NCBI GenBank assembly: GCA_963693095.2
Contig: OY843768.1
Span: 896,001-960,000, forward strand
DNA length: 64,000 nucleotides
Source of the DNA: Cenarchaeum sp.
GTDB lineage: Archaea > Thermoproteota > Nitrososphaeria > Nitrososphaerales > Nitrosopumilaceae
Direction: 5' to 3'
The notes beneath the pieces are model-generated. The model was not told where the DNA came from. It searched no databases and worked only from the letters and a program-made list of their open reading frames with translations. Made by a program: the position numbers and the translations under genes. Below, in pieces: positions 1-64,000 of this stretch; the stretch's first letter is position 1; every line of letters begins with the position of its first letter.

Positions 1-320
1 GCGCACACGAGGTTGCCCAGGGCGGTGTATCGCGACTCTAGCAGGATGACCTCCATGCCCGTGGCCGACTCGAGGTGCTCGACCTCTGGGGCCATGGCCG
101 TGGCCGGCAGGAGGAGCGTCTTGCCTGTGGCGACCATCATGGTCCCCAGGACGCGCGTTCCGGCGACCGAGGAGAGGATCGCCTCCACGCCCAGCTTGCC
201 TGATATGCGCTCAGTCTTTGCGGGCGAGAAGCCCCTGGGGAGAAAGACGTACTCGTCGCACGCCGCAGCGTATATCCCGATATTGGGCCCCCTGTATATG
301 TCATGCTTGAATATGTCCAT
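1..320 (-). CDS. eif6: Translation initiation factor 6 (aIF6), 3' end outside window
   Basis: Not in the ORF track. Manual translation from ATG at 320 gives MDIFKHDIYRGPNIGIYAAACDEYVFLP...YTALGNLVC, matching the eIF6 motifs pNIGv and ALGNl. Confidence 0.85.
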   Translation of the reverse strand, partial: MDIFKHDIYRGPNIGIYAAACDEYVFLPRGFSPAKTERISGKLGVEAILSSVAGTRVLGTMMVATGKTLLLPATAMAPEVEHLESATGMEVILLESRYTALGNLVC

Positions 321-435
321 CGGATCGCAGCACGACCCACGCTCCACCAAAGCGATATTAACGTAGGCACGCGCCCCAAAAACAGCGTTATAATTGGCCG
401 TCCAGGGCCGTTAGTTGTCACTAAATTTGTCTAGA

Positions 436-443
436 TTTAAATA
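436..443 (+). promoter_or_regulatory. TATA box (TTTAAATA) of the ferredoxin gene
   Basis: Lies about 23 nt upstream of ATG 466, the spacing expected for a leaderless archaeal transcript. Confidence 0.6.
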
Positions 444-465
444 ATCATTGGCGGGCGTGCCTGAC

Positions 466-999
466 ATGCCAATCGCGGAGAACTTTCCGGAGGGTCTAAA
501 GCCACTCGGAAAGATCATGCACTCTGACGGGGAGAACTTCCACTTCATGTGGGGGCCCGGCAGGGACGACGCGGAGGCGTTCTCAAACGACGAGGTAAAG
601 GCCGCATACAAGGCACGCGGCGAAAAGCAGGTTCCGCTCGGGGTGAGTGGCACGATGGTCGCAGTTGACTGGGACTCGTGCGTCGCCGACGGCGCCTGCA
701 TCGAGGCGTGCCCAGTGCAGGTCTTCCAGTGGTACAGAACCGAAAAGGACATCGCCGCCGACAAGGTTGTCGGTGAGACCTTTGAGGGGACAGGAAACTC
801 CGAAAAGGAGGAACGCAAGGACTACACCGACAAGGCGGATCCCGTAAGGGAGCACGACTGCATCTGGTGCATGGCCTGCGTGTCTGTCTGCCCCCCAGAG
901 GCCATAAAGGTGGACCAGTCCAACATGGAACACCACGAAAAGGCAGCGGGCACATACACAAAGCTCGAGGCCGGCGAGAACCCTCACGCTCACGACTAG
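466..999 (+). CDS. Dicluster ferredoxin (zinc-ferredoxin-like)
   Basis: Motifs CVADGACIEACP and CIWCMACVSVCP, with an N-terminal His-containing extension. Start moved to ATG 466 using TATA spacing. Confidence 0.9.
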   Translation: MPIAENFPEGLKPLGKIMHSDGENFHFMWGPGRDDAEAFSNDEVKAAYKARGEKQVPLGVSGTMVAVDWDSCVADGACIEACPVQVFQWYRTEKDIAADKVVGETFEGTGNSEKEERKDYTDKADPVREHDCIWCMACVSVCPPEAIKVDQSNMEHHEKAAGTYTKLEAGENPHAHD

Positions 1000-1086
1000 C
1001 CGTCCATATCTGGCCGGTGCATATTTTGGATTCACCCTCAAGGCCCATGCCAACAAATTTTATGTGAGTGGTTTTGCGTGGCCTGC

Positions 1087-1170
1087 GCAGAGGTCGCCTA
1101 GCCCGGTAGGGCGCGGGCCTTGAGAGCCTGTGTGCTTTGGCATGCGGGGGTTCAAATCCCCCTCTCTGCG
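1087..1170 (+). tRNA. tRNA-Ser(TGA), intronless, CCA not encoded
   Basis: Acceptor stem GCAGAGG/TCTCTGC, anticodon arm CGGGC-CTTGAGA-GCCTG, long variable arm, T arm GGGGG-TTCAAAT-CCCCC and discriminator G. Confidence 0.95.
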
Positions 1171-1171
1171 C

Positions 1172-2146
1172 TCACTTTTTGGCCGCAAGCGCGCCTAGCT
1201 CGTAGAGCATGGCTGAGAGCTGTATCTCGGGGCTTGCGCCAACGAGGATGCGATAGTCGTACTCGGAGATCGTGCGCACGAGGCTCTCGGCCCCCTCAGG
1301 CGACGCGCGGTTTATCGCCGCATTGATCCCGCGCAGTATGTCGGCTCCAGACATGCCATACACGCGCAGCAGCTCGATGACGCGCTCACGCGCCTTTTGG
1401 ACCTTGCCGGAGAGCGCAAGCTTTAGGACATCGTCTAGCTGTGTCGCCTTTGCGATTCCGGCTGCTGACTCGGCGTTGGCCACGGTAATTCCGCCGCCAA
1501 GCGATGCGGCAACCTGCATCGTGTTTATCGCATGGCGCAAGTCGCCGCCCGAGCTCTCGTACACTGCCGCTATTCCGGCCTCGTCAAGCTTTGCGCCCTC
1601 CTTTTTTGCTATCTGCTTGAGGCGCTCCACGATCGCCTTTTCTGGAACTGCCGTAAACCTAAAGACCGCACAGCGGCTCTGGATGGGCTCGATTATCCTC
1701 GAGAGGTTGTTGGCTATGATGATAAACCTGCAGTGCTTTGCCGTGTCCTCTATAATCCGGCGCAGCGCAGTCTGCGCATCAGAGGTCATCTCGTCGGCCT
1801 CGTCAAGTATGATGACCTTGAACGGTATGTCGCCCATGCCGGCATACCTAGAGAACGTCTTTACCCTCTCGCGAACCATCGCAATCCCGCGATCGTCTGA
1901 CGCGTTGAGCTCAAGCGTGTGGTCACGCCACGAGTCGCCAAGGATGTTGCGGCACACGCACATGGCCGCAGTCGTCTTGCCGGTTCCCGGCGAGCCGGCA
2001 AGGAGCAGGTGTGGCATCTCGGCGGGCTTTTTTGCGAGTGCGGCGAGGCTGCCGACAGTGTCCTCCTGGCCCACAATATCCCCAAGATCCTGCGGGCGGT
2101 GCTTTTCTACCCACATTACGCCATGGACGGCCATCAGGAGGCGCAC
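1172..2146 (-). CDS. rfcS: Replication factor C small subunit
   Basis: Motifs WVEKHRP, GSPGTGKT, LELNASDDRG, DEAD and SRC. The true start may be a downstream Met. Confidence 0.97.
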   Translation of the reverse strand: MRLLMAVHGVMWVEKHRPQDLGDIVGQEDTVGSLAALAKKPAEMPHLLLAGSPGTGKTTAAMCVCRNILGDSWRDHTLELNASDDRGIAMVRERVKTFSRYAGMGDIPFKVIILDEADEMTSDAQTALRRIIEDTAKHCRFIIIANNLSRIIEPIQSRCAVFRFTAVPEKAIVERLKQIAKKEGAKLDEAGIAAVYESSGGDLRHAINTMQVAASLGGGITVANAESAAGIAKATQLDDVLKLALSGKVQKARERVIELLRVYGMSGADILRGINAAINRASPEGAESLVRTISEYDYRILVGASPEIQLSAMLYELGALAAKK

Positions 2147-2186
2147 GACTCGCCGACTATTTATAAACTAGTGCTGACCTGACAAG

Positions 2187-2759
2187 TTGCATGACGCGCG
2201 GGCGGAATTGCGCAGGCGGAGCCGTGTCCTGATGGTCAAGTCAACAGAGATATCAGCAGCCCAGGAGGTCGGCAAGGCGGGGTTTGACCTAGAGGACGTA
2301 AAGGTGACGTTCACCAAGGACATTGTGACGTCTGTCTCGGGGACTGACATATCCGGCAAGGAGGGAGACGTGCTAAACCTGCCACGCTGGATCGCGCGTG
2401 TGCTAGAGGATGACGGGCACGTGAGGATCGACGAGTCAAGCACGGAGCCGGAGCTAAAGCAGGCCATATCAAAGGAGAATGCGCAGGACGACTATCAGCT
2501 CGCCAGGCTAGATGACCACTTTTACATACGCGTAAATGCCCACATGGAGCGCATACCGCAGCAAAAGCGCGACGAGATGAACAGCATACTCAACTCGCTT
2601 GTGCGCAGCAGGGTCGCAAAGATAACGCGCCTCGTCATATCATCAAAGCTCAGCGCGACCAACTCTGAAAAGCTCACGATCGAGGAGCGTGGGCTCTATG
2701 AGCAGATGCGCAATGCGCACGACGAGTTCGTCGAGCGCGCCACGGGGGGAACGGCGTGA
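2187..2759 (+). CDS. GINS complex subunit (Gins23-like)
   Basis: B-domain motif G-D-x-L-N-L-P-R-W-I-A, and position directly upstream of MCM. Start may be ATG 2232. Confidence 0.8.
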   Translation: MHDARAELRRRSRVLMVKSTEISAAQEVGKAGFDLEDVKVTFTKDIVTSVSGTDISGKEGDVLNLPRWIARVLEDDGHVRIDESSTEPELKQAISKENAQDDYQLARLDDHFYIRVNAHMERIPQQKRDEMNSILNSLVRSRVAKITRLVISSKLSATNSEKLTIEERGLYEQMRNAHDEFVERATGGTA

Positions 2760-4861
2760 GCGAGCAGGTCACCTCCGAGAAGAGCAGCGCGCCGACGGTT
2801 TCGGCCATGTCTGACATGGCGCGCGACCTCATGCTCACGCACCGCGACCGCGACGGCACGCTCTCGTACGTGAAACAGATAGACGAGATGCCGTCAAAAA
2901 ACTCCACATATGCGGTAATTGACTATAATGACCTGGTGACCGAGGACTCGCAGATGACGCGCGTGTTCACCGACAGTGCCGACATGGCACTCGACGCGTT
3001 TGCCGCCGCAATAACCGAGATACTAGGCATAAAGTTTCCCGACTATGCCAAAAGGCACGAGCGCGACATACGCGCGCGAATAGTCAACTATCCGATGCAC
3101 CGCAGCCTCCGCAAGATCAACTCGGAGGTGATCGGCAAGATGACAAGCGTGTCCGGAATGGTCGTGAGGTCATCTGAGGTAAAGCCGCACGCGCATGAGG
3201 TGACCTATGTCTGCCCCGAGGGCCACCCAAACAAGGTCGTCCTCCTCAAGGGCATGAGCATCTCGCCGCCGCCAAAGTGCACGTTCCCAAAGTGCGACCA
3301 CCGCGACCTCGAGGTCGACGAGGGCCAGAGCAGGTTTGTCGACTTTCAGATGATGCGCCTTCAGGACCTCCCCGAGGACATACCGCCCGGCGGCATGCCC
3401 GAGTACATTGACGTGAACGTAAAGCAGGACCTAGTCGACAATGCGCGCCCCGGCGACCGCATAGTGCTGACGGGCATTGTGCGCATAGAGCAGGAGCGCG
3501 TGACGGGCATCCCGCAGGGCAAGAGCGGCCTCTATAGGTTTCTCATGGACGGCAACAGCGTCGAGTTTCTCGGCGGGCGCGGCTCCAAGGTCTCGCGCAC
3601 GACAGAGCGCGAGGCAGTCTCGCCTGAGGAGGAGCGCGAGATACAGCTCCTTGCGCGCGCGCCAGACACGTACGAGCGCCTCATACAGTCGTTTGCGCCG
3701 CACATCATGGGCCACGAGATAATAAAAGAGTCCATACTCCTCCTCATAGTCGGCGCGCTTGAGAGGCGCCTGCCTGATGGCGGCAAGATTCGCGGGGACA
3801 TCAACGTGTTCCTTGTGGGCGACCCCGGCACGGCAAAGAGCGCAATGCTAAAGTTCTGCTCGCGGATCGCCCCGAGGGGCCTCTACACCTCAGGGAGGGG
3901 ATCGACTGCAGCGGGCCTGACAGCGGCAGTCATACGCGACAACCGCAGCGGCATGATGATGCTAGAGGCCGGCGCAGTAGTCCTCGGTGACCAGGGCCTA
4001 GTCTGCATTGACGAGTTTGACAAGATGAAGCCCGAGGACAGCAGCGCGCTCCACGAGGTCATGGAGCAGCAGTCAGTCAGCGTGGCCAAGGGCGGCATCG
4101 TAGCAACGCTAAACGCAAGGTCGTCCATACTTGCTGCGGCAAACCCAATGTACGGCAAGTACGACCCATACAAGAACCTCACCGAGAACGTAAACCTGCC
4201 AATTCCGCTGCTCACTAGGTTTGACCTCATATTTGCCGTGCGCGACACGCCCTCCAAGGAGCGGGACATGAACATCGCGCGCCACATCATAAAACTGCAC
4301 ACGACGAGCGGAATGCCGGCGAGATCGCTCATAGACCCCGACACGCTCACAAAGTACCTCGCATACGCAAAGCACGGCGATCCGCAGCTGACCACAGAGG
4401 CCGAGAACAAGCTCATCGACTATTATATGAAAATGAGAAATGTGGACTCAGAAGACATGATAACGGTCACTCCCAGGCAGCTCGAGGGCCTAGTCCGCCT
4501 CGCGATGGCGCGCGCGCGCCTCCTAATGAAGACGCGCGTCGAGGAGGAGGACGCCGAGCGCGCAATATACCTGGTCCAGACCATGCTCCAGGACGTCGGC
4601 GTCGATGTCAACACGGGCGAAGTCGACATGGGCGTCATACACGGCAAGCCGCGCAGCGAGATGGGCAAGCTCCAGATATTCATGGACATACTAAAGTCAC
4701 TAGAGGGCTCGCCAAAGGAGCCAGTCGAGGAGAAGGCACTAGTTGACGAGCTCATAAAGTCCACAAAGTTCGACGAGGATGAGGCCCGCAAGTACGTCTC
4801 AAAGCTGCAGCGCGACGGCGTCATCTACGAGTCGCGCTCGGGCCACTATAACAGGACATGA
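2756..4861 (+). CDS. mcm: MCM replicative helicase
   Basis: Zn finger, Walker A GDPGTAKS, Walker B CIDEFDKM, and LLTRFDL. Confidence 0.98.
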   Translation: MSEQVTSEKSSAPTVSAMSDMARDLMLTHRDRDGTLSYVKQIDEMPSKNSTYAVIDYNDLVTEDSQMTRVFTDSADMALDAFAAAITEILGIKFPDYAKRHERDIRARIVNYPMHRSLRKINSEVIGKMTSVSGMVVRSSEVKPHAHEVTYVCPEGHPNKVVLLKGMSISPPPKCTFPKCDHRDLEVDEGQSRFVDFQMMRLQDLPEDIPPGGMPEYIDVNVKQDLVDNARPGDRIVLTGIVRIEQERVTGIPQGKSGLYRFLMDGNSVEFLGGRGSKVSRTTEREAVSPEEEREIQLLARAPDTYERLIQSFAPHIMGHEIIKESILLLIVGALERRLPDGGKIRGDINVFLVGDPGTAKSAMLKFCSRIAPRGLYTSGRGSTAAGLTAAVIRDNRSGMMMLEAGAVVLGDQGLVCIDEFDKMKPEDSSALHEVMEQQSVSVAKGGIVATLNARSSILAAANPMYGKYDPYKNLTENVNLPIPLLTRFDLIFAVRDTPSKERDMNIARHIIKLHTTSGMPARSLIDPDTLTKYLAYAKHGDPQLTTEAENKLIDYYMKMRNVDSEDMITVTPRQLEGLVRLAMARARLLMKTRVEEEDAERAIYLVQTMLQDVGVDVNTGEVDMGVIHGKPRSEMGKLQIFMDILKSLEGSPKEPVEEKALVDELIKSTKFDEDEARKYVSKLQRDGVIYESRSGHYNRT

Positions 4862-7008
4862 GGACGACGGGGCTCGGACTGCCCGAGGATGCACGCAAGT
4901 TCCTGACTGACCAGGGTTTCACAGAGCTATATCCGCCGCAGGCTGACAGCGTGCGCGCCGGACTCCTCGACGGCAAGAGCGTCCTAGTCTCGGCGCCGAC
5001 GGCTAGCGGCAAGACGCTCATTGCGCTAATGGGCATACTCGCATGCATTGCTCGCGGGGCAGGCAAGGCGATATACCTCAGTCCGCTGCGCGCACTCGCC
5101 TCTGAAAAGCACAAGGAGTTCAAGATGCTCGAGGAGACCACAGTCGGCGGCGTCACGCCAAGGGTGGCCGTCTCCACAGGTGACTATGACGCAAGCGATG
5201 CGGCACTGGGGCGGGCCGACGTCATAGTCCTGACGAATGAGCGCATGGACTCGCTCATGCGGCACAAGCCGGCATGGATGGAGAATGTCGGCCTTGTCAT
5301 ATCGGACGAGATACACCTGATCGGCGATGCCGACCGCGGGCCGGCCCTCGAGATGGCCATATCGCACGCAATGTCCTCAAGGGAGCCCCCACAGGTGCTG
5401 GGCCTTAGCGCGACTGTCTCAAATGCCGACGTTCTTGCAGAGTGGCTAGGCGCGGAGCTCGTGAGGAGCACGTGGAGACCCGTGCCGCTGCGCGAGGGCG
5501 TCTATGACGGCGGGACCGTTCGCATGTTCGACGGCAAGTCCCACGACATTGAGGGCACCGTGCGCGGGCCGGCAGTCGACCTTGGCATAGAGGCCGTGGC
5601 CGACGGCGGGCAGTCCCTGGTCTTTGCCACCACAAGGCCCCGATCCGTCTCAATGGCGACAAAGGCCGCCACTGCCGTCGTTCAGATGATACCCAGAAAG
5701 AGCAAGGCGCGCCTTGATGCCGCAGCAGGCCGCATAACGGCCGAGAACGAGCGCACCGAGACGGTAAAGGCCCTAGCCGCACTAGTAAAGCAGGGAGTCG
5801 CCTTCCACCACGCCGGCCTCAACCAGGGGTGTCGCGACATAGTCGAGGAGGAGTTTCGGGCCGGCTCAATACGCCTTGTTGCCACGACGCCAACGCTGGC
5901 CGCCGGAGTCAACCTGCCGGCGCGGCGCGTCGTCGTCTCGTCAGTCATGAGGTTTGACGGCCGGCGCGGCGGCATGTCCCCAATAAGCGTCCTAGAGTAC
6001 AAGCAGATGTCCGGCAGGGCCGGAAGGCCACAGTATGACGACCACGGCGAGTCGATAATTGTCGCCGGCCGCATGGGGGCCGACATGGCCGAGGAGTATA
6101 TCGGGGCAGAGCCCGAGCCAGTAGAGTCACGCATGACAGACGCGCGCGCGATGCGCATACACACGCTGGGTCTCCTTGTCATACGCTCGGCGCAGACCAG
6201 GGAGATGATTACGGAATTTTTCATGAAGACGCTTGCCGGAAAGCAGCTCGACGAGGACAGCATTGGGCGCGAGGTCGGCAGTGCGCTGCGCTCCCTGGCA
6301 AAGAGCAAGATGGTGATCTCAAAGGGCAAGGGCAAAAATGTCAGGCACATTGCGAGCAGCCTGGGCGAGCTCGTCTCGAGGCTGTACCTGGATCCCAGCA
6401 CGGCCACAGAGTTCCTCGAGCTCCTCGACATGGCATCAACAAGGCGCGACCACACGCTCGGGCTGGTTCACGCAATAGTCGACTGTGGCGAGTTTTACCC
6501 AAAGTTTGCCCCGCGCGAGCGTGACCGCGAGGCCGCCGAGGAGCTCCTCGATGCGCACTCGGAAGAGCTCGTGTGGGTGGTCAGCCCTGATGAGATCTCA
6601 AAGTCGACGCTTGCGCTCCACGCGTGGGTCAGCGAAGAGTCCGAGGCGTCCATCGCCGCGGCCCACGGCGTAGAGTCCGGGGACATGCACCGCATGAGGG
6701 AGAGGGCCGCGTGGATTGCGCACTGCCTCTCGAGGATTGCAATGCACGAGAGGCGCATGGCCATAGCCAAGGAGGCCGAGAGCCTGGAACGGCGGATATC
6801 GTACGGCATACGCTCCGAGCTTCTAGACCTTGCACGGCTAAGGGAGGTCGGCAGGGTGCGCGCACGAGACCTGTACAGGGCAGGATACACCGACAGGAAG
6901 GCGCTGCGTGGCGCCGACGTCAAAAAGATCGCAAAGATAAGCAACATGGGCAAAAAGGTCGCCGAGCGCATATTGGCGCAGGTGGACAGGGGGACAGGCC
7001 GGAGTTGA
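4858..7008 (+). CDS. hel308: Ski2-like DNA helicase Hel308
   Basis: APTASGKT, DEIH, TPTLAAGVNLPA, QMSGRAGRP and the C-terminal GRVRARDLY (RAR) motif. Confidence 0.95.
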   Translation: MRTTGLGLPEDARKFLTDQGFTELYPPQADSVRAGLLDGKSVLVSAPTASGKTLIALMGILACIARGAGKAIYLSPLRALASEKHKEFKMLEETTVGGVTPRVAVSTGDYDASDAALGRADVIVLTNERMDSLMRHKPAWMENVGLVISDEIHLIGDADRGPALEMAISHAMSSREPPQVLGLSATVSNADVLAEWLGAELVRSTWRPVPLREGVYDGGTVRMFDGKSHDIEGTVRGPAVDLGIEAVADGGQSLVFATTRPRSVSMATKAATAVVQMIPRKSKARLDAAAGRITAENERTETVKALAALVKQGVAFHHAGLNQGCRDIVEEEFRAGSIRLVATTPTLAAGVNLPARRVVVSSVMRFDGRRGGMSPISVLEYKQMSGRAGRPQYDDHGESIIVAGRMGADMAEEYIGAEPEPVESRMTDARAMRIHTLGLLVIRSAQTREMITEFFMKTLAGKQLDEDSIGREVGSALRSLAKSKMVISKGKGKNVRHIASSLGELVSRLYLDPSTATEFLELLDMASTRRDHTLGLVHAIVDCGEFYPKFAPRERDREAAEELLDAHSEELVWVVSPDEISKSTLALHAWVSEESEASIAAAHGVESGDMHRMRERAAWIAHCLSRIAMHERRMAIAKEAESLERRISYGIRSELLDLARLREVGRVRARDLYRAGYTDRKALRGADVKKIAKISNMGKKVAERILAQVDRGTGRS

Positions 7009-8000
7009 TAGAGTATGCGCTCGCCGCGCTCCTCGCAGCCGGAGTCGCCGCCGGAGTCACGCTGGTCGCAATGCCGCCGCTCATCGCCGCACTGCGCGCC
7101 CGCGGCATGGTCGTGCCCGATGCGCACAAGGTAGCCGGAACCATGGTCGCGCGTCCGGCCGGACCGGCAATCCTTGGGGGCTTTGTCGCCGGCGAGCTCG
7201 TCCTCTATGCGATATATCCGGCCGATGCGCTAGTCGCCGCAATCCTGGCGACTGCGGCGGCCTTTTGCGTTGGCCTAGTAGATGACATGCGCACTATGGG
7301 CGGATGGTTCAAGCCCGTTGCCCTCGTTGCAGCAGCGCTCCCCATACTCCTCATCGGCGCATATGACACCGACCTGGCGTTTCCGCTCTTTGGCGAGGTC
7401 CACATACCCGTCCTCTATATCGGCGTCGTCGTCGCGATGATGGTCATAATGGGAAACACGCTAAACTCCATAGACGTCTTCAACGGCGTGGCTAGCGGCG
7501 TCATGATCATTGCCGGCGTTGCCCTCGGCGTCTCGCTGTGCATCATGGGCCGCCACGAGGCTGCTGCGGCGTGCGCTCCCATAGTCGGCATGTCAGTGGC
7601 CCTCTGGCGCCACCACAGAAACCCGAGCCGCGTGTTTCCCGGAGATTCAGGCGCCCTGGCACTCGGATGCATGTACGGCGCAGTCGCCATATACGGGGGT
7701 GCCGAGGTCATCGCGGCCATAATACTGCTGCCCGCAATCACAAACTCGTTTCTCTTTCTGTCTAGCATGAGGCGCATAGTCGAGCACAGGGACGTCGCGA
7801 GGCCGACGAGGGTCCTCGATGACCTCAGGCTAGAGGCAACTGATGACGCTCGCGCGCCAGTCACGCTAGTAAGGCTCCTCCTCATGGGCGGGCCCATGAG
7901 CGAGGCGGCGATCACGCGCTCCATACTCCGGCTCGCGGCGTTCTCGGCGTGCCTTGGCGTGGCGACAGCGGCAGTCTCGCAGGCGGTGCTGCCGGCATGA
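7005..8000 (+). CDS. UDP-GlcNAc:dolichyl-phosphate GlcNAc-1-phosphate transferase (MraY/GT4 family, AglH-like)
   Basis: Multi-TM protein with GLVDD, NSIDVFNG and VFPGDSG. TTG start at 7005 overlaps the hel308 stop. Confidence 0.88.
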   Translation: MIEYALAALLAAGVAAGVTLVAMPPLIAALRARGMVVPDAHKVAGTMVARPAGPAILGGFVAGELVLYAIYPADALVAAILATAAAFCVGLVDDMRTMGGWFKPVALVAAALPILLIGAYDTDLAFPLFGEVHIPVLYIGVVVAMMVIMGNTLNSIDVFNGVASGVMIIAGVALGVSLCIMGRHEAAAACAPIVGMSVALWRHHRNPSRVFPGDSGALALGCMYGAVAIYGGAEVIAAIILLPAITNSFLFLSSMRRIVEHRDVARPTRVLDDLRLEATDDARAPVTLVRLLLMGGPMSEAAITRSILRLAAFSACLGVATAAVSQAVLPA

Positions 8001-8221
8001 GGCACGCGCGCGTGTATGCGCTAGTCATCGGCATGTGGGCGCTCATGCTCGCCGGCGGCGGCATTGCAGTCAACGTTCTTGGGCCCATCCACGCCGACGG
8101 CAATGGGGGAGGGGTCGGCGTCTCGGCCGCAAAGGCCGCAGTCGCAGTCCTCCTCGTCATCGCGTGGGTCTATGTCCTCTCGAGGGTAAAGTCGCTCATA
8201 TTTGCGCGGCGTTCGGCCTAG
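7997..8221 (+). CDS. Small membrane protein (two TM helices)
   Basis: ATGA overlap with the upstream stop; two hydrophobic segments. Confidence 0.7.
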   Translation: MRHARVYALVIGMWALMLAGGGIAVNVLGPIHADGNGGGVGVSAAKAAVAVLLVIAWVYVLSRVKSLIFARRSA

Positions 8222-8472
8222 GGCCCCACGTGTATCTTTGATGGCAGCGAGTCGCGGTTTCTGCGCACAAAGGCGACGTCTGTGGGAACGTCGCGCAGCG
8301 TGTCCGGAAGCATCACCGGTATGCCCTCGAGTATCGGGTAAAACCTCGAGCACTCTGTGCAGTACAGCGCGCCCTCGTCGACCTCGTCTCCGGACTCGGA
8401 GCACACGTGGAGCTCGAGTGGCGCATGGTGGTCATCCGGACATGCGAGCACGTCGAGCATCTGGCGCCTCAT
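8218..8472 (-). CDS. Trm112 family methyltransferase activator
   Basis: MLDVLACP...LYCTECSRFYPILEGIPVML. ATG 8472 overlaps the upstream stop. Confidence 0.9.
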   Translation of the reverse strand: MRRQMLDVLACPDDHHAPLELHVCSESGDEVDEGALYCTECSRFYPILEGIPVMLPDTLRDVPTDVAFVRRNRDSLPSKIHVGP

Positions 8473-9488
8473 CTCTGGTCTAGATACACGGGGGCACCCG
8501 TATTTATGGATACGAGCATTGCCTCCATCACGTGCGCAAGCGAGGACGGGCGTGATGGCAGTAGCCGGTGGACTGCCCATGACTGCCACGCTCCCTGTGA
8601 GTGGAGACCGGCAGGATCGATGCCCGTCTCTAGGCCGACGAGCATGGACGGCAGGTGGCGCATGAGGCCATGGCACCCGAGTTCACCATCCGGATCGCCG
8701 TATAGGGAGGCAGGATGGACGTGCTCCTCCCCAGGACGGCACATGGGGCAATAGTCCGGACCGCCCATGCCATCATTGTATCGCACAGAGAGCTTGCCCG
8801 AGGAGAGGTCGGCGTGGTTGAGGCCCATGCCTGTCGCCGTGAGCACGATTTCAGAGTTGGCAAACTCACGATCGATCGGAAGTTGGATACAGCCCCCAGA
8901 GTAGGCCGAGCCTATGGAGACAAACGCTGTCCGGTCGCCCTCAAAGCGCATCATTAGCGAGACAGAGTCCCCGAGCCTGCGCTCCTCGCCTTCCTGTTCG
9001 TCGTCATCCTCCCCGCGCGGCGAGCTCGCAAAGACGGCCTGTGGTGCCGAGCCGAGCGCAAACATTGCAATGTCAGCGGACAGCGCGCACACTGAGCGCA
9101 TGTCAGGGTGTGGGCCCATGACAGTCGTGGATATGGCCGCCGAGTCGCGCACGTGGTTGCGCGCGTGGCGCATCACGGTGCTATAGCGCGCAATGTGGCT
9201 GCCGCACTCGAGCCGCAGGCCAGCCTTTTGCGCGACCTTTTCCAGGCCCTCCCACTCACCAGACGCGCAAGAGTTGACGTCATAGACCATGACATGGACG
9301 CCTGCGCGCAAGAGCTCCGTCGCAAGTCCTGCGCACGAGTCGCCCACGTGTCCAATCACGGCAGCACCGCCCTTGCCTGCGGCCCCTAGAATCGCATCGA
9401 CTGTGGGCTCGACTGTGCGCGCACACAGTGCTGCGGGGAGCGAAGGCCCCTCCAGGTGATCTGGCCACCCGGCAAAGACGAGTGCCAC
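8469..9488 (-). CDS. Highly diverged Gfo/Idh/MocA-like oxidoreductase homolog
   Basis: Size and residual motifs (LLRAGVHVMV, LECGSHIARY, HPDMRSVCALSADIA). The GxGxxG and EKP motifs are absent. Confidence 0.5.
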   Translation of the reverse strand: MALVFAGWPDHLEGPSLPAALCARTVEPTVDAILGAAGKGGAAVIGHVGDSCAGLATELLRAGVHVMVYDVNSCASGEWEGLEKVAQKAGLRLECGSHIARYSTVMRHARNHVRDSAAISTTVMGPHPDMRSVCALSADIAMFALGSAPQAVFASSPRGEDDDEQEGEERRLGDSVSLMMRFEGDRTAFVSIGSAYSGGCIQLPIDREFANSEIVLTATGMGLNHADLSSGKLSVRYNDGMGGPDYCPMCRPGEEHVHPASLYGDPDGELGCHGLMRHLPSMLVGLETGIDPAGLHSQGAWQSWAVHRLLPSRPSSLAHVMEAMLVSINTGAPVYLDQR

Positions 9489-10406
9489 CTAGTACACCGC
9501 CGTGAGCCACCCTGCACGCGTTTCGTTGCGCCCCATGACGGCATCCTCGTATGCGCGCATGAGTGTCCTAGTCAGCTCACCAGGCTTGCCGTTGCCGACC
9601 TTTTTGCCGTCGATCGACGTGACCGGCGTGACCTCGGCGGCCGTTCCGGTCAGGAATATCTCGTCGGCCACATAGAGCTCGCTGCGCGCAATGTCGCCGA
9701 CACGCGCGCCGATTCCGGCATCAGGGGCGAGCTGCAGTATGCAGTCGCGCGTGAGGCCCTCGAGTGCGGACGAGGCGAGCGTTGGCGTGATGAGCTCGCC
9801 GTGGCGCACGACAAAGACGTTCTCTCCGGGCGCCTCGCTCAAGAACCCGCGCGAGTCGAGGAGGATCGCCTCGTCGTATCCGTTGCGGTGGGCCTCCTGC
9901 GTTGCGATTATCGCGTTGAGATAGTTTCCGCCCGCCTTTGCCATGTGCGGCGTTGAGGCATCAGAGAACTTTTTCCACGACGAGACGCCCGCCGATATTC
10001 CCGACGCCGGAAAGAGCCGGCCTGCCGGAAACGCGTACATTGCCGTGCGAACCGGCGCGCCGGGCGCAATGTCGAGGTTTATCCCATAGTCGCCTACAAA
10101 GCAGAACGGCCTGACATAGCACGACTTTTTGAGGCGGTTCTTGCGGCAGATGCCAGTGACTGCCGAGGCGAGCTCGTCGGCGCTGTGCTTTAGTGACATC
10201 GAGTAGAATGATGCTGACTCGGCGAGGCGCCTGACGTGGTCGTCGAGGCGCACGACGTTGAGGTTCTTGCCGTTCCAGTATGCGCGGATTCCCTCAAAGA
10301 CAGACGTCCCATAGTGGAGCGCGTGTGTCGTGATGGGCACGCGCGCGCCGGCGAGTGGGCAGTATCGGCCGTCAAGCCACGCCGTGGGACACGGGCTGAA
10401 CTTCAT
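9489..10406 (-). CDS. ilvE: Branched-chain amino acid aminotransferase
   Basis: LHYGTSVFEGIRAY, AKAGGNY, EAPGENVF and GTAAEVTPV. Confidence 0.95.
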   Translation of the reverse strand: MKFSPCPTAWLDGRYCPLAGARVPITTHALHYGTSVFEGIRAYWNGKNLNVVRLDDHVRRLAESASFYSMSLKHSADELASAVTGICRKNRLKKSCYVRPFCFVGDYGINLDIAPGAPVRTAMYAFPAGRLFPASGISAGVSSWKKFSDASTPHMAKAGGNYLNAIIATQEAHRNGYDEAILLDSRGFLSEAPGENVFVVRHGELITPTLASSALEGLTRDCILQLAPDAGIGARVGDIARSELYVADEIFLTGTAAEVTPVTSIDGKKVGNGKPGELTRTLMRAYEDAVMGRNETRAGWLTAVY

Positions 10407-10583
10407 CGTGTTGGGCGTGCGCGCATGGAGTAATTAACGTATTTGCGTGAATTGAGAGTATTCCGTCTAGTGAGGGCGGCGCCACGCGGCAAGAGACTAT
10501 TCCCAGACCCCATGCATAGCGGTCACAGCCGTTCCTGCGATCTCCCAAAACGGATATTAATGCGTCCCCTGGCGCGCGTGGTG

Positions 10584-10703
10584 ATGCCAGAGAGGACAAT
10601 GCCGGTCTGCTGCACCGAGGAGCAGCACCGCATAATCACCGAGTACGCCAAGAGGCACGGCATGACTGACGTGTCACAGGCCGTAGAGTCGTTGCTCGAC
10701 TAG
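10584..10703 (+). CDS. Very small protein, ribbon-helix-helix-like
   Basis: MPERTMPVCCTEEQHRIITEYAKRHGMTDVSQAVESLLD, with an AT-rich box about 25 nt upstream. Confidence 0.5.
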   Translation: MPERTMPVCCTEEQHRIITEYAKRHGMTDVSQAVESLLD

Positions 10704-10766
10704 CCCAACGCTTTTTACCCCTAAGCGGGAGCGCGAGGCCATGAACCCATGGCGTGGTGCGCCCTG

Positions 10767-11177
10767 ATGGGGCTATTTTCAAGAAAGCCAACAGTGTGCG
10801 CCGTGTGCGGCAAGGAGGCGAGGCACTCGCACAAGCCAAAGCGCGAGTGGGGCGTGTCAGGCAGGCTGTGCGGCGACTGCCACGTGGAGAAGACAAAGGC
10901 GCACTATGACTCGATGACGCAGCAGGCATGCGCCGTGTGCGGCACCGTAAAGAGGATGCATGACCTCTGGGAGCCGCACTGGAAGTGGGACATGGACGGC
11001 CTGCTGTGCAAGTCATGCTTTGACTCGCATGGCGAGGAGCACGAGAAAAAGCGCAACAACTGCTCGCGCTGTGGCGGCAAGATGGGAATCATACGCTACA
11101 ACCCAAAGCCAAAGTGGAAGATCACCGGCCAGCTATGCCGGAACTGCTGGGACACGCAAAAGGCCGAGCTCGGCTAG
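10767..11177 (+). CDS. Triple zinc-ribbon repeat protein
   Basis: Three copies of CxxC...W-x3-G-x-L-CxxC. Confidence 0.8.
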   Translation: MGLFSRKPTVCAVCGKEARHSHKPKREWGVSGRLCGDCHVEKTKAHYDSMTQQACAVCGTVKRMHDLWEPHWKWDMDGLLCKSCFDSHGEEHEKKRNNCSRCGGKMGIIRYNPKPKWKITGQLCRNCWDTQKAELG

Positions 11178-11212
11178 CGCGCAGCAGGAATTGAAAGGTG
11201 GGCAGTTGTGCC

Positions 11213-11494
11213 CTAGAGTGCCCTTATCGACTTTACGACGGGGGGCCTGTTCTTTACAAAGACGCGAAACCCGCAGATGCACTTTATCTCTGGCAGCCTG
11301 TCGAGCTCCTCGGCCGGAGCAGGCGTGTTGCAGCGCAGGCAAGAGTACATTACGCTGTTGCGTTCAGGCTCGACATCCTCTTCATCCTCGTCGCCGTCAG
11401 TCGACTCGGCAGCACCCGTTGAGCCAAAGGCCGTGTTGGGCACGAGGGCCGTGTCGGCCTCTGGAGGCGTTGGGGGGACGCTCTCGTCTACCAT
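11213..11494 (-). CDS. rpoP: RNA polymerase subunit Rpo12 (RpoP) with acidic N-terminal extension
   Basis: YSCLRC...IKCICGFRVFVKNRP, located next to rps10. Confidence 0.85.
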   Translation of the reverse strand: MVDESVPPTPPEADTALVPNTAFGSTGAAESTDGDEDEEDVEPERNSVMYSCLRCNTPAPAEELDRLPEIKCICGFRVFVKNRPPVVKSIRAL

Positions 11495-11537
11495 GCCAGA
11501 GCCCCCGCACGCGCCAATTTAAGCCGTTCTGCGCGAG

Positions 11538-11852
11538 TCACTTTAGCACCAGCTCGATATACACGCCATCGGGCATGTTTAGCCTCATCAACTGCCTTAT
11601 CGCCGAGCCCTTGCCATCGGCGCTAATGTCCATGATACGCCGATGCATGCGCATCTCCCACTTTTCGTACGTCTCGGTCCCGCTTCCGCACGGGGACTTG
11701 CGCGTGTCGATGTGGAGGCGCTTTACTGGCAGCGGTGTCGGACCCTTTATGCGAACGCCTGTCTTTAGGCCGATTCCGTGGATCTCCTGGCACACAGAAT
11801 CCAGCTTGGCAAGGTCAGAGCTTGTCAGTTTGACTCGGGCTGACTGGGCCAA
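11538..11852 (-). CDS. rps10: 30S ribosomal protein uS10
   Basis: GPTPLP, RKSPCGSG and WEMRMHRR; follows EF1A. Confidence 0.97.
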   Translation of the reverse strand: MAQSARVKLTSSDLAKLDSVCQEIHGIGLKTGVRIKGPTPLPVKRLHIDTRKSPCGSGTETYEKWEMRMHRRIMDISADGKGSAIRQLMRLNMPDGVYIELVLK

Positions 11853-11864
11853 TCAAGACACCAG

Positions 11865-13172
11865 CTATGGGGTGTGCTCTTCGGTAATCTCTTTCACAAT
11901 TCCGGCGGCAACCGTCGCGCCCATGTCACGCAGGGCAAAGCGACCCATCTCGGGATACTCTTTGAACGTCTCTATGGGCGTCGGGCGGACTGGCCTTATC
12001 CTCACAATGGCCGAGTCGCCGACCTTTAGGAACTTTGGGTTCTCCTCGTCAGTAGCGCCCGTGGCGGCGTTTATCTTTGCCTCAAATGCAGTTATCGTCG
12101 CGGCGACCTGCGCGGTGTGGCAGTGCATGACCGGCGTGTAGCCTGGCGCGATTGCAGTGGGGTGGTGGATCACTATAATCTGCGCCTTGAACTCTTTTGC
12201 TACCTTTGGCGGATCAGCCGGAGAGCCTAGCACGTCACCGCGCTTTATGTCCTTTTTCTCAATTCCGCGAAGGTTGAACCCAATGTTGTCACCGGCCTGT
12301 GCCGACTCTAGCTGCTGGTGGTGCGTCTCTATGGACTTTATCTCTCCGGCAGCGCCAGATGGCATCACGACGATCTTGTCACCAGGCTTCATCTTGCCCG
12401 TCTCGACACGGCCGACTGGAACAGTTCCAACACCCGTGATCGTGTAGACGTCCTGGACAGGCACGCGCAACGGCTTGTTTATCGGCTTCTCCTCGACCTT
12501 GAAGTCATCAAAGCACTCTAGGAGCGTCTTGCCCTTGTACCATGACATGTTCTCGGACTTTTTGACGAGATTGTCGCCCTTCCAGCCCGAGACGGGTATG
12601 AACGGAACATCGTCGAGCTTGTAGCCGACTGACTGGCAGAGCTTGCCGCCCTTTTCAACGACTGCCTTGTAGGCGTCCTCCTTGTAGTCGACGGCGTCCA
12701 TCTTGTTGACTGCCACTATGATCTGCTTTACGCCGAGCGTCTTTAGGAGGAACGCGTGCTCGCGAGCCTGGCCTCCGGCCGCTATTGCCGTGTCAGTCTC
12801 ACCCTCCTTTGCCGAGAGGACGAGAATCGCACAGTCGGCCTCGGAAGCGCCAGTGATCATGTTCTTGATAAAGTCCCTGTGACCGGGCGCGTCGATGAGC
12901 GTAAAGAAGAACTTTGGCGTCTCGAACTTTTGGAACGCGAGGTCTATCGTGATGCCCCTCTCCCTCTCGTCCTTTATGTTGTCCATGACCCAGGCGTACT
13001 TGAAGGTGTCACCCTTGCCCGTCTTTTCGGACTCTTCGGCGTGCTGCGCTATCGTCCTCTCGTCTACCACGCCCAAATCCATGAGAAAGTGACCCATCGT
13101 GGTGGACTTGCCGTTGTCGATGTGTCCCGTGACTATGAGGTTCAGGTGTTCCTTGTCAGCCAAGTGTGACAC
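11865..13172 (-). CDS. tuf: Elongation factor 1-alpha
   Basis: GHIDNGKST, RERGITI, DAPGH and NKMD. Start may be TTG 13163. Confidence 0.99.
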   Translation of the reverse strand: MSHLADKEHLNLIVTGHIDNGKSTTMGHFLMDLGVVDERTIAQHAEESEKTGKGDTFKYAWVMDNIKDERERGITIDLAFQKFETPKFFFTLIDAPGHRDFIKNMITGASEADCAILVLSAKEGETDTAIAAGGQAREHAFLLKTLGVKQIIVAVNKMDAVDYKEDAYKAVVEKGGKLCQSVGYKLDDVPFIPVSGWKGDNLVKKSENMSWYKGKTLLECFDDFKVEEKPINKPLRVPVQDVYTITGVGTVPVGRVETGKMKPGDKIVVMPSGAAGEIKSIETHHQQLESAQAGDNIGFNLRGIEKKDIKRGDVLGSPADPPKVAKEFKAQIIVIHHPTAIAPGYTPVMHCHTAQVAATITAFEAKINAATGATDEENPKFLKVGDSAIVRIRPVRPTPIETFKEYPEMGRFALRDMGATVAAGIVKEITEEHTP

Positions 13173-13590
13173 CCGCCAGAATGGGGGTTTATTACCCTTG
13201 TGGTGGTCGGCGATATGGCCTGCCAGGGCAGGCTAGCCACGGCGCGGCATGGCACGCCGCCGTGGGTCGGCAAGCCCCAGCTTGGGTCAGAACTGCCCAT
13301 GCAGAGCCCCATATCTCGCACCGGGAGGCAGAGCGAGCCGACTAGCGCAAACGCCTCAACAGAGCCGCCATGCAGGGCTCCCGTCTCTTGCATCAGGCGC
13401 ACGCGGCAGGGCGGCAATCACCCGTGACGTGTCCAGGCGAAGCCCATGCGCAGAACCGCAGACGATGCCCCCAAGGCAGTCCACAGGATGTGGCCATGCC
13501 CCCATACCACATAACCACCGGAAGGCCAGAAATCGGCCATCCCGATCAGGCCAAGCACAGGCAATAAATACAACGCGTGTTCAGCCGGGC

Positions 13591-14154
13591 GTGTTGAAAG
13601 TAGTCGAGGTAAGCGTACAAGATACTATGAGGCGTTACGGCATCATAGACCCCAGAGACGAGGACGCATCGCGAGAAAGAGTCAGACTGACATGCTCGTT
13701 TTTGCACATGCTGCGTAATGAGAATCTGATCATATGCAAGAAATCTCCGGACATAGCACCACTGGACACGAGAAAGCGAATTCAGAGTATGACGTATTTG
13801 GCATTTCGCTTGTTCGAGCTTCCGCTTGGATATTGGTATAATTTGTACATATATGGGCCATACTCGGTCACGCTGGCTGCAGACTATTACGGGATTCCAA
13901 ACCTCAAAGAGCAGAAAGCCATCACCATTAAAGAATGGTCAGAGATGGAGAAATTTTTAAAGTTTGTAAAGGGGCAAAGCACAGATTGGTTGGAGGCAGT
14001 CACAACCCTGCATTACATAGCCGCAAAGGAGGAAATTTCAGGCGACGAGCTGGTGTCGCGCGTCAAGAACCTCATGTGGGAATTCGACATCAAGGCAGCA
14101 TATGACGAGGTGAACACGACGAGTTTTTGGGACAAGGCAAGATATCTTTTATGA
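13591..14154 (+). CDS. YwgA/Panacea(SocA, DUF4065)-like winged-helix protein
   Basis: RKRIQSMTYL...LGYWYNLYIYGPYSVTL...WLEAVTTLH. AT-richer than the host, with AATAAATA about 22 nt upstream of GTG 13591. Confidence 0.6.
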   Translation: MLKVVEVSVQDTMRRYGIIDPRDEDASRERVRLTCSFLHMLRNENLIICKKSPDIAPLDTRKRIQSMTYLAFRLFELPLGYWYNLYIYGPYSVTLAADYYGIPNLKEQKAITIKEWSEMEKFLKFVKGQSTDWLEAVTTLHYIAAKEEISGDELVSRVKNLMWEFDIKAAYDEVNTTSFWDKARYLL

Positions 14155-14514
14155 AAAGACGCCATTATTGCCGTATGCATATCTGACCACGTCAACTGGC
14201 ATCACGTGACCAGGAAAGACAACACAATACGGACAAGGCGAATAGCTCGCCAAACGACTCTGCCCAGAGACTAAAGCCCACGGCGTTCTCGCCTAGCATC
14301 GCATCGACCATGCCTTGCCGTCCCATCATCGTGCCCACGCACGAGTTTAGCAAACCCGCCATTCTAGCCAGGCGAGCACCCCGCCGAGCCACCTGCCACA
14401 GTTGCCGCCAAGGCGGCAAGAAACGCGCCCCTGGGTTCACCAGATGGCTCCGGTGCCGCCCCTCACGCCCCCAAGGCAGAACGACATAAATCAGACGGGA
14501 TTTGGCGCCCCCGC

Positions 14515-15645
14515 ATGAAGGTCACAGTGTCTGCCATAAAGGCCGACGTTGGCGGGATCGGGGGCCACACAAGGCCGAGTGATGCGCTCCTCGAGGCGGT
14601 CCGCAAGACTGTCGCCGCATCAGACATTCTCCTTGACAGCTATATCGGATACTGCGGTGATGACGTCCACATTGTGATGGCCCACACGCGCGGCACTGAC
14701 AACACTGACGTGCACGGCCTGGCATGGCGCGCCTTTGAGGCCGGAACAGAGGTCGCAAGGCGCGAGGGACTCTATGGGGCCGGCCAGGACCTGCTAAAGG
14801 ACTCGTTCTCTGGAAACGTAAAGGGCATGGGGCCCGGAGCCGCCGAGATCGAGTTCGAGGAGAGGCCAAATGAGGCCTTTGTAGTATTTGCGGCCGACAA
14901 GACCGAGCCCGGCGCGTTCAACTATCCGCTCTACCGCCTCTTTGCGGACAGCCTCAGCAACACGGGCCTCATTGTCAACAAGTCACTCGCATCAGGCGTT
15001 GTCATGGACATCATGGACGTCGAGGAGGGCATGGTGGCCAGCCTCAGCCTCTGGGAGGACAAGCCGGCCATAGAGGCCGCGCTAATGTATCCCGGCAGGT
15101 ATGTCATCGAGTCTGTCCGCACGCGCGAGGGCGAGCCCATACTCTCCGCGTCAACTGACAGGCTGCACAACATAGCCGGCACGTACGTCGGAAAGGACGA
15201 TCCCATATGCCTAGTGCGCACGCAAAAGCTGTTTCCGGCAACAGAGGAGGCCGGCAGCGTCTTTAACAATCCCCACTATGTTGCCGGAAACACTCGCGGC
15301 AGCCACAATATGCCACTCATGCCCGTAAAGCTAAACACGGCGGCTAGCATCAACTTTTGCATACCCATAGTGTCATCGCTCGTGTTCAGCATGCACGATG
15401 GCAAGTTCACCGGCCCGTTTGACGGCTTTTCAACGCCGGACTGGGATTACATCCGCAACATCGCAGTCAGGAAGGCCATGGCGATGCGCAGCCAGGGCTT
15501 TATCCATCCGGCCACGCTCGTGCCATCGGAGCTAGAGTACGCCGAGGGGTACAAGGCCATAATGGATCGCGTGCGATCCAGGATGCGCCCTGTTGAGGGC
15601 GGCGATGGCGGGGCGCGCAAGGGAACCTATGAGGATCCCGACTAG
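14515..15645 (+). CDS. fbp: Fructose-1,6-bisphosphate aldolase/phosphatase (class V)
   Basis: IKADVGGIGGH, GLYGAGQDLL, ADKTEPGAFN and YVGKDDP. Confidence 0.97.
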   Translation: MKVTVSAIKADVGGIGGHTRPSDALLEAVRKTVAASDILLDSYIGYCGDDVHIVMAHTRGTDNTDVHGLAWRAFEAGTEVARREGLYGAGQDLLKDSFSGNVKGMGPGAAEIEFEERPNEAFVVFAADKTEPGAFNYPLYRLFADSLSNTGLIVNKSLASGVVMDIMDVEEGMVASLSLWEDKPAIEAALMYPGRYVIESVRTREGEPILSASTDRLHNIAGTYVGKDDPICLVRTQKLFPATEEAGSVFNNPHYVAGNTRGSHNMPLMPVKLNTAASINFCIPIVSSLVFSMHDGKFTGPFDGFSTPDWDYIRNIAVRKAMAMRSQGFIHPATLVPSELEYAEGYKAIMDRVRSRMRPVEGGDGGARKGTYEDPD

Positions 15646-15719
15646 AATCCTGATCGCAGGCGCAGCCAATGGACAAAATGTCGGCAAGGCTTAAAAACAA
15701 ACTGCCCCACCGCCCCGCC

Positions 15720-16115
15720 ATGAGCGGTCCGGGAGTCGCGACGGTCATCATACCCGTGCTAGGCGTAGTGGCATTTGCGCAGACGCTAGTCACGCTCTTT
15801 GGAAAGGACATACCCGGCGTGATGATATCGTTCTTCAAGGGGGCCGAGGAGTTTGTCATGCTCGGGCTCATCTTTGTCTTTGTCCTTGCGTGGATGAGGA
15901 GGGCGCAGCCGCGCCAGCGCAGCGGGCCGTACTCGATAGTCGCCTTTGACGTCTTTGGCCACGAGACGCGCGTGGACGGGATTCGCACGTCATTTAGGAG
16001 CCGCGATGTCGCGCTGAGCTTTGCGAGGCAGTACAGGCGCATGCACCCCATGCACAACTTTGCCGTCCTGACTGACGCCAGCGAGACACGGCGCACGATA
16101 ATACGCTACGTCTAG
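15720..16115 (+). CDS. Hypothetical membrane protein
   Basis: Two TM segments plus a soluble C-terminal domain; host-like codon usage. Confidence 0.65.
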   Translation: MSGPGVATVIIPVLGVVAFAQTLVTLFGKDIPGVMISFFKGAEEFVMLGLIFVFVLAWMRRAQPRQRSGPYSIVAFDVFGHETRVDGIRTSFRSRDVALSFARQYRRMHPMHNFAVLTDASETRRTIIRYV

Positions 16116-16173
16116 GGCGCGCGTGGCACTGGGCAGCTAATTTTTAACCCAAGGGCTCACGCCGCGCCCTGCA

Positions 16174-17943
16174 ATGGAGTTCTCTGTCCTGTCTGACGCC
16201 TTTGGCCTCATGGAAAAGACCTCAAAGCGCACAGAGCTCACCGAGATACTCGTCGGCCTCCTCAAGTCCACGCCGACAGACACTGTTGCCAATGTCGTGT
16301 ACATGCTGCAGGGAATGCTGCGGCCTGGATTTGACGGCATAGAGCTCGGGATTGCCGAAAAGTCCGCCATACGCGCAATAGCAAAGTCATCTGGCGCATC
16401 GGCCGCCGAAGTCGATCGCGCATACAAGAAAAAGGGCGACCTCGGCGTTGCCGCATCCGAGATACTCCAAAAAAAGACCCAGTCGACGCTGGCTGCTGCT
16501 GACATTACAGTCGAGCGCGTGTATGACACGCTGATGAAGATAGCAATGTCTGAGGGGGCGCGCTCCCAGGATCTAAAGGTCAGGTATGTCTCTAGCCTGC
16601 TCAATGACGCCAATGCGACAGAGGCAAAGTTCATCCTAAAGCTCCTTTTGGGCACGCTCAGGCTCGGGGTTGCAGGAAACACGATAATGGACGCACTGGC
16701 CATAGCGCACACTGGCTCAAAGGACGCGCGTGCCGAGATCGAGGCGGCATACAATGTGTCAAGTGACCTCGGTGCCGTGGCCGAGGCAGTTGCGCTCTCT
16801 GGCATTGATGGCGTCAGGGCATTTGAGATCATGGTCCACCGGCCCGTGCGCCCAATGCTCGCCGAGCGCGCAAGGAGCGAGGCCGAGGCGATAAAAAAGA
16901 TGGGTGAGGAGTGCAGTGCCGAGTACAAGCTAGACGGCGAGCGCGCGCAGATACACATTGGCGAGGGGCGCGTGAGGGTCTTTTCGCGCAGCAACGAGGA
17001 GGTGACTAGGTTCTATCCGGACATTGTCGAGAGGATACCTGACGTCATTGGAGCAAGTGAGGCCATACTGGAGGGCGAGGCAGTGGCGATGAACGCTGAC
17101 CGCACGGAGTTTCTGCCGTTTCAGGAGCTCATGCACAGGCGCAAAAAGCATGGCGTTGACAGGGCAGTGCTAAAGTATCCAATAAGCGTCAACTTTTTTG
17201 ATGTCCTGTATGTTGACGGTCAGGGAGTCCTCGACGAGCCGTATTCAGAGAGGCGCGCGCGCCTCGAGGGGATCATAAAGCCCGATAATGGCGGGTTTGC
17301 GCGGTGCATACCGCGTGAGGTCGTGCGCACCGAGGCGGCGATCGCAGACTTTGTCGAGGAGAGCATTGCGGCAGGCTGCGAGGGAATAATGCTAAAGAGC
17401 CATGACTCGCCATACAAGGCCGGCTCGCGCGGCAGCCACTGGCTAAAGCTAAAGCGCGAGTACAGAAACGAGCTGGGCGACAGCCTGGACCTCGTCGTCA
17501 TTGGCGGCTTTTTCGGGAGGGGCAGGCGCACCGGCTCGTATGGCACGCTCCTCCTTGCGACATATGATGCCGACAGGGACGTGTTCTCGAGCATATGCAA
17601 GGTGGGCACGGGGTTTACTGACGAGGATCTCGACAGGCTGTACCAGATGCTCTCCCCGCGCGTGACGCTGAGGCGCGATGCGCGAGTCGAGAGTGGCCTG
17701 GAGCCTGACGTCTGGTTTGCCCCCGAGGTCGTCATAGAGGTCGTCGCCTCGGAGATCACGCTCAGCCCCACGCACCTGTCGGCCATGGACGCAGTAAAGA
17801 AGGGCCATGGCATGGCCCTGCGGTTCCCAAAGTTCACCGGCCGCGTCCGCGAGGAAAAGTCCGCCGAGGACGCATCTAGCGGCGAGGAGGTCATCACGCT
17901 ATATCGCGGTCAGGTAAAGTCAGCGGTTCAGGGCGGCGACTAG
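16174..17943 (+). CDS. lig: ATP-dependent DNA ligase
   Basis: EYKLDGER, EGIMLK, WLKLK and LRFPKF. Confidence 0.98.
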   Translation: MEFSVLSDAFGLMEKTSKRTELTEILVGLLKSTPTDTVANVVYMLQGMLRPGFDGIELGIAEKSAIRAIAKSSGASAAEVDRAYKKKGDLGVAASEILQKKTQSTLAAADITVERVYDTLMKIAMSEGARSQDLKVRYVSSLLNDANATEAKFILKLLLGTLRLGVAGNTIMDALAIAHTGSKDARAEIEAAYNVSSDLGAVAEAVALSGIDGVRAFEIMVHRPVRPMLAERARSEAEAIKKMGEECSAEYKLDGERAQIHIGEGRVRVFSRSNEEVTRFYPDIVERIPDVIGASEAILEGEAVAMNADRTEFLPFQELMHRRKKHGVDRAVLKYPISVNFFDVLYVDGQGVLDEPYSERRARLEGIIKPDNGGFARCIPREVVRTEAAIADFVEESIAAGCEGIMLKSHDSPYKAGSRGSHWLKLKREYRNELGDSLDLVVIGGFFGRGRRTGSYGTLLLATYDADRDVFSSICKVGTGFTDEDLDRLYQMLSPRVTLRRDARVESGLEPDVWFAPEVVIEVVASEITLSPTHLSAMDAVKKGHGMALRFPKFTGRVREEKSAEDASSGEEVITLYRGQVKSAVQGGD

Positions 17944-18196
17944 GGCGCGCAACAGGCAGCACACCACAACGCGCAAGGACGGCACGCGGCAGTCCACAAC
18001 TTGCCGGTGTGACAGCCATCACGCAGCAACATGCAGAGGGAACAGCACAGTGCTACCACAAGCGCAACGCATTCCCACACATTCACGCAACACGAGGGAG
18101 GAACGTGTGCGCAGGGTTCAGGAAGTGGCAAGGACTGTTTTGGATCACACGAGGCATAGTGGACTATAACACATTCCGCAATCTTTTCTTGAAACA

Positions 18197-18573
18197 CTAG
18201 GTGGAACTCTCAAGATCATGCAATTTGCTTCGTAGTAATTTTAGCATATTCGGATCATCCTTATTCATAGCACGGTATAGATCATAGAGGTCGGGTTGGT
18301 GTTTTTCCAGATAACGAATGTTGCCGGAAGTTAATAGTCCCACATATACATCATTAATTACCATGACACGGTTTGAGAGACCACGAGACCGCATCGTCAC
18401 GATGAGTCGATGGTTTTCTCGCAATTCATTACACAGTATTCTAATCAGACTTTGACGCATATCGCGCGTGTCCAGTGTTTGCGGGCGAAATAGGCAACTG
18501 TGCCAAATACAACAGCCACAAAAATAGGATCGTTTAAAATTCCCCAAAGGTATTCTAGAATCATAATGATCAC
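18197..18573 (-). pseudogene. Frameshifted gene for an N-terminally membrane-anchored protein (pseudogene or recoded)
   Basis: GTG 18573 overlaps the upstream TGA and encodes a 42-aa TM peptide ending at 18445. The -1 frame stays open to 18197. Confidence 0.5.
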
Positions 18574-18872
18574 CAATACTGTTCAATAATTTGGGCTATG
18601 AGCTTGTCTTTGCTTTCTTCTGACAATAGCTGAACTATCCTTTTGGGATTTTGTGCAAAAGCAGGACGTTCGTTGAGATCTAGTCTGATGTCCGAGTCAG
18701 CCAGATCACGCAATGTAACGGCAAGAGATATGTCTGCATAATGTCCATAACCAGAAAATTTGTCTTTCATGTTGCTCGGATTGGCAACGCGAGCAGACAG
18801 TGAAATGTCGACTTTGTTTGTGTCATAGCCGCTAGCAAGATTTGCGTCTTTGGCCATACTAGCACCTGTCAT
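18570..18872 (-). CDS. Hypothetical protein, middle gene of an AT-rich operon
   Basis: Abuts or overlaps both neighbours. Start is 18872 or 18857. Confidence 0.6.
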   Translation of the reverse strand: MTGASMAKDANLASGYDTNKVDISLSARVANPSNMKDKFSGYGHYADISLAVTLRDLADSDIRLDLNERPAFAQNPKRIVQLLSEESKDKLIAQIIEQYW

Positions 18873-19371
18873 CAGGAATCAACCCCTCTTTGCAAAGTGC
18901 TTTCCACATGGACTGGCACGTATCTTTGTTCACATCTTGTCCTTGCATTTTTTTCAGCACACGATCAAATATGGCCTGTTTAGACATTTTAGTGGTAATC
19001 ACAAGCAAGTGTAATGACGAGGCGACTTCCAAACGAACAAGATCAGTTGGCCCGTCCATGATGGAACCGATGAATTGGATGCAACGATCCAGCTTTTTTT
19101 GTTTGAGAGGGTCTACGAGTCTCACCTTTACACCATCTGGAATTTCCCCATGAATCTCGGTCAGCTCGAATCCCGCCCTGGCCAGATTGGTGCAGTATGG
19201 CCCACGAAAGTACCAGGAAAACCCATATCCAAGATACACGTCAAAAGCCTCGATCATGTAGACCAGCTTTTGTAGGCGAAGTCTGTCTTCAAAGGTGTCC
19301 ATCTTAAAGTCCGAGTGCGGTATGAGCTTTAAGATGTATCCCAGGACTGGGACGTTTGGCTCGACGATCAT
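18859..19371 (-). CDS. YwgA/Panacea(SocA, DUF4065)-like protein
   Basis: RLRLQKLVYM...GFSWYFRGPYCTNL...LEVASSLH. Confidence 0.7.
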   Translation of the reverse strand: MIVEPNVPVLGYILKLIPHSDFKMDTFEDRLRLQKLVYMIEAFDVYLGYGFSWYFRGPYCTNLARAGFELTEIHGEIPDGVKVRLVDPLKQKKLDRCIQFIGSIMDGPTDLVRLEVASSLHLLVITTKMSKQAIFDRVLKKMQGQDVNKDTCQSMWKALCKEGLIPDDRC

Positions 19372-19893
19372 GCGCAGCCTCCCCTAGCGGTTGATGTGCC
19401 ATGCGCACTATGGCATAGATTATGAATACTCGGCACTCCCATTACAGGGTCACAGGGCGGGTGCTGGGATTTAAGCGTTAAGCGGATTCCCGAGAACTGC
19501 AGGCGCTCCGCCTAGACTATACCGTCAGGTCACGCACGGCAGATGCCATAAAGGCCGTGAAGCTGCCAGGGCACGCACACGGCACAGATGAGGGCAAGCT
19601 GGCACCACGGCATGAAGGCACTCAAGGTCCCACACACAGCCTGTCTAGGCCCCGGACAGACCAATGACCCTGTGGTCCCCAGAACAGACGCATGATGAAG
19701 TCACGGTGGGCAGGGTCCCAACTGCTGCCAAGGACTCGCGAAAACCACGGCTTTCCCACGGACGCCACACCCCAAGAGCCCACAGGAGCGCCGGCATGAT
19801 TCACCCTGGCTGCCGATGACACCACGGGCGCTTGAGGGGCAGCCCACCCGCCCGGCAAGGATTTAATTAGCCTCCCCTGCGCGCGTGCGCACG

Positions 19894-20547
19894 TTGTATA
19901 GTGGCGAGCTTGAGGTTCAGGCAAAGCGAAAGGCAGTCGCAGTCCTGCAGGACGAGATAAACCGCATCCTCAACGCCGCACGCGAGCTTGCCGACATGCC
20001 CAAGATGATGGCAAAAAAGGACAAGGCGGGAGTAAAGTCGGCCATAGAGCAGATATCGGGGATCGAGGAGGAGGTCGAGACGCTGCGCCGCAAGATAACC
20101 CGCGAGGTCGCCGATGTGGGCGGCCTCATAATGAACCGCGAGAACCTCCTCAACACCGCATACACGATGGACGAGATAGCCGGATATATCACGGGCATCG
20201 CATTCAAGCTCTCAAACATAAAGCCGGCAACGCTAAAGGTCGCAGGCCTAGGAGACGACATCACAAAGCTGATCGAGCTCGTAGTCGACGAGATATACAA
20301 GCTCAACGAGGTCATTCGCAGCCTCAGCACAAACACGGCAAATGCCATAGAGCACGCGCAGGAGGCCCAGGCCATAGAGCGCGAGATCGACAAAATGTAC
20401 CGCAACCTGACGATAAAGACGCTTGACGAGATCTCCAACACAAAGGAGATGCTCCTCATGAAGGACGTCATCGAGGGCATAGAGGAGATGGCCGACAAGT
20501 GCCAGCATGTCTCTGACTCGTTCATACTCTTGGCGCTGAGCCTCTAG
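19894..20547 (+). CDS. DUF47 / PhoU-like phosphate transport regulator
   Basis: Helical repeats IEEEVETLRR, IEREIDKMYR and IEEMADKC. TTG start inferred. Confidence 0.85.
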   Translation: MYSGELEVQAKRKAVAVLQDEINRILNAARELADMPKMMAKKDKAGVKSAIEQISGIEEEVETLRRKITREVADVGGLIMNRENLLNTAYTMDEIAGYITGIAFKLSNIKPATLKVAGLGDDITKLIELVVDEIYKLNEVIRSLSTNTANAIEHAQEAQAIEREIDKMYRNLTIKTLDEISNTKEMLLMKDVIEGIEEMADKCQHVSDSFILLALSL

Positions 20548-20548
20548 C

Positions 20549-21085
20549 ATGAGGGCAGAGCTCGTCGACGGCAGGGTCGTCGTGTGGAATACCGATGATG
20601 CGGCCCGCCTCTTTGAGTCCGGCTATTACGGAAAGCCAATAGGAATTCCAAAGCCAAAGCCCGGCGAGATCAACGTTCCGCTCATACTCGACCTGTTTGA
20701 GGCGCGCTATCTCGAGGAGCGCGGACTGATAGCAGTGTACGAGGGCGCGCGGCGCGTCTCGCGCAAGTCCCTCCTCGGGGCGTGCAGGGACAACCATGCC
20801 GGATTTGACACAAAGTATGCAGTCTATACCGACTTTAGGGACAAGGGATACATTGTTACGACTGGCATAAAGTTTGGGTGTGACTTTGCAGTCTATGAGC
20901 GCGGGCCGGGAATAGACCATGCGCCATACCTTGTCCAGGCCCATGCGCGCGGCGATGCCATAACGGCGACTGGAACGGTCCTCGCGGGCCGGCTTGCGAC
21001 GACTGTGCGAAAGCAGTTCATACTGGCAATGCCGGACAGGCGCGGCGGTGTTGCGCTAGTTGCGCTTGACTGGTGGAAGGCCTAG
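20549..21085 (+). CDS. endA: tRNA-intron (BHB) splicing endonuclease, catalytic subunit
   Basis: GIKFGCDFAVYERGPGIDHAPYL and RLATTVRK supply the Tyr/His/Lys triad. Single unit of 178 aa. Confidence 0.95.
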   Translation: MRAELVDGRVVVWNTDDAARLFESGYYGKPIGIPKPKPGEINVPLILDLFEARYLEERGLIAVYEGARRVSRKSLLGACRDNHAGFDTKYAVYTDFRDKGYIVTTGIKFGCDFAVYERGPGIDHAPYLVQAHARGDAITATGTVLAGRLATTVRKQFILAMPDRRGGVALVALDWWKA

Positions 21086-21471
21086 GCTGCCTTTACGTGG
21101 CCCGCGATGCGGTCATAGACGTCAAACTCCTCGCGCGTCACGCCAAACTCGTGCGATGCCCTCCACGCGCCATGAATCCGGACTCCCGAGTCAGTCGGCT
21201 CGACGAATATGTCTGCCCCGCCGGTGCCCCTCCTTGCGATCATCTCGTTGAGCTCGCCGTCGGCGTTTAGCGTGTCAGCAAGCGCTCCGGCCCCTGACCA
21301 CCTGACCCCCGTGATGCGCCTTGAGCCACAGTGGCCCTCAGTGGAGACGACTGTGCGCGCCGCGAGCGTGTGCGAGTCAGGCCCGTCATCACGCCTCACG
21401 ACATAGTGGGCCTGAAACCTGTCCATTGCGCCCCACGGCATTACGCTTGGATCCTGTCCCATCATCATCAC
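21082..21471 (-). CDS. Hypothetical protein
   Basis: Coupled to the upstream ORF by an overlapping start/stop; host-like codon usage. Confidence 0.65.
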   Translation of the reverse strand: MMMMGQDPSVMPWGAMDRFQAHYVVRRDDGPDSHTLAARTVVSTEGHCGSRRITGVRWSGAGALADTLNADGELNEMIARRGTGGADIFVEPTDSGVRIHGAWRASHEFGVTREEFDVYDRIAGHVKAA

Positions 21472-21703
21472 CCTTTTTGCACGATATGAACCGCGTCAAT
21501 GTTTGTTCCCGAGACCTCGAGGCTTCCCCTGTTGGTCACCATTCGCGGCGTGCCAGAAAAGACACGCGAGTAATAGTCGCCACCCTCGACGTCTCCGGAG
21601 GCCAGGTCGTTTGGCGTCGACTCGACGCCAATGCCGGCCAGCTTGGAGCAAAACTCCTCGGGGCGCGTCATGCGCACAAACGTGTCAGGCTCGTCGTCAT
21701 GCA
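21468..21703 (-). CDS. Hypothetical protein
   Basis: Probable GTG start near 21703 with a TTTATTT box about 25 nt upstream; same frame as track ORF 21468..21806. Confidence 0.6.
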
Positions 21704-21830
21704 CGCGCGCACGTGCCCAAGCCCCCACAAATAAACATTGACGACCCTTCAGGCTCGGAATCGCACGCGCGCCCAAGCCCGCCACTGGGCACTCGCCTGC
21801 AGGCACGCATTACCGGGGATGCCCCTGTCG

Positions 21831-21951
21831 GCGCCCCCGTGGGTGACCCCGCCCCATGCGGGCGCCCCCCAGGCCGCCGACGCTGGGGGTGCTGCAGGCC
21901 AGACCCCCCAGTGCCCCCACCGGCTCCCGGAGGCCATTCCCCACGGGGCGC
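21831..21951. ncRNA. Candidate structured RNA or GC-rich inverted-repeat element
   Basis: Closing stem GCGCCCC(C)GTGGG / CCCACGGGGCGC with internal CCCCCAG/CTGGGGG stems. No family recognised. Confidence 0.35.
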
Positions 21952-21977
21952 ACATAGGCGCGATTTGTGAGAAGTGC

Positions 21978-21987
21978 TTTTATAATA
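21978..21987. promoter_or_regulatory. TATA box upstream of tbp, possibly bidirectional
   Basis: TTTTATAATA lies 20-30 nt from the tbp ATG and at a similar distance from the structured element on the other strand. Confidence 0.6.
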
Positions 21988-22007
21988 GTGTCGGGGGGTT
22001 GGCTCTC

Positions 22008-22565
22008 ATGCCGCAGTCAAAGCCAGTGGTAAGCATAGAGAACGTCGTGGCCTCAGCCTCTGTCGACCAAAAGATGGACCTCAACGAGATCACAAAGCGC
22101 TTCCCTGACGTAGAGTACCATCCTGACCAGTTCCCCGGCCTCGTCTTTAGGCTCACGAGCCCAAAGACGGCGACGCTCATATTCACGTCAGGCAAGATGG
22201 TCTGCACCGGCTCCAAATCCGAAGAGATGGCCCGCAAGGCCGTAAAGACCGTCGTGCAGCAGCTCAGGGCAGGCGGAATTCCAGTTAAAAAGGAGGCAGT
22301 CGTCGAGATTCAGAATATAGTCGCGTCGATAAACCTCGGCGGCAAGATACACCTAGAGGAGGCCGCAAGAACGCTGCCTCGCAGCATGTACGAGCCAGAG
22401 CAGTTCCCCGGCCTCATACACCGCATGCTCGACCCAAAGACTGTCATACTGCTCTTCTCCTCGGGCAAGCTAGTCTGCACGGGCGCAAAAAAGGAGCCAG
22501 ACGTGAACAGGGCGGTGAACAACCTGCACGCGCTCCTAGAGGAAAAGAACCTCATGATATACTGA
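22008..22565 (+). CDS. tbp: TATA-box binding protein
   Basis: Two repeats of NxVAS...YxPxQFPGL...F.SGK.VCTG. Start is ATG 22008. Confidence 0.98.
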   Translation: MPQSKPVVSIENVVASASVDQKMDLNEITKRFPDVEYHPDQFPGLVFRLTSPKTATLIFTSGKMVCTGSKSEEMARKAVKTVVQQLRAGGIPVKKEAVVEIQNIVASINLGGKIHLEEAARTLPRSMYEPEQFPGLIHRMLDPKTVILLFSSGKLVCTGAKKEPDVNRAVNNLHALLEEKNLMIY

Positions 22566-22663
22566 GTATATAATCTCGTTTTAAATACCAGATATTCCAG
22601 GCGTGACGAGTATATAACGGGCACGCAAACCATATTTAACGTGTTGAGCACACGTAGCCTGCG

Positions 22664-23086
22664 ATGACAAAGATACACTGCGAGTCGGTGATCAACGCCC
22701 CGGCCGATGCCGTGTGGGAGATAATATCTGACATAGACTCCGAGCCTGACCACTGGAAGGGCACAAAGTCGATTAAAAATGTCTCAAGGGAGGGCAACGT
22801 GACGACAAGGGAGGTCACGCTTGCCTTTCGCGACAAGGTGTGCGGCCAGCGCGTCACCCTCGAGCCGCGCAGCACCGTCAGGGCAGAGTTCACCAGCGGG
22901 ATCGTCAGCGGGACAAAGGTCGTGCATGTGCGCGCCGACGGCGAGTCGCGCGCAGTCATCGAGGCCACGTGGGACATTGGAATACGCGGCATGATGGCAA
23001 TGTTTGCGCCAATGCTCGCATCACACGTGAAATCTGGAACTGAAAAGGCACTAGAGTCCATAAGGCTTGCAGCCGAGTCACGATGA
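22664..23086 (+). CDS. SRPBCC/polyketide cyclase family protein
   Basis: N-terminal signature VINAPADAVWEIISD. Confidence 0.85.
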   Translation: MTKIHCESVINAPADAVWEIISDIDSEPDHWKGTKSIKNVSREGNVTTREVTLAFRDKVCGQRVTLEPRSTVRAEFTSGIVSGTKVVHVRADGESRAVIEATWDIGIRGMMAMFAPMLASHVKSGTEKALESIRLAAESR

Positions 23087-24297
23087 GCGAGCTTGCCGTC
23101 ATGGCCGTCCATGCGCTCCTAGCGGCCATAATGTGCGGCGTGGCCGCCACATGGATATGGCTGATCGTCTGCATGCGCCGCACGTTCACGCAGACCCCGC
23201 TCCTCGGCGAGTGCGGCGCGCCGGCAGAGTCACCCCTCGTCTCGGTCATACTGCCGGCAAGAAACGAGGAGGGCTATATCGACGCGTGCGTCTCGTCGCT
23301 GCGCGAGCAGGACTATGCCAACTATGAGGTGATCGCCATAGATGACTCGTCCGAGGACGCGACGGCGAGTATCATCGCGCGCCATGCCGCCGAGGACCCA
23401 AGGGTTCGCCACGTGAGCGCGCGCGCAAAGCCTGACGGGTGGGCCGGCAAGAGCTGGGCCTGCTCAGAGGGGTATGCGGCTGCGCGCGGCGAGCTGCTCC
23501 TGTTCACCGATGCTGACACCATCCACTCGCGCACGGCAATCTCGGCGGCAGTGGCCGACCTGACCGGCCTGGGCCTCGATGCGCTGACAGTCATGCCGAG
23601 AATGCGCTGCGTGGATCCGTGGGCGAGGGTATCACTGCCGGTGATATCCGTCTTCCTGCACACGCGCTTTTCGGCCCTAAAGGTCAACAGCGCGTCGAGC
23701 ACAATGGGCTACTTTTTTGGGAGCTTTTTCATGATGCCGCGCTCGTCCTATGAGGCCCTGGGCACGCACGGCGCCGTCAGGGGCGAGATAGTCGAGGACG
23801 GCGCGCTGGGCCGCCTCGCAAAGGCAGCAGGCATGCGCATAAGGATGGTTCGCGGCGAGGGCGCAGTCAGCGCAGTCTGGTCACGCGACCTCGGCACGCT
23901 CTGGAACGCGCTAAAGCGCCTCATGGTTCCGCTATACCTGCAGGTGGGCCGGCTCGCAGTCGGCATGCTAGTCGGTGTCGCATTTGTACTGCTAGTGCCC
24001 TTTGTGAGCCTTGCATACTCGGCGGTGGCGGCCAGCGCCGGAGTGGCCGGTGCTGCCGCACTCTTTGGCACATCGCTTGTGGCGTCGATCCTGGCAGGCG
24101 TCGGTGCCGCATACGAGACGCGCTTTTTGGGAACGAGGATGCGCGACGCGCTAGGCTCGCCGCTCGGCGGCCTCATCATAACGCTGGGCCTGCTAGCCGG
24201 AATACTCGGGGCGCGCTCTAGGGAGTCAGTCTCCTGGAGGGGCAGGTCGTATGAGATTAGCCGCATAATGGGCGAGTCAGGCGGGCCATACACGTAG
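23083..24297 (+). CDS. Membrane-bound glycosyltransferase family 2
   Basis: VSVILPARNEE, DDSSED, GWAGK, FTDAD and VEDG, plus TM helices. Confidence 0.92.
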   Translation: MSELAVMAVHALLAAIMCGVAATWIWLIVCMRRTFTQTPLLGECGAPAESPLVSVILPARNEEGYIDACVSSLREQDYANYEVIAIDDSSEDATASIIARHAAEDPRVRHVSARAKPDGWAGKSWACSEGYAAARGELLLFTDADTIHSRTAISAAVADLTGLGLDALTVMPRMRCVDPWARVSLPVISVFLHTRFSALKVNSASSTMGYFFGSFFMMPRSSYEALGTHGAVRGEIVEDGALGRLAKAAGMRIRMVRGEGAVSAVWSRDLGTLWNALKRLMVPLYLQVGRLAVGMLVGVAFVLLVPFVSLAYSAVAASAGVAGAAALFGTSLVASILAGVGAAYETRFLGTRMRDALGSPLGGLIITLGLLAGILGARSRESVSWRGRSYEISRIMGESGGPYT

Positions 24298-24352
24298 GAA
24301 CCGCGCGTGTGCCGGCAAGACTTTTAGCAATATGCGCGCCAGACCCAGTGCG

Positions 24353-25543
24353 ATGAGCAGGCTGGAGAGCACCGCTGCCGGAGTCACCGGAGTAGTCATT
24401 GTCGCAATAGCCATACTCGTGGCCCTGATCCCGCAGGCCGACGTTCCCGTGTCGCCCGCGCCCGGAGAGCTCGGCGTTCCGGCGCCTCCGCGCGCGGTTC
24501 CCGAGCCGCGAGTCGTGCCCGTCGAGCCGATCGCGCGCGTGCCCGGCGGGACGATCGCACTTGAGAGCATATTTGAGCGCGTCGAGGGCGGCGTCGTGAG
24601 CGTTCGCGTAATCTCGCCAGACGAGGAGTCCAGGGGTGGCGGCTCGGGCTCGGGGTTTGTCCATGACGCGCAGGGCCACATCATAACGAATGAGCACGTC
24701 GTCGACGAGGGCGGAAAAATCACCGTGACGTTCCTTGACGGGCGCTCGTACAACGCCGAGATCGTCGGAGTCGACACGTTTACCGACATTGCCGTGATAA
24801 AGGCAGATTCAGGTCCGGTGCTCCTGCAGCCACTGCCCATTGGAGACTCGTCAGTCCTAAGGGTGGGCGAGCCCGTGGCGGCGATAGGAAACCCGTTTGG
24901 CCTCTCGGGCTCGATGACATCCGGAATTGTCAGCCAGCTCGGCAGGCTGCTGCCGGTGCAGGAGAGTGACTTTTCCATTCCCGACATCATACAGACTGAC
25001 GCGCCAATAAATCCCGGAAACTCTGGCGGGCCGCTCCTAAATGCCGGAGGCGAGGTGATTGGCATGAACACTGCAATACAGACAAACACCGGACAGTTTG
25101 TCGGGATTGGCTTTGCGATTCCTTCGCAGACCATCTCAAAGGTCGTTCCGCGCCTCATAACTGACGGCGAGTATCGCCATCCGTGGATCGGCGTCTCGGG
25201 AATCGACATATACCCTGACCTTGCGCAGACCCTCGGCCTAGAGGACTCGCGCGGGTTTTTGATATCGGGTGTTGCCAGGGGAGGGCCGGCTGACAGGGGA
25301 GGCCTGCAGGGGAGCAGCGCGATAGTCGAGATCAACGGCGCGCCCGTCTCTATCGGAGGCGACATCATACTTGCCGTGGACGGCATCGACGTCAGAAAGA
25401 TAGACGACATACTCATACACCTGCAGCGTGAAAAGGCCGTTGGCGACTCGATATCGCTCAGGGTCCTGCGTGATGGCGATGAGCGCCTCGTCACGCTCAC
25501 GCTAGACGAGAGGCCGCGCGTAGAGGACGCGCCCTTGAGATAA
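24353..25543 (+). CDS. HtrA/DegP-family serine protease with PDZ domain
   Basis: GSGF, TNEHV, DIAV and INPGNSGGPL; N-terminal TM and C-terminal PDZ. Start is 24332 or 24353. Confidence 0.95.
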   Translation: MSRLESTAAGVTGVVIVAIAILVALIPQADVPVSPAPGELGVPAPPRAVPEPRVVPVEPIARVPGGTIALESIFERVEGGVVSVRVISPDEESRGGGSGSGFVHDAQGHIITNEHVVDEGGKITVTFLDGRSYNAEIVGVDTFTDIAVIKADSGPVLLQPLPIGDSSVLRVGEPVAAIGNPFGLSGSMTSGIVSQLGRLLPVQESDFSIPDIIQTDAPINPGNSGGPLLNAGGEVIGMNTAIQTNTGQFVGIGFAIPSQTISKVVPRLITDGEYRHPWIGVSGIDIYPDLAQTLGLEDSRGFLISGVARGGPADRGGLQGSSAIVEINGAPVSIGGDIILAVDGIDVRKIDDILIHLQREKAVGDSISLRVLRDGDERLVTLTLDERPRVEDAPLR

Positions 25544-25555
25544 ATACGGCAGGCA

Positions 25556-26740
25556 TTGGCGAGCGCGACGTTGGCAGGGCCATCGCTTCAGAGCCTAGTC
25601 ACGGGAGGCGACGTCCCGGAGGCCCTCGGGGTCAGCGACGCGCTAGAGGCATACGAGGCGGCCATGCTCGACCCGTCAGGGCTAATGGCCACCGCACGCG
25701 CCGCGCGCGAGTCCGCAAGGGGCCATATCGTGTCATTCTCCAAAAAGGCGTTTGTGAGCGTGACGACGCTGTGCCGCGATGTCTGCTCGTACTGTGCGTA
25801 CAGGTCAGAGCCCGGCGGCGAGGCGTTTATGCCAGAGGGCGCAGTCAGGGCGCTGCTCGAGAATGCCCGGCGCCACGGCTGCGTCGAGGCGCTCCTCGTT
25901 GCCGGCGAGCGGCCAGAGGAGAGGTATGACGAGGCGTCATCGTGGCTGCGACGCGCCGGCTTTGCGAGCACCGCCGAGTACATTGCGCGCTGCTCCGAGA
26001 TTGCACTAGAGTGTGGCATGTTCCCGCACACAAATGCCGGCAACCTGACTAGCGCAGAGCTTGCGCCCTTGCGCGAGACGAATGCGAGTGTCGGCATGAT
26101 GCTAGAGACGTCAAGTGAGCGCCTCGGCGGGGCCGGCATGCCGCATCATGGGGCACCAAGCAAGCGGCCTGCGGCCAGGATTCGCGCACTAGAGGACGCC
26201 GGACGCGCGGGCATTCCCACGACGACGGGCATACTTGTCGGGATAGGCGAGACGCCGCTTGAGGCAATAGAGTCGCTAGCAGAGATTGGCAGGATAAGCT
26301 CAGAGTACGGGCACATACAGGAGATCATTGTGCAAAACTTTCAGCCAGAGGACGGCACGGCCATGCGCGCCAACGCGCCGGCAGCGGCCGCACACCACGC
26401 GGCAATAGCGGCCATTGCAAGGCTAATGATGCCGTCCATGAACGTGCAGGCGCCGCCAAACCTCACGCCGCACACATACTCACAGCTCCTCTCGGCGGGA
26501 ATAAACGACTGGGGCGGCATATCGCCGGTGACGCCAGACCACGTAAACCCCGCATTTGCGTGGCCCGCAATACGCGAAGTCGAGCGCCACACGCTAAAGG
26601 CAGGCCTTGGGTTCAGGTGCAGGTTTCCCGCATATCCGGAGCGCCTCGCGCAGATGCCATCACGCCTGCGCGACATGGCCCGTGAGTGCGATGACGGGGA
26701 CGGGTATGTGCGCGAGGGGCGCTGGAGGACGGGGCAATGA
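25556..26740 (+). CDS. cofG: FO synthase subunit CofG
   Basis: Radical SAM CRDVCSYC, PHTNAG, QAPPNL and GINDWGGISPVT. Confidence 0.93.
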   Translation: MASATLAGPSLQSLVTGGDVPEALGVSDALEAYEAAMLDPSGLMATARAARESARGHIVSFSKKAFVSVTTLCRDVCSYCAYRSEPGGEAFMPEGAVRALLENARRHGCVEALLVAGERPEERYDEASSWLRRAGFASTAEYIARCSEIALECGMFPHTNAGNLTSAELAPLRETNASVGMMLETSSERLGGAGMPHHGAPSKRPAARIRALEDAGRAGIPTTTGILVGIGETPLEAIESLAEIGRISSEYGHIQEIIVQNFQPEDGTAMRANAPAAAAHHAAIAAIARLMMPSMNVQAPPNLTPHTYSQLLSAGINDWGGISPVTPDHVNPAFAWPAIREVERHTLKAGLGFRCRFPAYPERLAQMPSRLRDMARECDDGDGYVREGRWRTGQ

Positions 26741-28002
26741 GCCTCGTTTGCGACACGCTCATCAGGCGCGCAGAGCCTGCCATAGCCGACGTGCTAGAGG
26801 GCGTGCTGGCCGGCGAGGAGGTGTCAGCCGAGGAGGGCGCACTCTTGTATTCTGCGCGCGGGGCAGACATGCACCTAGTCGGCATGGTCGCCGACGAGCT
26901 GCGCCGGCGCGCGTGCGGGGACACCGTGACATATGTCATAAACCGCAACATTAACTTTACAAACGTCTGCGTAAAGCGCTGCCTCTTTTGCGCGTTTAGC
27001 CGCGACCACCGGACCGAGGAGGGATACATGCTTCCAGTCGAGGAGGTCGCACGACGCGCCGCCGAGGCCCACGAGATGGGCGCAACAGAGGTCTGCATAC
27101 AGGCAGGGCTGCCCCCGGACATGGAGCCAGACCTGTACGAGCGCATATGCGCAGCAGTAAAGCGCGCGGCCCCTGGAATTCACATACATGCGTTCTCGCC
27201 CGAGGAGGTTCTTTACGGCGCAACTGCGGCCGGAACCACAGTCGAGGACTTTGTCATCCGGCTCAAGGACGCCGGAGTCGACACGCTGCCCGGAACGTCA
27301 GCAGAGATACTCGACCAGGGCATACGGGACCGCATATCGCCGGGGAGGATAAGCGTGGAGGACTGGATTCGCGTCATACGCGCCGCGCACCGTGCGGGAA
27401 TAACGACGACATCAACGATGATGTTTGGCCACGTCGAGGACGCCATGGACAGGACGCGCCACATGGCCACAATCAGGGACATACAGCGCGAGACGCGCGG
27501 ATTCACCGAGTTCGTCCCGCTCAACTTTGTGCACGAGGAGGCGCCATTGGGTGCTCGCGAGAGCCTTGGCGCGCGCCACGGGGCAGGCGCGCCAGAGATC
27601 CTCCTCACGCACGCCATTGCGCGCATAATGCTTGCCGGCCACATTGAGAACATACAGATGTCATGGGTAAAGGACGGGCCGATGATGGCGCGCGTCCTGC
27701 TCCACTGGGGCGCCAACGACTTTGGCGGCACGCTGATAAACGAGAGCATATCGACATCAGCCGGCGCGCGCCACGGCCAGCTCCTCAGGCCCGCGCAGAT
27801 ACGCCAGGCCATACGCGATGCGGGCCGCGTGCCGGCCCAGAGGCTGACTGACTATACTGTGGCCAAAGAGTACGCGCGCGGCGGGGACACCGAGGAGGGC
27901 GCCCTCGATGCCGTCGCCGACGAGTCGCGATTTGGCTCGTACGAGGAGCTTGTGAGCATAGACACCTACAGGTACAGGCGTGCGCGCAGGGGAGGCTCCT
28001 GA
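26737..28002 (+). CDS. cofH: FO synthase subunit CofH
   Basis: NRNINFTNVCVKRCLFCAF, PGTSAEIL and GANDFGGTL; follows cofG. Confidence 0.93.
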   Translation: MSLVCDTLIRRAEPAIADVLEGVLAGEEVSAEEGALLYSARGADMHLVGMVADELRRRACGDTVTYVINRNINFTNVCVKRCLFCAFSRDHRTEEGYMLPVEEVARRAAEAHEMGATEVCIQAGLPPDMEPDLYERICAAVKRAAPGIHIHAFSPEEVLYGATAAGTTVEDFVIRLKDAGVDTLPGTSAEILDQGIRDRISPGRISVEDWIRVIRAAHRAGITTTSTMMFGHVEDAMDRTRHMATIRDIQRETRGFTEFVPLNFVHEEAPLGARESLGARHGAGAPEILLTHAIARIMLAGHIENIQMSWVKDGPMMARVLLHWGANDFGGTLINESISTSAGARHGQLLRPAQIRQAIRDAGRVPAQRLTDYTVAKEYARGGDTEEGALDAVADESRFGSYEELVSIDTYRYRRARRGGS

Positions 28003-28093
28003 GCGCCCCACGCGCGCATGGATGCCACTCATAGGCGTATTATACCGCAATAGTACGGTACTCTTTTATAGCCCCCAAATCCGCCCCTGACGC

Positions 28094-28276
28094 ATGAGCC
28101 AGATGATGCTCCAGCGGTCGCGGCTAGCGCCTGTGCAGAGCGCAGGCGTCGTCGTGCCATTCGAGTGTGCCGTGTGCGGGCGCGGTCCGGGCGACGGGAC
28201 TGCGATCACGTCAAGGGCCGAGGCCGGCGTCGAGATGATGCTGTGCGACTCGCACATTGGCACACGCGGCGCATAG
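28094..28276 (+). CDS. Small zinc-ribbon-like protein
   Basis: CAVC...CDSH, with TTTTATA about 24 nt upstream. Confidence 0.55.
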   Translation: MSQMMLQRSRLAPVQSAGVVVPFECAVCGRGPGDGTAITSRAEAGVEMMLCDSHIGTRGA

Positions 28277-28331
28277 GCGCAGCCCACGTTTTTTGGCAAT
28301 GCGCCATGCCCCACCATTTTGCAATGGCAGA

Positions 28332-30032
28332 TTACGCCATCGGCCGAGTCACCGCGCCGTTGGCAGCCGAGCCGACAAGTGAGGCATACTTTGCGAGGGC
28401 ACCACGCACATAGTTTGGCCCCGGTGGCCTCCATGACCTGCGCCGCTCGTCAAGCTCGGCTGCCGGAACGTTGAGCTCAATTGTTCCCCCAGTGATGCTG
28501 ATCGATATTTCGTCACCGTCGCGAACCAGCGCAATGTTTCCCCCGACAAAGGCCTCCGGAGCCGCATGGCCAACCATAAATCCGCGTGTCGCACCAGAGA
28601 ACCTCCCGTCAGTCACCATTGCGACGCGCTCGCCGAGTCCCTGGCCGGCAAGGGCCGCAGTCACGGCGAGCATCTCGCGCATTCCTGGACCGCCACGCGG
28701 ACCCTCATACCTGATGACCACAACGTCACCGGCGACAATCTCGTTTCTCGAGACGGCCTCAAAGGCGTCCTCCTCGCGATCAAACGTGCGTGCGCGGCCG
28801 GTAAACTCGGAGATCTTTACGCCAGACGTCTTTACGACTGCCCCTTCGGGCGCAAGCGAGCCGCGCAGGATCACAGCAGTGCCGCTGGGGTGTATCGGGG
28901 AATCCGGTGCGCTCACGACATCCTGAACCGTGTCAATTGCGACTGACTCGAGGTTCTCGCGCATCGTCTTGCCCGTGACGGTAAGGCAGTCACCGTTTAT
29001 GAGCCCGCGCGACATGAGCATCTTTAGCACGTACGGGATGCCGCCAACCTTGTCGAGATCAAGCATGACGTGGTTGCCGCCGGGCTTCATGTCCGCAATG
29101 TGCGGCGTCTTTTTGCGTATGCGCTCAAAGTCGTCATACGACACGCCCATGTCAAGCTCGGCAGAGAGCGCAAGGATGTGGAGTATGGCGTTCGTCGAGC
29201 CGCCGACGGCGTTGAGCATGGCGATCGCGTTCTCAAAGGCCTCAAACGTCATGATGTCACTTGGGCGCGTGCCTGACTCGAGGAGGCGCACGCACGCCGA
29301 GCCGGCCCTGACGCACACGGCCTCGCGCGCCTCGCCCTCGGCCGGAGGCGACGCGCTGCCCGGAAGGGCGATTCCGAGCGCCTCGGATATCGAGGCCATC
29401 GTGTTGGCAGTAAACATGCCGCCGCACGAGCCGGCGCTCGGGCATGCGTGATCCTCTATCTCCTTGAGCGACTCGGCCGAGAGCGTGCCGGCGTTGTACG
29501 CCCCGACTGCCTCGTACACGTCCTGTATCGTCAGGTTGCGCTCGTCTAGTATGCCCGGCATTATCGTGCCCCCATAGACAAAGACTGACGGTATGTCAAG
29601 GCGGGCCATCGCCATCATTGTGCCCGGAAGGCTCTTGTCGCATCCGGCGATTCCGACTAGCGCGTCATACTGGTGTGCGCGAACCATCAGCTCTATCGAG
29701 TCGGCAATGACCTCGCGGCTCACAAGCGAGGACTTCATGCCCTCATGGCCCATCGCAATCCCGTCACTCACTGCGATAGTCGAGAACTCTCGCGGTGTTG
29801 CGCCGGCCTCCGAGACGCCGCGCTTTGCGCTCTCGGCGAGTCGGCCAAGGTGGATGTTGCATGGTGTCGCCTCGTTTCCGGTATGTGACACGCCGACAAA
29901 GTGTTTTGAGATGTCTGCGTCATCGAGGCCCATGGCCTTGTACATTGCCCTGTGCGGCGCGCGCGCGGCACCCTCCACGACATTGCGGCTCGATATTCCA
30001 TGCGTTCTCGCAGCCGCCGAGGCGTCAGGCAT
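28332..30032 (-). CDS. ilvD: Dihydroxy-acid dehydratase
   Basis: [32 protein letters not shown] and TDGRFSG. Confidence 0.98.
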
Positions 30033-30033
30033 G

Positions 30034-30633
30034 TCAGCTCAGTATCGGCTGGTCATCAAGCCTGGCGAGCTGCTCGGCGAGCCTTTCGTCATCCTCATCA
30101 CCATAGGATATTAGCACCTTGTCGCCGTCCTCTACGACATAGTCAGTTATGCCGGGAACAGACTCGCCGTTGATGTAGAACTTTAGCGCAAAGTCCTCAT
30201 CTGTGCAGAACGTGCGCGACCGGTCAGGGAAGATATAGCACTCATCGGTGAGCTCCACGTCAAGGGTCTCAAAGAGGTAGCCCAGCGTCACATTGGCCGC
30301 ATGGCGATGTATCGTCGTGCCGTCCTGGTTCTCAAAGTGTATCCAGTTGTCCTGAACCTGGTACGACTGGCCAGAATACTCAAACCTGTCCCCATGTATG
30401 AGCGTGAGTACCGAGGCGTGCTCGTGCTCGCCACCCAGAGGACCGGCACCAGGAGGCGAGCCAGGAAGGTTGCCGCCGCTGTCGATAAACGTGATCGCAG
30501 CATACGCGACGATCGCGCCGACTGTGGCCAGGACGCCTGCGGCGATTAGCTGGTTCTTTCTCTTTGCCTTTGTGCGCTTTGCCGCAAAGGTCTCGCGCTT
30601 CTCCACGCGCTCGCGGCGTGCTTTTTTGCCCAT
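30034..30633 (-). CDS. Membrane-anchored hypothetical protein
   Basis: Basic N-terminus, one TM helix and His motifs (HEHA, IHFE, IHRH). Confidence 0.8.
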
Positions 30634-30987
30634 TCTGCGGCCACGGGCCAGATCGCCCTAATTAAGCTAAACGCGCGCCCTGCAGCTTGCCATGTGCGCA
30701 GAACAGGCCCAAAACGGCCATATCATGGTTTAGACCCCTCGGCCGGGTTGTCTTGTACGAAAAGTAGTGGACTAGGCAAGAATGATTGCCTGGCGCAGAT
30801 CCGGGAAGCCCCCTGAGAGCCTACTGGTCCGACAGGCTGCCGAAATACGCGTTTGAGGTGAAGGGCTCTGGAGCCGGTGAGCCATGTCGCCCATGAAGAC
30901 GGGCACGAGAAGCTCGAGGGGCGGAGGATGACAGTGAATAGGTCTGCTTTTGTGCTGAACAGGCCAGCATATGCGTGAGCGTGCGGT

Positions 30988-31938
30988 ATGTCGACGTGTA
31001 TGGGCACGGCAACGCCGGCCATAGTCGTGATCCGCACCGTCGCGCTGGGCTCCACCGAGGTCGACTTTGACGAGGCCGTCAGGTTTGGCGACTCGCCGAC
31101 GGCCGCGCAGCACGCCGAGCACTGGACCGTCATGGAGGGCTCCAATGGAAGGGCAGTCGATGGAGCCGAAGTGGTCAGGGGCGGGCTGACCGTGCGCCTC
31201 TCGCACGCGGAACTCTCGGGTGCGGCATCCATGCCCACCGTGGCGTACGCGCGGGACGCCGACGATGCGGCGCGCGTGCGGGACTGGGCGACGGCGCCCA
31301 ACCTCCTGGCCGACGCGCCAGCAGAGGCCGCCGCCGACGGCCTGCCGCCGCGCGTGACAGACCTGGCAGTGACCGTATCGCGCCCCGGTGAGGCCGACGC
31401 GCCAGCGCGCACGTACGCGCGGGCAGGGGACACGGTCACAGTCACGGCGACGCTGAGCGAGGGCGCCGGCACGACCGACCCCACGATACTCATCGGCGAG
31501 AGGAGCTTTGGCATGACGTCGCCGGGCATAGCCAGGCTGTCCTGGACGCACGCATACGCGGTGCCGGCGACGGACGCCGCGCAGGGCGAGTTTGCGTTCC
31601 TCGTCAGCGCGGCAGACGTCGGCGGTAACCCCGTGCGCGCGGCACACCCCACGTCAGGCGGCGCGTTCATCGACACCGTGCTGCCAACGTTTACGGCGCG
31701 CACGCTCGGGGACGGAGCTGTTGGGGTCACCTTCGCCGAGCCGGTGAGCGGCACTGTGGAGGCCTCCGAGTGGACAGTCATGGGGGCAGCGGCGACCGGC
31801 GTGGCCGACTCCACGGACGGCCCGTTCGGCGACTCGCTTGAGCTCGAGTCGGCCACGGCGTTTGTCCTAGAGCACAAATCCCGGACCGACACGGGCGGCA
31901 CGCCAGCAGTCGTGTACAGCCCGCGCGCCACATCCTAG
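30988..31938 (+). pseudogene. Fragment of a large repetitive surface protein (Ig-like repeats)
   Basis: Two related units (RT...V.F.E.V...WTV). No signal peptide or anchor; in-frame TGA at 30976 just upstream. Confidence 0.5.
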
Positions 31939-32056
31939 CGCGCCTGCCCAGGGTCGCGTGACCCGCCCATGATCCGCAGCCGCCATCCCCGCCGTGCGCA
32001 GTGCCGCGCCCACCCGATCGCCACTGATAATAGGCGGGTCGGCAGGCACTGCGCGC

Positions 32057-32458
32057 GTGGAGTGCATATTTTGCGACATTGTGGCCAAAAGGCGCCCCGC
32101 GCACATGGTATACGAGGACGAGCGCCACGTCGCGTTCCTTGACAAGTACCCCATAGACGAGGGCCACACGCTAGTCGTGCCAAGGGAGCACCACGAGAGG
32201 ATAACGGACATGCGGCCCGATGACGTCGCGGCCCTCTTTGCCACAGTTCCCGGCGTGGCGAGGACAATGATGGCGGCCACGGACGGCGTGGCGTTCAATA
32301 TCGCGCAGAACAACGGCAGGGAGGCCATGCAGATAGTCCCGCACGTGCACGTGCACGTCATTCCCCGCAAGGCCGACAGGAAGGCAGGATGGACAAAGCG
32401 CCGCATACCCGAAGACGCCGAGCTTGCCGAGCTCGCAGCGCGCGCACGCAGTGCCTAG
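32057..32458 (+). CDS. HIT family hydrolase
   Basis: CIFC, GHTLVVP and the HVHVHVIP triad. GTG start at 32057. Confidence 0.95.
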   Translation: MECIFCDIVAKRRPAHMVYEDERHVAFLDKYPIDEGHTLVVPREHHERITDMRPDDVAALFATVPGVARTMMAATDGVAFNIAQNNGREAMQIVPHVHVHVIPRKADRKAGWTKRRIPEDAELAELAARARSA

Positions 32459-33738
32459 CGTCCAGAGTGGCCAGGGTTGTAGCGCAGGATCGCCCCAACT
32501 CCCCCAAGGCTAGAGAGCATTGCGCCATGCTCGGCGCTCCCCGAGATCACCTCCACGCGCGATCCCACCTTTGATGCCACAAGTGACGCATAGTCCACGA
32601 TATCCTGCGAGTGGACCTCCATGTCAGATGACGAGCATGACGCGCAGCCTGCCGAGATGAGCGCAGACTTGCGCGGAATGACTTCGGCCATGCGCACGTG
32701 CTCCTCGGCCTCCACGCCGCACTTGCGGCACCTGGAGGCAATGCGGTGCATGTCAATCGTGTCAGTCACAAGGAGCGTCTCGACGATATTGTCGCGCAAG
32801 AGCCCGAGAACCTCGTCGAGGCCATAGGCGCCCTTGCCAGAGTGCGAGTTTATCTCCCTAAACAGCGCAGCGACTGCGGTCTTTTCCTCGACCATCCTAA
32901 AGTCGGCGAGCACGTCACTGGATCTCGCAAAGGCCTCTCGCACGCCCTCGGCACCCGCATACGACGTGTCAAGCGTGGAGAGAACCATGTCCTGGAGGCG
33001 ATACTCGAGATACCCCCCGTTGACAAACTCCTCCTTTGTCGGGCCCGGACCTGACACTACCAGGCCCCTAATCTTGTAAATGTCGATAAAGTACTCGCGC
33101 GTCGTCTCGGCAACTCTGTTGAAATAGTGCGTGAGCTCCTGCTCGCGCAGCTTTTGGAACCTCTTGGCGGACTGGCCCCCCTGCCTGTGCTTGCCGGCCA
33201 CGCCGGAGCCCGTCTCGGAGAGGACATCAAGGCGGTCACCATGAAGGAGCCCCCAGCCGGCGTCCTTTGCGTCTATTGCGAGAAACCCTATGAGGTTTTC
33301 GTCCTTTAGCATGTCCTTTAGCAGGTCCACGTGAAAGTGGTCATCGCACCTGTACAGGTATGTCTTTAGGTCCTTTGGGGGATCGATCTCGTATGCCTGC
33401 ACGGTCTCGCTGCCGAGCGGGCCGCCCCCTTCTGGCGGAAGCGCGCCGCAAAAGATCACAAGGCCGCGTTCGGGTGTCCTCTTGTACAGGCGAAGGCGCT
33501 GTATGACCTTGCCGAGCGAGTCGACAACGTGCGTTCGCGTTACATCGGACTTTATGTTTGACGCCGTTCCCTGCTCCTCGCGCAGGCCATTGATCACCTC
33601 ATGGAGCTGCTTGCCCTTTGGTATGTAGACCGTTATGAGTTCCGTGCCGTGGCCTGACTTGCGTGACAGCTCGTCTAGTGTCTTGCGTATCTTGTACATC
33701 TTTACAGAGTCGTGCTTTGTGATGGCGATCTTTGCCAT
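32455..33738 (-). CDS. prf1: Peptide chain release factor aRF1
   Basis: ASNIKS, YRCD and GGQS motifs. Confidence 0.97.
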   Translation of the reverse strand: MAKIAITKHDSVKMYKIRKTLDELSRKSGHGTELITVYIPKGKQLHEVINGLREEQGTASNIKSDVTRTHVVDSLGKVIQRLRLYKRTPERGLVIFCGALPPEGGGPLGSETVQAYEIDPPKDLKTYLYRCDDHFHVDLLKDMLKDENLIGFLAIDAKDAGWGLLHGDRLDVLSETGSGVAGKHRQGGQSAKRFQKLREQELTHYFNRVAETTREYFIDIYKIRGLVVSGPGPTKEEFVNGGYLEYRLQDMVLSTLDTSYAGAEGVREAFARSSDVLADFRMVEEKTAVAALFREINSHSGKGAYGLDEVLGLLRDNIVETLLVTDTIDMHRIASRCRKCGVEAEEHVRMAEVIPRKSALISAGCASCSSSDMEVHSQDIVDYASLVASKVGSRVEVISGSAEHGAMLSSLGGVGAILRYNPGHSGR

Positions 33739-33798
33739 GTCATGCACCACCATGCCCGCCAACGCGTGCCATATGGCAGGGCACAGCCCTGCCCACGG

Positions 33799-34425
33799 TC
33801 ATAGCTCGTCAAAGACGCGCAGGAACACGTCAAGTGGCTGGTTGCCGCGTATCTTGAACACCTTGTCCCCGTTTGATATCAGGAACGTTGGGGTCGCGTT
33901 AATCCCCTTTGACTGGCCGTGCTCATAGATCTCCATCACGCGCGAGTCATGGCGCGACGAGTCAACACACTCGCCAAATGCCCCGGCGTCAAGTCCCGCG
34001 TCATCGGCAAAGCGCTTGAGCGACGACGGCGTTATCCAGCCGGTTCGCTCGCCGCCCCAGTTCTCATATAGCGCGTCATGGTACTCCCAGAACATCCCCT
34101 GCTCTCCGGCACAATGCGACGCCGAGGCGGCCATGAGCGAGTCCGGGCCATTGAGTGGAAAGTCCATAAAGACGAGCTTTGCCCTGCCCGTCTCGACATA
34201 GTCGCGCTTTATGATCTCAAGGGACGACCCGTGGAACATCTGGCAGTTCGTGCACTGATAGTCGCCCCACTCCTCTATCGTGATCGGCGCGTCAGGATCG
34301 CCGAGCTCCATGATCGCATAGGCCGGTGCTGGCGCAGGCGTGCCTGTCCCCCCCATCGCCACGGCCGAGTATGCCACGACTATCGCCGCAGCCACGACCC
34401 CGGCGATCACAAATGTGCGCCTCAT
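33799..34425 (-). CDS. DsbA-family thioredoxin-fold protein
   Basis: GDYQCTNC and GINATPTF, with an N-terminal TM. Confidence 0.92.
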   Translation of the reverse strand: MRRTFVIAGVVAAAIVVAYSAVAMGGTGTPAPAPAYAIMELGDPDAPITIEEWGDYQCTNCQMFHGSSLEIIKRDYVETGRAKLVFMDFPLNGPDSLMAASASHCAGEQGMFWEYHDALYENWGGERTGWITPSSLKRFADDAGLDAGAFGECVDSSRHDSRVMEIYEHGQSKGINATPTFLISNGDKVFKIRGNQPLDVFLRVFDEL

Positions 34426-34516
34426 GGTGCGCCATGGCCGATCTAGGCGTTATAATGTATTGCCCCGCCATGGGTGCCCGGAAGGGCGCAAAATACTTAA
34501 ATCAACGGCAGGGAGC

Positions 34517-34735
34517 GTGCGTGCATTGACGCAGGCGCAGATCGCAGTACCGGCACGGATAGCCCGATCGGCACTAATCGCGCTCGCCGCAGTCTTTGTC
34601 CTAGGCGTGTTTGCCATGGGATTTGACCAGGGTCACATCCTCAGCGTCGTAGAGGGCTCGCAGGCCTTTGACACAATGTACCTCCACGAGCTCTCCCACG
34701 ACGTGAGGCACGCCGCAGGGTTCCCGTGCCACTAG
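34517..34735 (+). CDS. cbtB: CbtB-like cobalt transporter subunit
   Basis: C-terminal HELSHDVRHAAGFPCH. Confidence 0.9.
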   Translation: MRALTQAQIAVPARIARSALIALAAVFVLGVFAMGFDQGHILSVVEGSQAFDTMYLHELSHDVRHAAGFPCH

Positions 34736-34741
34736 CACATC

Positions 34742-35470
34742 ATGCGCTCTGCGAGGTTTATCGCCATAGTGCTCGCATCCGGAGCCATGGCAGGCCTGGT
34801 ATTTGGCTCGACTAGCTCAATCCTGGCCGGCCCCTACCTCGAGGGCGCAGTCATGCTCGAGGCGCAGGGAATCGCGCGCGCCGGCGTGCCCAACGAGGAC
34901 GCGTTCTGGGCAGGATACGCCGAGTACAGGGGATGGCAGGGCGGCGGCGCGCTGCTCGCGTCAGTTGTGCTCGGGTGCGCATTTGCGGCCATGTATGGCC
35001 TCGTCTACCTGCTCTACGGAAGGCACGTGCCGGGCGCGACGAACCGCACAAAAGAGTTTGCGCTAGCCGGCGCAATGTGGCTGGCGCTCTATATTGTTCC
35101 CATTGCAAAGTACCCCCCCGGCCTTCCCGGCGACGGGGATCCCGCAACGCTTGACATGCGAATTGCGCTCCATGTGACCATCGTGCTGATCTCGGGCATC
35201 TCGGCCATATGCCTCCATCGGGCATCTGTCGGCGCAAGCGGCATAAAAAAGGCCCCGTTTGCCGCCGCATGGGTCACAATTGTGATCACGGCAGTTGTGC
35301 TGATGCCGTCTAGCCCGGACACGGCAATGTCGTCCCAGTCATCGATTGACGCGTTTAGGGCAACATCTGCGATCGCCGTGACCGCATACTGGGTGGCGCT
35401 TCCGGCCATCTTTGGGGCATTCTGGCGCCGATATGGCCATGACGTCCACATGCGGGCACCACGCGGGTAG
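34742..35470 (+). CDS. cbtA: CbtA-like cobalt transporter subunit
   Basis: Multi-TM protein with KYPPGLPG.GDP.T; follows cbtB. Confidence 0.85.
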   Translation: MRSARFIAIVLASGAMAGLVFGSTSSILAGPYLEGAVMLEAQGIARAGVPNEDAFWAGYAEYRGWQGGGALLASVVLGCAFAAMYGLVYLLYGRHVPGATNRTKEFALAGAMWLALYIVPIAKYPPGLPGDGDPATLDMRIALHVTIVLISGISAICLHRASVGASGIKKAPFAAAWVTIVITAVVLMPSSPDTAMSSQSSIDAFRATSAIAVTAYWVALPAIFGAFWRRYGHDVHMRAPRG

Positions 35471-35537
35471 CGCTCGTGTGCAGGATTGTGGATTTCGGTT
35501 ATAGTTTAAATAATTCCACGCTGCCCAAATGAAAACA

Positions 35538-35873
35538 ATGGCAAAGCGCCGCCCAAGCCTGCTGCAGCTCAAAAAGTATGACGTGACGCAAAAGGTCATA
35601 GCCGCACTGACCAACGTCGAGTCTCGCGCGATACTCTTTGCGACCGTAAAGGCCGGAAGAACCGCCCCAGAGCTCGCCTCACGCCTGCGCATACCCCTCA
35701 GCACCGTATACAAGAAGATATCAGAGCTCGAGGAGATTGCGCTCATCGACAGGCAGATCACCTTTAACGAGTCTGGCGGGAGGGTAAAGGTGTGCAAGGC
35801 GCGCATAAACGCAGCCGAGATCCATGTGAGTGGGAAGGAGCCGCGGGTCGTCCTCTCGCAAAACACGCGCTGA
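35538..35873 (+). CDS. ArsR-like winged-HTH regulator
   Basis: ELASRLRIPLSTVYKKISEL. Start is 35529 or 35538. Confidence 0.85.
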   Translation: MAKRRPSLLQLKKYDVTQKVIAALTNVESRAILFATVKAGRTAPELASRLRIPLSTVYKKISELEEIALIDRQITFNESGGRVKVCKARINAAEIHVSGKEPRVVLSQNTR

Positions 35874-35920
35874 GGCGCCGACCGGACACGCTTGCGCCAT
35901 AGGGTTATTTAGCCACACAG

Positions 35921-37063
35921 GTGGCTCGCGTCATGGATCGCCACGGATTTGACGGCGTGGACATACCCCACATGGACATTGGTCCGGAGACCGGAATAGC
36001 GGGGCTCGTTGAGGCCTTTGCGCAGAGCGGCTACAACGCAAGGCAGCTCGGGCGTGCTGCCCACATATGGGGCGAGATGATCCGCGAGGGCGCAACAATA
36101 TGCCTCACGATGTCTGGCGCAATGTCCCCCGTTGGCCATGGCGGGATCATAAAGTCGCTAATCGAGCGCGGGTTTGTGGACTGGATAGTGACCACCGGCG
36201 CAAACGTGTACCATGAGGAGCACTTTGCGTGGAACCTGCCCGTGCGCCAGGGCCACGCCGACGTTGATGACATGGTTCTCTATGACAGGGAGATTGTGCG
36301 CATACGTGACGTTTTCATAAAGTTCTACGAGACGCTAGAGTCCCAGGACCAGATAATCCAAAAGATGTTTCGCGACAAGTTTACTGACGCGCCGTTCACC
36401 ACTGCAGAGTTTTGCAATGAGATCGGAAGGGTGAGCTCAGAGTTTGCGCCTCATCCGGACAAGAGCTTTGTGGTGGCCGCGCACAAGCACGGCGTGCCTC
36501 TATACGTGTCCACGCTAAAGGACTCGTCGCTTGCGCTCAACCTTGCGGTTCACAGGCTGCGAGGAAAAGAGTACAATCTCGACATTGTGCGCGAGATAAT
36601 AGAGCAGGCCGCAATCGTGTATGATTCGGACAAGTCCGGCATTGTGGAGCTTGGCGGCGGGGTCCCAAAGAACACCGCACAGCAGACCGGCCCGCTCCTC
36701 GACCAGATTCTCCGGCGCGGGGACGGCGGGCAGGACTATATCATACAGGTGACTGACGCGAGGCCTGACACGGGGGGCCTCTCTGGGGCCACACTGCAGG
36801 AGGGCAAGAGCTGGGGAAAGGTCCATGACGCAAACCGCGGAATGGCAACCGTGTATGCCGACTCGACGATAGCGTTTCCCATACTTGCGCTCTATGTCAT
36901 GGCAACGCAAAAGTCGCGCAAGCCGCGCCGCATCTATGACAGGCTAGGCGAGCTGTACTCAAAGCTAAGTGACGACTATTTTTCCGGAGACGACAGGTAT
37001 TATGACATTCTAGACGAGTCGTACCGCCCCAAGCGCAACATGCCGCACGGCAGCCGATCCTAG
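35921..37063 (+). CDS. Deoxyhypusine synthase family protein (DHS/homospermidine synthase-like)
   Basis: TTGAN, GGGVPKN and GGLSGATLQEGKSWGK. Confidence 0.9.
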   Translation: MARVMDRHGFDGVDIPHMDIGPETGIAGLVEAFAQSGYNARQLGRAAHIWGEMIREGATICLTMSGAMSPVGHGGIIKSLIERGFVDWIVTTGANVYHEEHFAWNLPVRQGHADVDDMVLYDREIVRIRDVFIKFYETLESQDQIIQKMFRDKFTDAPFTTAEFCNEIGRVSSEFAPHPDKSFVVAAHKHGVPLYVSTLKDSSLALNLAVHRLRGKEYNLDIVREIIEQAAIVYDSDKSGIVELGGGVPKNTAQQTGPLLDQILRRGDGGQDYIIQVTDARPDTGGLSGATLQEGKSWGKVHDANRGMATVYADSTIAFPILALYVMATQKSRKPRRIYDRLGELYSKLSDDYFSGDDRYYDILDESYRPKRNMPHGSRS

Positions 37064-37272
37064 AACTTGTCGTACCTTGCGCGCTCTAGGGCGCGGTCGT
37101 CCTTTGTCTCCTTTTTCCACTCCTTGTAGTGGGTCTTGCACAGGACTGCCTTTTTGCCTGGCGCAGCCAGGCGCAGGCCGGCCTCCTCGACCCTCTTTGT
37201 GTTGATGGATCGCGATCCCTCGTCGTCGCACCCGTCGACGTCGCAGCGCGCCCCCTTTGACACAACTCCCAT
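37060..37272 (-). CDS. Small Cys/His protein
   Basis: MGVVSKGARCDVDGC...LCKTHYKEWKK, with TATAAATA about 23 nt upstream. Confidence 0.75.
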   Translation of the reverse strand: MGVVSKGARCDVDGCDDEGSRSINTKRVEEAGLRLAAPGKKAVLCKTHYKEWKKETKDDRALERARYDKF

Positions 37273-37358
37273 GGGAGGCGCCGCACGGGTAGCCATATTT
37301 ATAGATGGAATCATGGCTGAATTACCGTTTATAAGGGGAGATCCTGCGCAGGGCGCGC

Positions 37359-37730
37359 ATGGGCGGAGCCAAGAAAAAGTCATCGGCACAGCAGGAGAAG
37401 GCGCAGACTGGCGACTCGGCAAAGGTGTCAGGCAAAAAGGGCAAAAAGTCCGGCAAGGACAAGGAGGCCACGTCCTCCAGGGCAGAGATATCAGTCATAC
37501 TGCCCGAGGCACAGGCCGACAAGATAGTCAGGGGCGCAAAGGCCATAACGGTTCTCGAGCTTGCCAGGCAGGCAGGCGTAAAGGCGTCTGCGGCAAACGC
37601 ATACCTGGCCAATGCCGCCAAGGCAGGCAAGCTCAGAATAGCCGGCGGGAACAGCGGCCACCGAATCTATACGGCGGTGAGCAGCGTGAGCACGTCACCG
37701 GCGGCAAGCGAGCCCAGCTCGCCTGCATAG
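37359..37730 (+). CDS. rps25e: 30S ribosomal protein eS25
   Basis: Lys-rich N-terminus and winged helix KAITVLELARQAGVKASAA...IY. Confidence 0.8.
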   Translation: MGGAKKKSSAQQEKAQTGDSAKVSGKKGKKSGKDKEATSSRAEISVILPEAQADKIVRGAKAITVLELARQAGVKASAANAYLANAAKAGKLRIAGGNSGHRIYTAVSSVSTSPAASEPSSPA

Positions 37731-38056
37731 TCGGCCATCCTGCCCAGCGGCGACATCTCCTGTGAGGGCGTGACATCCGAGTCCACAAAGCAGATGCTTC
37801 CGGCCTGCGGATAGAACGCAATGTCCCCACGCCTAAATGTCCCCCTCGGGCGCTCCACGCCGGACTGTAGGCCCGTCTCAAGGTAGACGATCGAGGAGCC
37901 CAGGCGGTGCATGTTGCCCGATAGAGGCAGCGAGCGGGCGATCAGGCCAACGGTGGCCGGCGAGAGGTGCCTCTTTAGCTCGCAGCGTATGCGCACCCCA
38001 GAGGAGGACTCTAGGCTCAGGCGCACAGCAGAAGGCGCGGCGCTCAGCGCAGGCAC
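37667..38056 (-). CDS. Cyclophilin-like fold protein
   Basis: HLSPATV...LP and GDIAFYP...ICF. Start uncertain. Confidence 0.8.
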   Translation of the reverse strand: MPALSAAPSAVRLSLESSSGVRIRCELKRHLSPATVGLIARSLPLSGNMHRLGSSIVYLETGLQSGVERPRGTFRRGDIAFYPQAGSICFVDSDVTPSQEMSPLGRMADYAGELGSLAAGDVLTLLTAV

Positions 38057-38159
38057 GCCTCGCGGGGGGTCGAATTTGGGCCATGGGCGCCCATGCAGAG
38101 TGCCACACGGGCAAGTAATTAGAATGGGATATATAACCGTTTTTTGGCGTTGCGTCTGA

Positions 38160-38639
38160 TTGTCCAGTCAAACCGCGCCGGAGCTTGACCCTAGTGTGGG
38201 TGCAGAGGCCGAGGAGGACGAGCTCGAGCACGTCGAGGACGCTGGCCTCGCAAAGGCCATAGAGGCGTATCGCAAGGCAGCCGGAGAGAACCTCAGCGAC
38301 GAGCAGCGCGCCGAGGTCGAAAAGCGCGTCAGCGAGATGATGAGCCGCGAGATTATCGAGGTCGACGAGGTTCACGTTCCCGTCGAGATACCCGTTGAAA
38401 AGTCCAAGGTGAGCGTAGGCCCGCCCACGCTGACGAGGTTTGAAAAGGCCCGAATTATCGGCGCGCGCGCCCTGCAGCTCTCACTTGGCGCACCACCGTT
38501 CATAGACATACCTAGCACAGCCCACACGTCACTTGACATAGCGATGAAGGAGCTCGAGGGCAGGGTTCTCCCAATAGTCATAAAGCGCGTGCTGCCAAAC
38601 GGCGACTATCAGAACATACCTCTAGATCACTTCGCCTAG
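38160..38639 (+). CDS. rpoK: RNA polymerase subunit Rpo6 (RpoK) with acidic N-terminal extension
   Basis: LTRFEKARIIGARALQLSLGAP. Confidence 0.95.
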   Translation: MSSQTAPELDPSVGAEAEEDELEHVEDAGLAKAIEAYRKAAGENLSDEQRAEVEKRVSEMMSREIIEVDEVHVPVEIPVEKSKVSVGPPTLTRFEKARIIGARALQLSLGAPPFIDIPSTAHTSLDIAMKELEGRVLPIVIKRVLPNGDYQNIPLDHFA

Positions 38640-38642
38640 GGC

Positions 38643-39053
38643 CTACGTGTCGCTAGCCTTTAGGAGCATGCTTTCGCACTCTTTGCATATCTTTTCGTCA
38701 ATGTTTGACTCTAGCTTGTGGTGTATCTCGCATATGAGAAGGCTAGAGCGCACATAGTTGCACATTCCTATAAACATCGAGAGGCTTGAAGGCGTGTACG
38801 CCTTGTCAGAGGCGAGCTTTTCGCTCAGCTCTGTGAGCATCTCAGACACGCGATCCTCGGCGAGAAGCTTGTCTATGAGGCGCTTGTCCCCGCGCACGCC
38901 ACGGATATAGTTGCTCACGGCGGCCTGCGTGACGCCGAGCATCTTTGAGATCTCGTCCTCGCGGATCTTGTGATCCCTTGACAGCTTTTGCGCTAGGATC
39001 GCACGAAGGGCAGGAATGAGCGTCTTTGACTCAATCTCTGCAGGAAGGAGCAC
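38643..39053 (-). CDS. HTH transcriptional regulator (ThiR N-terminal-like)
   Basis: P.EIESK.LIPALRA, LGVTQAAVSNY and CEIH. GTG start at 39053. Confidence 0.85.
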   Translation of the reverse strand: MLLPAEIESKTLIPALRAILAQKLSRDHKIREDEISKMLGVTQAAVSNYIRGVRGDKRLIDKLLAEDRVSEMLTELSEKLASDKAYTPSSLSMFIGMCNYVRSSLLICEIHHKLESNIDEKICKECESMLLKASDT

Positions 39054-39137
39054 GTCACGCGTGCCACGCATGAAAGCATTTAAAGTTATCAGCGTGTATG
39101 GCGCCATTCCATGAAAGCGCACACGGGGCAGGACAGG

Positions 39138-40094
39138 GTGGACGAGCTCACCACGGCCGTACGGGCCGCAGTGGGTGCGGCAGTCGAGTCGTGCGGGCCC
39201 GGCACGATCGCGCTCTCTGGCGGCCTGGACAGCTCGATCATCGCCGCGCTGCGCGCAGGCTCAGAGTCGACGAGGACCATGAGCGTCATCGCCGGAGACT
39301 TTGAGTCACCAGACGGGGCGTACGGCCAGGCAATGGCCCGCCGTGCCGGCCTCGAGCACGAGGTTGTCAATGCCAGCACTTCTGAGGCCCTCGACGCAGT
39401 TGAGGAGGCCACAAGGGTCCTCGGCACGTACAGCCCCATGGAGATACGCAGTGCGGCAGTCATCTGCATTGCCCTGCGCGCCGCGCGCCGCTCTGGCGCA
39501 GGGCTGGTGATAACGGGTGACGGGGCCGACGAGCTCTTTGCGGGGTACTCTTTTCTCGCAAGGGCGCCGCGCGCACAGCTCCGCGAGCGCCTCAAGAGGC
39601 TGCAGCGAATAATGCACTTTCCCTCAATGAGGATGGCCGAGGCCATGGGCATAAAGATGGCCTCGCCGTACCTCGACAGGGCCGTAGTCGAGGTGTCGCG
39701 CACCGTTCCCGAGGAGATGCTCGTCCACGGTGAGGGCGATGCGCGTGTGGGCAAGTGGATACTGCGAAAGGCCTTTGAGCGTGACGTTCCCCACGAGATC
39801 GCCTGGCGCCAAAAGGTGCCAATGTCACGCGGAGCCGGACTCGACGGCCTAGGCGGGTTTCTGGACAGGGCAATGTCTGATGGCACGTTTGCCGAGAGGG
39901 CACGACGCATACTCGAGGACGACGGGGTGCGCATAAGGGACAAGGAGTCGCTCCACTATTACGAGGTCCGCAGGAGGTTCCATGACGCGCCTGCGCGTGC
40001 GCCTGATGGCGCACCAGAGTGCCCTGACTGCCATTCGGACGTGAGCGCCAATGACGCGAGGTTTTGCAGGATGTGCGGCAGGTTTCCGCTCTAG
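39138..40094 (+). CDS. Asparagine synthase C-terminal domain protein with terminal zinc ribbon
   Basis: LSGGLDSS, TGDGADELFAGY, KWILRKAF and CPDC...CRMCG. No glutaminase domain. Confidence 0.9.
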   Translation: MDELTTAVRAAVGAAVESCGPGTIALSGGLDSSIIAALRAGSESTRTMSVIAGDFESPDGAYGQAMARRAGLEHEVVNASTSEALDAVEEATRVLGTYSPMEIRSAAVICIALRAARRSGAGLVITGDGADELFAGYSFLARAPRAQLRERLKRLQRIMHFPSMRMAEAMGIKMASPYLDRAVVEVSRTVPEEMLVHGEGDARVGKWILRKAFERDVPHEIAWRQKVPMSRGAGLDGLGGFLDRAMSDGTFAERARRILEDDGVRIRDKESLHYYEVRRRFHDAPARAPDGAPECPDCHSDVSANDARFCRMCGRFPL

Positions 40095-40237
40095 GCCCTC
40101 TTTGACCACTTGCGCGGCTTTTTTGCAAAGATCTTCATGCACCCGTTGCAGCAGAAATAGTACTTTGTGCCATTATGCTCGTGAACAAGCGCAATCTCCT
40201 CGTCTAGCTCTATTCCACACACTGGATCCACCGGCAC
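40091..40237 (-). CDS. YHS/TRASH domain protein
   Basis: DPVCG...YYFCCNGC. Confidence 0.9.
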   Translation of the reverse strand: MPVDPVCGIELDEEIALVHEHNGTKYYFCCNGCMKIFAKKPRKWSKRA

Positions 40238-41009
40238 GTCCCGCACATGGCCAATTTTGCTATTTATAGATATGCGGATTGGCGCCACTGCCGGCCCGCA
40301 AGCGGGGGCAATCCCACAGCGTCTAGACGTTCACGCGAGCCAGGTCAGAACCCTGCGCTGCAGCTTTGCCAATCCGGGTATGGTTATATTATGGGATGGG
40401 CAAAGGCCGACGAACAAGTCATGGAACCCACAGATTACAGGCCCGCGCGCCATGGTTCGCGAACGCCTGCCAGGGTTTGGCCCCAGAGACGGGTGGTTGG
40501 AATTGGACACGGTATACACTAGCGAGCTAGACGGATTTGGGTTCCAGGATCTGTGCGCCAGGATATTCAAGAGGCTAGAGTGGGGCGACGTTCAGACATA
40601 CACCACGCAGGACAAGGGCAGGGACATTGGTATAGACACGCCAGACGGGCACATAGTCATAGAGTGCAAGCACCAGCCCGGCGGCACTGTTGGCAGGCCG
40701 ATAATACAAAAGCTCCACTCGGCAACAATATGGTTTCATGGAACAAAGGGAGTTGTCGTCACAACAGGGAAGTTTTCAGACGAGGCCGTGGAGCATGCCA
40801 GGGAGCTCTCCAAGAGCATTCCAATAGAGCTTGTCGACTGGCACGAGCTCCGCAAGCTGGCGCATGGCGCCGGAATCAACATTTACGAAAGCGTCGACAA
40901 GATGGTGCCAGTCATATACGGGTATCAGGTGGATCATGCCGCCATGCAAAGGCGAGTGACAGAGAGCTTTGAGACGTACAGGAGCAGCCCCAACAGGACA
41001 GCTGATCTA

Positions 41010-42114
41010 TACTCACGAGCTAAAGTTCGTATAGATGATCAAGTTTCCCCGACCCCGCAGCTATATTGATCGCCCCCTCCCGCGCCAGGGCATGGACGAC
41101 CGGAAGCGGGAGGAGCTGAGGGACGCGCACCACAGCGAGAAGAGCGGGCACGTGAGGGACAGGATTCTCGCCGTGCACTGCGTGGTCAACATGGGCATGA
41201 CGCACGAGGACACGGCGGACACGCTGATGCGGTGCCCGGGGTGGGTCGGCAAGTGGGTCGCGCGGTACCGGGAGGGCGGGCTTCCAGCCCTCCGCGACCT
41301 CCCGCGCTCCGGGAGGCCGCTGGCCGTGCCGCGAACGGCGCTCGACGGGATCCTCGCCGACGCGTCGGGATCCCCCACGACCCCGGCCGCGGTCCGCGAC
41401 AGGATCGCCGGGGCGGCGGGGACACTGTTCCACATAGCCAGCGTGAGGAGGCTCATGCGCGAGTTCGGCCTCTCGCGCAAGAGGCCGCGAAAGGCCCACG
41501 TCAACAGGGCGAGCGCGTCCGCCGTCCGCAGCTGGCAGCGGCGCCTTGCGGGGGCGGCGCCACGCCTGGCGCGCGCGGGATACACGATGCTGGTGCAGGA
41601 CGAGTCGATCATCGTGAACGACGCCGGGGGCATGGCGACGCACTGGACGCCGCGCACGGTGCCCGTCTACGAGCCGTACACCGGGAGCCACGAGCGGATC
41701 GTCGTGTACGGGGCGATCGCCGAGGACGGGCGGCAGGCGTTCCGGACGCGCGACAAGTTCAACGCGGACACGTTCGCGCAGTACCTTGCGGAGCTGCACG
41801 GGAAGTTCGGCAAGATCGCCGTCATCGTCGACAGGGCTCCCCAGCACCGCGCGGGGGCGGTCAAGGACCTGCTGCGCGCCAACGGCGAGATCAAGCTCAT
41901 CGAGCTGCCGGTGGGATCCCCGCAGCTAAGCGCCATCGAGGGGACGTGGCGCATACTCAAGAGGGACGTCAGGGTCCCGGGGCAACCACGAACCCTGGAC
42001 GAGCTGAGGATCGCGGTCGGCGAGTACCTCAGGACCAAGCGGTTCAACCTGAACATCTACGCATACCTGAACAGGAAGGTCGTGGAAGGTCACACGAACT
42101 TTAGCTCGTGAGTA
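41010..42114 (+). mobile_element. Complete IS630-family insertion sequence (1105 bp)
   Basis: Perfect 21-bp terminal inverted repeats TACTCACGAGCTAAAGTTCGT (41010-41030 and 42094-42114), flanked by a TA duplication (41008-41009 and 42115-42116). Confidence 0.95.
41035..42111 (+). CDS. IS630-family transposase
   Basis: HTH (WVARYREGG...RSGRP) and catalytic QDES, VDRA and SPQLSAIE, giving DD35E spacing in a single ORF. Confidence 0.95.
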   Translation: MIKFPRPRSYIDRPLPRQGMDDRKREELRDAHHSEKSGHVRDRILAVHCVVNMGMTHEDTADTLMRCPGWVGKWVARYREGGLPALRDLPRSGRPLAVPRTALDGILADASGSPTTPAAVRDRIAGAAGTLFHIASVRRLMREFGLSRKRPRKAHVNRASASAVRSWQRRLAGAAPRLARAGYTMLVQDESIIVNDAGGMATHWTPRTVPVYEPYTGSHERIVVYGAIAEDGRQAFRTRDKFNADTFAQYLAELHGKFGKIAVIVDRAPQHRAGAVKDLLRANGEIKLIELPVGSPQLSAIEGTWRILKRDVRVPGQPRTLDELRIAVGEYLRTKRFNLNIYAYLNRKVVEGHTNFSS

Positions 42115-42871
42115 TAGTAAAGATAAAGGCACTGTCATGGAACGCCGAGCCCGCATACAGGGTAAAATACGACATTGAGGAAAAATTTGAGACGACGACG
42201 TACCTGCTAAAGGACCTAAAAGAGCATGGCCAGATCATCATGATTGACGGTGCCGGCAAGAGGATGCGCGACAGCGCAAAATACGACTTTGTCAACGCGG
42301 CACCGCTTGTTGACTTTGATGAGATAGTGTCAGGAAAGGACTTTCTGCGCGGCACAGACAGCCTCCTGGACCATTTTAGCATCTCGCGGCAGGAGCTCGT
42401 CAGGATTGCAGAGGACATGGTGATTGACACATATACAGAGACGATAAGGTACAAGGGCAAGAATAACGTAAGGTATGAAAAACTCTGCGTCCCCGGCCGC
42501 AAGAGCGTGCGCATTGCGGACATAAAGCAGGTCGTAATTGCCGACTATGACGTCAAGATCGGCATACTCGACCGCGAGATAACCAGGCGCGTCATGGACA
42601 ACACAAAATCGACAATGTTCATTGACAGTGGAATCAAGTGTGTGGACTGCTCAAGGGGCATCGAGGGCGGCGCGGGCCAGGTCTGCAACACGTGCGGCAA
42701 CCTCACACATGCGCGTCGCATGTTTTGGTCATGCGGGTTTGAGTGCAAGGAGTGCAAGAGGACAATATGCCCCATATGCACAAAGTCATCAAGAAGGATG
42801 CTGTTCTTTAAGAGGAGGCTGTGCGGGCAATGCAGTGCGGCCCGTGCGCCCGGCACATAGTGCCAGGCCGC

Positions 42872-43753
42872 CTATATGACCAGGCCCACAACGACTAGCG
42901 CTCCGGCGATGCGCCCAAAGAGCACGGTCCTTTGCATGGCCGGCACAAGGCGCGCGGCATCAGAGTGGTGGCGCCGCAGCATCCTGCCCGCAGAGAGCGC
43001 CAACGGCAGGGCGGCAAGCGAGATTGCGCACTCGGGCGGAAGCGCGCCAAGTGAGATCGAGACGACAAGCGCAGCGCCAAAGGCGGCGACAAACACCCAA
43101 AAGACCGACGCGGCCGCAGTGCGCCCAATGGCCACGACAAGGGTTCGCCTTCCGCCGAGGCGGTCAGCATCATGGTCAGGAAACGACGTGACGAGCAGGA
43201 CGATCGACGAGAGTATCCCCACGCACACGCCTGCGGCCGCTGCGGTCTCGCCAAGTGCGCCAGTCTGTATGTATGCGGTGCCGACCACTATGAGCGCCCC
43301 CTTTGCGGCGACAAAGGCCTCGGCCAGGCCACTATCGACGACCCTTGTGGAGTAAAAGTACACGGATGCCACGGCAAACGCCAGTATGAGCGCGATCGGC
43401 AGCCCGTGCATGAGCACAAAGTACGCGCCGGCGGCCACGCCAAGGCCCATCATGAGCAGGCCGGCTGCCCGCACGGCCTGCGGCGAGAGGGCACCGTCGG
43501 CGATAACGCCGGTCCCACCGCTAAACGGCGTCCTCGTCGTGTGCGCATCGATCCCACGCCTGTGATCCCAATAGTCATTGAGGAGGTCAACACTTGCGTG
43601 AAGCGCAAGGACTCCGGCCAGTGTGAGTATTGCGTCTGCCACGCCGATTGCATGGCCGCCATGCCAGCTAGCGGCGAGCCCTGCAGCAACGGCAACTGCC
43701 GAGGCGGCCATAAAGCGCGCGCGCACTGCGCGAAGCCATACTGACACCGTCAT
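42872..43753 (-). CDS. menA: MenA-like UbiA prenyltransferase
   Basis: NDYWDHRRGID, PFSGG and D.D...GRRTL; multi-TM. Confidence 0.88.
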   Translation of the reverse strand: MTVSVWLRAVRARFMAASAVAVAAGLAASWHGGHAIGVADAILTLAGVLALHASVDLLNDYWDHRRGIDAHTTRTPFSGGTGVIADGALSPQAVRAAGLLMMGLGVAAGAYFVLMHGLPIALILAFAVASVYFYSTRVVDSGLAEAFVAAKGALIVVGTAYIQTGALGETAAAAGVCVGILSSIVLLVTSFPDHDADRLGGRRTLVVAIGRTAAASVFWVFVAAFGAALVVSISLGALPPECAISLAALPLALSAGRMLRRHHSDAARLVPAMQRTVLFGRIAGALVVVGLVI

Positions 43754-44151
43754 ACCAGTGACTCGTCGCTCACCGCGAGCGGCTTTCGGTTCCCAAAGCC
43801 CGAGTCCTTTTCATGCCAGAACTTTACCTCCTCCTCGCCATACTTCCAGCAGAGCCAGACATCGGCATCAAACCTGCGCGATGGAAAGTCAATCAGGCCG
43901 TCATCAATACCCTTGATCGCAATGCCCGTGTCTTCAAGATCCGCGATGGCCGTGTAAAACGCGGCGAGCGCAGAGTTTAGCCCCTGCTTGCGAACCATGT
44001 ACTCCTCGAGCCCAGAGTCCGAGGCGAGCGCCATCTGGACCCCCTGCTCTGCGCGCATTACGGCTGTGCGGCACTTTACGATATGCTCGTACTTTTTGCT
44101 CACTTCCGGAATCGCCGCATTGGCGCTGCTCACCGTATAGTACTCAAACAC
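43750..44151 (-). CDS. DUF2203 family protein
   Basis: GLIDFPS...WLCWKYGE...FWH...GF..RKP. GTG start at 44151. Confidence 0.9.
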   Translation of the reverse strand: MFEYYTVSSANAAIPEVSKKYEHIVKCRTAVMRAEQGVQMALASDSGLEEYMVRKQGLNSALAAFYTAIADLEDTGIAIKGIDDGLIDFPSRRFDADVWLCWKYGEEEVKFWHEKDSGFGNRKPLAVSDESLV

Positions 44152-44201
44152 GGGCACACCGGCAAAGTCGGGCCAATTAAAACCATCGCGGCGCACGCGC
44201 A

Positions 44202-45278
44202 CTAGCGGCGGCGCGCCTTGCGTGGTGCCTTGCGCACGGCTGCCTTGCGCGAACCTGCGCGGGTGGCCACCTGGCGCCGGCCGGTCGTCACCGAACGCCG
44301 CTGCTTTCCCTGAGCCCTGCGCGCAGGCACCCTGGCCACCACACGCCTTGTCGCAGGCTTGCTAGCGGCCTTTCTTGACCTAGCGGCACCTGACTGCGAC
44401 GGCCTTGCCGCACGCGAGCCCGTGGCCTTTCTTGCCGGCCTGCGCGAGGCCTTTTTTGACCTAGCGGCACCTGACTGTGACGGCCTTGCCGCACGCAAGC
44501 CTGTGGCCTTTCTTGTCGTCCTGCGCGGCGCCTTTCTGGACCGAGCGGCCCCTGACTGTGACGGCCTTGCCGCACGCGCGCCTGTTGCCCTCTTTGGGGC
44601 CTTGCGCCCCGTCGACCTTTTCTTTGTCGTTGTGCGCCTTCGCCTCTTGGCAGACTCGGCCATCCTGGACCTAATCTTTGCCAGTGTGCGCGATGCTGAC
44701 TCTTTCTGGCGTGACTTGGCGCCTAGCCTCTTTGAGAGCGCACTTGACCTCTTTTTGCCAACGGAGACCTGGCGCGCAAGCGAGGGGCGAGCCTGGCGCT
44801 TTTTGCGTATGCGTGAGGAGAGCTTTGCCTTTTCGGATGTAATGGAGGCGATCTCGGCCATCGTCTTTTTGACCGTCTTTTTGCGAAGTCGTATCTCGCG
44901 CTCTAGCTGTGCGATCGTGTCAGATATCGAGTTGACGCGCCACAGTGCCGAGCGGCGCCTGTCCTCATTTGTCGCCTCGTCGGCCTCGCGCTGGGCATCA
45001 CTGCGCGCCTGACGCTCGCGCTCAAGTCGTTCACCGGCAGCCTCGATCAGGCGGTTTATGCTGTTTTGGCGCTCTATGCCCTGTGAGAGTGATGACGAGA
45101 CGTCAACGAGCGTGTCGTGAGCGCCCTGTATGCCACGCTCTATGGCCTGCAGTCCAGACGATGATCGACGTAGCGCGTCATGCTCCTTTTTGAGCTCGCG
45201 CCTAGTCTTGCGGAGCATTGTGCTAGCGTCCGCCTTTTTTTTCTCAAGCCTAGTTGCCAGGCTGACAAGTCTCCCCAT
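44202..45278 (-). CDS. Coiled-coil protein with highly basic, histone-H1-like repetitive tail
   Basis: Heptad-rich N-terminal part and an R/K/A/S-rich C-terminus. Start is ATG 45278 or GTG 45281. Confidence 0.75.
   Translation of the reverse strand: MGRLVSLATRLEKKKADASTMLRKTRRELKKEHDALRRSSSGLQAIERGIQGAHDTLVDVSSSLSQGIERQNSINRLIEAAGERLERERQARSDAQREADEATNEDRRRSALWRVNSISDTIAQLEREIRLRKKTVKKTMAEIASITSEKAKLSSRIRKKRQARPSLARQVSVGKKRSSALSKRLGAKSRQKESASRTLAKIRSRMAESAKRRRRTTTKKRSTGRKAPKRATGARAARPSQSGAARSRKAPRRTTRKATGLRAARPSQSGAARSKKASRRPARKATGSRAARPSQSGAARSRKAASKPATRRVVARVPARRAQGKQRRSVTTGRRQVATRAGSRKAAVRKAPRKARRR
44352..44594 (-). repeat. Three tandem 81-bp (27-aa) coding repeats
   Basis: GACGGCCTTGCCGCACGC recurs at 44398, 44479 and 44560, encoding xxATGxRAARPSQSGAARSxKA. 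Confidence 0.95.
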
Positions 45279-45591
45279 CACTTGTCTGAACAGCGCACAT
45301 TCGGTTAAGTGGCCATGATAACCATGTGTTGACATGTGTGTAAAGAAAGTTAACCGCCGGTGGCCGGATCGGGGAGCGAGTGTGCACATGATCGCAGGCC
45401 GGATCCCAATGGCGCGCCGGGCATAAACGCAGCATTGCCCTGGCCACATGGCCGGTGCCGCGAGAGCCCAGCGCAGGGGTTCTCGCAGATGGCCGCCGAC
45501 ACCCCCAGGCCACGGGGCAGGTCGCCTCGCTCAGAGCCGATGCCAGGGCATGGAGAACACGAGCCCCAGGCAGGGCCTGCGGGGCAGGCGC

Positions 45592-46029
45592 CTAGTAGAG
45601 CCCTGCGGCCTCTTCCTTGAGGGACTCGGCGCTGCCGTCAGGGTGATCAGAGGCGATGTGCTTGTAGAGCGCGAACTTTAGTATCTTGAGGGAGAGGAGC
45701 GCGCACTTTATGCGGACCGCCTGGAGGTGCTCAAGGCCCAGCTCGGAGAGGAGCTCGCCCTTTTGGATGGCGCGGATGTCATCTATGCTCTTTCCCTTGG
45801 CGAGCTCGGTTAGGACCGACGTGCATGCCATGCAGATCGCGCACCCCTGGCCACGGAACTTTATGTCCGACAGCTTGCCGTCGGCGAACTTTAGGTCCAT
45901 GTCAAGGCTGTCGCCACAGAGTGGGTTGGAGTCATGATGCGTCACGTCAGGGCTGTCGATCTGTCCAAAATTGAGCGGATTGCGCGAATAGTCGATTATC
46001 ATCTCATGGTAGATGTCCGTGCTACTCAA
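45592..46029 (-). CDS. iscU: IscU/SufU-type Fe-S scaffold
   Basis: NPLCGD, GCAIC and RIKCA. TTG start at 46029. Confidence 0.93.
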   Translation of the reverse strand: MSSTDIYHEMIIDYSRNPLNFGQIDSPDVTHHDSNPLCGDSLDMDLKFADGKLSDIKFRGQGCAICMACTSVLTELAKGKSIDDIRAIQKGELLSELGLEHLQAVRIKCALLSLKILKFALYKHIASDHPDGSAESLKEEAAGLY

Positions 46030-47266
46030 CCTTGAACGTCCTCGCAACCTTGTGAAGTGAGGTGACTAGCGCATCAATGTCCTCCTTTGTGTTGTACACG
46101 TAAAAGCTTGCGCGCGATGTTGCCGCAATCCCTAGCTTTTCCATGAGAACCTGGGCGCAGTGGTGTCCTGAGCGCATCGCAATTCCGTCACCGTCAACAA
46201 TTTGCGCCACATCGTGCGGATGCACGTCGTGAAAGTTGAAGGATATCACGCTGCCGTGCTTTGAGAGGTCAGGCGTCCCATACACGCGCAGTCCGCGTAT
46301 TTCTGTCAGCGCGCGCATCGCATATTTGGTAAGGGTCGCACCGTGCTCGTGGACACGCTCCATTCCAATTCCCTCAAGGTACTTGATCGCCGTGCCAAGC
46401 CCAATCACGCCGGCAATGCCCGGCGTGCCGGCCTCAAACTTGTAGGGCACGTCATTCCACGTTGTCTCTTGCCGATGAACCTCCCGTATCATGTCTCCCC
46501 CGCCATGAAACGGATCCATCGACTCGAGCGTTTCGCGACGTGCCCACAAAACCCCAATTCCGGTCGGCGCAAGCATCTTGTGGCCAGAGAACGCGAAAAA
46601 GTCGCATCCAAGCGCATCAACGTTGACGCCCATGTGGGGCACGGCCTGCGCGCCGTCAATGAGCGTGCGCACGCCGGCCGCACGGCACATCCTGACAATT
46701 GCAGTTGAGTCTGAGACTGTCCCGAGCACGTTGGACATTAGGCTGAACGTGACAAGCTTTACGCGCCCCGTGGCTAGGTGGCGCTCGAGATCCGCAAGAA
46801 CCAGCTCGCCATTGTCATCAATGTTGATGTACTCTAGGCGCGCCCCGCGCTCCTTGGCCAGGATCTGCCAGGGCACGATATTGCTGTGGTGCTCGTACTC
46901 GGTCGTCACTATAATGTCGCCGGCGCCAATGTTGCGGCGGCCCCACGAGTACGCAACGAGGTTGATCGCCTCAGTCGTCCCGCGCACAAAGACTATCTCG
47001 CGCCGGTCAGATGCGCCTATGAACCTAGCCACAGTGTCGCGCACGCCCTCATAGTCAGCAGTGGCCTCCTCGGCAAGCTCGTACACTGCCCTGTGGATGT
47101 TGGCGTTGCCGTTCTCATAGTATGTGCGTATCGCGTCGATCACCTGCTGTGGCTTTTGGCTCGTCGAGGCGTTGTCAAGATAGACTAGCTGCTTGCCGCC
47201 GCGCACTGTCCTAGACAGTATCGGAAAGTCGCCGCGCACGTCAAGTGTCGCCTGTGCGGACTGCAT
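46022..47266 (-). CDS. sufS: Cysteine desulfurase (group II)
   Basis: YLDNAST, FSGHKML and RSGHHCAQ. ATG at 47266. Confidence 0.96.
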   Translation of the reverse strand: MQSAQATLDVRGDFPILSRTVRGGKQLVYLDNASTSQKPQQVIDAIRTYYENGNANIHRAVYELAEEATADYEGVRDTVARFIGASDRREIVFVRGTTEAINLVAYSWGRRNIGAGDIIVTTEYEHHSNIVPWQILAKERGARLEYINIDDNGELVLADLERHLATGRVKLVTFSLMSNVLGTVSDSTAIVRMCRAAGVRTLIDGAQAVPHMGVNVDALGCDFFAFSGHKMLAPTGIGVLWARRETLESMDPFHGGGDMIREVHRQETTWNDVPYKFEAGTPGIAGVIGLGTAIKYLEGIGMERVHEHGATLTKYAMRALTEIRGLRVYGTPDLSKHGSVISFNFHDVHPHDVAQIVDGDGIAMRSGHHCAQVLMEKLGIAATSRASFYVYNTKEDIDALVTSLHKVARTFKVE

Positions 47267-47267
47267 G

Positions 47268-47597
47268 CTACACCTCGACGTAGACGGCATTCCCGTCTAT
47301 TCTTGCCGGATACACGCCTAGTGGGCTCTCGGCTGGCGGGTTTAGCGGTATTCCCGTCTCCATGTCAAAGACAGAGAGGTGCAGCGGGCAGCGCACGCCG
47401 GGACTGCCGTGCTGGCCGGCTCCCGGGGCGACGAACCCCGTCGAGAGGTCTGCGTCTGCGTGCGTGCATATGCCATCAGACGCGTACACACGCTCCCCCT
47501 CGCGAAGTATAATCAGGCTCTTGCCGCCACACTTTACTGCGCAAACCTCGCCGTCAGCCGCCTCGTCAATCCCGCATGCCCTGGTCCACGTCGCCAC
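47268..47597 (-). CDS. Rieske-type [2Fe-2S] ferredoxin
   Basis: CTH...CPLH. Confidence 0.92.
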   Translation of the reverse strand: MATWTRACGIDEAADGEVCAVKCGGKSLIILREGERVYASDGICTHADADLSTGFVAPGAGQHGSPGVRCPLHLSVFDMETGIPLNPPAESPLGVYPARIDGNAVYVEV

Positions 47598-47604
47598 CCC
47601 GCAG

Positions 47605-49011
47605 TCACCTGTACTTGTAGTGCTGCTCTATCTCGGCGTTCTCGTTATATCGCGTCTCCTCGACTTCGATAAACTTGCGCAGCTCCTCATCACTGTTTAT
47701 CTTTAGCGCGCGCCCGTCCCACTTTGACTCCACTAGCGAGGCTATCCACGCGCGAACCTCATAGGACATCTTTCGCGAGAGCGGCTCAAGGAACCCCTCC
47801 ACTATGATCCTCTCAGCGGCAGCACGGCTCATGCACCTCGCCTGCAGGTAGAACAGCTGCTCCTCGTCTATCTGTGCCACAGACGCCGAGTGCGTGGCCT
47901 TTACGTCATTGGTCGCTATCTCCAGTCCAGGTATGGAATCGGACTTTGCGTCCGGATCAAGGAGTATTGAGCGGCCCGAGAGGTACGAGTTTGACTTTGC
48001 GGCATTTTCGCGGATTCGTATCATTCCCTTGAACAGCGAGCGCGAGCGGTCGCGCAGGATCGACTTTTCTGTGACGCGTCCCTCGGTGGATGGCGCGTTG
48101 TGGTTTATGCACGCCTGTATGTCAAATGACTGCTCGCCGCTCCCAAACGCTACTTCAGAGTCAGTCACGGCAGCACCCTGCCCAACGAGGTCATAGTCTA
48201 TGCGGTATCGCGAGAGTGATGAGCCAAACAGGCCAAGGTACCAGTTCGTCGAGGCGTCCTGCTCCACGCTGGCACGGCGTGTCGAAAAGTTGAACGCGCG
48301 CTCGTCCATCATCTGCAGCGTTGTCACGTCAAGGCGTGCGCCAGGCGCGACAGTCGACGTGAGGAGCTCCATGTGGGCCTGCTCGGCGCCTGCGCCAGGA
48401 GAGTAGAGCTCTTGCACTATCGACGACCGGCTTGACTTGCCGGCAATGATGACGTTGCGCGATATCGACGAGGCGCCCCCCTCTGGCAGGCATGAGACCA
48501 GGTGTATCGAGCCCTCCAGGACAGCTCCGTCAGGAATGTGCACAAACATGCCAGAGTCAAATGCGGCCATGTTGAGCGCCGTAAAGCGGTCCTCTGATGC
48601 GTCTGCGGACTCGAGGGCCGACCTGAGGAGCTCGGGGCTCTCAGAGACGGCGTCAGCTATCGGCATCACCTTGACGCCAGCAGACGCCAGCGAGTCAGGA
48701 ATGCTTATGGCCTCGGTTCGCGAGCCGACCTGCACGGCGTATGCCATTCCCGACCCCGACAGCTCGCCGAGGCGCACCCTGATGGCCTCAGGCACGCCCT
48801 GCGGGGCGGCCGTGTCGAGCATGACGCTCTCGGGATTCATCCTCTTTGCGTCAGTATAGTGCTCATAGAGAACCGACGTCTCTAGCGGGAGCGACTCGTA
48901 TGACTCTAGCGCGCCGCGGCGAAGCGAGGCGAGCCATTCAGGCTCGCTGCGAGACGAGGAGACCCCGTCAACATGTCCGCGATCCACCGTGGAGAGCGCA
49001 AGCCTTGACAT
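47605..49011 (-). CDS. sufD: Fe-S assembly protein SufD
   Basis: PGLEIATNDVKATHSA and LFYLQAR; follows sufB. Confidence 0.92.
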   Translation of the reverse strand: MSRLALSTVDRGHVDGVSSSRSEPEWLASLRRGALESYESLPLETSVLYEHYTDAKRMNPESVMLDTAAPQGVPEAIRVRLGELSGSGMAYAVQVGSRTEAISIPDSLASAGVKVMPIADAVSESPELLRSALESADASEDRFTALNMAAFDSGMFVHIPDGAVLEGSIHLVSCLPEGGASSISRNVIIAGKSSRSSIVQELYSPGAGAEQAHMELLTSTVAPGARLDVTTLQMMDERAFNFSTRRASVEQDASTNWYLGLFGSSLSRYRIDYDLVGQGAAVTDSEVAFGSGEQSFDIQACINHNAPSTEGRVTEKSILRDRSRSLFKGMIRIRENAAKSNSYLSGRSILLDPDAKSDSIPGLEIATNDVKATHSASVAQIDEEQLFYLQARCMSRAAAERIIVEGFLEPLSRKMSYEVRAWIASLVESKWDGRALKINSDEELRKFIEVEETRYNENAEIEQHYKYR

Positions 49012-49047
49012 TTGTCAGATCGCCCCCACACATGGTGCGGACATGGT

Positions 49048-50448
49048 CTAGCCCACCGATCCGTCCATCTCGAGCTTTATGAGTCGGTTGAGCTCGACGG
49101 CATACTCCATGGGGAGCTCCTTTGTGAACGGCTCCATAAACCCGTTGACGATGAGCGAGAGCGCCTCCTCCTCGGTGAATCCGCGCGTCATGAGGTAGAA
49201 TATCTGCTCGTCGCCGATCTTGCCGACTGTCGCCTCGTGTGTTATCGTCGCGTCCTCCTGGTCTATCTCCATGTAGGGGTATGTGTCAGTCTTTGACGTG
49301 TCGTCCAGGAGCAGCGCATCGCAGCGGACAGTCGACTTTACGCCCGTTGAGCCCTTTGCGACCTTTAGGAGGCCGCGGTATGTGGAGCGCCCGTCCAGGC
49401 GGCTCACGGACTTTGACGTTATCTTTGATGTCGTCTCGGGCGCGAGGTGGACCATCTTTGCCCCCGTGTCCTGGTGCTGGCCCTTGCCGGCAAACGCTAT
49501 CGAGAGCGTCTCGCCGTACGCGCGGCGGCCCATGAGGTATATTCCGGGATACTTCATCGTTATCTTGCTGCCAATGTTGCCATCGATCCACTCGACTGTG
49601 GCGCCTTCGTAGGCATACGCGCGCTTTGTGACAAGGTTGTACACGTCGCTGCTCCAGTTCTGTATGGTCGTGTAGCGAAGCTTTGCGTCCTTTAGCGCGA
49701 CGAGCTCGACTACTGCAGAGTGGAGCGATTCAGACGAGTATACCGGTGCCGTGCAGCCCTCGATATAGTGGACCTCGGCGCCCTCATCGGCGATGATCAG
49801 CGTGCGCTCAAACTGGCCAATGTTCTCGGCGTTTATCCTAAAGTAGGCCTGCAGGGGCATGTCCACCTTTACGCCCGGAGGGATGTAGATGAACGATCCG
49901 CCGCTCCAGACTGCGCTGTTTAGCGCGGCAAACTTGTTGTCCTCGGGCGGGATGATCTTGCCAAAGTACTTTCTGAGTATCTCGGGCTGCTCCTTGAGCG
50001 CAGTGTCCGTGTCAAGGAAGAGGACTCCCTGCTTTGCGAGATCGTCGCGAAGGCTGTGGTAGACGACTTCAGACTCGTACTGTGCGCCGACGCCGGCGAG
50101 GAACTTTTTCTCGGCCTCTGGTATGCCGAGCTTGTTGAACGTGTTCTTTATGTCATCAGGGACGTCATCCCAGCTCTTCTCGGCCTTGTCAGAGGCCTTT
50201 GCGTAATAGTAGATGTTCTGAAAGTCGATCGTGCTCAGGTCTGCGCCCCATGTGGGCATTGGACGCTTCATGAATGCCTCATACGAGCGCAGCCTAAAGT
50301 CAAGCATCCACTGCGGCTCGTCCTTCATCTTGCTTATGCTAGTCACGACATCCTTTGAGAGGCCCTTCTTGCTCAGGTGCACGTACATGTCAGTGGAGTC
50401 CTTAAAGTCGTACTTTGAGTAGTCCATCTCAAGGGGCTCTGTCGCCAT
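49048..50448 (-). CDS. sufB: Fe-S assembly protein SufB
   Basis: [25 protein letters not shown] and HEATVGKI. Confidence 0.97.
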
Positions 50449-50501
50449 CAAGGCACATTGCGCGCCCAATATTATAAATATATAGGGAAAGATAGGCGCA
50501 A

Positions 50502-51269
50502 CTAATCCGCCAATGCTGCGATCACAGCATCAAGCGCGCCTGCCACCGTGTGCGTCGAGGCCGTCACGTGGCTCAGGCCTGCCCTTTCCATCTCCATGGA
50601 GGTGAAAGGGCCTATGGCCACAGGCGCCGCAGGCTTTACTTCGGTGATCGCAAGGAACGCGCGAACCGACGAGGCGCTCGTGAATATGGTCGCCGCGATG
50701 CGGCCCTGCGCGGCAAGGCGGCCAAACTCGTCCCAGTCGCCCCCCTTGCCGTCGGGCACGACATCGTACATTTGCGTCTCGGTGACGCGCATGCCGATCT
50801 TTTCGAGCAAGAGGCGCAAAAAGTCCCCCGAGGCCGCACTGCGCGGCATTATCACGCCCCTGCCGGCGGCGCGCAGGGACGTAAAGAGCTCGCCGAGGCC
50901 CACTGACGAGTGGACCGAGGGAACGTGCGATACTCGGATGCGCTCGGCCTCGACGGCTGCGCGCGTCTTGGGGCCGATCGCCACAACTCCGGCCCCCATG
51001 ATGGCCTCGCGCATCTCGGAGCCGATCGAGGCGGCGCGTGCGGCCTCAAAGAGCGAGCTGACCGCACGCGAGCTTAGAAACACCACATAGTCCGGATCGT
51101 CCTTGCGCAGGGCATCTAGAAACTCGACTGCCGCGCCGGCCCCACGCGCGACTAGGCGTATAGTGGGAAGCGCAAGCGGCACGCCGCCCCTAGAGCGCAC
51201 GAGCTCGCAAAACTCCACGGCATCAGCGGGTGCACGCGTTATGGCAACTGCGGCGCCGTTCAGGCTCAC
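50502..51269 (-). CDS. hemD: Uroporphyrinogen-III synthase
   Basis: VAITR, AIGPKT and FTSASSV; operon context. Confidence 0.9.
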
Positions 51270-52006
51270 TTTGTCCCGGTCCTTTTGGCAAGTCCAACGA
51301 CATGGCCAACGATGATTATTGCGGGTGCGCGAATTCCCTCGCGCGAGACAATGTCGGCAATGTCACCTAGCGTTCCCTTTACTGTCACCTGCTTTGGTGT
51401 TGTGCCCTCCTGTATCACGGCAACCGGCGTTGCCTGATCCAGTCCACCCTCGACGAGACGTGCGCATATCTGCCGAATGCGCCCAAGTCCCATCATTATC
51501 ACGATCGTGTCCACAGCGCCAGCAAGTTTGTTCCAGTGGACGGCATCGGTGCCCTTTGTGGGATCCTCATGCCCTGTCACAAACGCGACAGAGGAGGACG
51601 TGCCGCGGTGCGTCAGCGGTATTCCCGCGTATGTGGCAGACGCCATGCCCGACGTTATTCCGGGAACGAGCTCGCACTCGATTCCGCGCGCGCGCAAAAA
51701 CTCGGCCTCCTCCCCGCCACGCCCAAAGATGTTCGGATCGCCGCCCTTGAGGCGCACGACCGTGCTGCCCCCTGACGCGTGGCGAACCATGGCCTCGTTC
51801 GTCGAGTCCTGGTGCGAGGCGTCATCGCCCACCGCGCGCCCGACGTATTCCTTTGTGGCCGACTCGCCGGCCATCGCGAGTATCTCGTCGCTGACGAGGC
51901 GGTCATAGAGTATGACATCGGCCGTGCGCAGGAGCTCGGCAACCCTGAGCGTGAGGAGGCCGGGGTCGCCGGGTCCGGCTCCAACTAGGTATACCTTGCC
52001 GCTCAT
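51266..52006 (-). CDS. cobA: Uroporphyrinogen-III C-methyltransferase
   Basis: VGAGPGDPGLLT and RLKGGDP..FGRGGEE. ATG 52006 overlaps the hemC stop. Confidence 0.96.
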   Translation of the reverse strand: MSGKVYLVGAGPGDPGLLTLRVAELLRTADVILYDRLVSDEILAMAGESATKEYVGRAVGDDASHQDSTNEAMVRHASGGSTVVRLKGGDPNIFGRGGEEAEFLRARGIECELVPGITSGMASATYAGIPLTHRGTSSSVAFVTGHEDPTKGTDAVHWNKLAGAVDTIVIMMGLGRIRQICARLVEGGLDQATPVAVIQEGTTPKQVTVKGTLGDIADIVSREGIRAPAIIIVGHVVGLAKRTGTK

Positions 52007-52941
52007 CTCGAGTTCCACTCGGCGACCTTTTCCCGCCAATTAAATGCAAGGCGCTCAACGCCACGCTCGCGCAGAATCGCGCCGGCCCGCCGGCCAACGC
52101 CTGCGGCATCTGCTGCCGAGCCGGTCGACTCGGCCTCTATGCGCTCAGAGCCGTCAACGGAGAAGGCCACGGCACGCACGGTGATGCTGCCTTCTGAGAA
52201 TGACGCATGGGCGCCCACCGGAAACCTGCACCCCGAGCCTATTGCTTCAGAGAGGGCGCGCTCGGCGTCGGCCTCGGCGCGAGAGCCGGCATCCTCTATT
52301 GTGCGCAAGAGAGCCACAGTCTGCGCATCATCGGCGCGCGCAACTAGCGCGAGGGCACCCTGGCCCGGCGAGGGCACAAATGACCCAAGGCCGAGATCGG
52401 AAAACCCGACATCGGCCTCGATTCCAAGGCGGGCCAATCCGGCGCGCGCGAGGACCACGGCATCAAGCTCCCCACGCCTCACTAGTGAGACGCGCGTGTC
52501 GACGTTTCCGCGCACAGGGTTCACGCGCACGTCGGGGCGCGCGCGGCTCACCTGCACTGCGCGGCGCAGGCTGCTTGTTCCAACCTCAGCACCGCGCCGA
52601 AGCGATTCAATTCCCAATCCATCCTTGGTGACTAGCACGTCGCCGGGCATCGCGCGGCGCGGCACGCACGCAAGGACCAGGCCTTCAGGGAGCTCCGAGG
52701 GCACGTCCTTCATGCTGTGCACGGCAAAGTCAACCTCGCCGAGTGCCACCTTGGCGTCGATCTCTTTTTCGAATATTCCCTTTTGGTCTATTGCAAAGAG
52801 CGGCCTCGCATCAGTGTCCCCACGAGTGCTAATCGTCCTAATCTCAAATTTTTCGCCCGCATTTGCCTCCTCGAGCTGGCCGACGACCCAGCGTGTCTGC
52901 GCCATCGAGAGCCGGCTTGCGCGCGTGCCAATCTTTCTCAG
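52003..52941 (-). CDS. hemC: Hydroxymethylbilane synthase, probable CTG start
   Basis: AVHSMKD, GTSSLRR and RGNVDTR. The conserved IGTR.S.L motif lies upstream of the first ATG and begins at CTG 52941. Confidence 0.93.
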   Translation of the reverse strand: MRKIGTRASRLSMAQTRWVVGQLEEANAGEKFEIRTISTRGDTDARPLFAIDQKGIFEKEIDAKVALGEVDFAVHSMKDVPSELPEGLVLACVPRRAMPGDVLVTKDGLGIESLRRGAEVGTSSLRRAVQVSRARPDVRVNPVRGNVDTRVSLVRRGELDAVVLARAGLARLGIEADVGFSDLGLGSFVPSPGQGALALVARADDAQTVALLRTIEDAGSRAEADAERALSEAIGSGCRFPVGAHASFSEGSITVRAVAFSVDGSERIEAESTGSAADAAGVGRRAGAILRERGVERLAFNWREKVAEWNSR

Positions 52942-54209
52942 TGTGCCACACCAGCCATGGACACCTCGTATGCGCGCGCGACGCGCGCGAGGTCCGCATC
53001 AGTGTGTGCCGAGCACAAAAACGCGACCTCAAACTGCGAGGGCGGCACAAATACGCCATTGGCGCGCAAGAGCTCTGCGAGCCTCGAAAAGCGCACACGA
53101 TCAGAGGCCATCGCCGAGGCGCGGTCCGTGACTGCAGAGTCCCCAAAAAAGACCTGGAACATCGAGGATACCCTGTTTATCGTGTGTGGCACGCCTAGCG
53201 AGCCGGCCGAGTCATGAATGCCCGATGTGAGGCGCGCACACGCGCGATCAAGGCGCGAGTACATTCGCGCCCCGAGCCGGCGCGCCTGCCTGATCGCCGC
53301 AATGGCCGCACTCACGGACACGGGGTTTCCGGCAAACGTGCTTGCCTGGTACACCTTGCCGCGGGGCACAAGCGACTCCATAATGTCGCGTCGACCCCCC
53401 AGGGCGGCTATCGGGAACCCGCCACCGAGGGCCTTTCCAAGGGTCGTGATGTCTGGCCTCACGCCATAGTGGCCCTGTGCGCCGCCCGGACCCATCCTGT
53501 ATCCCGTGACAGTCTCGTCAAATATCAGCAGCGCGCCATGCGAGCGCGCAATCCTGGCCAGACGGCGCAGAAATCCCCTTGCCGGCGGCACAAGGCCCAT
53601 GTTTGCCATGACCGGCTCGACTATAACTGCTGCCACATTGTCGCCCATGACACGCTCGACGGACTCGGCATCATTGTACTGCGCAACGAGCGTCTCGCGC
53701 GCGGCGGCGGCAAGCGAGCCGGCCGAGTCGGCGAGTCCATAGTGCGCAACTCCCGAGCCTGCGCGAACTAGCGCATAGTCATGCGCGCCATGATAGCACC
53801 CGTCAAACTTTACTATCTTTGTGCGCCCCGTGTGTCCTCGCGCCAGCCGTATGGCAGCCATTGTCGCCTCCATGCCCGTGTTGACAAGCCTCACTCTGCG
53901 CATCGACGGGTATCCACGCGAGATTAGCTCTGCCAGCTCGGTCTCGGCCTCTGTCGGCGCGCAGTAGAGCGTGCCCCGTCGGAGCTGCTGCGATACTGCT
54001 GACATTACTGCGGGGTTGCGATGGCCTAGCAGCATTGCGCCATACGCGCAGCAGAGATCGACATACCTCTTTCCGTCCACATCCCAGAGCGCCCCTCCGC
54101 GCGCGCGCTCGACGAAAAACGGGTACGGGTCATAGTGACGTATGGGGCTGTTCACCCCAGAGGCAACTGCGCGAAGGGCACGCGCGTAGAGCCTGGCTGA
54201 CCTGTCCAT
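52938..54209 (-). CDS. hemL: Glutamate-1-semialdehyde 2,1-aminomutase
   Basis: GVNSPIR, FDGCYHG, LIFDE and LGKALGGG. Confidence 0.96.
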   Translation of the reverse strand: MDRSARLYARALRAVASGVNSPIRHYDPYPFFVERARGGALWDVDGKRYVDLCCAYGAMLLGHRNPAVMSAVSQQLRRGTLYCAPTEAETELAELISRGYPSMRRVRLVNTGMEATMAAIRLARGHTGRTKIVKFDGCYHGAHDYALVRAGSGVAHYGLADSAGSLAAAARETLVAQYNDAESVERVMGDNVAAVIVEPVMANMGLVPPARGFLRRLARIARSHGALLIFDETVTGYRMGPGGAQGHYGVRPDITTLGKALGGGFPIAALGGRRDIMESLVPRGKVYQASTFAGNPVSVSAAIAAIRQARRLGARMYSRLDRACARLTSGIHDSAGSLGVPHTINRVSSMFQVFFGDSAVTDRASAMASDRVRFSRLAELLRANGVFVPPSQFEVAFLCSAHTDADLARVARAYEVSMAGVAH

Positions 54210-54366
54210 TACAGGATGCGCGCGCTACTGAGTCGCTATATTAGCTTCGGGGTGCGGCGGAGATGCTATCGGCATACCGGCCACCAGGAACTGGCTGGTG
54301 TGCGTGCAGCCACGTCCCTGTCTGGCAGCCTGGGCGTTCTGGGCAGTGTCACCACCTGCCGCGCCG

Positions 54367-55116
54367 TCAGGCAGACTGCGCACTGTCCTTGCCGTCCATG
54401 GCATCTAGCGCGCGCTCGTGCCACGTGCGCGCATTGGAATCTGATGGATTCAGGCTAATCGCGTGCTCGAATGCCTCGACGGCATCCTCGTAATGGCCGG
54501 TGGTGAGCAGCACACGTCCCACGCCCATGTGAAAGTCGGCATTGGACGGATCCATCTCGATCGCGCGCTCAAAGAGATCAAGCGCATCGTCATAGCGCCC
54601 AAGGTCATGCATGATGACACCTGCTCCCATGTACGCATAGGGCTCGCCAGGGTCAAGCGAGCTGGCCTCGCCAAATGCCCCAAGTGCCTCCTCGCCGCGT
54701 CCAAGCTCGTGGAGCTCAGAAGCCCTGACGAGGTGCAGGTTGGCAGACCGCGGCTCTAGTGCGATTGCGCGATCAATCTCTCCGAGTGCCCTGTCACAAT
54801 GACCAAGATCGTGCAAGTCGTGTGCCCGCCGCATATGCTCGTCGGCCTGATGGTTGCCGGTTCGGCGAGGCGAGCTGCGCCCCACATCAGAATACCTGCC
54901 CGTGCCGCGCATGTGATCCATGTGAGCCCTCCTTGCACTGGCAGAACGCGCATACTTGACAGACCACCGCACGATCAGCACAGTTATTCCCACAACGATG
55001 GCAAGTATGAATAGGCCTCCCCTAGTGCCGATCGCCAGCGTCGAGTCCACAAGATGACTGCTGCCAAAACCCGCCATGGTGTCTCCGGCGGCAAGCATGG
55101 CGGCTGCTTCAATCAT
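54367..55116 (-). CDS. Membrane-anchored TPR-repeat protein
   Basis: ATGA overlap at 55113-55116, one TM helix and about four TPRs (AIALEP, ASSLDP, AIEMDP, AISLNP). Confidence 0.85.
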   Translation of the reverse strand: MIEAAAMLAAGDTMAGFGSSHLVDSTLAIGTRGGLFILAIVVGITVLIVRWSVKYARSASARRAHMDHMRGTGRYSDVGRSSPRRTGNHQADEHMRRAHDLHDLGHCDRALGEIDRAIALEPRSANLHLVRASELHELGRGEEALGAFGEASSLDPGEPYAYMGAGVIMHDLGRYDDALDLFERAIEMDPSNADFHMGVGRVLLTTGHYEDAVEAFEHAISLNPSDSNARTWHERALDAMDGKDSAQSA

Positions 55117-55817
55117 GCCTGCCCGTTTCCCCACCGAACGCGCCTCGGCACCACTGCGGGCATGTCCTCTATAGTCGTGGCGATCTTTGGGAGCTCCTTG
55201 TTGCACACCTCTAGGTGCGATGCAAGCTTGTGGTTTAGCGCGTTCTGGATTATCACGCGGTAGCGCCTAAAGAACGGCACAATGCTTGACTTTAGGACTA
55301 TCTCGTCCGGATCTACAGTCGACGTCCTGTACAGCCCATGCGTGTTATCGCGCAGCCTCGGCAGCGCATCCTTTTTCATGAGCTCAATCACCTCTTGGCG
55401 CAGGTCTTCATACTGCAGGGTTTCCAGATCGGCAATAGTGGGCGGGTTTGGATCCACGCGTGCAGCCCCGTATTTCATTATGATCGTGTTAATCGTGGAG
55501 CCATCATGGTGGTGGGACTGCTTGAGGCCATCAAAGCTCACGCTCATGTCCCAATAGTACTTTGCAAAACGTGCGGCGATAAAGTTGAGGTTGACTATGA
55601 CATTTTCGCCATCATTCCGGATCCAGGTGCCGCCGGCAGGCAGGGTCGCCGAGCCGTTGTTGTGTCGCCCAATGTCAAGCAGGCAGCGCAGTAGGACTGG
55701 CTTGTATGTCGCAGTCATGTGCCGCTTTCCAGTCTCAAAGAATGCGCTCAGCTTTGCCACGTGCTCGGCATCATCGTCATGGCTGCTCATTGCGCCACGC
55801 TCAAGTGAACGTAACAC
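55113..55817 (-). CDS. Stand-alone N-terminal domain of an HNH-type restriction nuclease family, without the HNH domain
   Basis: TATYKPVLLRCLLD...IAARFAKYYW...LKQ...ALPRL. No CxxC or HNH motif follows. Start may be ATG 55790. Confidence 0.55.
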   Translation of the reverse strand: MLRSLERGAMSSHDDDAEHVAKLSAFFETGKRHMTATYKPVLLRCLLDIGRHNNGSATLPAGGTWIRNDGENVIVNLNFIAARFAKYYWDMSVSFDGLKQSHHHDGSTINTIIMKYGAARVDPNPPTIADLETLQYEDLRQEVIELMKKDALPRLRDNTHGLYRTSTVDPDEIVLKSSIVPFFRRYRVIIQNALNHKLASHLEVCNKELPKIATTIEDMPAVVPRRVRWGNGQA

Positions 55818-56011
55818 AGTGCGGTCACTGCCATGACGCCACTAGTCCTGTCGCCCATCCCCACGGGGCGCGCATGCGTCCCTCACTTAAGCATTGCCGG
55901 ATCTGGCGCACAGCGTGAACGTTGTGATGGGCTACATGGCCAGGGACATGACGTGACAGATGCACAGACTCGCGTCGTTTAGTTATCCACACCCGGCGCC
56001 CAATCCCAGGC

Positions 56012-56794
56012 TCACGCGGTGGCCTCTAGCGTCGCCATCGCCTCATCAACGCTTGCGTTGTCATGGACGATGCTGCGAACCGCGCGGATCATCGGAACGG
56101 GACGCTCAGACTGCCAAATGTTGCGGCCCATGTCGACTCCGGCAGCGCCTGCGCTGATCGACGAGTGGACGAGCTCTAGTGCCTCACGCTCTGGCACCTT
56201 TGGGCCTCCGGCGACAATTATCGGGACTGGGCATGACTCGACGACCTTTTCAAAGTTCTCGCAGTGGTATGTCTTTACCATGTGCGCCCCAAACTCGGCT
56301 GCAATGCGGCATGCCAGCGAGAGATAGCGCGCGTCGCGCTTTTCGAGCTCCTTGCCGACTGCCGTCACGGCAAGAACCGGCATGCCAACTGGTGCGGCCT
56401 CGTCGACGAGCCTGCCGAGTGAGGCCAGAGTCTGGTGCTCATGGCCGGCGCCCACAAATATCGACATTGCCACCGCAGACGCGTTGAGGCGAACCGCCTC
56501 GTCCATGCCAGTCGTTATGACCTCGTTGGAGAGGTCTGGCCCTATGATGCTGCTGCCGCCAGACACGCGCAGGACGACGGGAACTGCGCTAGAGGCCGGA
56601 ACCGACGTGCGCAAGACCCCGCGCGTGAGCATGAGCGAGTCACAGTGCTCCACGAGCGGCCCGATTGCCGCAGACGGCCTCTCTAGGCACCTAGTCGGAC
56701 CCATAAAGTAGCCGTGGTCAACTGCGAGCATGACGCCGCGTCCAGTCGATGGGCGGATTATCCTCGCCATGCGGCTCTCAAGGCCCCAGTCCAT
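56012..56794 (-). CDS. DhnA/LsrF-family class I aldolase/thiolase
   Basis: MLAVDHGYFMGP, GAHMVKTY, AGGPK and DMGRNIWQ. Confidence 0.9.
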   Translation of the reverse strand: MDWGLESRMARIIRPSTGRGVMLAVDHGYFMGPTRCLERPSAAIGPLVEHCDSLMLTRGVLRTSVPASSAVPVVLRVSGGSSIIGPDLSNEVITTGMDEAVRLNASAVAMSIFVGAGHEHQTLASLGRLVDEAAPVGMPVLAVTAVGKELEKRDARYLSLACRIAAEFGAHMVKTYHCENFEKVVESCPVPIIVAGGPKVPEREALELVHSSISAGAAGVDMGRNIWQSERPVPMIRAVRSIVHDNASVDEAMATLEATA

Positions 56795-56826
56795 GGCAGC
56801 ACCGCCGTGCGCGCGTATCTTAAGCC

Positions 56827-57843
56827 TTACTCGGTTATGACAATCTTCATCGCCGACTCTCCGCTGCGCGCGCGCTCAAATGCGTCGCCGACCTCGCCGA
56901 GCGGGTAGCGGTGCGTGATGAGGCGGTTGACGTCAATGCGCCCGTCTGATATAATGTCCAGGGCCTTGCGCGTGTCCGCATCAGATGCGGCATAGCTCGA
57001 GCGGATCAGTATGCCGCGCGAGTAGAGATCGCCGGCATCGAGCTCAAGTGTCGAGCCGCGCGGGGGCACGCCAAAGACCATGACCGTCCCGCCGTCACGG
57101 GCCATCATCACCGCATCGGCAATTGCGCGCACGCTTCCCGTCGCGACGATCACGGCATCGGCCCCATTGCCCCCTGTGGCCCCGCGCACGCAGTCAATGC
57201 CTAGCTCGGGGCGGACGGCCTCTGTTGCGCCAAGGTCGCGCGCAAACCCCACCCTGTACTCGTTGGTGTCAGTGCAGATCGCCGCAATTCCGCGCGAGCG
57301 CGCAATCATCGAGTGCATTATGCCAGTCGGCCCACATCCAAGTATCGCCACAGTGTCACCCTCTGCGCACGGGATCGCCGACCATGCCCTGATGCAGCAT
57401 GCTAGCGGCTCTATCATTGCGGCCTGCTCAAATGTCACATGGTCTGGAAGCCTCAAAACCCCGCCACGCGAGACGTTCTGGGCCGGCACCGCATAGTGCT
57501 CGGCTAGACCGCACGGCGAGAGGTTTGTCAGCGCGTACTGTGCGCAGAGCGTCTCCTCGCCGCGCATGCAGTGGCGACACGAGCCGCATGACACGTGGTG
57601 GTGCGTAAAGACCCTGTCGCCGACGCTAATGTCGCTGACTCCGGAGCCCACGGCGGTGACCGTGCCGGCAGGCTCGTGGCCAAGGCGCATCGAGGGCTTT
57701 GCGTACATGCCATACACCTTTTCGAGGTCAGAGCCGCATATGCCGCATGCGCGCATGCGCACGACGATCCCGCCGTTCTGGGCCTCGGGCATGTCAGCCT
57801 CGCGAACCTCGACGCGCCTCTCGCCCACAAACGCCGCCTTCAT
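56827..57843 (-). CDS. Zinc-dependent (MDR) alcohol dehydrogenase
   Basis: CGICGSD, GHE, CGSCRHC...C and GCGPTG. Confidence 0.93.
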   Translation of the reverse strand: MKAAFVGERRVEVREADMPEAQNGGIVVRMRACGICGSDLEKVYGMYAKPSMRLGHEPAGTVTAVGSGVSDISVGDRVFTHHHVSCGSCRHCMRGEETLCAQYALTNLSPCGLAEHYAVPAQNVSRGGVLRLPDHVTFEQAAMIEPLACCIRAWSAIPCAEGDTVAILGCGPTGIMHSMIARSRGIAAICTDTNEYRVGFARDLGATEAVRPELGIDCVRGATGGNGADAVIVATGSVRAIADAVMMARDGGTVMVFGVPPRGSTLELDAGDLYSRGILIRSSYAASDADTRKALDIISDGRIDVNRLITHRYPLGEVGDAFERARSGESAMKIVITE

Positions 57844-57890
57844 GGATCCGTGCGCAGGCGCATCCGAATAAAACCCTACCCTGCGATGCC

Positions 57891-58184
57891 CTACATTCCG
57901 AGTATCTTTTTGAGCATTGCGCGATAGTCGACATCGGCCTTTGTGGCGCCGCTTGCCGGAAGCGCAAAGACGAGCGTCGTGCGCTCTGCCCTGAGTCTCG
58001 TGATCTCGTCGTCTATTGGTCCGGCAACGTCATCGGCGACTAGGACTAGGCCGACTTCGGGATCATCGGTGAGGCGCCTGATGCTGTCAAGGGCCGCCTC
58101 GGGCGTCTCGGTGATGGTGCCCTCCACGCCGGCGAGCTGAAAGCTCGTCACAAACGACCTCTTGCCGACAGTCACAATCCTCAC
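57891..58184 (-). CDS. atpF: A/V-type ATP synthase subunit F
   Basis: RIVTVG...FQLAGV...LKKILG. GTG start at 58184. Confidence 0.88.
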   Translation of the reverse strand: MRIVTVGKRSFVTSFQLAGVEGTITETPEAALDSIRRLTDDPEVGLVLVADDVAGPIDDEITRLRAERTTLVFALPASGATKADVDYRAMLKKILGM

Positions 58185-58317
58185 TGCGTCTGCAGGGCGC
58201 CGCATATTCACATTTAACCCTTTTTTGGGCTCCCATTGAGCTGGCCGCGGGTGCCGACCCCATACGCGCAGGCGGCGGAAAAGTTGATAAACCGCCGCAT
58301 GGGGGCAGATCGCAGAC

Positions 58318-58620
58318 ATGGAAGGCCATGAGATCGACGCGGTGCGCCCAGTATACCTGTTCCTTCACGGCAGGATGGATCTGCGCGACAAGGCAATGGC
58401 GGCCCTGACGAACGCCGGCTTTACGGCATCGAGGGTTCAGCTAGCCGTGCCGACAAAGGTCGGCGAGGTTGGCGACTATATGGCCATGGCGTGGATGCCG
58501 CCAAACCCCGACCACATAAAGATCCAAAAGATAACTGCAGTAAAGGCCGTCGAGGCACAGGGCATGGAAGGCCTCTGGCGCGGTGCCGAAAAGCAAGACC
58601 TCTTTGACGTGCCCCTCTAG
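58318..58620 (+). CDS. Hypothetical protein
   Basis: Host-like codon usage; fills the gap between its neighbours. Confidence 0.65.
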   Translation: MEGHEIDAVRPVYLFLHGRMDLRDKAMAALTNAGFTASRVQLAVPTKVGEVGDYMAMAWMPPNPDHIKIQKITAVKAVEAQGMEGLWRGAEKQDLFDVPL

Positions 58621-58994
58621 GCATCATAGCGGGCCACTATCTCCTTTAGCCCGTTGATAATCTCAAACTTGCGCGCAATTGACGTCTCGGGCTCGACGGT
58701 CACAAATACCGTGTGGTTTGTCGAGTAGACGACTAGCTGCGCGACGTGCTCGCGCTCCACGTGGATATAGCGAACCTTGCCGAGTGTCCCGTCAAATCCT
58801 TCGCGCATGCGCCGCCTCTCGGCAATCTGTCGGCAAAAGTGCTCATCCTCGCGCTGCGTGGCAAGCGACGTCTTTGCCCCCTTCATGATTCCCTCGACTA
58901 TCTCGCCGTTGAGCCCTATTATGCCCACAAAGCGCACCGAGTCATCCAGATCCGCGATCTCCTCGACAACTCTCTGAAGGTCAATCTCGGCCAT
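58617..58994 (-). CDS. Roadblock/profilin-like small protein (DUF6659-like)
   Basis: VRFVGII...G...FD.TLGKVRY...ERE pattern. Confidence 0.7.
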   Translation of the reverse strand: MAEIDLQRVVEEIADLDDSVRFVGIIGLNGEIVEGIMKGAKTSLATQREDEHFCRQIAERRRMREGFDGTLGKVRYIHVEREHVAQLVVYSTNHTVFVTVEPETSIARKFEIINGLKEIVARYDA

Positions 58995-59024
58995 CGGCCC
59001 ACAGGCGTGCAGAGCCCGAATATA

Positions 59025-59282
59025 TTATTTGGCGGCGTGTGTGATCCAGATGTCACCGAGGAGGCCGCGCACAAACGCGTCAAACTCGTCATCAGAGAAC
59101 GTGACAGTCTCGCAACCCTCGCCAAGTGCGGCGCCCACATGGGCACACTCGGAGCCCCGAAAGTGAAATGACGCGCACGAGCACACGCGCATGTCGGGAT
59201 CGACCCAGTGTTCGCCCCCGCGCCCGACGACGGTGAACACGCGCCTTCCGCTCGGCTCAAAGGCGTGAACCTTTGCGCTCAT
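59025..59282 (-). CDS. SWIM zinc finger protein
   Basis: CSC...F...CAH. Confidence 0.8.
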   Translation of the reverse strand: MSAKVHAFEPSGRRVFTVVGRGGEHWVDPDMRVCSCASFHFRGSECAHVGAALGEGCETVTFSDDEFDAFVRGLLGDIWITHAAK

Positions 59283-59338
59283 GCTGCTGACCTCCACAAG
59301 GGTTTAATCAGATGGCTGTCGTATAACCCTACCGTACA

Positions 59339-60100
59339 ATGGCAACAGCAATGGCCGTGGTTCCCGAGGCCGCACTACTAGTCGAGGAGGGCGCCGAGCG
59401 CACGCTTGCCGTGGCCGACGCGCACGTCGGCTTTGAGGCTGCCATGGCCGGCAGGGGAGTGCGCATGGAGAGCGGGGGGTCTGCGCGCGAGATGGCCGAG
59501 GCCATTGCGCGCATTGCCACACGGGCGCGTGCCACGCAGATTGCGCTCCTAGGCGACACAAAGGCCGGCACGTCGCGCATAGCCGGCCAAGAGTGGGACG
59601 CCGTGCCGGCGTTCCTCTCGCGCCTCGCCGACGTGGCCGAGACTGTCGTCATACCGGGCAACCACGACGCCGGAATGGCGCACCTCCTGCCTGATGGCGT
59701 CTCAATGTCTGCGCCATCCGGAATCGTCATCGGCGACACGCTCCTCACGCACGGCCACGCCATGCCGTCAGGAAATCTTGGCGGCGTGTCGCGAATTGTC
59801 ATGGGGCATGCGCACCCCACGGTTCGTGACGCGTCATCGGTCCTCGGCGGCCAGCGCGTCTGGGCATCAATGGTCATCTCGCGCGACTGCGTCTTTGCGT
59901 CATACGGCGGAACGCTAGAGATAACCATAGTGCCCTCGTTTAACCGCTATATCACCGCACCGCCGGGGCGCGCGGCGCGACGCGCGCGCTCACCGATACT
60001 AGAGCGCGCAAGGCAGGGCGTCGTCTCGGCCAAGGTCATCACGCTTGATGGCGCCATACTTGATGACGGGCCTTCAGCCCTCGACGGTGTTGTCTGGTAG
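59339..60100 (+). CDS. Calcineurin-like metallophosphoesterase
   Basis: ADAHVG, LGD, GNHD, THGH and GHAHP. Confidence 0.9.
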   Translation: MATAMAVVPEAALLVEEGAERTLAVADAHVGFEAAMAGRGVRMESGGSAREMAEAIARIATRARATQIALLGDTKAGTSRIAGQEWDAVPAFLSRLADVAETVVIPGNHDAGMAHLLPDGVSMSAPSGIVIGDTLLTHGHAMPSGNLGGVSRIVMGHAHPTVRDASSVLGGQRVWASMVISRDCVFASYGGTLEITIVPSFNRYITAPPGRAARRARSPILERARQGVVSAKVITLDGAILDDGPSALDGVVW

Positions 60101-63100
60101 GGCGTCATATGGCTCTAGCGCATGGCGTGTCGTCTTGTTTGAGCCAAGCCATTCCAGCGTCTTTACGAACGACTCGGCGAGCTCGGGGGTCGTGAGAACG
60201 GGTATTCCAAGCTCGGTTGCCTTGCGGCGTATCTGGTACTCGTCATAGAGCATGCCGACATACTTTTCCATCGTCGACGTGCTGGGGATGTTTATGATAA
60301 AGCTGATCTTGCGCTCATAAAGAAGATCCGCTATGTTGGGCTTGCGGTCAGGCTCGCTTATCTTGTGAACGGTTCCGACGTCACTCATGCGCCCGCGCAA
60401 AAACTCGGCAGTGTGCTCTGTTGCGAGTATGTCAAATCCAAGGTCCCCGAGGCGCGCGATCGTGCGCATGAGGCGCTCACGGTTTCGCTCGCCGCCGATC
60501 GTGACGAGTGCCGTGCCCGAGGCAGGCAGGTTGTATCCCACCGACGTGAGCGCCTTTGAGAGCGCGTCATAAAAGCTCGTCCCAAAGCATGCGGCCTCGC
60601 CAGTCGACTGCATCTCGACGCCGAGCACAATGTCGGCCCCGTCAAGCTGCATAAAGGAGAACTGGGGGACCTTTATCCCGTGCGTGTTGGCAGGCACGCC
60701 TGCGCCGGGGAGCGACTCGGGCACTCGGTTTCCGAGTATCGCCGAGGCGGCCATCTCGATGAGGTTGGTCCTTGTGAGCTTTGAGACAAACGGCATGGAG
60801 CGCGACGCGCGGATGTTGAGCTCGATCACATAGGGCACTCCCTCGTGTATGAGGAACTGGAGGTTGAACGGGCCGCGCACGTTAAACTCTGGAATGATGC
60901 TGCGCGTATAGCCCTCGATCGCCTCGATCGTGCTGGATCCCAGACGCCATGGCGGTATGCACATCATTGCGTCACCCGAGTGGACTCCCGCACTGTCAAT
61001 GTGCTCGACTATGGCGCCTATAAAGACGCGCTCGCCGTCACACACGCCATCAACGTCGACCTCCAGGGAGTTGAGCATGAACTTTGATATGACGACAGGG
61101 TGGTCCGGTGAGAGCGTCGTGGCGTCGCGTATGTAGGAGCTCAGCTCGCCCTGCGACCAGACAACCCTCATCGCCGCGCCGCTAAGCACGTACGACGGAC
61201 GGACAATTACGGGGTACCCGACGCGCTGCGCAAACGTGCGCGCCGCGTCCATGCTCGAGAACGCCTCCCAGGGCGGCTGCTTTATGTGGAGCGAGTCAAG
61301 TATGCCGCTAAACGTCGAGCGGTTCTCGGCCCTGTCAATGTCGGCGGCTGCCGTGCCGAGGATGCGCACGCCGTGCTCGGCGAGGCTTGGAGTCAGGTTG
61401 TTTGCGGTCTGTCCGCCAACGCAGGTGACCGTGCCGCGCGGTGACTCAAAGTCCGATATGTCAAGTATTCGCTCAAGCGTGAGCTCCTCAAAGTAGAGAC
61501 GGTTGCAGATGTCATAGTCAGTAGACACCGTCTCGGGGTTGCAGTTGACTAGCGCGATCTCGGTGTCTGGCTGCGCAAGGCCCCAGACCATGTTTACCGT
61601 GCCCCAGTCAAACTCGACGCTGCTGCCGATGCGGTAAGGGCCGGCACCCAATATGACCATGCTTGAGGAATTGCGCGGCGGCTCTATGTCATCGGAGTCA
61701 CCACCGTACGTCATGTAGAGATAGTTGGTCTGCGCAGGCCATTCTGCGGCAAGCGTGTCTATCTGCTTTACGCGCGGCACGATTCCCATGCGCTTTCTCT
61801 CCTCACGGACGCCGTCAGGGGGCATGCCCTTTGCGCGCGCGACCTGCGCATCAGAGAATCCAAGGCGCTTTGCGTGCCGAAGGGACTTGGCCTCAAGGGG
61901 GCCGCGCCCAAGGCCACCGGCAACGCCGACGATGTTGCGGACCTTTTCGACAAACCACTCGTCGATATATGACAGGCGCGTTATCTTTTCAGTGTCCATT
62001 CCGGCAGCGATTGCGCGCGCGACCCAGTAGAGTATCATGTCATCAGGCCTGCGCAGGGCGTGCTCTATGGCCTCCTCGTCAGCAGACGTCACGTCGTTGC
62101 GGTTTAGGACGAGGCCGTCAAGTCCCGTGTCGAGCATGCGTATGGACTTTTGGAGCGCCTCCTCAAACGTGCGCCCTATGCCCATGACCTCGCCGACTGA
62201 CTTCATCGTGGGGCCCAGGGTGCGCTCGGCCAGCTCGAACTTTGCAAAGTCCCAGCGCGGGTGCTTGCAGACGACATAGTCAAGCGAGGGCTCAAAGCAT
62301 GCAGTAGTCGACTTTGTTATGCGGTTTGCAAGCTCGGGCAGCGAGTACCCAAGGCCAATCTTGGCTGACATGTACGCCAGAGGGTATCCCGTGGCCTTGC
62401 TCGCAAGGGCCGATGAGCGCGACAGGCGCGGGTTTACCTCAATGGCCGCATGGCGTCCCGTGCGCGGATCGAGTGCAAACTGGATATTACACTCACCGAT
62501 GATCCCCACATGCGACGTCGCGCGCAGTGACGCAGACCGGAGCGTGTGGTACTCGGTGTTGTCTATGGTCTGTGACGGCGCAACCACAATGTTGTCGCCG
62601 GTGTGGACCCGCATCGAGAGGACATTCTCCATGTTGCACACGATGACGCTGTTCTTGAGGGAGTCTCGCATGACCTCGTACTCGATCTGCTTCCAGTCCC
62701 CGACGTACTCTTCTATGAGAACCTGCCCGACGAGGCTTGCAGTCATCCCGCGGCCCACGGTCTCGTGGAGCTCGATCTCGTTGCGCGCGACGCCGCCGCC
62801 CTTGCCGCCAAGCGTGTATGCCACGCGCACGATAACCGGATAGCCGATCTCGGCGGCGGCCTCGTGCGCTGCCTCAAACGTCGTGACCGTGCGGCTGCGC
62901 AGCATGGGCACGCCGCACTCGCGCATCGACTCCTTGAAGAGGCGCCGGTCCTCGGTTCTGCGTATCCCGTCGACCTGCGTGCCGAGGACCCGAACCGAGT
63001 ACTTTGAGAGGACCCCGGACTCGTCGAGGCCAACGCCGCAGTTGAGCGAGGTCTGCCCGCCGTAGGCGAGCATGAGCGCATCGGGCCTCTCGGACTCTAT

Positions 63101-63351
63101 TATCGACGTCACGTACTCGGCGTTTACCGGAAGGAGGTACACGCGATCCGCAAAGCGCGTGTCAGTCTGTATGGTCGCCACGTTTGGGTTGACAAGGACG
63201 CTCTTTACGCCCTCCTCCCTGATCGCCTTTAGGCACTGGCTTCCGGAGTAGTCGAATTGGCGGCCGTTTTGCGGCTCTCGCCGGCTTCTCCGATCTTTAT
63301 TGCCCCGCTTCCGAGGACCAGTATCTTTCGCGGCGTCTCTCGCCTAGCCAG
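60074..63351 (-). CDS. carB: Carbamoyl-phosphate synthase large subunit in two exons (63351-63277 and 63256-60074), about 1085 aa if spliced
   Basis: Exon 1 reads ...KILVLGSGAIKIGEAGE. Exon 2 reads FDYSGSQCLKA...VNPNVATIQTD and is in frame with the 1035-aa ORF, which has both ATP-grasp halves and the MGS domain. Confidence 0.93.
63257..63276 (-). other. Candidate 20-nt BHB-type mRNA intron in carB
   Basis: Sense sequence GGCG-AG^A-GCCG-CAAAA-CGGC-CGCC-AA^T. Excision at the marked sites gives GGC GAG TTC GAC TAC (GEFDY). Confidence 0.8.
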
Positions 63352-64000
63352 GTGTTACCTCCCCCATAAGGCGCGAGAGTTCGTCAAAGACAAAACCGCA
63401 GTCATAGGGTCCCGGTGACGCCTCGGGGTGAAACTGCACCGCAATGCATTTTCCTCCCGAGTGCCTGATGCCCTCAACGGTCTTGTCATCGGTATTGGTG
63501 AACCACAGGTCAAACTCCGAGCCCTCCAGCGACTCGGGATCTATGCAGTATCCGTGGTTTTGGCTCGTGACGTACACGTTGCCCGTGTTCACGTCAAGGC
63601 ACGGCTTGTTCTGCCCACGGTGGCCGTACCTCATCTTGTACGTGCTCGCGCCGCCGGCCAGCGCTATAATCTGGGCGCCAAGGCATATGCCAAGCGTCGG
63701 TATTCCACGCGAGACGAGTTCGCGAACCGCATCAACTGCCTGTGGACAGTGCTGCGGGTCGCCCGGACCGTTGCTTATTATCACGCCGGCCGGATCGTGC
63801 TCCAGTATGCGCGATGCCGGCGTGTCCCATGGCACGACGACTGCGCGAAAGCCCATGCGGCAGACATTGCGCAGTATGGCGTTCTTTACTCCCGTGTCAA
63901 CGATGACGACTGTCCGGCCCTTGCCGTATGAGACCTCGCGTGTCGTGGAGACTGACTCGACGAGCCGCTCAGACGCATAGTCGTGGCCCCCGATGGAGCG
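63344..64000 (-). CDS. carA: Carbamoyl-phosphate synthase small subunit, 5' end outside window
   Basis: SNGPGDP, GICLG, GHRGQN, SQNHGY and QFHPEASPGP. The frame continues to the window edge. Confidence 0.97.
   Translation of the reverse strand, partial: RSIGGHDYASERLVESVSTTREVSYGKGRTVVIVDTGVKNAILRNVCRMGFRAVVVPWDTPASRILEHDPAGVIISNGPGDPQHCPQAVDAVRELVSRGIPTLGICLGAQIIALAGGASTYKMRYGHRGQNKPCLDVNTGNVYVTSQNHGYCIDPESLEGSEFDLWFTNTDDKTVEGIRHSGGKCIAVQFHPEASPGPYDCGFVFDELSRLMGEVTPG

Follow-up and report, generated by a model that had tools for sequence, protein, structure and literature searches.

The window analyzed here, a 64,000-nucleotide stretch of Cenarchaeum sp. DNA, carries the end of carA (small chain) and the whole of carB on its minus strand. 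carA ends at 63344, downstream of the CTG codon (63351-63349) at which exon 1 of carB starts. Read on the minus strand, carB continues as GGC GAG, followed by a 20-nt insert (63276-63257), followed by TTC GAC TAC TCC GGA. As a preliminary description of this DNA had claimed, the insert splits a conserved CarB motif (IGEAGE|FDYSG); a placement test leaves a single position for the removal of 20 nt, with a boundary that cannot slide. Without removal, translation would pass through the 25 codons of exon 1 and 15 more before the TAA at 63231-63229, and the resulting length of 40 amino acids agrees with that description. The features of the locus are listed in Table 1.

Table 1. Features of the carAB locus and of the EndA gene in the window (coordinates are window positions unless stated otherwise)
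Feature	Position	Strand	Basis or remark
carA (small chain), 3' part; directly upstream of carB, overlaps its start, extends past window end	63344..64000	-	
carA apparent start	G000:C1 about 960460-960520, just past window end	-	loci L034-L113
Shine-Dalgarno-like GGAGGT, 5 nt before carB CTG, within last carA codons	63357..63362	-	sequence; position conserved in relatives; function presumed
carB exon 1, 25 codons, CTG start to Glu codon equivalent to human CPS1 Glu440	63277..63351	-	
Candidate carB intron, 20 nt	63257..63276	-	unique placement; site and register same in relatives
Predicted cuts AG^A (after 63277) and AA^U (after 63257)	candidate carB intron	-	coding boundary coincides with predicted cut
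carB exon 2, 1060 codons, open from FDYSG to stop	60074..63256	-	sole carB copy in genome
TAA ending unspliced carB translation after 40 aa	63229..63231	-	sequence
Central helix H, exon-1 strand GGCG, pairs with 63262-63259	63279..63282	-	comparison, consensus fold
Central helix H, intron strand CGCC	63259..63262	-	96.3% of cells paired in 47 distinct 21-nt inserts
3-nt bulge AGA with predicted 5' splice site	63276..63278	-	fold, RNAalifold consensus
Intron hairpin h', GCCG-CAAAA-CGGC	63263..63275	-	100% of cells paired; two-sided changes in 3 of 4 pairs
5-nt side of internal loop with predicted 3' splice site (AA^UUC)	63254..63258	-	consensus fold
Proximal exon-exon helix, UCGGAG (63293-63288) / CUCCGG (63248-63243) and three inner pairs	63243..63293	-	99.2% paired
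Distal exon-exon helix, GGGCA (63305-63301) / UGCCU (63235-63231)	63231..63305	-	94.0% paired
EndA catalytic alpha subunit, Lys-bearing loop, Tyr/His/Lys motifs	20549..21085	+	best PDB matches 3p1z_B (E 3.5e-38), 2cv8_A, 3ajv_B, 2zyz_B

According to the predicted fold, the RNA around the insert resembles the archaeal bulge-helix-bulge (BHB) motif. Exon 1 pairs with the 3' end of the insert in a 4-bp central helix (GGCG/CGCC), and AG^A lies in a 3-nt bulge that would be cut after its second base and is closed by the hairpin h' (GCCG/CGGC). The helix, the AGA bulge, the GCCG-CAAAA-CGGC hairpin and the AAU had all been described previously and stand as given. The preliminary description had also let a second bulge or loop begin at AAU, and had offered GAA/UUC or UCGGAG/CUCCGG as the exon-exon helix. 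The AAU holds, but not as a canonical bulge, since the 3' cut falls in a 1 x 5 internal loop; likewise UCGGAG/CUCCGG is recovered while GAA/UUC is absent from the consensus, in which GGGCA/UGCCU forms a further, distal exon-exon pairing under selection. The canonical hBHBh' form, whose second 3-nt bulge is closed directly by the exon-exon helix, is therefore not what lies here. In the relaxed HBh'/BHL form, as defined in the available portion of PMC5829648, one bulge is intact and the other is replaced by a loop that is likewise cut after its second base; the carB motif, as predicted from its letters, is of this type.

The penultimate base of the insert is A in all 108 distinct exon-codon/insert pairs, and both helices fell in register in none of 200,000 shuffles of the insert. 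The fold of the whole region is only mildly unusual when a single sequence is considered (z -1.4, with 13 of 200 shuffles equally stable), so that the case for an intron rests on comparison rather than on energy. For instance, 55 of 84 genomes examined carry an insert of 17-28 nt at this site and 29 do not; the alignment of Nitrososphaerota carB genes that had been proposed as a check thus yielded same-site inserts, and these show compensatory changes. Anchoring 40 distinct local sequences at the boundaries gives a complete 4-bp central helix in 35 and 3 of its 4 bp in the other 5; none of the 40 has an intron hairpin shorter than 3 bp. The same structure tally among the 120 named records listed gave 105 and 15. 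In a gap-free alignment of 47 distinct 21-nt inserts (1034 cells), 97.4% of the cells pair, compared with 26-53% in slid controls. Two-sided changes number 34, whereas shuffles give 7.5 and none of 500 reaches 34; these counts are not to be read as probabilities because the structure was derived from the same sequences and the sequences are related. Most of these changes lie in the intron hairpin; the central helix has just one, plus several G-U changes, as expected where codons fix its exon side. RNAalifold, run without a given structure, recovers the same helix, bulge, hairpin and outer helices.

The exons are constrained as well. The paired synonymous sites are fixed across 45 insert-bearing genomes, which represent 19 genera (ATC, GGA, GGC and GAC in 45 of 45 each, TCC in 43 of 45); in 27 intronless genomes from 4 genera the same synonymous positions vary or have shifted. 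Unpaired wobble sites that lie between the paired ones vary with and without the intron, and this interleaving argues for selection on pairing rather than for a copied tract. The paired-site pattern agrees in 5 of 5 independent pairs, a sample that cannot reach p<0.05.

The insert is widespread. A search of relatives matched 34 of 41, and 26 of the 30 loci returned have an insert at exactly this site. In a draw of 401 genomes from the phylum, all 62 members of the family matched the flanking motif, 35 with and 27 without an insert among the matches listed; in the same draw, and again among the matches listed, two genomes outside the order have inserts of different sequence. A second family was matched in 216 of 238 genomes; judged by eye, the insert is present in 142 of the 150 matches listed out of 219 (four of the 142 from genomes flagged unpublished), and the 8 insert-free matches among those 150 all belong to one genus. 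Named genomes add at least 120 records with an insert of 17-38 nt at the carB site, with titles that include Nitrososphaeraceae, Nitrosocosmicus, Nitrososphaera, Nitrosotalea, Nitrosotenuis, Nitrosarchaeum, Nitrosopumilus and Nitrosopelagicus, as well as two Methanosarcinales and one Woesearchaeota bin. The insert of the window recurs letter for letter in two records titled Cenarchaeum sp., so that the host is probably an ammonia oxidizer near that genus. Cultured or named strains with an insert include Ca. Nitrosotenuis chungbukensis MY2, Ca. Nitrosopumilus salarius BD31, Nitrosopumilus sp. b1 and Ca. Nitrosotalea bavarica.

Several loci from unexpected sources deserve mention. Outside the order, loci L070 (genome G184) and L071 (genome G190) are interrupted at this codon boundary too; their inserts, which come after argG-carA, form a different central helix (GCGG/CCGC) and, judging from their sequences, may be an independent insertion. 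Same-site inserts of 17-18 nt are also found in L168, L198, L196 and L213, from bins that were deposited under the labels Methanosarcinales, Woesearchaeota and 'archaeon'. Locus L148, titled Heimdallarchaeota, has an insert of the Nitrosopumilaceae type and may be a mis-binned contig.

The genome, which is 99.55% complete, contains one carB, and a search for the second intact copy that the preliminary description had allowed for found only this one. No carbamate kinase scored above its family cut-off in the genome, and two carbamoyltransferase genes are present; together with the single carB, this suggests that the organism should need CarB. When an uninterrupted relative is aligned to human CPS1, the last codon of exon 1 corresponds to Glu440, and the carbamate-tunnel loop comprises human residues 430-443 (PMC4655335, in the part accessible). 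In the 45 insert-bearing genomes of the family, pairwise codon differences are 4892 synonymous to 343 non-synonymous at codons -17 to -7 of exon 1, and 1030 to 0 in its last six codons. Exon 1 is under purifying selection in insert-bearing genomes. The CarB of this lineage (P0001, window 60074-63351) scores 1029 bits against human CPS1, and 839 bits against the next-best solved large chain (1bxr_A).

Annotation of these genes has suffered, in line with an earlier expectation that they would appear as 5'-truncated. The deposited CarB of this gene is a truncated form of 1035 aa (3 of 4 cluster members) whose start is 25 codons inside exon 2, where an in-frame GTG is located. Two database CarB proteins, P0102 and P0105, have a false N-terminus in which the insert is read through in the frame of exon 2, and the nearest locus to them is an intron-bearing relative. 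Two protein searches returned no uninterrupted CarB more than 97% identical to any intron-bearing locus, and 117 of 120 full-length protein matches were nearest to intronless loci. The peptide predicted to span the junction of spliced CarB is IGEAGEFDYSGSQCLK.

The enzymes for tRNA-type splicing are encoded in the genome. The EndA alpha subunit aligns with 3p1z_B and 2cv8_A, structures of the crenarchaeal type, over the specificity loop and the Tyr/His/Lys motifs. There are two EndA-domain genes, the second of which does not have the His motif, as expected of a structural subunit, and RtcB is intact (a 490-aa open frame). The genome thus encodes an (alpha-beta)2 EndA with a Lys-bearing loop together with the ligase, and relaxed HBh' motifs are known substrates of two-subunit EndA with a Lys loop (PMC5829648, excerpted text). 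The gene for EndA alpha lies in the same window as carB and immediately follows a gene that encodes a helical protein of 220 aa.

A genome-wide scan for the motif, suggested in the preliminary description, gave 1461 matches, of which 5 candidates passed the coding filters, carB among them; the scan was strict, so that looser introns may escape it. The other four candidates proved to be junctions between neighboring genes. cbf5 is uninterrupted in this genome. Ten of its tRNA genes, viewed by eye, contain no intron that resembles the carB motif. Two tRNA genes, at G000:C1:336780-336935 (-) and 484857-484978 (+), have long or possibly double introns, and ARAGORN may have mis-typed them.

How, then, is the insert to be explained? 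That it is an artifact of assembly or sequencing deserves practically no credence, as gap-free contigs from runs of three studies span it. Four of 4 public runs (3 studies, all contigs of unrecorded kind) show no indel and no joint at the insert, contigs from runs X2, X5 and X6 cross the site with 0 gaps, and the insert is identical in 4 of 4 congeners; nothing was found in favor of an artifact. The insert is thus real DNA. Real DNA could still be a decayed insertion whose remnant is the hairpin, with carB either a pseudogene or the source of a functional 5'-truncated CarB (1035 aa) translated from an internal start. Databases do carry such a form, and the in-frame GTG would serve as its start, but exon 2 of the sole carB is intact, and exon 1 remains under purifying selection. 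Moreover, the first internal start varies in position (codon 9 to 62), the missing part would include the tunnel loop, and exon 2 is full length or open to the locus end in most insert-bearing loci. The breaks in exon 2 that do occur are scattered over differing places, one of them in an intronless genome. Truncation or decay is therefore very unlikely. Premature stops far downstream were seen at scattered places in 12 loci; the readable ones look like indels of one base, point stops, a gap or a deletion, and there is no evident further carB intron in these 12. Scattered single-base breaks further down carB in L156, L141 and the L084-L104 group (G324, G011, G012), one of them in a complete genome record, look like sequencing errors.

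Two further explanations leave the gene functional but assign the insert to another machinery. Ribosomes might shift frame, read through or hop across the insert on unspliced mRNA: a hairpin with a loop stop right after the take-off codon resembles ribosome bypass signals, of which T4 gene 60 is an example, and in the window one frameshift inside the insert would restore the frame too. Against this, relatives require corrections of 0, +1 and +2 at one site, as insert lengths of 17-38 nt cover all three phases, and no single frameshift explains them. In-frame inserts hold TAA, TAG or TGA at varying positions, some of them two stops, and the last three bases of the insert match the take-off codon in 0 of 108 exon-codon/insert pairs, which speaks against hopping. 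Recoding would also leave 6-13 extra residues in the tunnel loop, and would leave the register of helix and bulge and the frozen exon-exon helices unexplained; it is most improbable. Removal from the RNA by something other than EndA and RtcB, whether another nuclease-ligase pair or self-splicing, draws what favor it has from the 3' site, which is no canonical bulge and at which EndA cleavage is a prediction. Group I and II ribozymes need far more than the 20 nt available, no Rfam family matched up to E 1 in 62800-64000, and no group I or II catalytic core was found there. In addition, the predicted cuts obey the EndA rule and the genome encodes the very type of EndA that acts on HBh' motifs, so that such removal is highly improbable.

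The insert is very probably an intron of the relaxed-BHB (HBh') type within coding sequence, removed at the RNA level by EndA and RtcB. This reading draws support from the recurrence of inserts at the same site in three phases, from compensatory pairing, from boundaries that fall after the second base, from the single gene copy and conserved exon 1, and from the presence of a matching EndA. It is also what the preliminary description had proposed, namely a tRNA-type BHB intron with cuts AG^A and AA^U that restore the frame, and the comparison with relatives, the unique placement and the type of EndA present support that proposal. In the scheme that follows, the fold of the carAB transcript is shown by comparison: GGCG of exon 1 pairs with CGCC of the intron, the intron forms its hairpin, and the two exon-exon helices act as a clamp. 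The two-subunit EndA would then cut the AGA bulge and the AAU loop, each behind its second base, and RtcB would join the exons. Spliced mRNA would restore G-E-F-D-Y in the carbamate-tunnel loop and encode a CarB of about 1085 aa, and unspliced mRNA would give rise to a dead-end peptide of 40 aa.

The stops in the inserts follow a rule. An in-frame stop is found in 42 of 42 distinct inserts of length 3n and in 41 of 62 of other lengths (Fisher p 6e-6, with kin that are not independent); in the other two frames of the same 42 inserts, a stop is found in 1 and 7. In 3n inserts without a stop in the loop, the last codon is TAA in 3 of 3, and by eye the same holds in two further genera. Frame-preserving (3n) spliceosomal introns of eukaryotes are likewise selected to carry a stop, a bias that is linked there to nonsense-mediated decay. 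To our knowledge, no such decay pathway has been established in archaea. In carB the rule therefore probably reflects selection against CarB made at full length with its tunnel loop disrupted.

The closest known system is the intron that Desulfurococcales and Sulfolobales carry in cbf5 pre-mRNA, for which Watanabe 2002 and Yoshinari 2006 are reportedly the works cited. Like the carB insert (17-38 nt), the cbf5 intron is short (16-44 nt), lies in coding sequence at a functionally critical residue, and has a relaxed BHB motif cut between the second and third bulge base in hosts with a two-subunit EndA; it is too short for a nuclease gene, and some lineages have lost it secondarily (Yokobori 2009, PMC2738675, in extract). 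The two differ in that cbf5 encodes an RNA-modifying enzyme and carB a metabolic one, in that the cbf5 intron lies inside a codon and the carB intron between codons, and in lineage, as the carB intron is found in ammonia-oxidizing archaea and their kin; neither Cenarchaeum nor Nitrosopumilus is listed with a cbf5 intron in the consulted part of PMC2738675. Precise loss and apparent regain among genomes 90-99% alike, and a stop in every 3n insert, further set carB apart. Splicing of cbf5 has been established by cDNA and in vitro, whereas that of carB is predicted from sequence. cbf5 had been named in the preliminary description as the established archaeal mRNA intron; it is one, but not the sole case, given the BHB intron in HVO_1309 of Haloferax volcanii (PMC7714728; PMC10485636; both in part). 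That intron, too, makes an mRNA a substrate of EndA, but it lies in the 5' UTR, breaks no reading frame, and occurs in a host with EndA of the homodimeric type. HBh' introns of archaeal tRNAs, cut by (alpha-beta)2 EndA, share the topology of carB: the exon half of H comes first, then the bulge that takes the 5' cut, then h' and the intron half of H, and the 3' cut falls in a disrupted bulge (PMC5829648, excerpt). The context differs, as carB is an mRNA whose two exon-exon helices are built from synonymous codon choices.

In the sections of the literature available, cbf5 was the sole confirmed case in 2009, with others predicted (PMC2738675); in 2020 the HVO_1309 5' UTR intron was added and cbf5 called the only earlier example (PMC7714728); and in 2023 at least two genes were counted, with more expected (PMC10485636). 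A literature search over largely open-access texts found no paper on a carB intron, and the portions seen of PMC12397907, PMC3082918, PMC6125680 and 10.64898/2026.10.13.758758 contain nothing on it. Within the searchable literature, carB would thus be the second family of tRNA-type introns in archaeal coding sequence after cbf5. If so, splicing of mRNA by the tRNA machinery is not confined to cbf5, and a class that is nearly empty gains a case in a central metabolic gene, widespread among ammonia-oxidizing archaea. It would also mean that CarB is mis-annotated in intron-bearing genomes, either as truncated or with a false N-terminus read through the intron. Splicing could be tested at once in cultured insert-bearing strains, and close relatives with and without the intron form a natural series for its loss, its regain and the relaxing of RNA-structure constraint on codons.

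One candidate for a spliced transcript emerged from a scan of a metagenome collection for the exact junction with intron-type codons, which returned 14 contigs; compared with the initial intron-bearing loci, none of them is more than 77% identical. Contig L240 (4899 nt) differs from genome G431 by 51 mismatches and one 1-nt gap in 2962 nt, and is without exactly the 27-nt insert of G431, at the predicted cuts. Its 5' end corresponds to G431:C32:5398, about 29 nt past a conserved TATA box that precedes carA across the order; the presumed transcription start is no more than about 10 nt away. If collinear, its 3' end would lie near 472, in the 416-656 gap between carB and a convergent gene. L240 would then cover just the carAB operon, and a contig of that extent looks like an assembled transcript. 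Exact absence of an insert between close DNA genomes does not prove splicing, as DNA genomes 96-99% alike also differ in this way (the insert is absent from G813 and present in G754/G718, with identical flanks), and the case for L240 rests on its two ends. It is a hint of a spliced transcript from a relative of G431, or alternatively a loss allele. Another of the 14, L238, shares 98.6% identity over exon 2 with an intron-bearing genome and falls in a group that includes an insert-free DNA genome; L235 is placed in the same mixed group.

The history of the site appears to be one of loss and regain. On a tree made by a quick method (83 rows, with G184 left out as too short and base composition uneven), the insert is patchy, with 7 changes of state in which gain and loss are not separable. 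Within genus g39, the flanks range from unchanged (G813, L238 and nearly L235) through a partly relaxed state in G788 and G877 to full relaxation and an ATG start in G154 and G234, a series that fits repeated precise loss followed by decay. G817 has exon 1 and the insert of the G754 group and an exon 2 nearer to intronless neighbors, and its sequence fits a short-tract regain by an apparent recombinant. Four nested intron-bearing alleles from genus g13 were tested, and their likeness to intron-bearing genera is found mainly up to about 90 nt from the junction, a pattern that fits both regain and retained constraint. A regular-expression search of 1342 ORF segments around carB found no LAGLIDADG-like motif, and a homing endonuclease of family PF14528 was not found in this genome; the insert is too short to hold the endonuclease that marks a mobile intron, and these searches showed none beside it. 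Loss templated by spliced RNA has been proposed for cbf5 (PMC2738675, in part) and by analogy is plausible for carB, although selection alone would also explain why deletions are exact. Overall, the carB intron would be old in the order (it is very common in at least two families), under structural selection, lost precisely and apparently regained in several lineages.

A more far-reaching proposal is that the intron is maintained as a control or quality step, tying the supply of carbamoyl phosphate (for arginine and pyrimidines) to the tRNA-splicing machinery. A weak CUG (or AUH-type) start would slow entry into exon 1, EndA would act before ribosomes melt the structure, and the obligatory stop would discard unspliced message; the site would cycle through RNA-templated precise loss and short-tract regain with no linked endonuclease. 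This proposal is doubtful. Hints in its favor are the series from unchanged to relaxed flanks after loss, the one apparent recombinant, and a bias in start codons: CTG or AUH-type starts occur in 40 of 45 intron-bearing genomes and in 1 of 27 intronless ones. Against it, the link between start and intron agrees in 3.9 of 5 independent pairs, which is not significant; fresh intron losses retain the CTG start; and carA, too, appears to have an AUH start regardless of the intron.

By type, the carB starts in the 45 intron-bearing genomes of the family are 32 CTG, 8 of the ATA/ATC/ATT/TTC type and 5 ATG, and in the 27 intronless genomes 13 ATG, 13 TTG and 1 CTG. carA, in nearly all relatives, with or without the intron, starts at an apparent ATA/ATT codon after a conserved TATA box and GAGGG. 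Judging from this sequence context, the annotated start of carA is probably too far downstream.
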